A model generated the notes under the pieces. That model had not been told where the DNA came from. It searched no databases and saw nothing but the letters and a program-made list of their open reading frames with translations. The position numbers and the translations under genes were made by a program. From Trichoplax adhaerens (Eukaryota > Animalia > Placozoa), in NCBI RefSeq assembly GCF_000150275.1, contig NW_002060944.1:4034123-4098122 (forward strand): a stretch of DNA of 64,000 bases. Direction: 5' to 3'. Shown piece after piece: positions 1 to 64,000 of this stretch (its first letter is position 1; each line of letters begins with the position of its first letter).

Positions 1-3000
1 TGTGCTAGTGATGTTGAGCATGTTGATAGTGAAACACTTAGAAGAAGGCACGCACGTCGGACAAAATCAGTTGGTGATGACAATGTCAATGGCTCTGTTG
101 ACTCTATTATAGACGACATAATTGAAAGTTGTAAAACTGCATCTAAGAAACAAGATGCAAATATTAGTGGTAGAAAGAAAAATGAGGAACGTATCAACTT
201 TGTTGTCAGTGAATGCCCAAATGATGATAGAGAGAGCGTCAATAGTTCATGCGATGACTTTGGTCGCCGAAGCTCTCGACAGCTCGAGTCATGTACACCA
301 AGTAGCGGTAGAGATACCGATATGGAAGATGATGATACTTCACAATTTAGCCAAAGATCTCAAACAGAAATGTCGGAGGATGATGAATTACTTCGATCTG
401 TCTCTGATGGTGTTAGCAATGTTCTTGGTTTACAGGTTACTTTCAAGGATTTTAATAATTAATATACCTTTCTTGATTAATTTATACATTTGATTTGATC
501 GTTTGAAATATGCTATAGAGCCCCGCTCCACTGCAAGATCGCCTTGCCCTAGCTCAAATACCGGCGGGGACGATACTAACCAAAGAAGGAGATATTGTAT
601 GTTACATATTGTTTATAACTGTTATTATGATACACCTTCAGCATAGAACAGTTACTCTGAGTGATTTTATTAACTTGCAATCTTATTTTTAAATTAGAAT
701 TGTAGCTTGTATTATGTAGTAAGTGGTTCACTGCAAATTAGCCAAAGAGATGTCAACAAATCTTATGAGGTGCAATGATTAAAGCAATTAAATTCATATT
801 TCCTTTCTATGAGACTTTGAATTGCGTTCTAATTTATATCATGTACGTATGTTGGACTCGCTGCAATTAGTGTACCTTATTCCACGCGGTTCCTGGGGAA
901 CTAGTTGGAAGCCTGGAGATGTTGACCGGTGAACCATCTCTGTTTAGCATCCGCGCGCCACATGAGTGCAAAGTTATAATAATAACAAAGTCTAATTTTT
1001 TCAGGTCAATTTCTTAAAAATTAGATTTTTGTTAATGATACATATTTGAAAACAACAGTCTGCTTTGATCTTTCAGTCTGATGAAAGAAACTCCGTCGGT
1101 GGTATTGAATGTAGCACACTCTTTGGTAAGGAGGATGTCTCCATTTTCTCGTCAGGCAGACTTTGGAATTGATTGGATGTTTGTTGAAGCAGGACGTGCT
1201 CTATATAGGTCAAAAATTTATCCTATATCTTGGAAGCTCAAACTATCCTATATGTGACGGTAGAAATATTGTTGACAATTTTTTAATATGAATGACGTGA
1301 TTTAACAGACCAGGAGAACCTTCTGAAAATATCTACATTGTTGTAAGCGGACGGTTGCGTGAAGTTCTTACTGGAAAAGATGGTAAAAAGGAAATAATAG
1401 GCGAACACGGTCGTGGCGAACTTGTTGGTGTGGTAAGCAATACTAATTATCCCTTAACTCTTAATAGCCTCTACCTCTAATTGTATTTTTTGCATTATTT
1501 ATTTAATCTGGTAGGTAGAGGTTATGACCAAAAGTCAAAGAGCTACTACAGTTTTGGCTGTCAGGTGATTATCAAAGTAAGTGGATTTGTAATCTTAGAA
1601 AGTGACTGATTTTGATGTTCATTTTTATAGAGACACGGAAGTAGCCAAAATTCCATCTGGGCTACTTGAAACTATTAAGGTGAAATTTCCTCAAGTTGTC
1701 ACACGCTTAATACATTTGCTAGGAGAACGTTTGATTGGTAGTTATCAACAGCGTACCAATTTAGCAAGTGGGTTATCATCGACTCTATAGTTCGAAATAA
1801 TTCTGCACGAATTTATTTAATAAACTGAGTATCTTTACTTTCAGCTAAACCAATAGGTGAAAATCACGCAGTCACTAGCAATCTATCAGCAGTTGCTATA
1901 ATACCAACCGATACCACCGTTCCGCTTACAAATTTTACATTGGAGCTAGCGAGCGCCTTAAATACAATATGTAAATATTTTTGATTACTTTGATTTTGCA
2001 TTCAATTTGAGATTCGTTTGATAGATAGCGTTTAACAATAAGGATTTCTTTGGTATGCTGTTCATAGGTCCAACGTTATACCTTACTAGTTCTTTAATTA
2101 AACGAAAGTTAGGATCATCAATTCTCGATCGGTATGCCTTAAATTCATTTTTATATAATCCTATAATGCCATCTTCACAATTTAGTTCTATACCTATATA
2201 CGGTGTATAGTTCTATAAATCTACAATATAACATGCTAATATTATGACTATGTAATAGTTTTTACAGCTAATCGCAATTTTAATTTTGTAATCCGCTTTT
2301 GTAGGGCTAATGAATACAGGCTGACAAATTGGTTGGCACAACAAGAAGATGCTCACCGCATAGTATTGTATCAAGCTGATAGTTCCTTGACCAATTGGAC
2401 GAGACGTTGTGTAAGACAGGTTAGTTAGAATTAAAATTGCCACAAGTACCTCCTGAGTGGATATAAATTACATGTAATAACATTATGTGATACAACGATA
2501 TCATAGGCAGATACTATTCTAATCGTTGGGGTTGCTATGAAAGATCCCGCACCTGGGAAGGTATGTTGTAGAACTAAACATTGCTTTTTGTAAATTCCAG
2601 TAAAAAACGTTTTAAAGGCAGCATTATTTTGATATTTTTTTGTACACAGATTGAGAAGCAGCTGGAATCTCTTTCTATGAGAGCACAAAAGGAACTTATA
2701 TTATTACATAATTCAAGGCAATTACAACGGCCACGCAACACCGTGGAATGGATCAATGAACGTGGATGGTGTTCCGCTCACTATCATGTAAGACTCTTTA
2801 TCTGTTAGCTCCTTATAGGTTACTAATTGTGATACCTTTTTTGACCTTATATAAATTCAGATTCGTTGTCCACCAAGAATTTTCGGGAAGTTAATGACAT
2901 CTGATTTGGTGTGTACATTATTCTATGCAATTTTATACTTCAATTTTTTAATAAATGAGCCTAATTATCGTATATCCACTTCTTTAATCCTACAAAATAC

Positions 3001-5660
3001 TAACGCTCTCTTACTACACATATTAGAACAACAGATCTAGTTTTCAAACTCCAGTTCCTGATGTGTAGGGATACCAAATATTACATATTTCATATCTTAG
3101 CTAGTTCTACTAGGGACCGCTAAAATCTTTCATTTTAGTGGTCCCTGGTTTTAAGAACACTGACATCAAAGTGCAATTTTTGAAATTTTGTAATTTCTAT
3201 GTAATAGAAATTCCGATTTTGCTCGTTTGGCTCGTCATCTCAGTGGAACAGCAATCGGACTTGTGCTCTCAGGAGGTGGTGCAAGGTAATTCAATCACCA
3301 CTTTCGGTTAATAAAATTAGCAATAGTATACGGTTGTACGATTAAAGCAACTTTCTAATCATTTTTATTTATTTATATAAAGGGGACTTGCTCATTTAGG
3401 TCTTATTAAAGCAATGCGAGAATTTGGTAATTAACTGTAGCTTATTTCTTACATTTGCATTCCTTCTTATTCTTACTTAAAAATAATTTTTTTCTTCGCT
3501 ATACACGTAAGCACAAATAACGATGATTGTATTTACATATAGGAATCCCCATTGACATGGTTGGCGGAACCAGTATTGGAGCTTTAATGGGTGCATTGTA
3601 TTGCATTGATTCCGACCTAGACGACTACACAGCGAAAGCTAAACAATTTTCAGAAGTAATGTCTCCTTTATTCTATTTATCATAAATTCTTAACTAATAA
3701 ATCATATTTTATCTCTAGGAAATGTCATCGATTATACCGAAAGTCCTTGATCTAACTTATCCGGTAACCGCCACTTTTACAGGTAAGCTAAAGGCTTCAG
3801 AAATACTATTAGAAATCGATGGTATAATAACTGGAAAGTTGTAGCACAGCAAAAATAAAAATTAGCTTTTCGTTCATAATTGAAATAATATTATGCATCT
3901 AACAGGTAAAGCTTTCAATAGCGGTATTCAACGAGTCATCGGCGATGTCCAGATAGAGGTCAGAATACAGTTTTGATCATGGAAGATGATAGCATTTGTT
4001 TACTAACTTTATTGTATGTAGGACTTATGGATTCCTTACTTCACTGTAACTACCGATGTCACTGATTCTAAAATGCGGATTCATACTCAAGGTTTGACCG
4101 GAATGTGATGTTTTCTTTTCTTTACATTATCTAATGTTATGGATGTAAATAACATCAATATGATTGTAAGGTTCCTTATGGCGTTACGTCCGTTCAAGTA
4201 TGTCACTCTCTGGGTACTTACCTCCACTGTGTGATCCTACTGACGGTCACCTGCTGCTAGATGGAGGATATATCAACAATTTGCCAGGTATGAGTAAAAC
4301 TTAATCTTTTATTTACTGTTAATTTATATTTGAAATTGCTAATCGTAATAGTGATTATACACCTATTATTCATCATCATTAAAATCCCCTTTATTGAGGC
4401 ACACTCGCTAAAAAGATTTTCGAGCTGTGTAAAGGCTAGGGGTATATTTCTTGCTGGCAGTGTTCTATATGCAGTGTATATGTATATAGCAACATTATAG
4501 TTCTACAATATTACTCATTTGCTGTACTACAAATGATTTATGTCTACTTGAATTATAGCGGATATCATGAAGTCCATGGGCGCACAAACAATCATTGCTG
4601 TGGATGTTGGGGCTAATTCTGGACCAACGGACCTTGATAACTATGGAGATTATCTTTCGGGGTGGTGGCTTTTGTGGAAAAAAATTAATCCCTTTTCTGA
4701 ACCACCAAAAGTATAAACATTTGCGATTCGTTTAGAATGTTCATTTAGTGATTACTACTGTTAAAACGAAATATTGCATTTACATCATTTATCAGATACT
4801 AAATTTAGCCGAAATACAATCACGCCTAGCCTATGTATCATGCGAACGACAACTGGAAGAAATTCGAAACTGTTCTGCTTACCGATATTTAAAACCTCCA
4901 GTACAAAGGTAGGTGCATAAAATAATTCGATAGAAAATGTTTATCATGGTCTGAAATAGTTCATCTTATCGATTATTTAGATTTATAATTTCTACTCTGT
5001 TTATTTTACCAGATTTAAAACTCTACAGTTCAACAAATTTGATGAAATTGCGGTAATGAATAAAAATTAATTGAAACGATTGAAACTATATTGTATGTTC
5101 TTTCTATTTTAATGATGTATCATTTAATAATGAACTCTTTGAAATAGTACAGACATGTAAATATATTTATGTCATCGTATTGTTATCATTTATACTTTAC
5201 TCATCAGGAGGTAGGTTATGAATACGCGACAACAGTTTTTACTGGTTGGCAAGAAGGCAATCTGATGCCTAAAAGCATGCGATCTAAATATGATGATACT
5301 GATGGAACTACTACCCAGGTTGGGGAGGTAGGCTGTCAATATAACCGTCGTTATGGGCATGATTTGACTTTGATAAGTTGATTTTTGTACTACACGACAA
5401 GAAATATTACACATGACCTTTACTCTATTCGTAATAATATTGAACATTAGGAATCGTTTGGACGAACTGTTGATAGTCATAACTTTACGGATCTAGCTGA
5501 AATCGTTTCTCGCATACCACGGGTGGTACAAAATGAAGACGAAAAAGTAATAGATCATTACAAATTAAAAATAATATCGAAAGATCCAAGCCTGCCGAAA
5601 AATTTAAATAAGCTAAGCCTGAGAATGGTAATGGACTTTATTATTACTTCAACTGCATAG
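1..5660 (+). CDS. PNPLA7: Neuropathy target esterase / swiss cheese-type patatin-like phospholipase (PNPLA6/7 orthologue), 5'-partial, many exons
   Basis: Manually spliced GT-AG exons give cNMP-binding repeats ([14 protein letters not shown]; [32 protein letters not shown]). Patatin motifs: [11 protein letters not shown] (~3257-3285), GGTSIG nucleophile elbow (~3563-3580), [11 protein letters not shown] (~4255-4287), C-terminal [11 protein letters not shown] (~5484-5516). The 3' end is uncertain: read-through stop at 5660, or a spliced last exon at 7007-7045 (PIDSSPIEMDLY*). Co-orthologous to PNPLA6 and PNPLA7. Confidence 0.93.
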
Positions 5661-5884
5661 AATTACTTATTTAATTAGTAAAGAAATTTTATGATATTGT
5701 TCTACGTCAACTGGCTTGTTCCGATCTGTTATGAGCAGTTAGTACGTAGTAGTACGAGCATTTGTAGTACTATATTACTCGACGTTATTAAATCACATCA
5801 ATTTAAAAAGAATCTCAGATAAAATTAGTGACTGTAAACCAGCTTTATTTCATTATAATATGGCGAATCAATTGACTTGTCATG

Positions 5885-6585
5885 TCTATTCTGAACAGTT
5901 AGTAACGAGTGGTTTATTTAATATCGAGTAATAGTATTACTTATGTCATACTCTCTTTAGCAAGACTAAATTACTTACTAATTTGCTACTAATTTAGTCA
6001 GGATCTATTCTGAACAGTTAGTACCGAGTGATTTATTCAACGTAGAGTAGTTGCATTGCATACATCAAACCCTTTAGCAAGACTAAATTATTTACTGATT
6101 TGTTCTGATTTAAATCATAATCTATTCTGAATAGCTAGTAATGAGTGATTTTTTTAATTTAGAGTAGGAGTATTGCATATATCAAACCCTTTAGCAAGAC
6201 TAATTACTGACTAATTTGCTACTACTTTAATCATGATTTAATCTGAACAGTTAGTAACGAGTGATTTATTCAAAGTAGAATAGTAGTATTACATGTATCA
6301 AACCACTCATCGAGACTAAATGACTTACTGATTTACTACTAATTTAAATCATGATATATTCTGAATAGTTAGTAATTTATTCAATGTAGAGTAACAGTAT
6401 TGCATACGTATGTCCTACCCTTTGGCAAGATTAAATTATTTACTGATTTGCTATTAATATGAATCATGATCTATTCTGAACAGTTAACGATTTATTCAAT
6501 TTAGAGCAGTAGTGTTGCATACATATGTCTTACCCTTTAGCAAGACTAAATTAATTCGTTATTTGCTGATTTGCTTCTAATTTAA
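5885..6585. repeat. Diverged tandem repeat, ~117-bp unit x6
   Basis: Anchor TCTATTCTGAACAGTTAGTA-like recurs at ~5885, 6004, 6121, 6237, 6355 and 6470. Each unit also carries CCCTTTAGCAAGACTAAATTA-like sequence. Confidence 0.9.
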
Positions 6586-8337
6586 CTGTGATGTGCACAT
6601 ATCAATATAGAAAACGAAAACGAAAACAAAGAAGAAAAAGCTTCATAGGAGATAAATTTTCTTAAATGACTAAAAATAAATGTTTTACACGCAAATATTT
6701 TATGTTGATTAAATTATCGGGAATGTCCTAATTGAATGTTTTAGCCAATTGATTGAAAATTAAAGTAGCATTTCCAAATTTATTATTTGAATATTCATAC
6801 GGAAATTACGACTATATACCTTTATGCAATATTGTACATTGTTTATTTAGTAAAATGATGGATATGGCATGCTTTGGCTGTAGCAATCAAGCTTTAATAC
6901 TTACTTACGTGTTTGAGGTGGACTAATCTATTTCATGACGGATGATATCTGTTATGACTATCCGGCTTAAAATTGTTAATGTAATGTTACTTTTATTTTG
7001 CGCTAGCCCATTGATTCCAGCCCTATAGAGATGGATTTGTACTAATTCACTATATTCAATAACAGACCGAACTATCAGATTGTATGTCACTAATCAAATT
7101 GAAACTAACTTTTCTACACCACTTTTCTCTCTGTATTAATGCATGTCAATGCTTTGAAAGAATTTATTTTCTCGCTAGATCTCTATCGTGTCAATATAAA
7201 TAAAATAAATAAGCTACCCCTACCGATTCAGTGTCATGCTATTCTGGCTGTAGTGTAGATGTTTTTATTTGCAGTTTATCCATTCGTCCTTGCAGATAGA
7301 ACATCTAGTCGCAAGGTAGCATTGCGATCCACTGTGCAGATTCAATCGAAAGTCATTGTGCAATCCAATAATTTAATTACTTTGATTGTACAAATGAACT
7401 TTCTACAACAGCCAAGGAACCGCTAAGTTTATCGTATCGTATTAGGGTTAGGGTTAGATAACTTCAGAGACGATAAAAGTAATGATATAATAATGAGCTC
7501 ATTGCATTTTCCACTTCAATGCACTGCACCTATGTATATTATACAATATGTACTATGAGGTGTTTGCAGTAAATGATATTGTTGTAATGCGGAATGGATT
7601 AGAAGAGATTTTGATTTACAAAGTGATCCACCATATTAGCAGTACTCAGCACTAATACTATGCAACTAAAGCAAGTCTAGTGATCATACAAACGTTTTGG
7701 TCATGGTTATCGGATGGATTGTTCAAGAGATGATTTGCAAGCCAGTTGTTGAGCTTTAAGAGAGTTTTTAATTTTAATTTTATAGCATTGAAGATACAAA
7801 CAACACCAATGACATTGTCTAGAAGTCTGTTTCTAAGAAAAGGCAGCTTTTAAGTGGTCAATCCTCTTAAGATTTATTCTTATTAAACAGCAAATAGTAC
7901 AATTGATGATTAAGTACAAGAAGACGGCAATCCTAGCATAGAGTCAAGGCTATGATCATGTACCGTAAAAGTGCTCCATCATTTTTACTTCAAGTATTGG
8001 GTATTCAAGGTGGTTGAGCATAAATCAAGCAAAGGCTATGTTAATAGAATGGAATAGCAACAGAAAGGCTAAGACAGCTTATTCATATACTTCAATTAAC
8101 ATCCGATTGCAGTGTTCCATTAGTGTATTAATCTATCTTTGCCGAAAAGTAGCATTGCGAATAAACTAGCTTAAGATGTAGTTTGGTTACTAGACTATTT
8201 GGAAGGGGTTGGATAAATACCAAGTGGTTCGGTGAAGAGAGTCATCAAGGCTATTCGAATGACACTTTATCCATGCCAGGAAAGGCTATTGCTATTTATC
8301 CCTTGTCAGCATTGGCACAGGAATGATTGACTCCATA

Positions 8338-8838
8338 TTAATACTGTAAAAGAAACTCTAAGTTATATTTCTTGAGATGAGGTTCAGCAAAATGACGACC
8401 ATATTGAAATAGATCAAATCCTTGATGCCTCTTGACAGCCAAAGCAACCATGCCAATAATGGAGAATAATAACATTAATTGTAAAGCTTTGACTGTGCTC
8501 ATAAAACCTGGAATACGGTCTTCAACAGCTTTAATATAGCCATTGAAATAAGAACGACGACCATTGATATAGTAGATGCCAAGCAAGCCGCCCATGATAG
8601 GATGGAAAAAGAGCGAGCAAGTCCACAACACCACCAAAAAGATGCTAAAAAATTCCAAACTGTTTTGTTGCGCACGAGCATATCGTTCAAATTCTCCATT
8701 ACCTGTCATCTTAGGATAGTCGACCTTGAGTCGACGGCGTGCTCCACCAACACGGCCAGCAAAGGTGGTTAGTTGGTAAGCTCCAATCATGGAGACTGCG
8801 GAAGGAATGAGGATTGATTCCAAGGTGATGGCGGACAT
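8338..8838 (-). CDS. MGST2: MAPEG family microsomal glutathione S-transferase (MGST2/LTC4S-like), single coding exon, 166 aa
   Basis: The first ATG is at 8838 (MSAITLESILIPSAVS); the ORF track starts upstream at a GTG. MAPEG signature FERYARAQQNSLEFF, plus VGGARRRLKV and YYINGRRSYFNGY...DRIPGF, resemble MGST2. Four hydrophobic segments. Confidence 0.88.
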   Translation of the reverse strand: MSAITLESILIPSAVSMIGAYQLTTFAGRVGGARRRLKVDYPKMTGNGEFERYARAQQNSLEFFSIFLVVLWTCSLFFHPIMGGLLGIYYINGRRSYFNGYIKAVEDRIPGFMSTVKALQLMLLFSIIGMVALAVKRHQGFDLFQYGRHFAEPHLKKYNLEFLLQY

Positions 8839-9088
8839 GATGGATTTCTTGCTGCTTGGGCTGGGCGTTAATGTTGTTGTGTTGATGTCCACAACGTACT
8901 ACGCTAGGGTGACGTTAGTCGAACGTTTCCTATGCGACCGACGCCAGTGACGTTGAGTGCACAGATCTCGGGTACCGGTACGGTACCCAAACGGTATGCG
9001 CAGTAGGACAGCTCGTCGACTTCCACTCGTACAGTATGACGTTTGCAAACGGTGACGCCGTACAGCCATCCCGGACGGACCGATTTCT

Positions 9089-9098
9089 TGCTGAGTCA
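9089..9098 (-). promoter_or_regulatory. Antioxidant response element (CNC/Nrf2-small Maf site) TGACTCAGCA
   Basis: The plus strand reads TGCTGAGTCA, about 250 bp upstream of the MAPEG ATG, in a locally GC-rich promoter-like stretch. Confidence 0.55.
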
Positions 9099-11552
9099 GT
9101 ATAGTATCAATGGTATGCAACGTCACAAGCGATTTTGAGCGTGTTACGAGGGATGGATGGATGACCGGACTCTCAATGTCGACCAAAGCCCTATGCAGGA
9201 TTACCACTGTCATGGAGACTGGAGCTCGCATAGGGTTAGATAGTGGACAACTTTCCATCAATAAAAAGAAAGCCACCATCATGATACCTTGATCGATGGA
9301 TAATATACTCTCTCTCTCTGTGGTCAATCATGGAGTATGATGTAGAGTACAGTAGAAGAAATCCAGTAATAACGTGTCAAGAATATTCTTTTGCTCAGTG
9401 CACAACGATTGATTGTACTGTACTGTATACAGTAAGGGCCAGTTTCTGCCAGTCATCGACTACAAGCTCCAGCACCGCACTGCTATATGCAAGGGAAAAT
9501 TCGTTTGGCTCACGCTTGTGCAGTGAGTGATACTGTACTTTCAACCACTATATCATTGAAACAAAAAAAATTGGACTAATTTGCCCTAGGGGAAGGAAAT
9601 AGAGATTCATTTTTGCCCATTTGATCGATGATATTATCAATTCAACAACAACATTGAGCGAGGACCAACACAAGTCTAGTATAGAGTATGAATTTTCCTC
9701 TATCATCACTGTCATGATACGCAAAGCATTATCTGTGACTGGTATTCATCTAGTATTATAGCTCAAAATTACTGTACTGTAGTCCGTCGGTGGAGATAGT
9801 TCGATGGTCGATTTTCGACAGCTTTTTAGTGCTGCCATAGACCTCAAAGAAGGCATTTTTTAACGTCTATAATACTCTACTGTCTTAGAAGTTCCTGATA
9901 TGGCTAAGGTTATGGTTAAGATTTCATTTGATGCAGTAAATAAAGTCACTTCGGTAGTGCTGCTATGGCCTGCTAAAGTAAACTCTGATTAAGGCAAGGC
10001 AAGGCGCAAGTGGTGTTCTCCTTGGTGACAGAATGTCCGTCCATCTGAGTGATGAAACGATGGCCTGTTCCGTTGATCCTTCCGAGTTCCGGCTGTAGCT
10101 TGCAAGATCGTGATCAACAGGCAGCAATATCGCGCCTAGGCATTAAACTGGAGACAAGTTGTCAAGTGGAACTTTGGTGGCTATCATGGCATGGATATTA
10201 AGAATTAAAGCAAGGTAAAGCCATCATATTCTCTCTATACTATCAATCTACCATCGAGGAGGGAAAAAGGAACACAAGATAAAATTATTTTAAAATTGAA
10301 TTCCTTTTTTGACAATGTATGGTAGTCATATTAATTGAATTGGTAGATAGTTTACAGTGTCATGTTGATCCCCCCAAAATGGATCCGATTTCAGCTGTTG
10401 TGCATTCTAATTAATTCAAATCGGCCGAGTTCAACCAAGTCTAGACATGGATAGATTCGTAGTCGATATGGCTTAGCTCATGATAGACTGTAGGCATAGT
10501 ATCTACTAGAATAAGCACTACAAGAAGACTTAAAAATGACTCTTCTATGATGGCATTACTTACACTAGACATGGTAAAGATACAAGTAAAATAATCCATC
10601 GATTCATCAAACGATCAAATGCCCTAATATGAATGTTAGTTGGATTCTTGAATCAAGTAGACTTTGGGAGAAATTGCTACATCAAGTAGGAGATAATACT
10701 AATGGAATGAGATCATGCTTTATACACCTTTATTATGAACTTTTCCTCCTTAAATTAGAACAGTTGCAGTCTATCGTTGTTAGTCCAATTTGTCATCAAG
10801 TATTAGAAGTTTTTTGGCAGTTGATCATCCACATCTGGTTAAAATGATTGCATAACATCATGGCTCATCAATGCAATTTTCAAGTAGAATTACAGTTGGA
10901 CTAACCTACTCTTGCACTAGGCATTACACGTTTATTTTAATATCACTAATAGATACTTTTGGTCACTATTTTTCATGGCATGTTGTGACAATTTGAGAAA
11001 CAAAGGATTCATTTTATACTATTGACTATCGACTAGGACAATATTAACTAGATAACGGTATGACAACCATATACGTAGTTAGAAATATACATAAAACACT
11101 TCTCATGATCAGCACATCAAAACTTTCATACTGTATTTAAAATATAAACAGAGAACCGATTGCAAAGCCTAAATTGAACAAGTCCATTTCCCCTTAATAT
11201 TAACATTCTTATTCTTTATCTTGATGATGCAAAATCACAAACTACACTGCAAGAATTATAGTACTTGTTATTCACTTTATAACACTACATCAAGGCTTGA
11301 TTGATCCACAAGCCGAATAAATTGAGAATTATTTACTACGCCTACATGGAGTATTGATATTTCCCTAGTAGGCATGATCCAATCTTGATGCAATACCATT
11401 TTAACACCTGTATATGCTCTTCATTATCTTAATGATACAAACGATACTTTCATAATTACTTGTTACTAACCGATTCCAATTTGTATTTTGAATCATGTAT
11501 TAGATTTGAATAATCGTCTAAAATACCATACAGCGATGCACTGTAAATAGAA

Positions 11553-13829
<2,277 letters not shown>

Positions 13830-14699
13830 ACGCTAAGACGATGTAACTATATCAGATAGCTTTGTTCACTATTTAAGTTAAATTCAATATCGAAAGTAAT
13901 TGTATTATATTGTAAATATTGAGAAATATGTTATTTCTCTTACCATGCTAAAGACAAAACACTACTGATGCGCCGTGTTATTGCTTTTGTGTACTCTACG
14001 TGTAAATATCCGCCTATATACTCATATAAGCTCATGGATATTGAATGTTTCTAGTTCTATGCATTTGGACCAATCAGAATAATCACATGTCTCATTAGCT
14101 TAAAAACCTAAGTAGGTGGTATTATATTATCTACGCCGCAGACTTTTCAAAATTATCTTTCCATTCATATTGAAACAATTTCTAGAATCAACTTGTAAAA
14201 TTTGTCGTGATTACATTCATAATATGTATAAATATATATATATATACAGTGTATCATACGTACTTAAGGTACTTATCATTATTATACGTGTAAACATTCT
14301 ATTTTGCTGTACAATATTAATTGATGTAATTGATTTGAACTTTCAAGTTTAATGTAATTTTTTTATAGCTCTTTTAATTATTAAACTGCTACAATCGATG
14401 AATACTTTAATGTGTTATACGAATATCATTATTTCTGAAGGAAAGTTGACGTACAGCATTTCCGACTCCGCGTTGTTTATTGACGTGATAAAAATAAATT
14501 AAAAGCAGAAACGCGAGCGTTATCATGTAAAAATTTCAACGTTTTTTAGCATAGGCATTCCACTTAAAGCGTATGTATATTAATTAAAAATATCGTTTCT
14601 TGAGGCCTTGCAATTTTAACATTAGTTGATTTTAGAGACCCATAATATTATACTGTTTAAAGTATTACAGAAAGTAGTTTTAATGCAGTGGACTTATAT

Positions 14700-15190
14700 A
14701 GCATCATTTATTGTGCTAGTTTTGTTATTAAAGTTTATTAAAAATTCTATCTGCTCTCCAGGGATGTTTTAGGCTCAAGACCCAGTTTTGATAACTTTAT
14801 TACTGTGGTATCCCTTCTAATTTTAAAATTTTATTAACTGACGAGTTACTTTACTACGGATACTGTATCAGAAATACCATATCCTACATTACAAAGATAT
14901 ATAGATGAAAATATCTAAGAATGATTGAACTGAATAATTCCTCCCCGATTTAAGAATTTAATTTAAGGAATACAGAAGACCAAGTGCATTTGTTATAGTA
15001 CTAATTCCACTGTTATCTCTCAGTAATGCAGGAATCTTGACAGTATCAAACAATTAAAGATTGATAGTATTTCTAGTAATCTATGACAACATATGCAAAG
15101 TATCCGAATACAGCATACGCTCAAGATTTTTCACGTTACTGTCATGGTCAGTTTTTCGCTTTTTGATGACACGAAATACGCTACTGTAAA
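14700..15190 (-). pseudogene. Highly decayed paralogue of the N-terminal half of the HNH ORF at 17472-18677
   Basis: Minus-strand translation gives colinear fragments MLYSDTL, ISDTVSVVK* and ESR*NF, against MLYFPKL, TSDTVATVKD and ESRVDF in the intact ORF. DNA TTTACTACGGATACTGTATCAGAA (~14850) matches TTTACTGTCGCTACTGTATCAGAA (18331). Many stops and frameshifts; boundaries approximate. Confidence 0.5.
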
Positions 15191-15819
15191 TTTACTTTTA
15201 TTTACCTACTTTTCTTAAAATTAGTAAAATAAAATATTGCAATTGTCTTATTGAAGATAAATAATCTGGTAGGTAATAAAATAATTTTGATTAAACTTAA
15301 GCTAATTCGTAGATGCGATGTTTCATAAAAAGATAACCCTAAATTAGGCAAGAGTGCATAAACAAGAAGGGATCGCGCTAACAAATTACTGAATACGACT
15401 AGCACATATGAACGCATCTAACTTATTATACTCGTACTTAATTATTAGCCTTAAGACAACCGCTTTGCTGACTGTTTACCTTATTCTTCCTAGACTAAAT
15501 TCATCTTTGGAATCGCCACAGCTGGCGATTTACGCGTAAGTAACCGGACTCTTCTAACACATCTAATTGTATTGTATTTATTTCTTACGCTGCTCGTTTA
15601 CAACTTTTAGATCCATAGATTTATATCGCTACCTGTCAATGTCTATGTTTGAAGACAATATTACTCAGCTACAATCGAGTCCAAGGTGCCTACTTTACGT
15701 ACAGCAGTTGTAATACCAGCCATATATATAGTATATGAAATCATTTAATCTGTATAAGATATCTACTAGTATGTTGTAAATGCTAACCACCCAGACATTG
15801 CTAAATACAGTCAAACCCT

Positions 15820-16740
15820 AATTCTACTGTTAAAATACGATATGTTACTCGACTATACTGTAGTAATTCTAATCGCCAATTCTATTGTAAATTACTGTTA
15901 GAATGAAGTGATTTGTTCCCTCCTCAACTTATTATAAAAAACACTTACTGAATTATGAAATATAACAGTGGCAGTTCAGAACAATATGAAAATTAAAAGA
16001 TTTAAAATCCACTTTGGATTAGAAGGTTTCTATTACTCTACGTTAAAAATTAATCACTTTCTAAGTTAGCAACATTAGTAGTAGTAGTATTATATTGGTA
16101 CTCTGTGGTGTGATTGAATATTGCAAATTACTTTTAGCATCAACTTTGTGTTTCCTTTTTAATCTTAACATAAAAATCACATGCTGAATTATGGGGTATA
16201 TCAGCAGCAATTATGAAGGAGAATACGAGATTTAAATCTATTTTAGGTTATAAGATTTGTATTAACTTCGTATAAGAACCAATCACTTTCCATGTTAACA
16301 ACATTAGTAGTAGTATATCGGCATTTTACTGCGTAATTAAATATTGTAAATTACTTTTAGTATGAAGTTGTTCATTCTTTCTTAACTTACGATAAAACAC
16401 TTACTGAATCACAAAGCATATCAGCGACAGTTATGAAGTAAAGTATGAAAACGGAAAGATATAAAATCTACTTTAGACTTGAGGGTTTTTATTTACTTCC
16501 TATTACAATTAACTACTTCCTTGATTAGCAATATTAGTAGTAATATTGTATTGACATTCTCCTGTGTGATTGAATATTATAAATTACTTTTAGCATGAGT
16601 CATTCATTTCCTTCTTAATTTATTATAAGAAACACTTCCTGACTTATAGAGTACATCAGCAGTAGTTATGAAGTAGAATATAAAAAATGGAAAGTAAAAT
16701 TTAAAACCTACTTTGAACTAGAAGATTTCTTTTATTTAGA
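15820..16740 (+). repeat. Four tandem ~230-bp decayed copies of MORN5 exon 1 plus its flanks
   Basis: Anchor AAATTACTTTTAG-like at ~15889, 16125, 16348 and 16580, and AAGTTACTTTTAG at ~20373. Each copy has an exon-1 look-alike: MKYNSGSSEQYEN* (~15955), MGYISSNYEGEYEI* (16191), one at ~16411 lacking ATG, and IEYISSSYEVEYK (~16646). The true exon reads MEYIGSSYEGEHKNGR. Confidence 0.85.
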
Positions 16741-16769
16741 CACTTGGTAGTTGTTTTAGTCAGGTCTTA

Positions 16770-17333
16770 AAATTTAAGTATTGGTTGATCTTTAAGACCT
16801 ACAACATTATTTAAAAGTGCTACAAAAAGATAACTATAATCAGTGTCCTTATGCATCATCCATCATTCATTGTACTTGCTTCCACTGGAAAGAAGCTGTC
16901 AGATATATCTTTGATAACTCTTTTTCTACAGTATTCGTCGATAAGTTTGAAATTTCATCTGATGACTCAGGATACTTTCGAACGAGTTCACCTAGATGAT
17001 GGCGGAATGTCTTAAAATCTTAAACTTTCTCGTTATCTGCAGTGTAATTTTGAGCAACTTTCTCTCTAAAGGCTATAGCTTCTCTATATATCTACCTTTC
17101 CCAATGTGGTCTCTATCCAGTCACGAATAGTATCGAAGGAAGATTCTTAATTTAACTCTTTTTTCCATCCACTTTTTTTCCATTTTCTTATTGCATAACT
17201 CACACAAAAACATCAGATTGCGAGTATCATTTTGTACTTGCACTGCGAATTCTTTTGTGGCTTAGACAAATATTTTGCTTATTTTATTACTTGGATTAGT
17301 ATGTTTATCTCTTCTAAATGTTAGATTTAAAAC
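16770..17333 (-). pseudogene. Truncated, frameshifted tandem duplicate of the 3' third and 3' flank of the HNH ORF
   Basis: 16770-17333 aligns by eye to 17335-17905. It retains QVQNDTRNLMFLCELCN (intact copy QVQNDTRNLMFMCSLCN) and the shared junction TATCTCTTCTAAATGTTAGATTTAAAACGT. It lacks the DH motif and has indels. Confidence 0.88.
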
Positions 17334-17471
17334 GTTATAATTTAAACACTTGTTGATCTTCGAGATCCACAATACGATATTATTTAAAAGTGCCAAAAAA
17401 GTTACTAGAATACAGAATTCTTATGCAGCATCATTCATTGTACTGCTTTTTGCCGGAAGGAAACTGTGAGA

Positions 17472-18677
17472 CTAAAGGTCCAGCTCTGATATCTTTTGCG
17501 TTATGGTATCCATCGCTAATTTTGAAATTTCTTTAACTGACTCAGGATACTTTTGAATGACTTCACCGAGATAATTACGGAATTTCTTAAAATCTTGTAC
17601 TTTCTCTTCATCTATAGTGTAGGTTCGAACAACTTTCTCTCTGAAGACTACAGCTTCTTCGAGAATCAACCTTCTCGATACATCCGCCTTTCCCAATGTA
17701 GTCTCTATTAGGTCTTTAATAGGATAAAAAGAAGATAATCCAACTAACTCGTCCTTCCATCCACCTTTTTTCCTTCTCTCATTACATAAACTGCACATAA
17801 ACATCAAATTGCGGGTATCATTTTGTACTTGCACTGCGAGAATTTTTGTGGCAAAGATAAATACTTTGCTTTTATTATCTCTTCTAAATGTTAGATTTAA
17901 AACGTAAAACTTATTTTTAGACAGTAAAAACTCATCATAGTCCTTCTTTTCTTGATCGCCACAAACTGATCTTAGTTTATTTAATAAATAAACAGAAGCC
18001 AATAGTTTCTCATGAATTTGTGTTTTAGGTAATACATGATCTACTTCTGGATCAGAGTTATGATCTTCACCTTTGATACTTTGAGAAAAAGGGCAAGAAA
18101 AGTTCTTTAAATCAACAGGCCTTCCTATTTTATCACTATATACTTTTTCCAACGCTTTTTTGGTAGCCTTGTTATAATTACTAACATATTTAGTGTGGAT
18201 ATCTCTACTGCATATATGATAGAAAGGTACAAAATCAACCCTTGATTCCTTAGCATTAGCAGCAGTAAATTTATTATTGCCGCAAATTACACCTTGAAAC
18301 TCGTAATTTAATACAGAATCCAAAAAGTCCTTTACTGTCGCTACTGTATCAGAAGTATCCGAATTGCACCTTGCATTATGAATATAATCGTAATCGAGTT
18401 TCTTTATTTTAGAACCATCTTCATTTTTAATTTCTATAATGGTGGCACGAAGTACGCTTTTAAGAATACATTTTCGTTTACCTTTTTCTTCTTTGAATAG
18501 CTTAGGAAAGTAGAGCATCGCGCAAGCCTTGATACAGGCTCTAAAGTTTCTGTAATTAGAATAATCAATATTTGTTACAGTGCCCGCCTTAACACTTGCT
18601 ATTAAAGACTTATTTCGATCCTTTTTTGCATCATATCTCGCAAAGATACTAACATTGGATGACATTTTATAAGCCAT
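17472..18677 (-). CDS. Uncharacterised intronless 401-aa protein with a split HNH (beta-beta-alpha-metal) nuclease motif
   Basis: Long uninterrupted ORF in AT-rich DNA. EVDHVLPK (His codon 18036-18038) is followed 71 residues later by NDTRNLMFMCSLCNERRK (CSLCN at 17781-17795), matching the HNH pattern xDHxxP...NxxNLxxxCxxCNxxK. Basic, Lys-rich. Confidence 0.75.
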   Translation of the reverse strand: MAYKMSSNVSIFARYDAKKDRNKSLIASVKAGTVTNIDYSNYRNFRACIKACAMLYFPKLFKEEKGKRKCILKSVLRATIIEIKNEDGSKIKKLDYDYIHNARCNSDTSDTVATVKDFLDSVLNYEFQGVICGNNKFTAANAKESRVDFVPFYHICSRDIHTKYVSNYNKATKKALEKVYSDKIGRPVDLKNFSCPFSQSIKGEDHNSDPEVDHVLPKTQIHEKLLASVYLLNKLRSVCGDQEKKDYDEFLLSKNKFYVLNLTFRRDNKSKVFIFATKILAVQVQNDTRNLMFMCSLCNERRKKGGWKDELVGLSSFYPIKDLIETTLGKADVSRRLILEEAVVFREKVVRTYTIDEEKVQDFKKFRNYLGEVIQKYPESVKEISKLAMDTITQKISELDL

Positions 18678-20039
18678 GTTATAAGATGCTTCAATATTTA
18701 TTTATTAAATTCGAATTTCTGTACAGTATGTAAGCTGGAAAAGCTCAACGAATAAAATACTATTGGCCGTTGCATTCACGGAAAACCACAGTTTCGCAAT
18801 GAGAGTATCAAATTTATGAAAGTAAATAAGCCAAATAGTTAAAAAGTTAAGACATCGGTCTTTAAAGGATTATTTTAGATGTCCATGTATTATAAATGAA
18901 TTAAACTGGCCAGGATGCAGGTATTCCGAAAGCAACTTGAATATGATGGCATAATAAAAATGTAAATTTTGTTAATCAACGATGAAATCAAGTTTAATTA
19001 AGAATTTAACTCTATAATGAGCGCTTGGCTATGATGTTAGTTTACTTAAAATGATTACAATTAGCAGTGCATCAAGCATAACATAAGAAAGCTTTCTTTA
19101 GTAATAAAATACTCGTTCAAGAATTGAATTAAAAGATTTATGAGATAGTTTTTTGAAAACTAGTTCATCTTTTGGATCGCTATATTAAAGAAACAATACG
19201 AGTAAATAAAGTGCACGTTACATTATATAGTCATATCCCTTTCTAAAATTTTAATAACTTAAAGAAATGACTGTAGTGTTATCTATAAATGCTATTATTA
19301 GCATATATCTAGGTTAATATTTTCACTCTTTGTTTACCAGTCCTTTTGAATACATTCATCTCTATCGTATATCTATGTCTCCATTACTCCTGCAATTACT
19401 AAAGAGACAGGTTTACAATTATAATTTACGGGAAAAAATAGGTCATACACGCTCTTCATGTAACAAGAGAAAATACACTTGCAAACTTTCTGAAATTATC
19501 TACCTTAACCAAAGTAAACACCCGTGATTGGACTGCTAATATCGAGCAATAACAACTAATTACGCTTGATCACAGATAACTGCCGGCTAAATAGTGAATT
19601 TGCTATCATATAATTAACAGAATATGCAAAATGGAGTCTTGTAGAATTAGAAAAACAGCTTAATATCAATTCTACTGTATATATACACTTCTAAAATATA
19701 TCAATAAGAATTCTTTTGACAGAATCCTACTATATACTATGATGTTATGCTATCAAGAATAGATTACATAAGGTACTCACATCCCATAGCGGAATAATTA
19801 TCGCTTCCTTAGGTATTATATGAGTTTATGTTCAGCTTGGATGATAAATAGATAGATAATCGGATTATCGAATCGTCAGAGCATGGACGAAACGAATGAT
19901 TCTAGTAAGTTTACTTCTAATGCAAATAATTTATAAATTCACAGCTCTATAACGGAGTATTTCCTCTACTTTATTCCACAGCGCAGAAACTAGGTAAATA
20001 TAGTTATAACTTTTCTATAGCGAAAGCTCTGGTAACGCT

Positions 20040-20053
20040 GTTACCATGGAGAC
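20040..20053. promoter_or_regulatory. RFX X-box GTTACCATGGAGAC
   Basis: The reverse complement GTCTCCATGGTAAC fits the X-box consensus GTHNYYATRRNAAC. It lies ~380 bp upstream of the MORN5 ATG, with an extra half-site GGTAAC at 20031-20036. Confidence 0.65.
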
Positions 20054-20435
20054 GAACTTGTATATTATACACAATATAGTATAGAGGGGCATATTATTAT
20101 CAAAGAGCTGTACAGTACGTACACTCGAGAAGGTCAAGAGTATAACATAATCATATAGCCTTTAGCGAGCTACTAATTGTTCGCATTTACATATTTTAGC
20201 TTTTATTAAAGTATCGATCAAGCGCTTCACTAACTAGGCAATAGACGTCGCCGCATCTACCCTGTTAAAATCAGCGGGCGGAATTAGAATATGAGATAGA
20301 ATCATTTTATAAATTAACATCATCAGTATTAGTAGTACGATATTAGTGTTATACTGTGGGATTGAATTCTATAAGTTACTTTTAGTATAAAATTATTAAC
20401 TCTCTTTTTAATTATAATAATAAACTTACCAAAGT

Positions 20436-22920
<2,485 letters not shown>

Positions 22921-24196
22921 AATTATAGTTTTAATCGTATGCAATAACTTATAAAATGATCTCGAAGGTATACGAGAAAGGTATACTTACAATATGACCT
23001 ACCGATTCTATAACGACAAGCTTCTAAAAGCCTGTATTTACTTTGTACATTGTACAAGTAATGAGTCTACTATATATTATATACTGTACTTTGGTGCGAA
23101 GATATTTTAGTAATTATTTTCCAATTTAAATTATCGATTTTATACGATGTTGACATGCTCCTGGCACATATTCATGGATGTATTCGCACATGAAAATAAA
23201 CGAATTGTGAGAGTAATAATAAAAAATTCGACAGCAACTCGTAACATTTCCTTATAAAATTTTAAGGATATTTTAGAGATTTGCCCACGCTGCAACAATT
23301 TAAAATCGATCAACTTTGATTATACAATTTTCTTATATGTTAACGCTACAAAGTTGGTAATAGTGAAAAATAAAAGATCTCTTTATATCAAATTGACTAA
23401 TGCATTTTATAAACAACTTTAAATAATAGTAGTTGTATAATTAATATATTACGGGTATAAGTTGATTTTCCATATGCATTTAGCTGCAGTAATTGTATAA
23501 AATACTATTTGCAGCTTTTTTAGGCATGATAAAATACAATACTGTACTGGAAATCGTAATTTCCAAACTGCTCTTCAGATATTGAAACTAAACCTTTCAG
23601 AGCTTCAGAGCTTAGCTTTATGAACGAGAAAAGCCGCCTTGATTCTTATTGAAAGCCTTCAGAAGAGTTTGATCTCATTACTAACATCATGCAGTACCAC
23701 ATAGCAACGTAAAATTTACTAGCTTGTTAGTTGCCCAGTTAGAGGAGCATTTGCCTTGCGAGGTCCTCATAATTGATGAAGGAAAGTTTACATAATCGTG
23801 AACGATTTTAAAAACAATTATGGATGGATTTTCTAACGTATAAATAACTTGAGGCGTACCGATTCCATTCCATTCAGAAATTTTTCTTGACTTAATCAAC
23901 GCTCAACACGCTAATCTGACTATCCCTTCTTACTACAGATTACAGTTAAAACTACAGACTACTAGAAATTTTAACTCAATTATCGGGAATAAAAATAATA
24001 TTGCATCCATCGTTTAATTAGAGATACAGAAAAATGCACCTTAGGGCCTTAGCCAAGTAAAATGTATCATTGCTCGGGAATCTTAAGATAAAGTATACGA
24101 TACAATTCGAAATATTTTACCACCCAAAGTTAAAACTTTTTACAACATTCCTTTATTGGTAAAGTTGGTATCAATCTAATAACAATTTACAGTTGT

Positions 24197-26243
24197 TTAA
24201 ACCATTTTAGCAGACAAATCCTTTGCTTTTGATTTTTCTATTTTTTTCATGGCAGCTATAGATTTGGCACCCATTTCACCACCACCCCAGTGCTTACGAA
24301 TCTGTCATAAATCATAAATCATATACAAATTGTAAGATAACTTATAAAATGTTAATAACACATTATTTACAAATCGTACCTCGTCTCCACGATCATTATA
24401 ATTGGATTTGACGGCATCAACCAAAGTAGCTAAGGCATTCTTATCTTCGCTGTAATAAGTATCATTCGAAAATAATAAATAAAAGATCAGTAATCAGAAC
24501 GAGATTGGATATGACACTGACGGTGCCGTACCTGTTGACAGATGTAACGGCTAAACAGGTTGCAGTTTTTTGATGAACAACTTTTCCCAATCTATATAAG
24601 ATTAAACTCTAGTAAGTACTACAATTACTTTTAAATTGAAAGTCGGCATAGGAACATCATTATAGCATTTGTTGCTACGTATAGCAATAATAAAAAGTGT
24701 CTTATTGTTAGCACCTAGCTTTTCCTTTGACTATGCAATAAGGTACTCCCATCTTACGACATAGGGCAGGCAGCCAAACAACAAGCTGTAAGCAAGGGTA
24801 AAATTGATAGATCATGGTTAGAAAAGATATTTATAAGTTAAAAGGTATCATTACCTAACAAATTCATAATACGATGCAAATCGTCATGCAATATAAAGGT
24901 AAATCTAAGCTAGATCACACACTACACAGGGTAGCTAATCAAAAACTTTTGGATTGTAATGTACGTTCAGTAAAATCAGAGCCTAGACATCTAACCTCGA
25001 TGGGGTCAACATCGTGGGCAATAGCAACAAGGTTAGCTCTTTTTCCTTCTATCAAAGAAGTAACGTGATTGAGTCCAAACTTAACGACTGAAGGTTTCTT
25101 GCTCGGTTGAGAATCTTTTCCACTAGCTTTCTTTTCCGCAATTTCTGTTAAGCGTTGCTTTTTGGCTTGCTTGGTTTCAGGTCGATACTTGTTCAATAAA
25201 CGGAACAATTTGACGGCTACAATGATAGGATAGGATCGTAAGATGAAGACTATAACGAATATTAAATGGATCATTTATAGGTAGAATTAAATTGATTCTT
25301 CTTACCTGTTTGTCTGTCTAAGGTATCGGAAAATTGATTAATACTAGGAGGAATTTTCAGACGCTTTTGTAAAGTCGATCTTTGTCGTTGCAATCTGATG
25401 TACTTGGGCCATCTCATGAAATGTGTAAGATCACGCTTTGGCTGGATATCGCAACCTATTAAGGCAAATGACGGAGGAAATAGGAAACAATTGAAAGGAT
25501 ACCTAGATGTTTCTAATTGATCCAGTTGCAGCTAGATATTTGTTAACTTTAAGGCTACCACTGATTCTATTCGTATCCTACTCTAGTCATTAATTGGATC
25601 ACTTAGGACACTGTCGAAATGAAATGACTTACCAATACCAAAATTCTTCGGTCTACGCTCAATCAATGGATTGGTTACTTTCTTAGTAGCCTGCTTCTTG
25701 GCTACATAAGGAGCAGGGGCTACCTTGGACTTTCCTTTTCTAGTCTTAGCCTAAACAGTTTTAAAATATAAGTCAGAGGTTTAGGCTTACTTTGCCATCA
25801 CGACCACGATTAATCGATGCTCTACTCTTCTTCTACAGTGATGAAGCAAAGTATAGACATGGCAAGAGATGTTGAAGGTAACTACAGGCAATTTCTTGTA
25901 TACATAGAAGCAACTTTTGAATGACTTCAGCAATATAACATCGGTAGTGCAATAAAAAAGAACTCTTTGCTGTAGACCAGCAGTAGACCATGAATTAACA
26001 AGCATTTTTAGCTGATTCTACTGAAGGATAACTATCGAACAAGGAATTGACCACTACACTACTACGCAGTCCAACTGGAATGAAAAAAAAATGGCAATAA
26101 GCAAAGTAAAGTCAAAAAATCTTTCATGACTGCGTCCGCTATCAAATTAGCATGTCAAGAATCATTCTTAGAGTTAGTTATGGCATAAGATGTTGAAGAT
26201 TTGATCAAGATACTTTCTCTATCGCCACGATTCTACTCACCAT
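24197..26243 (-). CDS. RPL7A: 60S ribosomal protein L7a (eL8, Surfeit-3)
   Basis: First coding exon is only the ATG (26241-26243, followed by GTGAGT). Then [15 protein letters not shown]...[75 protein letters not shown]; stop at 24197. Confidence 0.97.
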
Positions 26244-26251
26244 TGCTATCG

Positions 26252-26270
26252 AAAAAGGCAGAGGAGAGAT
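26252..26270 (-). promoter_or_regulatory. 5' terminal oligopyrimidine (TOP)-like tract / TCT-type start site of RPL7A
   Basis: The minus strand reads TCTCTCCTCTGCCTTTTTC just upstream of the ATG, as is typical of ribosomal protein genes. Confidence 0.6.
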
Positions 26271-26314
26271 CTTCAGTCTCGTCGGTCTGGTAATATCCAC
26301 GCGTGGATCAAAGC

Positions 26315-26607
26315 TACAGTACCCCTGTACAATGCAACCATAGGGTTGTGGCTAGGCCGCTCGGGGTTGAGCCCATACACGTACAGTATACTGTAGTAAA
26401 ATCAGTAGGACACGTGTAAAGTAGAGTACATAATGAAAAGTCGCACAGTACAGTACTGTACACAATCACAAAAAGTACTGTACGGTACTGTACTGTACTG
26501 TACATACAGTACATCATGAAAAGTCGCACAGTACCAGTACTGTACACAATCACAAAAAGTACTGTACGGTACTGTACAGTGAGTGTACAGTACAGTACAG
26601 TACAGCA
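26315..26607. repeat. TACAGTA/TACTGTA-rich low-complexity block containing a ~60-bp direct repeat (offset ~83 bp)
   Basis: ATGAAAAGTCGCACAGTAC(C)AGTACTGTACACAATCACAAAAAGTACTGTACGGTACTGTAC occurs at ~26433 and ~26516, among many TACAG/CTGTA pentamers on both strands. Confidence 0.85.
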
Positions 26608-26760
26608 CTCGACCAGAAGAAGACCTGGACTGATTACTCTTGGATGGACAGACATTTTCGGCCTCATCTCCTCAAAATAATGCAGTATTGTACCAAACAC
26701 TTCGTTATGACGGTACTTTTGTATGCAAATGGTCGATTTTAAATTGACCGATTTTTCCTA

Positions 26761-27186
26761 AATTAACTAATATGAATCTTATGATCTGTTACTAAGTTTC
26801 ACTTGGAAAGAGTTGTAGAAGATCATCAAAACTATTCAAATTAGTGCCAGTGATTGAGAAAATAGACACACAAGATCCATACTAAGTAGTCATTTTTCGA
26901 TCAATTAACTAATATCACGTTCAATCTTCTATTACTAAGTTCCGCTTGGAAAGAGTTATAGAAGATCATCAAAGCTATTCAAATTAGTACCAGTGATTGA
27001 GAAAACAGACACACAAGATCCATACTAAGTAGTCATTTTTCGATCAATTAACTAATATTACGTTCAATCTTCTATTACTAAGTTCCGCTTGGAAAGAGTT
27101 GTAGAAGATCATCAAAGCTATTCAAATTAGTACCAGTGACTGAGAAAACAGACACACAAGATCCATACTAAGTAGTCATTTTCCGA
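26761..27186. repeat. Near-identical tandem repeat, 142-bp unit x3
   Basis: Units start AATTAACTAATAT at ~26761, 26903 and 27045. Each carries CTTGGAAAGAGTT..GAAGATCATCAAA and AGACACACAAGATCCATACTAAGTAGTCATTTT. Confidence 0.95.
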
Positions 27187-27467
27187 TATGGACGGCCTCA
27201 TTTGGTCAGGAAATCCGCACGTCCGAGGGAAGTAATCATTTTACTCTACAGTACTATGCAGTGTAAACGTTCGATATACCGTACACTGTACACTGTACGA
27301 TACAGTACCGAACGGACGTGTTGTGGACTACTGGACAACCGGACTGTCCTGTTGTCCTTTTTCTACCTACAGTCTATATTTGCCGCTTGCTGGTGCGATC
27401 TTGACGCTTGGGCAAGACTAACTAAGATAGAATTTCAATTGATTCAAAGTGCGTTCTCCAAAGCAAA

Positions 27468-28452
27468 ATGAGTCCCGTTGGAGGTGAACAACAAAGCAGA
27501 TTACAAGAAATTAACTCTAAAAATTACCTACGAAGAGTGAAAGATGACGTGAAATCCATCTTGGATAACTTTACTAGCATTCTGTCTGCATCCAAGGTAC
27601 TGTACTGTCTATTAGCAGTCGTTTATTCTTTGATTCCATGGGTCAATGAGATTGGTAGACAAAATTGGACTCATAATAATGTTGGAACATGGATACAAAA
27701 ATTGACTCTATTCCGTTCATTCACTATACAGTATATACCAGAGTAGATATTATAACGGATCTTCTATAAAGATATGATACAATTTGTTTTAGATTCAAAT
27801 AAATTTCCATACAACATTATGTCGTCTTTGAGAAAGCAAAATAATTTGTATTTGACGTATAATTCATTATTCGTGTTATTTCATTGGACTACAAGTTTGG
27901 AATTAAATTGAATGGTTGACTTTTTGCATAGGTGAAAGAAGAATCGCAATTGAATGGTTCTGCCCAGTCTGTCATGGACCGATACGAAATGCATGTTCGA
28001 TCATCAAATATAGTAAGTTCATTGCCATGTCATCGAGATGAACGAGACTAAATCTTCTAACATTCTTAGCTTATGAATTGTATACTAGTCGATCACGGTA
28101 TGACTGTATGCACAAATGATATCTATGTTAAGAGCATCACTAATAAATTATTTGGCCACGACGTGATCCATGTTACTTACAGTATGCTAATGTCTAATTT
28201 AGTGATAATGTTGTAAACTTAATTTTTTTATAGACACGAGCTGCAGAGTCATTAGTCCAGCTTATTGACGAATTGAAAGAATCGCTTATATTGGACGACT
28301 TTACTTCTCTGAATGAAGCCAACGACGCTAAGCGCAAGCAGTTTGAACAATATATACAACATTCCAATAGTGAATTGCAGAAAATAAAGCATGGCATTGG
28401 TCAAGATTTACAACAACTGGAAACTGAATATTATAATTCAGCTTATAAATAA
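27468..28452 (+). CDS. MED22: Mediator subunit 22 (Surfeit-5), 3 exons
   Basis: Exons 27468-27596, 27932-28012 and 28234-28452 give YLRRVKDDVKSILDNFTSILSASK / DRYEMHVRSSNI / TRAAESLVQLIDELKESLILDDFTSLNE...DLQQLETEYYNS. Confidence 0.93.
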
Positions 28453-29396
28453 TTATTCAACGAGTCTATAGGATTCATGACTGTATAAAGAATGACGTAC
28501 TGTACTGCTTGTAAATCGATTTAATGTACAGACGGTAAATTGCATCTTAGATGTCATTTTATTTGTAATAACTAATAAAGTGTAATCGGAATTATAATAG
28601 AAAATTACACATATGAAGATACTCTAACGTAATAACATCAGCCCCCTTCTGATTCTTGTAAAATAGACTACATATAATTCAGACTTCTTATTTCCAGAAT
28701 CATTTACTATCGTAAAACAAAACTACGGTATAATTTTGCAACCTGTTCTCTTTGCCCACTGTTGTATACTTTACGGCATCCCTTTAATAAATTTCCTATT
28801 GTATTATAATGACTGCAGTTTGATAAATTCACTATAATAAATATACATTGCATTAGACTATCTTGCCTTATTATGCAATCATTAAAAGTTGTAGAAAGTT
28901 TTGCAATTTGCAAATCTTTGGAATGAAAGCACTCTAATCAATCGATTTTCTGTAACATTTGTTATACATAGATTTTATTCTTTACAGTGAACTCTATAAT
29001 TCTGCAACGATTACATATTGAATCGTAATTTAATTAAATGATTCATAGCTGCTACATAACTTGTGTAGCAATCTTTATCGTAAAGTAGTAGTATGCATGC
29101 ATCGGTCGATAATGGATTACAAAATAGTTGTGTTGATCGACTTCAACTTGTATTCCAATTTCTGTTACAGAATAACATACTTGTTAAATAGCCATGGATA
29201 TGATTATTTGTAATCTATATAGCGGTACTTTTAATATTAGCTACATTATAAAAAAACAGTATGGACATCCTAAGTTATTTAAATTATTGATGGCATACAA
29301 TCAAGCTGTTATGACCTATACAGCCAAGTAATAGCGCTGAAAATAATTGACATCATAGATCTTTCTAAGAGAACATAATCAAGCGCTTATAGAAAT

Positions 29397-32709
<3,313 letters not shown>

Positions 32710-33092
32710 CTTTATAGCAAATTTTGACTTTTCGTGATTTTATAAAGTACAATTCGAAAGTAATATTACTGCCTTTTAACTTCCAATGTCTCAATAATTC
32801 TGACAGCTTTTGTGTTATGCTGTGGTGGCCATTACAGCAGGCATTGAATGTGACCGGCAACGGACAGGCGTACAGATGTACGTATGCAGACGCACAGTAT
32901 ATGCCCAACCAGCACGTACGCTTAGATCAACTGGAGTTACCATGCAGGTCAAGCCTTCTATACGTTACCATAGTATGCATTCACGATTGCCGTACTACTT
33001 TGTCGTATTCTACTATACAGTCTACAGTACTGTATATTGTTGCTGTTCTTGGTTTTAGTCCAACGCTAGCAACCATAAGAAGATTGCCTGAA

Positions 33093-34438
33093 ATGAGAAT
33101 CGACATCAAGTTTAGGTAAGTCAAGTAAATTAGAAATGCTTTCACCGTGAATAGAATATCATGCAAACAGTGAAAGCAGTAGAGTTACGTCTAGTTGCAG
33201 CAGTAGGTAGCTTGTGCAATAGATAGACAAAATGTGCGGCACCAGCTTGAATGCTGCAAGTTCTGCAAAGGACCTGCAGCTCATTGCAATGCAAGATCAT
33301 GATACTCGCAGAATCCTGTAGTAGGATGTATCATTCTAGATTAAATAAGTATAACGCAAATTTAAGTGTAAAGTTACTAACATAGCATTCATGTAACATT
33401 CAATGGCATCCAGTGAATTATGTAGCAGATAAAAAATGTGCAGCTCCGGAATTTTGTATATTACAGACAGCTAATTTGTATAGTACAGTATGCTGCGATG
33501 TTTGAAAGACCTTGATAGAATATGTTGCGTATGATAGCAATTTACATGACTATAATATACTGTACATTAAATATATGTATTTGCAACACAAAGGACTATG
33601 GAGACTAGCGTATTAATTAAAATCCATGTACGAGTATAATGAAAAAGAGTTCAATGCTACGTATATGCTTGTCTTATATATTATTCTCTCTGTATGTACG
33701 CGTATATGATGGCAGCGGTGGAGCCGAATTGCTCTTTAATAAAATTACCCATCACCAGGTGGACCTATCTGACGACATTGAATGTAGGGATTTCTCGATT
33801 AACTTGGCTTAATACTGCTATACTTTTATTATAATTATCATTACAATCATCCTTTACCCAAGAAAGAATTATTGCCAACAAAATTCATGTGCATTTATGT
33901 TACTGTGTGTATTTGTCATAGGGGACATGAAGAAGCTCATTAGCTGGATTAAAGAGAACCTCTTGCAGGAAAGACCTGAACTCTTTGTACAAGGAGATAG
34001 TGTGTAAGTAAAATACTAATAAGAGAGCAGCCTAGTCAATAATTTCGAAATTCATAGTTTGATTAGCTTTATAACTCCGGTAATCGTCTGCATGTTTAAA
34101 TGTGCGTAGTCCAAGTATTCATAATAAAGTAACAGACTACCTTTGCAACTTTAGGCGACCTGGTATTTTAGTATTAATTAATGAATCAGATTGGGAATTA
34201 CTGGTAAGATAATGAAAATTGATAATCTATTAGGGTAGATATACATATGAATATGTATATGTATTTATTTACCATAAATCGTATTGCAGTTATAATGATG
34301 CTTAAACTGCTAGTTCGTATTCACACCTATATACACGTACGATGATATTGAAACATAATCTAATTACAGGGAGAGTTGGAGTATCACTTGGAAGAAAATG
34401 ATTGCATACTATTTATTTCAACTCTACATGGCGGCTGA
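33093..34438 (+). CDS. URM1: Ubiquitin-related modifier 1, 5 exons
   Basis: Spliced product [17 protein letters not shown]...[58 protein letters not shown], with the diagnostic C-terminal STLHGG. Confidence 0.97.
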
Positions 34439-35960
34439 TAATAATCAACTAGTACTATGTACACGGAATGCGTAACGGTAAAAAACATTTTTGCACAATA
34501 CGAGGTCATGCAATAAAATATTGTCATTATAAATGAATCGTTGGTAGCCAGTGGTAAAAATTTTGTATAGCACGAAGGTATGCAGGAAGATATTGCCGTT
34601 ATAATTAAATCGTTAGTAGTCACTCTTAATAAATCGATTAGTTACAATTAATTAAAATCACCATGTCCGCGTTTATTCTCTTATAAAATAATTGTTTACT
34701 CCTGAAGCATGTTAATGCAATGTACTACGAAATTTTTTACTGAAAATTTTTCTGACCGATATAGATTGTATCATACTATAATAGCAAATAAATTAATGCA
34801 ATATTGAATAAAAATTAACTATTAATTATAATATTGTACATTTATAACTCTTAATACTCCAAAAGGATATATAGTAATTATTATCATTAATACAATGACG
34901 TAACGCTTTTGGATAGCCTAGAAATACGATAAAGCTGATTTTTACCTGAAAATATTAGTCAAATTCTCCATAATAAATAGAATGTTACACCTTTTTAGTG
35001 CATTCAATCTACTTTTTTATTCTTTAAAGATAGTACAAAATAAAGTACCGTTACTTGTGGAGTGTGGTTGGCATTATGAAACCGCGTACTTATTGTACTT
35101 AAAGTATTTTGTGGACAAAGGTATACTCTGTAAGTTATTCTCCGAAATCATGTACTAATACACACAACCAGAACGATCAGCCAGGGACCTCATTTAGTGC
35201 ATTAAAATATGAACTTAACGGTAATATTAGCTAAGCTATGATAATGTAGTTACACGTGGAATATAGCATTTTTGTTGCGTTTAATTGAGCTTGATCAAAA
35301 TGCGAAGACATAACAAACAATGTTAGCGTACGAGCATAATTTTTAAACTTAAAAAGTTATAACCTATAATTCTTGATACCGATATTCTTGAATTACTTCA
35401 CAAATGTAAATATTAATGCCCTTAAAGTTTTATATTACAACTAAATATAGCCCGATCTTAACACTGTAATCCCTTGAGATTATTTACATTTTTGATAAAA
35501 CGTGAGATCAAACACCTTCAAAAATAAATTAACAGATGTTACATTTCCTTTAATCTCCTATAAGCATTATATATATATACATAGGTTAACATAGGTTATA
35601 TATAAATTAAGAAGTCCTTATTTACGAAATCTCACAATAATAAATATACAGAAATCTTAATTTTTATAGCGTGTCTTATGGTAAGCGAGGCAGAACATCT
35701 TTAAAGTGTAAGCAAGGGTAAGAATACTACACAGGATTTGTGTTAATATCATACATAGAGATACGTATATAAGAAAAACTATTAATGTTAAGATTTTCTT
35801 GTCTTTCCTTGGCATTGTGTAATTAATTTATTCAAAATAGAAAATTAACTATGCTCTAATCACTTATATGGGTAACAGATAATTTCATTGCCAGAGATAG
35901 TGCTACTCTCGCTCCTTTATAACATTATGAACCCTATTTTTAAAAATAATTTACTACATT

Positions 35961-36890
35961 TCAATTATAACGGCATCTACAAATTTTATGAATAGCTTGC
36001 TTATATCCTATACGAAAATCCTTACTTCGATATGCGTATAAGACTGGATTAATAGCAGAGTTACAGAATACTAACGCTGAAGATGTAAAGTAGACGCCAT
36101 CAGGTACTATTACTTTAGATATTGGTATAATAATAAATGCTAATAAACTCCAAGGCGCAATACAGATTAGAAATGCAATAAATATGATAAACATGGTTGA
36201 AGTGACGTTAGCCTTATCCATAGCTGTAGGTGATTGAAAACCATCACAAATCATATCTCTCCGTTTCCTTGAAAGAAAGAGAAAAATAAACAAGTAGCAG
36301 TAAGTAATAACAATTAGAGGTATGGCGAAATCGATAACAGCATCATAGATGCCCCTAGCTATTCCACTTATGCTATTTCCATTCCAATCGGGAACGCAGC
36401 CTTTCTCAATGTCTACATAAACACTTTTACCCCATCCAAGAAACGACACAGCCGGTACTAAAATACATGTTGCCCAAATAATACCAATGCAATAGTATGC
36501 ATGTCTTGACTGTAATTTTTTAGATTTTACAACCACAAGATAGCGTATTATAGCTATCCACATTAAATTGTGAATAGAGCCGATAAAGCCCATACCTCCA
36601 ATTTGTACATGAATAGCACAACCAATTTCACCATAAAATTGTCTATCAGCTATGATATTGACTAAATAGAGTGGTAATTGAAATAATCCATTAATAATGT
36701 CGAGAATAGCTAAATTCATGATAAGATAGTTTGTTACAGTCTGGGTTGCATTACGTCCATATTGAGAAATAACAATAATAACTAAGCTATTGCCAATAAC
36801 AGCGGCTATAGCGATAATAATAAAAATAGTAGATTTAATAACAATAACTTCCAATGGTGTATGATGAGTTTCGTTAGTTCTATTATCCAT
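35961..36890 (-). CDS. Intronless class A (rhodopsin-family) GPCR, copy 1, intact 309 aa
   Basis: Seven hydrophobic segments. GN in TM1, LAxxD in TM2, IRY at the DRY position, GWG...GCVPDW in ECL2, NPVLY in TM7, helix-8 FR; N-terminal sequons. Confidence 0.93.
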   Translation of the reverse strand: MDNRTNETHHTPLEVIVIKSTIFIIIAIAAVIGNSLVIIVISQYGRNATQTVTNYLIMNLAILDIINGLFQLPLYLVNIIADRQFYGEIGCAIHVQIGGMGFIGSIHNLMWIAIIRYLVVVKSKKLQSRHAYYCIGIIWATCILVPAVSFLGWGKSVYVDIEKGCVPDWNGNSISGIARGIYDAVIDFAIPLIVITYCYLFIFLFLSRKRRDMICDGFQSPTAMDKANVTSTMFIIFIAFLICIAPWSLLAFIIIPISKVIVPDGVYFTSSALVFCNSAINPVLYAYRSKDFRIGYKQAIHKICRCRYN

Positions 36891-39240
36891 TTTCGATAAC
36901 GAAGATCTTCACGATTCGATCAGTCTTAATAGTATAGGATCGTTGAATAAGTCAAACAGAACTAGAAAGAATGTAAGCCAATTTTTTACATTAGGTTGTA
37001 ATATATACGCGTACGAGAGTTTTTATCAGATTACTACAAGAAAATATCTACTAATAGGTTTAAAAACGACAATCGTAACACAAATATCGCTGATTTCGAT
37101 ATACAATTCATTTGCATCAATCGAATTACCATGTGTAATCGTATACTGTAAGTGTATACTAAAGTTAAAATATTATAATATTTGAGATTTTAATCTATTT
37201 TGTATTGTGTCGAAAGGATATGAAAATGTCGATCAGATAATTTTGAACTAGTGTAAGTAGTAATATACAGTAGAATAACGAACGATATATATGATTAATC
37301 ATAGCAATAAGTTTAGAACATTAAAACATAATAACAAGCTTGCTTACAATATTCCGCTATTTTTATAACTATCGAGACAAGTACAGCTTGATACCCAAGT
37401 ACAGTCAATCCTAAAATTAAACATCGAAGAAAAGTCTTAAGCGAGAATCGATCTAGAGTAATATTTTAGTAAATTCTTACTCACGGTATGTCACATACCT
37501 AAAGCAATATTTTAGTAAATTCTTACTCACGGTAGATTAATAATGACACACAAAAGTAAGCTGTATGAGTTTTACCTTATATACGGTATTTCGAAGATTA
37601 ATCTCGGCCTACATATAACCTATATAACAGGATGCGTATTCAATACATACCAGTAGACTAAAGAATACTTTCATGCTTAAACAAACCAATAAAATTGTAC
37701 ACATACGTACATAACACTAATAAATCAGACAAAGTTTAACATTAGTAAATGAACTTGTAAAAACTATTTGCTATGATTGTAATAAAATCATTTAAGTAAA
37801 AGTTCAAAATTTTCCTCTATTACTTTGTGTACGCGTTTAATAAGAAAAAAAATATAAGACCTTAGATAGATTTAGCCATCGTGACTTAAATGGCGATTTA
37901 GTTATAGCACTGGAGTCTGTTAAAGTATAATCTTCTCTCAAATTACATGTACGCATTAAACAAGCTATAATATCGGACTGTAGAATGATTATATTTAATT
38001 ATTATTACCCAATTAATCATACCTATAATATCTTGTCAACGAAGCAATTGATCAGATAAACTCTAATTTGATATAGTCCTCTTTTAAATAGGAATACAGA
38101 ATGACGGTGAAGCTGTGGTTCGAGAAGGGAATCGATTAAGAATAGTCATAATACGCATTCATCAAATTAATCATTGTTCAAATGGAAGACGGTTTTTAAG
38201 AATATTTTTGTGTTGGTTTTCCGTTTTGTTTAATATTAATGTAATAATTTAAAGACATGAAAACTAGCTGTTATTAGGCTTGATGGATCTCGACTTTAAC
38301 AAATCAATTTTTCAATTAATTATTGACGGCCAACATATGTAAGTTATTCTTCTAGTTTTACTAAAATTAATTCTTTCAGTGTTTATATCTAAATGCTATT
38401 GCCATAGTAAATTCAATTTTATATCATTGCAGATCATCTTCGGTATCGTCATCATAGAGACGGTGGAATTCAAATTTAATGATTATTATTACGCTTCTAT
38501 GCTTTAAATGATTTATTGGTCGATCTACCAATTAAATTAGCGTAGTTACTTTGCAGATAAACATTCGATATTGTATCATTTTAACCTAATTAGTTATAGA
38601 CAAAATTCTCGATGAAAGTTAATAAGTATTTGATAGTAGCCAATAGAATTGAGTACTTTAAAATAATTTTATTTTTAGTTCATTTTATTACCATAAAGTA
38701 TGGCGTACGTGCAAATAATAAACATCTTGATATCTATTCAAATAGATTACAAAATAGCCGTTTCTAAATATAAGGTAGCCAATGTAAATATATAGCGGCT
38801 CACCTACGGCAACATTATCTATAATATCGAAAAGAAATTATCTTTTCTATACGTAGAGCTAGTTACTAACAATTTACTTAAGAGGTGATACCATATCCAC
38901 ATACTCTGCTAAGTAAAATATTTTCGCTTAATACAATAATTATATCTCATCATCTAATTTTTTAAAGATGATATAAGCTTAGTTCTTGTTTTAGTTATAA
39001 GTTCCATCAGCAATCTTGAAATCAAGTCATACTCCCAACTGCTATTAGCAAATAGAAAAAGCCTTTGTCGATTATCAAATTATCTACATAGTTCAATAAT
39101 CGTTTTTATTTTAGTTATCACTCCACTTCTATAAAATTCATTTGCAATAAGCCTTTTACACAAACAGGAAGATTTTAATTACTCGTATTTTCCTCTTCTA
39201 TATTCTACTAAATATATTACGTCCATAAGAATTAACGGAA

Positions 39241-39690
39241 ATTTGGATTTTAGTATACAGAGTAATTAGATGGCGCTACTTCCCAAATAAACTCCAACTG
39301 CGTTACTAACATATTTGTATCATAGAATTTGAAAGAGAAAGTTCTTAAAAGTAAGAATTCCGAGTATTGTACTAGTTCTTATTATATTAGATACATTGCA
39401 AAGATTTAACGGGTATTTTGATTTTAGTTTACAGAACAATTAGATAGCGTTGTTTCTCGAATTAGCTCCAACTGTCTTGCTGACATATTTTTAATGCAGA
39501 TTTTTAAAGAAAAACAACTTTAAAAGCGTATATTCTGAGTATTACGCTTGTTCCTATTACATTATATATACTATACAAGATTTAAGGGACATTTCGATTT
39601 TAGTTTACAGAGCAATTAGACCATGTTATTTCACAAATACGAGTAAGTTCCAGCTGCCTTGCTGATATGTTTTTAGTGTAGACTTAAAAA
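39241..39690. repeat. Diverged ~175-bp tandem repeat x3 within the GPCR duplication unit
   Basis: GATTTTAGT(A/T)TACAGA..AATTAGA...CTCCAACTG-like motif at ~39246, 39420 and 39596. The homologous unit at ~44230-44500 has two copies. Confidence 0.75.
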
Positions 39691-40850
39691 ACAAATTTCT
39701 ATATTGACTGTAGTTTCGTGTAAACGAGATAAAAATGTAGAACAGTACCAGCTCAATCTGATTGATTTTATAATTAATTATAAGCCATTTAATATTTTAT
39801 GATCACCGATTAAGTCAAAAAACTGTCAGTGGACAGACTACGGATAGCAAGACATAGCACCCATGTTATTTCCCATACCGTCCGCATTATTCTTATATAT
39901 TTCGAGCAAAATTAAACAATAATCTCTTACCTATTGTGTCATTTATGGCCGTAGAATTTATTCTCCTAAATATTTACTAGATTTTCAATATGATATTTGG
40001 TCAGCAGAGATTTCTCTTACATGGATTAACCATAATAGAATAATTTTATCGTGAACTAAACTCTGTAGTATAGCTAGTAAATTTGAAAAATTCTTTAAAT
40101 GATATGCAGCCTATTCTTTTCAACGATAAAACTAGAAGACTGTAATTAGCATAATAGTATTAAAGTCAAACATGCTCTTGATGGTCAGAATATTGTTGTG
40201 AGCTATTTGTGCTTAATATTCTATTAGCATATTTGGGATAAGTTTATACATATAGCTCCACTAAGAAATATTTCCTATTTTCACCTAAGAGCAAGCCAGA
40301 TGTTAGTTGACGAGTGTTGAAATTCAAAAGATTAATTAATTGAATTCATTTGTAGAGTCACAATAAAGCATGTCTCCAAAAGTTCCCTGCTGATTGATGG
40401 GTAGACTAACTATTTCTATAATGGTACTTTATTTGGAGAATGATGTCTAGCATTAATAATAAAGTAAAGGTAGGAAGTATTGATAGAATGTGAGATGCCT
40501 TCAAGTTTTACAAATAGCATTTATTACATTCCCTCGATCTTCTATAGGCATGATAAATCAATCTATGAATATAAAGCCCTTATTTATAGACTTTCATAAT
40601 TGAAAGAATATCGAAATTTTGACCTCACAACGAAAGTAAGCGAAACTGAATATCTTTAAGTGTTAATACGATTAAGATGCCATGGGATTCACGTTAAGTT
40701 TATACAGTTAATTTATTAATTCATGATAGAGAATTAATTGTGACTCTAATCACTCTTAGGGATAAGAGATAATTGCATTGCCAAAAATAGTTTTATGCTC
40801 ATCCTATCGCAACATTATGAACCCTATTTTTAAATTTACTTAAAAACATT

Positions 40851-41780
40851 TTAATTATTACAGCATTTAAATATTTTATGAATAGCTAGCTTATATCCTA
40901 TACGAAAATCCTTACTTCGATATGCGTATAAGACTGGATTAATAGCAGAGTTACATAGTACTAACGCTAACGATGTAAAGTAGACGCCATCAGATACTGC
41001 CACTTGAGCTACAGGCATGATAATAAATGCTAATAAACTCCAAGGCGCAATACAGATTAGAAATGCAATAAATATGATAAACATGGTTGAAGTGACGTTA
41101 GCCTTATCCATAGCTGTAGGTGATTGAAAACCATCACAAATCATATCTCTCCGTTTCCTTGAAAGAAAGAGAAAAATAAACAAGTAGCAGTAAGTAATAA
41201 CAATTAAAGGTATGGCGAAATCGATAACGGCATCATAGATGCCCCTAGCTATTCCACTTATGCTATTTCCATTCCAATCGGGAACGCAGCCTTTCTCAAT
41301 GTCTACATAAACACTTTTACCCCATCCAAGAAAGGACACAGCCGGTACTAAAATACATGTTGCCCAAATAATACCAATGCAATAGTATGCATGTCTTGAC
41401 TGTAATTTTTTAGATTTTACAACCACAAGATAGCGTATTATAGCTATCCACATTAAATTGTGAATAGAGCCGATAAAGCCCATACCTCCAATTTGTACAT
41501 GAATAGCACAACCAATTTCACCATAAAATTGTCTATCAGCTATGATATTGACTAAATAGAGTGGTAATTGAAATAATCCATTAATAATGTCGAGAATAGC
41601 TAAATTCATGATAAGATAATTTGTTACAGTCTGGGCTGCATTACGTCCATATTGAGAAATAACAATAATAACTAAGCTATTGCCAATAACAGCGGCTATA
41701 GCGATAATAATAAAAATAGTAGATTTAATAACAATAACTTCCAATGGTGTATGATGAGTTTCGTTAGTTCTATTATCCAT
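40851..41780 (-). CDS. Intronless class A GPCR, copy 2, intact 309 aa
   Basis: Same motifs as copy 1. It differs by one residue in the N-terminal ~250 aa and by several in ECL3/TM7 and the tail. Confidence 0.93.
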   Translation of the reverse strand: MDNRTNETHHTPLEVIVIKSTIFIIIAIAAVIGNSLVIIVISQYGRNAAQTVTNYLIMNLAILDIINGLFQLPLYLVNIIADRQFYGEIGCAIHVQIGGMGFIGSIHNLMWIAIIRYLVVVKSKKLQSRHAYYCIGIIWATCILVPAVSFLGWGKSVYVDIEKGCVPDWNGNSISGIARGIYDAVIDFAIPLIVITYCYLFIFLFLSRKRRDMICDGFQSPTAMDKANVTSTMFIIFIAFLICIAPWSLLAFIIMPVAQVAVSDGVYFTSLALVLCNSAINPVLYAYRSKDFRIGYKLAIHKIFKCCNN

Positions 41781-44700
41781 TTTCGATAACGAAGATCTTC
41801 ACGATTCGATCAGTCTTAATAGTATAGGATCGTTGAATAAGTCAAACAGAACTAGAAAGAATGTAAGCCAATTTTTTACATTAGGTTGTAATATATACGC
41901 GTACGAGAGTTTTTATCAGATTACTACAAGAAAATATCTACTAATAGGTTTAAAAACGACAATCGTAACACAAATATCGCTGATTTCGATATACAATTCA
42001 TTTGCATCAATCGAATTACCATGTGTAATCGTATACTGTAAGTGTATACTAAAGTTAAAATATTATAATATTTGAGATTTTAATCTATTTTGTATTGTGT
42101 CGAAAGGATATGAAAATGTCGATCAGATAATTTTGAACTAGTGTAAGTAGTAATATACAGTAGAATAACGAACGATATATATGATTAATCATAGCAATAA
42201 GTTTAGAACATTAAAACATAATAACAAGCTTGCTTACAATATTCCGCTATTTTTATAACTATCGAGACAAGTACAGCTTGATACCCAAGTACAGTCAATC
42301 CTAAAATTAAACATCGAAGAAAAGTCTTAAGCGAGAATCGATCTAGAGCAATATTTTAGTAAATTCTTACTCACGGTAGATTAATAATGACACACAACAG
42401 TAAACTACATAGTAAGAGTTTTATCTTAATATTAATGCGCTAATTAAAGTGATTAACGTTATTAAATCCGTATATGTAATTCGTGCGCGTTAGTTATGTT
42501 ATGACAGTAACATATCCATAAATATTTATATATATCCATGGCATTTCAGGGATTAATCTCGGCCTACACATAAGCTATATAATATAACAGGATGCATATT
42601 CAACACACAGCTGAGGACTGGAGAATATTTTCGTGATTAACTACATCAATAAAGTTGTGCATATATATAGCATTAATGAATCAGACAAAGTTTAACATTG
42701 GTAACTGAACTTGTAAAAACTATTTGCTATAATTGTAATAAAATCATTTAAGTAAAGTTCGGAGTTTTCTTCTATTACCGTACTTCAAGTATAATAAGAA
42801 AAATAAAAAAGATATAAGACCTTAAGGAGATTTAATCATCGTGACTTAAATAGCGATTTCTTTATAGCACTGGAGTCTGTTAAAGTATAATCGATATTTT
42901 ATCTTCAATTTCTAATGATCAGTGTCTTCTTTCGAATTAAGCGTACACAAGCATTAAATAAGCAACGATATCAGATTATAGAAAAATTTTTACCACCCAA
43001 GTAATCATACCTATGATATATTTCAAACAATAATGTCTTGTCAACGAAGAAATTGATCCGGTAAACTCTAATTCGATCCAATTCTCTTTTTAGCATCAAT
43101 AGAGAATGATAGTAAAGCTGTGATTCAAGAAGGAGATCGATTAAGAATAGCCATTATTCGTCAAATTAATCATTGTTCAAATGGAAGACGATGTTTAAGA
43201 ATAATTTTCTATTTCTGTTCCGTTTGTTAATATTGATGTAATAATTTAAAGACCCGAAAACTAGCTCTGTTATTAGACTTGATGGATCTCGATTTTAACA
43301 AATTAACTTTTCAATTAATTATTGACGGCCAACATATGTAAGTTATTCTCCCACTTTTACTAAATTAATTCCTTCAGTGTTTATATCCAAATGCTATTGC
43401 CATGGCAAATTTAATTTCATCTCATTGCAGATCATCTCCTGTATCCGTCGTCATAAAGGCGGCATTCAAACTTATTGATTATTATTAGGCTTTTATGCTT
43501 TAAATGACTATTAGTCGATCCACCAATTACATTAACGTAGTTACATTGCATACAAACATCCGATATTGTATTATTTTGAGCTAATTAGTTATAGACGTAA
43601 ATCCTCGACTAAAGCTAATAAAGCATTTGATGGCAGCCAATAGTATTGAATACTTTAAAATAATTTTATTTTTAGTTTATTTTATTACCATAAAGTGTGG
43701 CGTATGTGCAAATAATATTCATTTTGATATCTATTTAAATGGATTGCAAATAGCTATTAATAAATATAAGGTAGCCAATGTGAATATATGCCAGCTCTCC
43801 TATTGTGGCATTATCTATAACGCCGAAAAAAATAATCTCCATACGTGGAACTAGTTACTAGCAGTTTACTTCAGAAATGATACCATATTCACATACTCTG
43901 CTAAGTAAAAATCTTTTCCTCTAATACAATAATTATATCTCATAATCTAATTTTTTAAGGTGATATAATCTTAATTCTTGTTTTAGTTATAAGTTTTGTC
44001 AGCAATCTTGAAATCAAGTTGTATTCTCAGCCGCTATTAGTAAACAAAAACGACCTTTGCAGTTAATCATATTGTCTACATAATTTAACAATCATTTTTT
44101 ATTTAGATTTCATTCCACTTCCATAAAATTTATTTGCAATAAACCTTTTACATAAAAAGGAACATTTCAAATACTCAAATTTCTTTTATCATATTCTACT
44201 AGATATATTAAGTCTAGAAGGCTTAATGGACATTTGAATTTTATTTTACCGAGCAATTACTGTAAATGGCGCTATTTCCCCCCCCCCAAATAATCTTCAA
44301 CTGCTTTACTAACATGTCTGTATTGTAAACTTTAAAGGAGAAACTTCTTAAAAACGAGTATTTTGAGAATTTCGCTCGTCCTTATTACGTTACATATATT
44401 ACATAAGATTTTATGGATATATCGATTTTAGTTTATAGAGTAATTAGATAGCGTTATTTCACAAATAAGCTTCAACTGTCTTGCTAGTATATTTTTAGTG
44501 TGGACAAGATAGAAGTTTAGTACAGTGCTAACTCAATCTGATTGATTTTATAATTAATTATAAGCCATTTAATATTTTATGATCACCAATTAAGTCAAAA
44601 AACTGCAAGTGGACTGACTACAGACAGTAAGACATACCATCCAAGTTGTTTCCCATACGGTCTACATTATTCTTACATATTTCAAGCTAAATTAAATAAT

Positions 44701-44994
44701 AATCTCTTATCTATCGTATCTTTTATGGCTGTAGAATTTATTGTCCTAAACATGTACTAAATTTTCAATATAGTATTTGCTCAGAAACTGAATGTTTTCA
44801 AGTGTAAACACGAATAACAACAAGCCATAGGATTCAAGTGAAGTTTGTGAAATTAATTTATTAATTCATGACAGAGAATTAAGCATGATTTTAATCACTC
44901 ATAGAGATAACAGATAATTCCATCGCTAGAAATAATACTGTGCTCGTTCTATCGCAACATTATCAACACTATTTTTAAACTTGCTTTAAACATT

Positions 44995-45901
44995 TCAATT
45001 ACAACCCTATCTGTAAACTTTATAAATAGCTGGCTTATATCCTGTATAAAAACCCTTACTTCAGTATTCAAATAAGAACGGATTAATAGTAGAACTACAA
45101 AATACTAGTACTGGAGATATAAAGTAGACGCTTTTAGGTGATAATATGCCTTATCTATTGGCATCACAATAGCTGCTTATAAATTCCAAGATACGTACTA
45201 GACTAGAAATGCAATAAATACGATAAACATGGTCGAAGTAACGTTAGCCTTATCCATCGCTGTAGATAATTGAAAAGCATTACAAATCATACGCTTTGCT
45301 TTCCTTTAAGAAAGGGATAAATAAATAAGTAGCGATAAGTAATAATAATTCAAGGTATAGCAAAACTGATAATAGCTTCATAGATGCCCTAACTATTCCA
45401 CTTATGCCATTTCGTCTCCAATCGGGAACACAACTTTTCTCAATTTAACATGAATACTTTTACGCTATCCAAGAAACGACACAGCCGGCACTAAAATACT
45501 CGTACATGTTATCCAAATAATACTCAAGCAATAGTATGCATGTCTAGGCTGTAATTTTTAGATTTTACAAGGATAAAGTAGTATACGATGGCTATCCACA
45601 TTAAATGGTAAGTAGAATCGATAAAACATACATCTCCAAGATAGGAATGAATGATACAATCAATTTCACCATAGTATTATCTATCGGCTATGATATTAAC
45701 TAAATAGAGAGGTAAGTGAAGTCCATTCGTAAATTCATGATAATATAATTGGTTACAGTTTGTGCTGAACCATATTGAGAAATGACGACAATGAATAAGC
45801 TATTGCCAACAACAGCGGCAATATCGATAATAATACAAATAATAAACTTGATAACAATACCTTCCAGCGGTGTATGAGTTTCGCTAGTTCCATTATCTTT
45901 T
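44995..45901 (-). pseudogene. GPCR copy 3, pseudogene
   Basis: Colinear with copies 1 and 2 (THTPLEGIVIK, GNSLFIVVISQY, PDWRRNGISG). The start ATG is replaced, TM2 has a deletion, and there are multiple stops and frameshifts. Confidence 0.9.
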
Positions 45902-48900
45902 TTTAATAACAAAATCTTCACGACTCGATCAATCTTAATATTACAGGATTATTAAACAAGTCAAGAAGATCTAGAAGGATACGAATCAAATTGGACCTGG
46001 TTGGATATGTTAGCTAACAAATTGATGAGAACTTTATTAAACTTGTACAAAGAAATTGATTTACTATTAAGTTTAAAAATGACAATCGCATCACAAACGC
46101 CGCTTATTTCGATATATAATTCATTTGCATTAATCGAATTATCACTTGCAATCGTTTAATAAAAGCGTATACTAAAGATATATTGTTATAATATTTTGCG
46201 ATTTTAATCTATTGTATACGGTATAGTAATAAAAGATTATGAAAAATTTTGATCAAAGCATGGTGAGATGATTTAAATTTATAGTGAGCGGTACTACAGA
46301 ATAATGATATATATCATTAATTATATTGACGAGTCTGGAACATTAAAACTTTGATGAGAATAAGCTTGCTTACATTATTCTGCTATTTTTATGACAATTT
46401 AAACAAATGCAGTTTACTGCCTAAGTACAGTCGATCGGAAAATTAAATTTCGAAGAAAAAATGTCTTAAGCAAGAATCGAGCTAGAGCTATATTTAGCTT
46501 ATTCTTACTTGTGAAGCTGGTTAGTAACACATAAAAGTTATTTTACGGGTCGCATCTTAATTATATAGGCGTTACTATACTAATAAATCAGATAATGCAT
46601 AAAGACGAAACAGCTATGTTAACATTAGAAACAGAATACATAAAACTTTCTGCTATGATTATAATAAAGCCACTAAAAGCAAAATTTGAGATTTTTTCCT
46701 CAGACTATCGTATATCATAAGAAAAGTGGAATACTAGATCTTAGATGGTTTCACCCACTACGACTTAATAGCAACTTCGTTATAGCACTAGAGTCTGTTA
46801 AAGTATAATATAATTGTCACTTTATCTTAAATTTCTAGTGATCAAGGCCTCATCTCGATTAGACTATCTATCTATAATGCCTTAAGGAAATTTTCAATTA
46901 TATGTATACGTACATCAAACAAATAACAATAAACATCTCAATCATAGTAAATTAATTTTCAATTAATTGTTAACAGACATAATACGAAAGTTAATCTCAT
47001 CATTTTGCTAAAATAACTTCAGTCATTATTTATATCCAAATGCTATTTCCATGGCGGATTTAATTTTCCTATCATTACAGATCACGATCGAAATTGTTAC
47101 TTGAAGACAGAATTCAGACCTATCAATCATTATTACAGACTTTTATTCTCCAAAAGATTTATTAGTCGATCCACCAATTAGCGTAGTTAAGCGGTATATA
47201 AATGTTTGATATAGTATTATTTCATCTAATTAGTTATAGATATTATTCTCGACAAAAGTTAATAAAGCATTTGATCGTAGCCAATAGTACAGAGTATTTA
47301 AATCGATCAACTCTTTCTTTTATTTTAATTCTGTAAAGTACTTTCTGTGTGCTATTAATAACCAGCTTGATATCTATTCAAATCGATTGCAAAAAGTCAT
47401 TTTCTAAATGTGAGTTAGTCAATCTAACCATGTACCAGTTTACCTACTGTAACATTTTCTATACTATCGAAAAGAAATAATTGCCTATATGCATCTAGCG
47501 AGTTAAAGATAATTTACTATAAAAATGGTATCAATTCCATACACTCTGCTACATAAAATCTTTCCTTCTATAATTTTCCATCATGATCGATTTTTTTAAG
47601 CAGGCACAAGCTTAGTTTTTATTTTAGTTCATAAGTATAGTCAGTAATCCTGAAGTCAAATCGCCCTTTCCATTCCTGCTAGCAAACCGAAACGACTTAG
47701 GTAGTTTATCATATTATCTCCAGTTATAAATCGAAATTTGTAAAGACAAAGAATTAAACTACTACAGAAAACTAAAGCTATGAGTCTACCGTCAGGGTTG
47801 TCCTTTTTGGCATTTATCCAAAATACAACTCTAAATACAGATGATTTTCTACACCAAGAGGAACAGTAGCACCATTAGTCTCTATTTTAGATGCAATTTA
47901 ATCCAAACTTCAAATGAAAAAGTCAGTCAATTTATAATGAATCGACATAAATATTAGTTATCAATAATTAGATAGTATTATAAAACTATGCATTTATCTA
48001 TGAAAGAATTTATAACGTCATAGATTACGGTATTTCAACAAGTATCAAGTATGTTATCTGATGAAATAAGATAAGTATTAGTTCGTGAAAGTCACTTTGT
48101 AACATTCAGACTATTTAATCATCATATTTATTTAGATGCATCACTTTTAGCTGATAAAATTGATCTAAGAGTGCAGCAGAGGTTACATTACTTTGCTTTA
48201 CTTTTTGATCTATAACAGACTCCTAGTTTTATGTACATATTAGTAGATAGATTGCTTTTACTTTACAAGGCAATTAGATTGCGTTATTTTAAAAACAAGC
48301 TGCAACTGTTGCATTAATATTTGCGCTTTGTAGCATCAATTTATTTAGAGAGAAATTTTAAAACCAATACTTTACGCACTACATCAGTTCTTAATTATCG
48401 ATTACTCAATTTTTACTGTAAATTGTTTGTAACTACTTATTTTACACATGCCTAACTATCGCTCAAGAAGATCACATTTATTATGTTCATAGCTTTCTTT
48501 AGGAATAATTTATGGAAAATATAAGTTTTAAGTTACATGTTTAATTTTATTTAACCTGAACTTTAAACAATATCGTATTTCTTCTTTCGTTCACAGTAAA
48601 TCAATCATTTCTTGTTTGATTAGTAGTATCAGAAATTGCCTGAAAGCGTAACTTCTATCTGCCCGAAATATGCTACATAGCAACCAGGTTTAAAATATCA
48701 TTATTTCTAGTGGCATTTCATTTTATTTTTATTCTAAGTAGGGTATTTACTGTAATTTATTGCAAGATCAATAATTTCTATTTCGACAATTAGTATCAAC
48801 ATGTCATACGGTACCTTACTTCAGTCTACTCAAAAAATCTTAGGCTACTTAAATTTTATGTAAGAATACATTTATATACAAGTATGATTGATATATACAA

Positions 48901-50283
48901 CAGATGAATCATACCGAAACTTACTCCAAAAGAAATTTGAATAGTTCCCGATGATACGGTATAACTCAAGGTAATCGTTAAGCATATCGTAGCCAAGGCA
49001 TTATCTACTTCGTATATGGAAAGCATATAATGAAAATAGTAAAATTTCTAGCTTATGGTCGATAAAGTAAAGATCTTGAAATTAACAGTAAATCATGTAA
49101 TGTATATCTAAAGTTATTAAATTCATGTAAAGAATGATCAATAGTCTAAAATGCCATGATATGCAAAGGGTAGAATGGAGAATGCACTGTATAGGCGTAT
49201 GCTCAATATTTACTGTGATAGCGTATTATTTTACTTATTGTAAATCTGAGATCACTGTTAGCAAAAAGTATAGTATATAAGATCAAAGTAGTAACATAAC
49301 TGCGATTAGGCTGACTAAAAAGATCGAAAATAACATCCAAGTTATCTCTTCTATAGTCATTATCATGCCTGCTTGCTTCGAACTAAATTAAATCATTTTT
49401 ACCTGCCTATCTTGCCATGTACATATATATTTGTAAAATTTATTTCCTTATAATGCACTATATCTTAAATAGCATAATTGGCTAATAGAGATTTCTGTTG
49501 TTTCAACTAACTAGAAGAGAATAATTTAACGCTAGACATCTTTTCTAGAAATACAGTATAAGTAAATTATTAATTAGCCAGTGTATCAATTGGCTGGAGA
49601 TTTCTGGAAACAATACCTATTGCAATTCTGAATCTGAGTTATAAGCGATTTTAATTAATTAATTATCTATTGAATTCCGAGACTTGCAAACAAAGATTTA
49701 ACTTATTATTGTGTAAAAACAGGAAGTAATTCCAGGCAGAACTATAGCTATGAGCACATCGAAGTACATTAAAAGAAGATGACGCGTGTTGCTCACAACG
49801 GCATCATGCTCGTTAACAACAACTTGATTTTGATACCATTATGTTATTTACTGTCTTATACTTTTATCTCTGAAGGAAATAAATCGAACGCCATCTAAAG
49901 ATTTACAAGATTTAATAAGTAGACTTTCACTTTAAGTTTAAGATTAATAATAAAAGCAAACTTTTGATAAAATGTGAGAACAGTTTCGAGTGCAGCAGAT
50001 GACATTATTTCCTTTAATTTTCTACAATACTGATAGAGCTTTTACAGTTAAAAGTATGCCAAAAACTTAGCGTTATCGTGTATTTTATAGTAACCGAGAT
50101 TGAATGATTTTAAGTATAAATGCGGTACGGTATGTTCAAGAACACGACAGAGGATTTGTAATGTTATACAATGAATCTGTTTATAAAACAGAATTAACCA
50201 TGACTCTAATCACGAATGGAAGTAACATGTAATTTCATCTCCAGAAATAAATTTATGTGCGTTCTATTAAAATATAATTAGCA

Positions 50284-51234
50284 CTACTTTTTAAAATTAG
50301 TTAATGCATTTCTATTACAATCACATCTATAAATTTTATAAATGGCTTGCTTATATTCAGCACGAAAACTTTTATTTCGATATCCATATAAGTATTGATT
50401 AACAACAGAATTACAGGATACCAATACCGAAGACGTAAAGTAGATACCATCAGGTATTATCACTTTAGTAACTGGTTCAATGATAAATGCTAACAGACTC
50501 CATGACGAATAACAGATTAGAAATGTGATAAATACAATAAGCATGGGGTCGAAGTAACGTTAGACTTATCCATAGCTATTGGTAATTGAAAAGAATAATG
50601 AATTAGCCTTTTTCTTTTCCTTTTAAGAAAGAGAAAAATAAAAAAATAGCAATAAATAATAGTAAGTAAAGGTATGGCATAATGGATAGCGGTAGAATAG
50701 ATACCTCTAGCTATTCCATTTATAGCAGTCCTATCCCAACTAAGAAGACAAGCTTTCTCACCCTTTACATAAACGCTGTTACCCCATCCTAGGAACGATA
50801 CAGGTGCTGTCAAAGAATATGTTGCCCAAATAATAGCGATGCAATAGTATGCATGTCTAGGTTGCAATTTTTTAGATTTTACAACGACAAGATAATGTCC
50901 TATAGCTATTCACATTAAATTATGAATAAAACCAACAAAAAATACACCTCCAAAGTAGGAATGAATTTTGCAACCAACTTCATTATAATACTACCTATCG
51001 GCTATGGTATTAAGTACATAAAGAGGGGATGTGGACTAGTCCATTTATAATGCCAAAAATAGATAAATTCATAATGAGATAATTTGTTATAGTTCGAGTT
51101 GAATGATATTGAGAAATAACAAGAATGTTCAAGGTATTTCCAATAACTGCAGCAACAACGATAATAATGGAAATAAAAGACTTGAGAGCAATCATTCCCG
51201 ACGATGTGCAAGTCACATTGGTTATATTATCCAT
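50284..51234 (-). pseudogene. GPCR copy 4, pseudogene
   Basis: Split over ORFs 51010-51249, 50517-50867 and 50284-50544 in different frames. NPxxY is altered to NQYLY. Confidence 0.9.
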
Positions 51235-53913
51235 TTTCGATAATGACAAAATCTTTACAACTCGATGAATGTTGATTGTGAAGGATCATAAAAGAAATGG
51301 GAAAAAATCTGAAAAGAATACGAATCAGTTTTATCATGTTAGCTACCTAGCGTAGAATTAACAATTCTATTAGAATACTTAAAGAATAATATTTACAATT
51401 AGATTTAAAGGCGACAAAATAACATCAACAGTCTCGACTTTGATTTGCAATCGATTGATGTTTGTCGAATTAATTACTCACAATGTATACTATAAGCGTA
51501 TAATTCAGTTAAAGTACTTTTTGTGATTTTGATCTATCGTAGATTGCATTAAATAATAATCGACATATACGCGTATATTATTACTATAATACTGTAGTAA
51601 AGGATGTTTAAGATATATTTTGATCAACAACATGATTGGATGATTTTAATCTACCTATAAATTATAATGCTGAGCGACGCTAATTGTTAGTAAGTTTTTA
51701 CTTATAACTTGGTAGCAAAGATATTCCAGCACTAGGATCACTTAAAGTATAATCGATACTTGATCTTAAATTTTTAATGATCAATGCTTATTGCGATTAA
51801 ATCCTATATATATTATCTATACGGAAATTTCGAATCACCTATTAAGGGAATTAAAGCCAAAGAAAAATATTAACTACTGGACTGATCATCCATATCATCG
51901 AATTTACATTCCTACATTCGAATTATATATATATAGAGCATCTAAATCATGTCTAGTAATACCTTAAACAAGGAAATTGGAATAACCTAAGATTGAAGAA
52001 CGATGAATACTACCCGGATACTTACAGTATCTCTCAAATAGTATAATATCAGTGAAAAAATTGATGAAACAAACGTTAATTCGAACCGATTCTCTTTCAA
52101 TAGGAATAAAAATAATGATAAAGTTTACGAAGGAAAATTAATCAAGAACAATCAGTATTTCATCAAATTAATCATTACTTAGATGAAGGCTAACATTGAA
52201 CGTTAACTTAATTATATAAAATATCAAAATCAATTCGGTTATTGCAGTAGTCATTCGATCTTGATTTTAGTACATTGTCTATTCAATTAATTATTAATGA
52301 CTATAGTAAAAGAGCTATTCTCATACTTTTTATACAATAAGAGCGTCAGTATTCATATCCTATAACGATACTAACAGTAGATTTGCTTTTCATTCCACTG
52401 TAAATAATGATAGCTACACTATTGCAGTTGATGTAGTGCTCAGATGTATTGTTATATAATTATTATGGACTTTAGTTCTTCAATAATTTGTAAGTTTGTC
52501 TACTAATTAACATAGTTACACGGTAGATAGAGATCGGATATTATATTATTTTAGCCTAATTAGCTATAGATACGACACTAAAGTATTTGATCGTAGTCAG
52601 TAGGACAAAATAATTTAAAAAATAGTTTTATGAATGATCGTTTTAGCATCTATTCTGTTCTATTGGATTACGAGTAGTTATTTCTGAATATAAAAGGTCA
52701 ATCTAAACATATGTCCATTTACCTACTTTAACTTTATCTTATTGTGAAAAAGAAATTGCAGCCTACTGTAGATACGTAGAGCTAGTTAGTGGCAATTTAC
52801 TTTAGAAGTGATACTCTTTCTACATGCCCTGCTAAGCAAAATTTAGTCTCATTAACTTTAAATCATAATCTAACTTTTTAAGCTGATGCTATCTTTATTT
52901 TTATTTTGGCTCATAAGTGCAGTTACTAATCTTGAAATTAAGTTGTACTCTCAAGTTTCAGCTACTATTAGCTAATACGAGCGACCTTTCGAATTCGTCA
53001 GATTATCTATATATCGTATTGTGTTTTTAATACGATAGCTGATCGAGAGAAATTTCTCTCACTTCGATTAACTAGTATAGGATAATTAAATGATAGACAT
53101 CTGCTACTAAAGTCTAGTATTAATAGACAAATAGTTAGCCAACGCATTAAACGGTAGAGATTTTCTGGAGATGCAGTCTATGATAATTTTCAATATATTT
53201 AACAAGCAATTTTGATTAATTAATGGAACTAATTCCAATACTTGTCAGTTAAGGTCTAGATCACTGTTATATAAAAACAGGAAATAATTTCTAGGAAAAC
53301 TATGGCTACGACCACATCCCAAAGTGTGTTAAAAGAAAATGAGCGCTAATTGTTAATGACAATATCTTCATCATTTGCATCAGTTTTAACTATAATATTA
53401 TTACATTATTAACAGTCTATTATCATCTATCTCCGAATGAAATAGACTCTATGCTATTTAAAAATTTTAAAAACCGAATAGCTATGCTTTAACTTTGACT
53501 TTACGATTAATCAATAATAAAAGCAAAGCTAAGCAATTTTTGATAAAATGTGAGAATATCTTTACCCATATATCACGTTATTAAATTTTCTTTGATCTTC
53601 TACAAGTATGATATATATATATTAAATATGTAAATAGCAAACTCTTAATAAATAGAATTTCACATTAAGAAGTATACCGAAAATTAGCTTTATAACATGT
53701 TCTGTAGTCAGCGATACTGAATATCTTCACGTGTAAATGTGATTAAGAGCACGACACAAGATTTGTGTTATACAATTAATCTATTTACAGTTGAGAGTAG
53801 ACCATAACTCTAACCACTCATAACAGTAATAGGTAATTGCATATCCAGAGATAGTTTTACACGCGTTCTATTACAACATGATTAACGCTATTTTTTAAAG
53901 TACTTAATCTATT

Positions 53914-54833
53914 TCAATAACAACCACATCTACAGATTTTATCAATAGCCTGCTTATATCCTGCACGAAAGTTCTTATTTCGATATCCATATAAGAATAG
54001 GCTTATGATATAGTTACAGAACACTAACATTGAAGATGTAAAGTAGACTCCATCAGGTACTCTCACTTTAGCTACTGGTATAATGATAAATACTAGTAGA
54101 CTCCACGACAAATAACACATTAGAAATGTAATAAATACAATAAACATTGTCAAAGTGACTTTAGACTTATTCATAGCAGTTGGTGATTGAAAGGAATACC
54201 GAATCATTCGTTGTTGTTTCTTTTCCAGAAAGATAAATATAAATGAATAACAGTAAATTATAGTAAGTAAAGGCGTAGCATAATGGAAAATAGCAGAATA
54301 GATGCCTCTAGCTATTCCAATTATGCCAGTCTTATCCAGCTAGGAATACAACCTTTTTCAATCTCTACATAAACAAATTTACCCCATCCTAGAAACGATA
54401 TAGCCGGTGTCAAAGTACATGTTGCCCAAATAATACCAATAAAATAGTATGCATGTCTTGGTTTCAACTTTTTAGATTTTACAACGACAAGATAGCGTAC
54501 TACAGCTATCCACATTAAATTATGAATAGTACCAATAAAAATTATACCTCCAAGATAAGCATGAAAGGCGCAACCAACTTGATCATAATACTGCCTATCG
54601 GCTATAATATTAACTATATAGAGAGGTAAACAGACTAGACCATTTATAATGCCGAAAATAGATAAATTCATTACTAGATAGTTTGTTACAGTTTGAGTAG
54701 AATTATATTGAAAAATGACTATAACAACCAAGGTATTACCAATAACAGCAGCAATAGCAGCAATAGTAAAAATAATAGATTTGATAGCAATAATTTCTAA
54801 CGGGGTATGAGTTACATTGGTTGTATTATCCAT
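53914..54833 (-). pseudogene. GPCR copy 5, one frameshift near 54335
   Basis: ORF 54321-54833 leaves frame after CIPSW (TGGATAAG, where paralogues have TGGGAT). The rest is open in the shifted frame to 53914. TM2 Asp and NPxxY are also altered (LSIFG, SLFLY). Confidence 0.85.
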
Positions 54834-56164
54834 TTCAATAACGAGAAATCTTCACGACTCGATCGAAGCTAATGGTAAAGGATCACAGAAGAAATTAGAA
54901 AAAATCCAGAAAGGATACGGATCAGTTTTATTATGTTAGCTTTATGGTATATCACAATTCTCTTTGATAGATAAAAAAATTTCCACTATTAGGTTTAAAG
55001 TGATAAACATAAATACTCTTGACTTTGATATACAATTTATTTAAATTACGATAATTGAAATAATTACTCACAAATGTACAGTGTAAGTGCATACCTACGT
55101 TGAAAGTACTATAACATATAGTTAATACATAAGTTAATACCATGAAGGTAAAAGATATTAAAAGGTTTATTCTTATTTATCGAGCATGTCATTGGATAAT
55201 GTGAGCCCACTATAAACTGTAACGTAAAATGATGACACGTAACATTAATTACATTAACAAGTTGTTGTCACAATTTCACTTCTGCGACAAGGTAACGTAC
55301 AGTAAAAGTCTATAAGTAGCTACTGACTTAAACGCCCTTTTACTTAACGTTAAGCACACACAGCAAAAGACTGTAAAGATGAAACTTTTAATAGCAAAAA
55401 TACATCTACAACTTTTTTTACCATACTATCAACTCAAATGTTCCCGTTTATATAGAAACCATCTAATTTGTAAACAACAACAGTATTATTATTATACCTT
55501 ACTAGGAGAAACATCTCGAACTGAGATGCTCCTTACATAGCTTTTCTATCAGTAAATATTTTGAACCTCTTACTCATACTTAATCTTAATCTAAGCTCGT
55601 AGGCTGTCTAATTCAACTATCATCAACTAGAACTTGAATCATCCTACTGTTATCTATCAGGCAATAACAATCAATATCAAATATGTAATGAACTATTACA
55701 AACAACATCCACGTTAAGGCATTACTTATCTTTCCTAGCACTACAAATATGGATATTCTCCATAATAGCTACTACTGTGTAATGAAATGAAAAGTGTAGA
55801 GATCAAGCTACGAAACTTTAACAAACTTTGATTCTACTTTCGTGGCACTCCGGTCGACTTAACGCTAATACTTTGACACCGAGTAAAATTTGGGGAAATA
55901 ACCGAACAACAATTTATTTCAAAACAAAAATGGAGAGAAGTATAAACCGAACAACCGCACAAATACTTAGCTTTAAGTATTATTAAAATAAATGACAGAC
56001 TTAAAAACTGTCAACGACCAAACAACCTTTCAAAAAGAAGAACGTTTTAACTTACGACAAATCGACCCCCGAATGCCTTTTAAATTCAACAAGTTCTTCA
56101 AATAAAATCTTCTTCTACTCTCCCTCTAAATTTTCTAATTGCACTATCATTTATAGGCTTCGTA

Positions 56165-56411
56165 NNNNNNNNNNNNNNNNNNNNNNNNNNNNNNNNNNNN
56201 NNNNNNNNNNNNNNNNNNNNNNNNNNNNNNNNNNNNNNNNNNNNNNNNNNNNNNNNNNNNNNNNNNNNNNNNNNNNNNNNNNNNNNNNNNNNNNNNNNNN
56301 NNNNNNNNNNNNNNNNNNNNNNNNNNNNNNNNNNNNNNNNNNNNNNNNNNNNNNNNNNNNNNNNNNNNNNNNNNNNNNNNNNNNNNNNNNNNNNNNNNNN
56401 NNNNNNNNNNN
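56165..56411. other. Assembly gap (N run)
   Basis: Run of N characters. Confidence 1.
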
Positions 56412-56439
56412 TTAAAATAACTATTGCAAATAATCACAT

Positions 56440-56765
56440 TGGCACCTATTCTAATAAATTGCAAATAATCATTCCTAAATACAAAATAGGACTAAATTAA
56501 ATGCTTTCTTGCTTAACGCGTCATTCAAAACTGGAAAATTTTACTCTTAATAATATGCCATATCCTCAACATGATAGTTGATCTATAGAGGTTTCTCTTA
56601 CTTTGACAGTGATGAGCGATAAATACCGCTTAACTTATTTCTCCAATAATTACCATTATTCTATGCTTTTAGGACTAAATTAAATGTTTTTGCCTAACAT
56701 GTCCCTCAAAGCTGGACAATTGAGCTCTTGATAATGTCCTATATCCTCATGTCACGGAGTGATGT
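56440..56765. repeat. Diverged direct repeat, ~182-bp period x2
   Basis: TAGGACTAAATTAAATG...CAAA(A/G)CTGGA...CTCTT.ATAAT....ATATCCTCA at ~56487 and ~56670. Confidence 0.75.
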
Positions 56766-57669
56766 CCGTGAAGCTATATTGATTTGTTAATAATTAAATA
56801 ATTGTTTACCAGCATTAATTAGTTATCTCTACGAAAGAGGTATACTTATTCTAGTAGAATTGTATCGTTCGCAGTGTTACTCAAACAGTAAAAAAGAGGA
56901 AAACCGCGATACCTCAATATGATAATTCCGTCATGCGATTTTCATGAATTCACTTTGTGAATTCCTACACTTGTCAGCTAATATCTAGTTGTTGTTTACA
57001 AAAATAGGAAATAATTTCTTGTAAAAGTATAACGATCAGCATATCCAAGTATATTGACGTAAGAGAAGTGTAAATTGTTCGCAACAGCATCCTGATCATA
57101 AACAGCAATTTTGATTTCAATACTACTACAGTACATTATTACACTCTTATCATTCCTATCTCTAAAGAAAATAGATTGTATGCCATTTAAAGCTTTATAA
57201 GATTCAATAGCTCTACTTTAGCTTCGAAATCACAACTAATACGGTAATAATAGCAAAGGTAAGAAATCTTGATAAAATTTGAGATCAAGTACCTTCCAAT
57301 GCGAATGAAATTATTTTATCTCCACCGATCTTCTCAAAGGATGATACGTATATCATATATATATATGATATACAACCTATGTTATACATATAATAAGAAG
57401 CTCTAGTTTACAGAGGTTTTACTAATAAACGTATACCGAAAACTTAGCCTTATAGCGCTTACAATAATAAACGAGATAGAATATCCTCAGGTGTATAATT
57501 ACGATCATGTACAAGACAAAAAATTTGTCTTAATATTATACAATTAGAATCTTCATGATACAGAATTAGCTATAGCTCGAACCAGTGATCAGGATAACAG
57601 GTAATTTCATCACCAGATATAGCTTACACTTGTTCTATTGCAATAATGTTTGTTGGACTCTTAAAGTTC

Positions 57670-59156
57670 CTAAATACATTTATATTGCAACCGCATGTAC
57701 AAAATTTTATGAATAGCTTGTTTATATCCTGTACGAAAATTCTCACTTCGACATCCATATAAGAAAGGATTTATAACAGAATTACAGAACAGCAATACTA
57801 TAGATGTAAAGTAGATGCTATCAGGCACGATCACTTTAGCTACTGGTATAATAATAAATACTAATAGACACCATGACGAATAACACATTAGAAATGCAAT
57901 AAATACGATAAAGATGGTCGAATTTACGTTAGACTTATTCATAGCAGTTAGTGAGTGATAAGTATTGCGAATCATCCGTTGTCGTTTCCTTCTAAGGAAG
58001 CAAAAAATAAATAAATAGCAATAAATTATAGTATTAAAAAATATAACATAATTGATAGTAGCAGAATAGATGCCCCTAGTTATTCCACTTATGCCATCTC
58101 TATCCCAACTAGGAAGACAAGCTTTCTCAATCTCTACATAAACACTCTTACTCCATCCTAGAAGCGATACAGCTGGTCCTAAGACACGTGCTGTAAATAA
58201 TACCAATGCAATAGTATGCATGTCTGGATTGCAATTTTTTAGACTTGACAACGATAAGGTAGCTGTAATGTAACTAGTATTGTGATTGTAGACTATTAGC
58301 CATGTTTAGTATAATGTACGGTAGATATTTATCCTAAGAGATATTTGGTAGCTATACCTATAGACTGTAGTGGCATAGACTCTATGCTAGAGTACAGATG
58401 ACTATATACAGTAAGGTGTTGAGTTACTAATAAGGTTATAGGTAAAAATAGAACTGTAAATCATATATTAGGATATGGTTAATTCATTGTACTTTGGCTG
58501 GTGTGAATAATGTCTACGTAAGTACTGTAGTCGTATCGATATTAGATTAATGATGGTCCGTAGTAGAATAGTCTTACTAAGAATAATTTAACTATGTGTA
58601 ATATAAGGTAAAAGGTTACCATGCGGATTGTAGCTGCGAATGCTACGAAAAGTATAAAAGCATGCAACTTTAGATTATTCTGTTAGTTCATTCTAGAAGT
58701 CTTTAGTAGTAGTATTCGGCTAGAGTGGAGCTGTGTGTAGTTAATCTTTGTATAAGATTCAATAAAGCCCTTATTTTTCTAAAATTTGGAATCTCGTGAT
58801 TGGTATATATCACAGTAGCGCACTATAGCTATCCGCATTAAATTATGAATAGAGCCTACAAATAATACACCTCCAATATACGAATGAATAGAACAACCAA
58901 TATCATCATAATACTGCCTATCGGCTATGATATTCAATATATAGGGAGGTAAGTTGACTAGTTCGTTCATGATGTCAAAAACAGCTAAATTGATAATTAG
59001 ATAATTTGTTATAGTTTGAGTTGAACGATTTTGAGAAATAACGATAATGACTAAGACATTGCCAATAACAGCGGCAATAGCGATAACAATAAAAGTAGCA
59101 GACTTGATAGCAACAATTTCCAATGGTGTACGACTCGCATTGGTTATATTATCCAT
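57670..59156 (-). pseudogene. GPCR copy 6, pseudogene interrupted by a solo LTR, plus a frameshift in TM4
   Basis: 5' part MDNITN...IAIVRY (59156-58815) and 3' part LIVVKSKKLQSRHAYYC... (from 58258) rejoin exactly when the insert and one GTAGC are removed. A separate frameshift lies near 58185. Confidence 0.92.
58264..58814 (+). mobile_element. Solo LTR, 551 bp
   Basis: Starts TGTAATGTA and ends TATATCACA (TG...CA, imperfect inverted termini). Perfect 5-bp target-site duplication GTAGC at 58259-58263 and 58815-58819. TATAAAAG at ~58653 is followed by AATAAA at 58761. Absent from the five paralogous genes. Confidence 0.85.
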
Positions 59157-59351
59157 TTTCAATAACGAGAAAAACTTTACGATTCGATCAACCTTGAAAT
59201 GATAAAGAATTATAAAAGACATCAAAAGACTTGGAAAGGATACGAATCAATTTTATTACGTTAACGATATGTTATATAACCATTCTATTAGATCTATAGA
59301 TAGAAAGTATTGACGATTAGATTTAAAGCGGTCTCGACTTTGATATATAAC

Positions 59352-59909
59352 TGTCACCAATATGTAGGTGTATATTCGTGTGACAAAGATATACCGGAGA
59401 TATTTCTGGGTCTTTTTCTATCTCTAACTACTTATCAAGATCAGTTCTCCGTAGCAACTATAAACATTTTCCTTAAGTTTCACGACAGAAACGATATAGA
59501 CCTTCTCCTTACGCGTAAACGGTAAAATAACGAACACTCCCTATTGTAAAAAGTGACTCCCTTTTATACCTTCTATCTGTATTCATGAGCAGCTACAGAG
59601 CATATAACATGGAAATCAATACTACTGAAATAAGGGATACTGCTGTCGTTTATTCTTTAGACCAAAATTTATATCACTTTACGCTCTACTTTAAAAATAC
59701 TTCGGAAGATGCATAGAACACGAAACAGTCATGATCATAACACGATCTGACCTTTGAGCTCTGTTATAAATTAGGTATCTAACTAATTCACTTGCCCTTA
59801 CTAGAAAATGAATTAGTTTCACATTTGGTAACTCTAGTGACAAGCTACCAACTGTATAAAGATTAGTGCAACGCATTCATACTTGACCGTGGTCTTTAAT
59901 ATCGTGATA
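59352..59909 (-). mobile_element. Probable older insertion (~558 bp), possibly a second solo LTR
   Basis: Interrupts the GATATACAATTCATTT-like motif that is contiguous in paralogous upstream regions (e.g. ~37098). Ends are TGTCACCAATAT and ATATCGTGATA (imperfect inverted repeat). Minus-strand GGTATAAAAGGG at ~59559-59570. No clean target-site duplication. Confidence 0.5.
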
Positions 59910-62900
59910 GAATTCATTTATTCTCATTAAAATTTTTACTTGTATTTGTACACTATGCGCGTAAGAGAATACCTAAGCTAAAAGGTACGGTTTGTGATTT
60001 TGATCCATCATAGAATTTAATCAATAATTTTAAAATATATTGACAATATTTAGTAATGCATGTAATAAAATATTTGATCAAGAACATGATTCGATGGTTT
60101 TAATTCAATATAAGTTGTAACGTAGATCAAATATATATAGCATTAAATTACATTAACGAGTTTTTAATCTTAAAACATTGATTAGTACACGTTTACTTAC
60201 AATTTTTCTCTTTTTATAGCAATCAAGACAAATGCGGTTTTCTGTTTAAGTACAATCAATCCTAAAATTTAATGGTAGAGAAAAGAAAGAAGCCTAGATC
60301 TCGAATGGAGCTAAAGCTACATGTTAGCGAATTCTTACTTATTAATATACTAACAACTCACGTAAAAATTATTTTATGGACCCCATCTTAAAAATATCGT
60401 TGTACTAATAATGAACCGATAACCTGGTATGAAAAATATGGAAGCGACCGCGTAAATATTTAATAACTGACGCCAGAAAATTACTTTATGTAATTAAAAA
60501 TTAAGCTATTTATATAATATGTAAGTAAAAGCTCGAAATTTATTTTTTACGCTATCTATCATATATAATGAGCAAAAATAAAATTGAATACAAAATCTTG
60601 CATTAGTTTAGGCGTCATAACTTGCTAGTAGCGTTATTACAGTGTTGGAATCACTTAAAGTATAATCGATACCTTATCATGGATCTCTAGTGATCATTAA
60701 TTTTTGCGATTATATTACCTTAACGAAATTTTTCAATCACCTATGATGGTAATTAAAGCTAAAGGAAAACATAACTTGCCAGATTTAATATCAATTTAAC
60801 TGTAATTATTTCCCAATATTCGAACTATGTATGAACGAGCATATAAATCATAATTATGAACATCTTTAATAAAGAGCCTGAAATAACTTAGTATTGAAGA
60901 ATAATAAATACTATTTAGATTCTTCTAAACATATACTGATTTACCTACTTTGACATTATGTACTCGTATGTGTAAGGAGTTGTAAAACTCAAGTACTACC
61001 GTATGATGTGGAAGAAATCATCGCTGAGCAAGTTACAGATAATTTACTTTAGAATTGATACCATTTCCACATATCCTGCTAAGTGAGAGCTTTTTTATTC
61101 AGTCATTTAGTATCATAATCCAATCTTGTAAGCTGGCGTAAAGGTAATTCTTATTTTAATTTATACACTTAGTCAGCAACCCTGAAAACAAGTCACTTCC
61201 TCAAGTACTGTTAGCAAACAGAAACGACCTTTCTAGTTTTATCATATAATCCACAGAAATTTCTAGTCACTTTTATTTAGAACTAATAGTTCATGCGGAT
61301 AAAATTTTATTTGCAATCATAGAAATCTGAAGTTTTCTTATATCAAGCAATAGACTTTGGATAAACATGGACATTATAAAAGATTTAAATTTTCTTTCCT
61401 ATATTCAATTAGATATTCGAATAATTTACGTACAATCAGATATCTTGCTTTTACTTAACAAAGCAACAAGATGGCATCGTTTTTACAAATAAGCTGCAAA
61501 CGCTTTGCTAGCATTTGTTGTATAAACTTTCAAAACGACATTTCTTACGATAGCCGTTCCAAATATTACAGTTTTTCACGTTTAGTAAGTAATTCAAATG
61601 GTAAATTGTTGATAGCCTTATATTTTTACTTTATCAAGCATTAAAAATTATCATCATTGTTTAGTAGGTTTCTCTAAGAATTATTTATGGCCAATTGTGT
61701 GTATTACATATTTAACTTTATTTGAATCGTCTTCTAAGTAATCCTGCCTATTTCATTAAATTTAGAGCAAGATGAATAATTTTCCTTTTTTGACTAGCAG
61801 TATCAGCGCTACCATAGTAAAGGCAGTTATACAAAGCGGTAGCAGTTGTGTGCAGGTACGATAATAATAAAATTATAACATATTGTAATAAATATCGTCT
61901 CATCCATTTAGCTTTCTCTTATTTAGATTATATATTTTGTGTGTTGATTGCTCATATTTGTTCGTATCTACTTCTGAACTTCTTCTGTGCGCTATATTAG
62001 ACTTACAGCAAAACCAATAATAATTTTTTATTTGGAGAGTATTCAAAAATTTCATTTTTCTTCAACATTAAGTAAGATAGGTAAAGATTTCCTTGAGTAA
62101 CTTCAGCTTATTAGTATAGTTTAAGACATTCGGAACCTATTTTCCGCTAAAATTCTACCTATACTTAAATATTTTCAAACAGAACAGTAACAGTGATCTA
62201 AAGAATATACATAGACTACTGGATTTGTATAGCCTATGATTTATTCTATTGAAATAATACTGTAGACTAAGATATGCTTGACAGCTGGCTATAGTTTTTA
62301 ATTTCTTATAAGTTTTAATTTTCCTTATTGCAAATTTCGTGTAATTTATTATGCGATCTATATGTAGTAACTTAATCATTACATCATGGACGGATAGCAG
62401 CCTACGTTAACAGAATTTTCTATCGATCAACTTTTAAATAGAAGCATGTGCGATAAAGATCTGTATTTTCTTCCTATCTTTTTTTGGATACATACATTTG
62501 ATATCTACTTTTGCCCCTGCGGCATAACTTAGAGCTATTTCATAAACCATCGAATCTTTATTGAAATTAGAACTTTTAAATAAGGAGAAATGCTCACTCA
62601 AATCCAAACAGGATAATACGGATGCAATTCGAAGATGGATAACACAAGTACACAATATCTAACTGTAGATAGTTTTTTGGTTTGTTTATTGCTAATCAAA
62701 GACTATTACCAGCATACAAGGCATAAAATTAAGTTAGCTACTACTTTAATTTTATCTAATAGAATTGATTAGCTATAGAGAGTAAACGAAATATATTAAT
62801 TTATCGGTAGAAAAGCAATTTACAGGGATAAAGAGGGTACAATAAATGCAAGACAGAAAGGGTGATTCAATAATTGTAAACGAAATTAGATGAAGGTATA

Positions 62901-64000
62901 TCATGTAACAAATGCTAAATTTCCGAAAGATTATATTCACTTATTATTTCATATAAGTTAACGGTTGTGTTTTAACAGTAATTTTAATCGTCGTCTCTAA
63001 ATTTTTATCATTTTCATAATTGACGAAATTTCAATTATTGCGTTAAGATCACAGTATTAACCGGCAAAAAGTACAGTAATCTGATACTGACTACAACTAA
63101 GGGTGTCAGAGGTTCTAACAGCAATCATCAAGGAATCCAAAGGTCAATTCTATTCCTTTCAAAATATAAGCCATAATGATCAACTAACATGTAATAGATG
63201 AAGACATAGAAAAACAGTAAGTATCTTGATATTACTAATTAATTATTGTACAAACTCACGTTCTCTTGCCATGACTGGCTCTGCAGGAGTAATTTCAAGA
63301 TCAAATGCTTTCTGCTGGAATAATGATGATTGCATAATAACTCATAGAGATAATTATACTAATTTTAACCAATGCTGTTTACTTGAAAATAGAAATGGTT
63401 ACTATTACCATCTGCTAGTCCTTCCCAACAATAGAAAGCTCAATTCTAAATATTTTCTTTTAATGTATTATACGCAGGAACTCAGGTTGATCGCATTACT
63501 TGCATAATTTGTTGACGGTATAATTATATCAAAATCGTTATAATAACATATGTTCAAGCAGTTTGGCCATAATTCGAGAATGATCTACTGTTGCATTACT
63601 GCTAAACAAATACGGCCTAATATCGTGCAAGATAGACTACGGTCAACAGTTTGTAGAATAGACTGTTTAGAAAAGATGTAATCTATATTTTGTAAATCAT
63701 GGACCATATACAATACGCGTAAAAGGGATTAAAGGACAATTGCAGTCTTTAAGGAACTGTGAAATAAGTATAACGCAACAGCCTGATCAAATTGATTGAC
63801 ATTATATAGTATTATATGCTATTCAATAATTCAGGATTATCGATCCAAGTCAGCAAACTTTGGCTAGAAATACCAATATGAGCCATAAACAACTCATAAT
63901 ATTTCTCCTACAAGCAATCTTACTGTATTTCTGCGCCGACATCCCTGTATTAAGTAATATTCTCCTGTATTTATCATAGCGCACATAACTTTATAATGTA

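Follow-up and report, generated by a model that had tools for sequence, protein, structure and literature searches.

The gene described here, from the placozoan Trichoplax adhaerens, encodes a predicted member of the HNH-type (beta-beta-alpha-metal) nuclease family, an assignment supported by comparison of its sequence with HNH domains. We consider it probable that a bacterial mobile-element gene passed into the placozoan, was duplicated in tandem and now exists as two divergent alleles encoding a nuclease of conflict or defence; the enzymatic activity and this role we infer.

In the window (the whole stretch of DNA that was analysed, 64 kb), the open reading frame (ORF) is intact from its ATG start to its stop, includes both halves of the HNH motif and is the longest present (Table 1). 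Random codons at 32% GC would include ∼7.6% stops, and from this composition the chance of a 401-codon open run is ∼1e-14 per start; GC content is 33% in the gene and 32% in the window. The host scaffold is 9.7 Mb long and has spliced animal genes on both sides of the HNH-type gene, lying ≤2 kb away to one side and ∼3.6 kb to the other. A preliminary description placed the gene among housekeeping genes, which is roughly right for neighbours comprising a split protein-kinase gene (13270–13829), a MORN-repeat gene, a MAPEG gene and rhodopsin-type GPCRs. It is integrated between host genes, with the kinase gene on one side and the spliced MORN gene on the other, head-to-head across a spacer of 1.76 kb (18678–20435), and contigs from independent runs are colinear with this arrangement. 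Nor is it an orphan as first supposed: a sister form occurs in its own genome, an orthologue in Trichoplax sp. H2 and relatives in bacteria.

Most likely this is a genuine gene of the Trichoplax nucleus and is transcribed. Positions 17455–18891 are covered by contigs of RNA run X17, with gaps on both sides, and 1,095 nt of an RNA-run contig are colinear on 17455–18549, as expected for the 401-codon ORF without coding introns that had been proposed. RNA contigs that derive from a second organism (by all appearances Trichoplax sp. H2) likewise cover the ORF. Run X13 holds real RNA, since the spliced MORN neighbour is seen in it, and since it also covers intergenic DNA, carry-over of DNA into the RNA runs is possible. 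All runs were taken as Logan contigs, which give a single depth figure per contig and no strand information.

Table 1. Features of the HNH-type gene and its surroundings (window coordinates)
Feature	Position	Strand	Remarks
Intronless ORF, allele A	17472..18677	-	401 codons + stop; orthologue TrispH2_004123 identical at 395/401 residues
Likely 5′ UTR	18678..18891	-	Upstream stretch still under RNA-run contig
N-terminal conserved domain, ∼residues 8–125	18303..18656	-	Motif NIDY..Y..R...K.CA..YFP.LF; common to bacterial/metagenomic relatives
HNH motif, first half, residues 193–218	18024..18101	-	C195, H206, D213-H214; H214 is the candidate general base
Insertion of ∼67 residues (219–285) between HNH halves	17823..18023	-	Conserved across family
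HNH motif, second half, residues 286–307	17757..17822	-	R289-N290, C295-x-x-C298-N299, K303, G305-G306-W307
C-terminal region, residues 308–401	17475..17756	-	Predicted helical, low confidence
A/B divergent block	17505..19186		CDS ∼81% nucleotide identity; outside block 98.5–99%
ATACC site	17505..17509		Duplicated in allele B, flanking a dispersed repeat of 481 nt
Decayed tandem copy	16800..17340	-	Last ∼145 codons + 3′ flank; ∼75% nucleotide identity, several stops/frame changes
Three tandem ∼230-nt units	15883..16696	+	73–76% like MORN promoter/exon 1 region (20300–20485)
MORN-repeat gene, exon 1	20436..20482	+	Divergent orientation; spliced to 21822 in RNA run X13

The two strings on which the HNH pattern was first recognized, EVDHVLPK (residues 211–218) and NDTRNLMFMCSLCNERRK (residues 286–303), prove to be the invariant core of the family and fall in register with the HNH profile, pointing to a nuclease of this type. 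Their reported spacing of 71 residues is correct as counted between H214 and N286, with 67 residues between the strings themselves. The family alignment has as invariants C, H, H, D.RNL, C..CN, K and GW; the first CxxC is degenerate (C-P-x-S), with Ser in place of the second Cys. The candidate general base lies in D213-H214, whose His is invariant in all five sequences covering the region and which is matched to the DH of 24 genuine HNH domains. N290 and C295-x-x-C298-N299, corresponding to the second-strand Asn and to the metal-binding N/H nine residues on within a CxxC, are likewise invariant, and the second HNH half alone is in register with the N..C..CN/H of HNH domains (P=1e-5).

The Pfam model PF01844 gives 12.7 bits vs a cut-off of 21.4 (E=0.15), below threshold because the long insertion breaks this 47-position model. 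The gathering score of Pfam HNH is not attained by any family member; of the five members whose sequence extends over the HNH region the model matches four (best E 0.0015), with its alignment limited to the second half (residues 286–307). Profile-profile comparison by hhalign, for which residues 225–281 were excised from the family profile at points picked after the motifs had been seen, aligned both halves with probability 93.6 and a score of 36.65 over 49 columns. Among 200 column shuffles the mean score was 9.75 (sd 2.4, maximum 21.6), and the reversed profile scored 11.7; each half also aligns separately in register. Language-model neighbours, among those listed, bear HNH names or have some members that match Pfam HNH. 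PHROGs gave weak HNH matches and nothing else, and PADLOC weak matches to the PtuB core only. There was no match in NCBIfam, and none in a PDB sequence search with either the single protein or the family profile.

For the N-terminal domain no known fold or family was matched, and the ESM Atlas returned no usable match to the N-terminal 185 residues. The AlphaFold2 full-length model has a pLDDT of 59.7, falling below 50 at residues 192–211 and 294–324, and a domain-only model has 43.6. The most confident stretch of the full-length model is the insertion, built as two helices, a beta-hairpin and a short helix with pLDDT 81–86 over most of its length. With these low-confidence models, Foldseek searches of PDB and BFVD and a wide VIA search found only a generic helical hairpin at residues 355–401. 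The preliminary description took both the insertion and the N-terminal domain for lineage-specific features; this does not hold, as both are conserved in the bacterial relatives.

In the mechanism that we propose, H214 would activate water, N299 would hold a divalent metal and N290 would brace the hairpin, while C195, H206, C295 and C298 may bind a structural zinc. Variable N-terminal and surface parts would pick the nucleic-acid target or meet an antagonist. An enzyme of this kind would therefore act in genetic conflict, whether it protects against foreign DNA or is itself a selfish element.

Relatives are few. Seven hits were all that an exhaustive HMMER search of 1.84 billion representatives returned; their sources are metagenomes (GOS and ENA) and MAGs of Nitrospinales and Margulisbacteria, one of each. 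About five relatives have the same architecture, all of them marine metagenomic or bacterial; proteins of the family are ∼360–400 aa long, and the whole architecture, insertion included, is present wherever enough sequence is available. Identity of the Trichoplax protein to the bacterial ones is only 30–40%. No further relatives were found in protein searches with the family profile or with the bacterial member, in IMG/VR viral contigs, or by tblastn in PLSDB plasmids and INPHARED phages; JGI metagenomes yielded the known GOS contig and no others. To judge by these searches this is a very rare protein family, confined beyond Trichoplax to marine bacteria and metagenomes. Nearly all relatives of the Trichoplax-type family are missing from public databases. 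The papers found make no mention of the gene's accessions or of those of the Margulisbacteria MAG.

The relative in the Margulisbacteria MAG lies on a mobilisable, plasmid-like contig; the full-length bacterial gene (L009:8395-9468) is found among genes for RepA, NikA, MobA relaxase, ParA/ParB and DnaB, and two small ORFs with no family assigned adjoin the plasmid gene. The Margulisbacteria gene was the sole confirmed hit when species-representative genomes were scanned for the motif pattern. Among eukaryotes the gene was found in Trichoplax only, in protein sets of 5.8 billion and 1.84 billion (other placozoan genera fell outside the search). Acquisition from a bacterium or mobile element, as the preliminary description proposed, is the simplest reading, since the gene is missing from every other eukaryote searched and its relatives come from marine bacteria or metagenomes, in one case from a plasmid. 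The direction, from bacterium to placozoan, is suggested by distribution only, among ∼6 sequences with no root. The most likely history is that an ancestral placozoan obtained the gene from a bacterial mobile element and that tandem duplication and partial decay followed. Symbionts of Trichoplax include a member of the Margulisbacteria and a rickettsial bacterium (PMC6784892). Transfer from this known Margulisbacteria symbiont is not supported, the gene being present in one of 146 genomes of the phylum, among which the symbiont is perhaps not included.

A second form of the gene, TRIADDRAFT_62631, is on the 9.3-kb scaffold C1212. The window form (A) and this one (B) appear to be alleles of one locus in the laboratory strain of T. 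adhaerens. Their proteins are 63–65% identical and their flanks 98.5–99%, with 95.3% identity (4.7% of positions differing) in the 509 nt upstream of the ATG. A-only contigs have depth 16.5–20 vs 36–37 in the flanks, with half depth seen in two runs; each form is at about half the flank depth, and in conserved-core bins alignable to both forms the summed depth returns to 36–40. In allele B the high-copy 481-nt repeat exchanges the last 11 codons for six new ones, and after the duplicated ATACC the DNA resumes with the A-type last 33 nt of the CDS. Because of this 5-bp duplication and the A-type 3′ end, we regard the join as a genuine insertion; the junction of allele B with the transposon is present in two runs from different studies. 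Scaffold C1212 contains 4,081 N, a gap of ∼4 kb, so that its far flank is attached through scaffolding. Intact ORFs of 400–401 codons are kept in AT-rich DNA by both alleles, as are all 26 family-invariant residues. Allele B, without its original C-terminus, could be on its way out.

Most of the divergence between A and B lies in the CDS, and amino-acid changes predominate in it. The differences fall 78/85/47 on the three codon positions, and only 3 of 87 four-fold sites differ. The NG86 method gives dN 0.240, dS 0.116 and omega 2.07 (Fisher p=5e-4), and a maximum-likelihood codon model omega 3.1 (LRT p=1e-5); the HNH core (codons 251–300) is the only 50-codon window with omega < 1. The end of the divergent block coincides with the transposon insertion, so recombination boundaries contribute to this pattern and not selection alone. 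Decay of allele B alone was rejected as the source of the divergence, both alleles having derived changes (36 vs 22 sites changed relative to outgroups). So was gene conversion from the downstream pseudogene, a fragment covering only the last third of the gene; divergence is no lower in the first two thirds. The ∼230-nt units are remains of earlier cassette duplications. Because the copies differ at about one-third of residues in surrounding DNA that is near-identical, we suggest that a captured bacterial gene has been drawn into an evolutionary arms race. Such rapid adaptive divergence fits the role put forward in the preliminary description, that of a gene selfish or domesticated for defence.

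The main competitor to a working nuclease is an HNH-like zinc-finger scaffold, inactive as a nuclease, that would bind DNA or protein and evolve fast as its partners change. The subthreshold Pfam score with the C-terminal half alone aligned, the degenerate first CxxC, the 67-residue insertion at the position of the hairpin loop and the lack of a confident fold from the models would all agree with it. We nevertheless think it rather unlikely, given that H214, N290 and N299 do not vary between bacteria and Trichoplax or between the two fast-evolving alleles, that the N-to-N spacing of nine is canonical and that omega drops below 1 in the HNH core and nowhere else. If the enzyme is active, it might instead serve itself, as a free-standing homing-type endonuclease or toxin-like driver whose two forms are competing selfish haplotypes. 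A mobile-element origin in bacteria, repeated local duplication and decay, omega > 1 and restriction to one lineage lend this some appeal; yet the gene occupies one locus in 105 Mb, outside any intron or intein, the block includes no partner ‘antidote’ ORF and there is no empty target allele, because both haplotypes carry a copy, so we hold it to be unlikely. A neutrally decaying relic of transfer, functionless in the animal, is very improbable: the adjoining decayed fragment, the transposon in the 3′ end of allele B and the tiny family are what a relic might leave, but not two intact ORFs of such length in AT-rich DNA, an omega significantly above 1 rather than equal to 1, a full set of invariant residues in both alleles and RNA-run contigs over the ORF.

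The allelic reading of A and B would fail if they were paralogues, in tandem or at separate loci, with C1212 an assembly artefact joined through the repeat. Tandem duplication is part of the history of the locus, and C1212 has its gap and a high-copy repeat right where the divergent block ends. Against this stand the ATACC duplication with the A-type last 33 nt, which is a genuine insertion structure, the half-depth of A-specific contigs in two runs, flanks of C1212 that differ from the window by 1–1.5%, as expected for a second haplotype, and the lack of a third copy in the assembly; paralogy thus seems distinctly unlikely. Bacterial contamination, or misassembled symbiont sequence, might be imagined with Margulisbacteria and rickettsial symbionts in Trichoplax (PMC6784892) and one relative in a Margulisbacteria MAG. 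It is refuted by contiguity within the scaffold to animal genes at the short distances given above, and junction-spanning contigs from several studies, the low identity to bacterial proteins and the annotated orthologue in the independent H2 assembly also oppose it; its probability we put at next to nothing.

A domesticated conflict or defence nuclease is the function most likely indicated by these observations. Going further, we raise as a tentative idea, more doubtful than not, that a nuclease taken from a bacterial plasmid became a hypervariable conflict gene of placozoans, its very old and strongly divergent alleles maintained by diversifying or balancing selection. If so, it might act in innate defence against foreign DNA, in control of intracellular bacteria or in self/non-self discrimination, and one of the simplest animals would have immune-type polymorphism. 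Placozoans live with intracellular bacteria, and we know of no adaptive or hypervariable immune genes described in them. With alleles 35% apart in residues and omega of 2–3, the gene is a concrete and testable candidate for conflict or defence in an early animal. The family would make up a subfamily of HNH proteins that has yet to be described, distinguished by its divided active-site motif and by an N-terminal domain of a new kind, and present on a marine bacterial plasmid. As this case shows, alleles that diverge strongly can lie concealed on small ‘orphan’ scaffolds of the 2008 assembly.

Several known systems bear comparison. With free-standing phage homing endonucleases of the I-HmuI type the protein shares small size, an HNH enzyme type, mobile-element origin and a variable, putatively DNA-recognizing part; it differs in lying at a single chromosomal locus, outside any intron or intein, that is occupied in both haplotypes, leaving no empty allele, with no sign of spread in copy number. 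Septu PtuB gives weak PADLOC matches (E 0.004–0.009) to residues 287–321, the HNH core, and the stand-alone bacterial relative is also on a mobile element; the match spans only ∼35 residues, and no PtuA-like ATPase flanks either the bacterial gene on its plasmid contig or the Trichoplax gene. Polymorphic toxins are a poor model: Pfam finds no secretion, trafficking or repeat domains, the HNH is internal and not a C-terminal tip, and the bacterial neighbours are plasmid maintenance genes together with the two small ORFs that have no family assigned.

The HNH superfamily itself (PF01844), with its McrA-like stand-alone members such as those in Margulisbacteria genomes, has in common the D/E-H, the Asn, the CxxC-N/H nine residues on and the basic residue, and many bacterial comparison domains end in C..CN..KG as well. 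The Trichoplax-type family departs from it in the conserved insertion of ∼67 residues between the DH and Asn strands, where the usual spacer is ∼10–25 residues, in the C-P-x-S form of its first CxxC, in scoring below the Pfam threshold and in an N-terminal domain and helical tail of its own. Tox-REase-8, present in Trichoplax and arthropods, is a case of transfer of a bacterial toxin/nuclease domain (Zhang et al. 2012, PMC3482391). It has a restriction-endonuclease fold rather than HNH and was transferred as a toxin tip, whereas here a whole bacterial protein would have been transferred, with no secretion or trafficking domain in the Trichoplax gene; the two cases are alike in placing a conflict-type nuclease of bacterial origin, presumably from associated bacteria, in the nuclear genome of Trichoplax.

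The longest ORF returned by a scan of the window is the candidate nuclease gene (401 aa, minus strand, ATG start), the runners-up being two GPCR genes of 309 aa each. At the window GC content of 32%, stops are expected at ∼7.6% of random codons, so 401 open codons are not attributable to chance. The preliminary description had given a 401-codon ORF with two motifs and a 71-residue spacer, all of which were recovered: EVDHVLPK occupies residues 211–218 and NDTRNLMFMCSLCNERRK residues 286–303, with 71 residues counted from H214 to N286. Contamination is excluded, since the window sits within a 9.7-Mb scaffold (of a 105.6 Mb assembly), the neighbours are animal genes (protein kinase, MORN-repeat, MAPEG and rhodopsin-type GPCR genes), and the GC (33%) and GC3 (28%) of the gene agree with window composition. 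Coordinates are collected in the table.

Features of the candidate nuclease locus, its second form on scaffold C1212 (L008), and the bacterial contig L009
Feature	Window	Other contig	Remark
Protein-kinase exons	13270–13829		Neighbour of nuclease gene
Three tandem ∼230-nt units	15883–16696		73–76% like MORN gene promoter and exon 1 (20300–20485)
Decayed copy of nuclease gene end	16800–17340		About 75% nucleotide identity
Nuclease ORF	17472–18677 (-)		401 aa
Aligned segment	17509–15941	C1212 7719–9294	98.5% identity
481-nt repeat	17505–17509 (insertion site)	C1212 7238–7718	In form B
Aligned segment	19186–17505	C1212 5546–7237	85% identity
∼70-nt stretch	∼19190–19261		Joined to other sequence in DNA runs
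MORN-repeat gene exon 1	20436–20482		Spliced to 21822 in RNA run
Aligned segment	23792–22413	C1212 1–1369	99.1% identity
Intronless GPCR ORF	35961–36890 (-)		309 aa
Intronless GPCR ORF	40851–41780 (-)		309 aa
GPCR-like ORF	54321–54833		
GPCR-like ORF	57670–58251		
Nuclease family homology		L009 8395–9468	Deposited protein starts at 8623 (TTG)
Non-specific DNA/RNA endonuclease		L009 15013–15867	Secreted type
Cytochrome P450		L009 15984–17333	

The two intronless rhodopsin-type GPCR ORFs, 4.9 kb apart, are 95% identical, with nearly all differences within the final 60 residues; farther downstream are two more GPCR-like ORFs, suggesting that receptor genes are clustered here.

The Pfam HNH model matches the nuclease protein at residues 285–303 with E = 0.15, below the Pfam threshold, and, of five family members spanning the HNH region, it matches four (best E = 0.0015). 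Invariant across five sequences are, among others, C195, P196, H206, H214, D287, R289, N290, L291, C295, C298, N299, K304, G306 and W307. For profile comparison we aligned 24 HNH domains from Margulisbacteria genomes. With residues 225–281 removed from the family profile, at excision points picked with the motifs already known, hhalign gave a probability of 93.6 (score 36.65, 49 columns), aligning C195 with the first Cys of the CxxC, DH with DH and the N..C..CN..K string with its counterpart; in the family, the second Cys of this first pair is replaced by serine. The halves aligned separately, in register, with P = 8e-5 and 1e-5. For comparison, the highest score among 200 column shuffles was 21.6 (mean 9.75, sd 2.4), and reversing the profile gave 11.7. 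The language-model neighbours listed (scores 0.83–0.87, a lead only) are named HNH or have Pfam HNH in some members. AlphaFold models, built on shallow alignments, had pLDDT 59.7 at full length (<50 at residues 192–211 and 294–324) and 43.6 for the domain only, unreliable at the motifs; fold searches with these low-confidence models matched nothing useful, and Pfam and the ESM Atlas held no detectable relative of the N-terminal domain. The invariant residues and the hhalign match thus uphold, at the sequence level, the HNH-type assignment made earlier, and the family is well supported as a divergent subfamily with a split motif within the HNH superfamily.

From the family signature, H214 would be the general base, N290 would brace the hairpin, N299 would bind the catalytic metal, and C195, H206, C295 and C298 would be zinc ligands.

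Members of this family are very scarce. Searched exhaustively with HMMER, 1.84 billion representatives yielded seven matches: the Trichoplax adhaerens sister protein TRIADDRAFT_62631, an ENA metagenome protein (371 aa, 40% identical), two pieces of a single gene from a GOS scaffold, an incomplete protein from a Nitrospinales MAG, and two short fragments, one clustering with a Margulisbacteria MAG protein. Word-seeded searches of 5.8 billion proteins found no additional relatives, IMG/VR, PLSDB and INPHARED contained none, and JGI metagenomes gave none beyond the GOS contig. When the collection of species-representative genomes was scanned for the motif pattern, a single locus was confirmed, on a Margulisbacteria MAG contig (L009, scaffold_233); within that phylum the gene occurs in 1 of 146 genomes. 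Relatives with enough sequence have the whole architecture of N-terminal domain, both motifs, intervening stretch and helical tail. The insertion and N-terminal domain, which the preliminary description ascribed to a lineage-specific nuclease, are therefore family traits rather than Trichoplax inventions, and the gene is no orphan, having a second full copy on C1212, an orthologue in Trichoplax sp. H2, and bacterial and metagenomic relatives.

L009 is 22 kb long and densely coding. Its genes include a RepA C-terminal domain, NikA, a MobA/VirD2 relaxase, ParA, ParB and DnaB, together with a YhcG PD-(D/E)XK nuclease, a Schlafen/AlbA_2 protein, a non-specific endonuclease and an IS200-type transposase, a content indicating a mobilisable plasmid or similar element. 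The extent of family homology shows that the deposited model (282 aa) is N-terminally short; the frame is open throughout the added stretch, which has no ATG, GTG or TTG start. The P450 and the secreted-type endonuclease are unexpected cargo for a bacterial genome as small as this (∼2.2 Mb).

Because no other eukaryote was found with the gene in these searches, Trichoplax being the only placozoan genus covered, the simplest account would be that a placozoan ancestor acquired it from a mobile element of marine bacteria. The preliminary description had proposed acquisition from a bacterium or mobile element; the bacterial and metagenomic relatives, one on a plasmid-like contig, favour this, while the direction rests solely on distribution, six sequences being too few for a rooted tree. 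Trichoplax sp. H2 harbours a Margulisbacteria symbiont (PMC6784892). No link between this symbiont and the MAG was found, and its role as donor is a guess.

The only other full copy in the genome lies on C1212, a 9.3-kb scaffold. This form B is interrupted by a dispersed repeat of 481 nt with at least 40 genomic copies, whose 93–98% identity suggests a recently active non-autonomous transposon. The insertion is flanked by a 5-bp target duplication (ATACC) and replaces the final 11 codons with 6 repeat-derived codons and a stop; on its far side the coding sequence picks up again with 33 nt that match form A, the window copy, exactly. Such a canonical insertion speaks against C1212 being joined chimerically, and the form B–repeat junction was also seen as a loose end at 17505 in runs X1 and X4, from separate studies. 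In X4, a DNA run, form-A-only contigs had depths of 16.5–20.2 versus 36–37 in long flank contigs, the summed depth returning to 36–40 in bins over part of the conserved core alignable by both forms; X1 showed the same pattern. A and B are most simply read as the two alleles carried by the clonal laboratory strain, although a 4-kb N run in C1212 leaves some room for a more complex arrangement. The allelic reading fits the report that the lineage arose through an interbreeding event and shows considerable variation between alleles (Kamm et al. 2018, PMC6057997). H2 carries the A type. At the upstream limit of the alignable allele-B scaffold, contigs of two DNA runs join a ∼70-nt stretch to sequence absent from both the window and C1212; the stretch is probably a small repeat common to other loci.

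The A and B proteins are 63–65% identical. Measured in 60-nt windows, nucleotide identity is about 97% between 19141 and 18724 (95.3% over the 509 nt upstream of the ATG), falls at the start codon to 70–93% per window across the CDS (about 82% overall), and is about 98.5% beyond the repeat insertion. The Nei–Gojobori method gave dS 0.116, dN 0.240 and omega 2.07 (Fisher's exact test on sites, p = 5e-4), and a pairwise ML codon model (GY94, F3x4) gave kappa 2.4 and omega 3.1 (LRT against omega = 1, 19.4; p = 1e-5). Differences at codon positions 1, 2 and 3 number 78, 85 and 47; 15 of 251 same-amino-acid codons and 3 of 87 four-fold sites differ, a level of silent change that does not exceed divergence in flanking non-coding DNA. 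The only 50-codon window with omega <1 is the HNH core (codons 251–300). At 36 sites only A matches the outgroups and at 22 only B, so derived states occur in both; 67 of 110 outgroup-conserved columns are unaltered in both alleles, as are all 26 family-invariant residues. Neutral decay would not produce dN > dS; judged from these substitutions, the pattern is one of adaptive protein diversification around a preserved, predicted catalytic core. The abrupt 3′ edge at the repeat shows a further influence on the divergent block, that of recombination or conversion tracts. Coding-strand differences are almost three to one A/G (73) over C/T (26), which may reflect only a purine-rich, Lys/Glu/Arg-rich coding strand.

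Just downstream of the gene lies a decayed copy of its last ∼145 codons and 3′ flank, with stops and frame changes. The tandem units to its left appear to be remains of repeated duplication of a head-to-head cassette (nuclease, promoter, exon 1). Together they indicate birth-and-death turnover of the locus.

Contigs 99–99.7% identical to the ORF occur in two runs recorded as RNA, metatranscriptomes of a second organism, probably H2 given the library type and the design of the PMC6784892 study; the annotated H2 orthologue, TrispH2_004123, is identical to the nuclease protein at 395 of 401 residues. Contigs span 17455–18891 in X17, with either side empty, and 16390–19953 in X13, which contains the MORN exon 1–exon 2 junction and so includes real RNA. 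Read as assembled contigs, as was all read evidence in this analysis, these runs give no strand, ends or level, and X13 may include DNA carry-over.

Given the evolutionary pattern and the putative origin on a bacterial mobile element, a conflict role for the candidate nuclease seems most likely. The protein may act in defence against DNA of foreign or symbiont origin, selfish behaviour being the less likely alternative. Choosing the target, or facing an antagonist, would fall to the variable N-terminal domain and surface regions.

The literature search found no paper mentioning this gene. What is new is the combination of three things: a split-motif HNH subfamily not described before, a rare, putative transfer from bacterium to placozoan, and a pair of probable alleles that are unusually divergent and under positive selection. 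Bacterial nuclease-domain transfers into Trichoplax are known for another fold (PMC3482391). Among known systems, homing endonucleases, polymorphic-toxin tips and Septu PtuB were rejected, their defining features having been sought and found lacking; in its working the Trichoplax protein may be likened to stand-alone McrA-type HNH nucleases.
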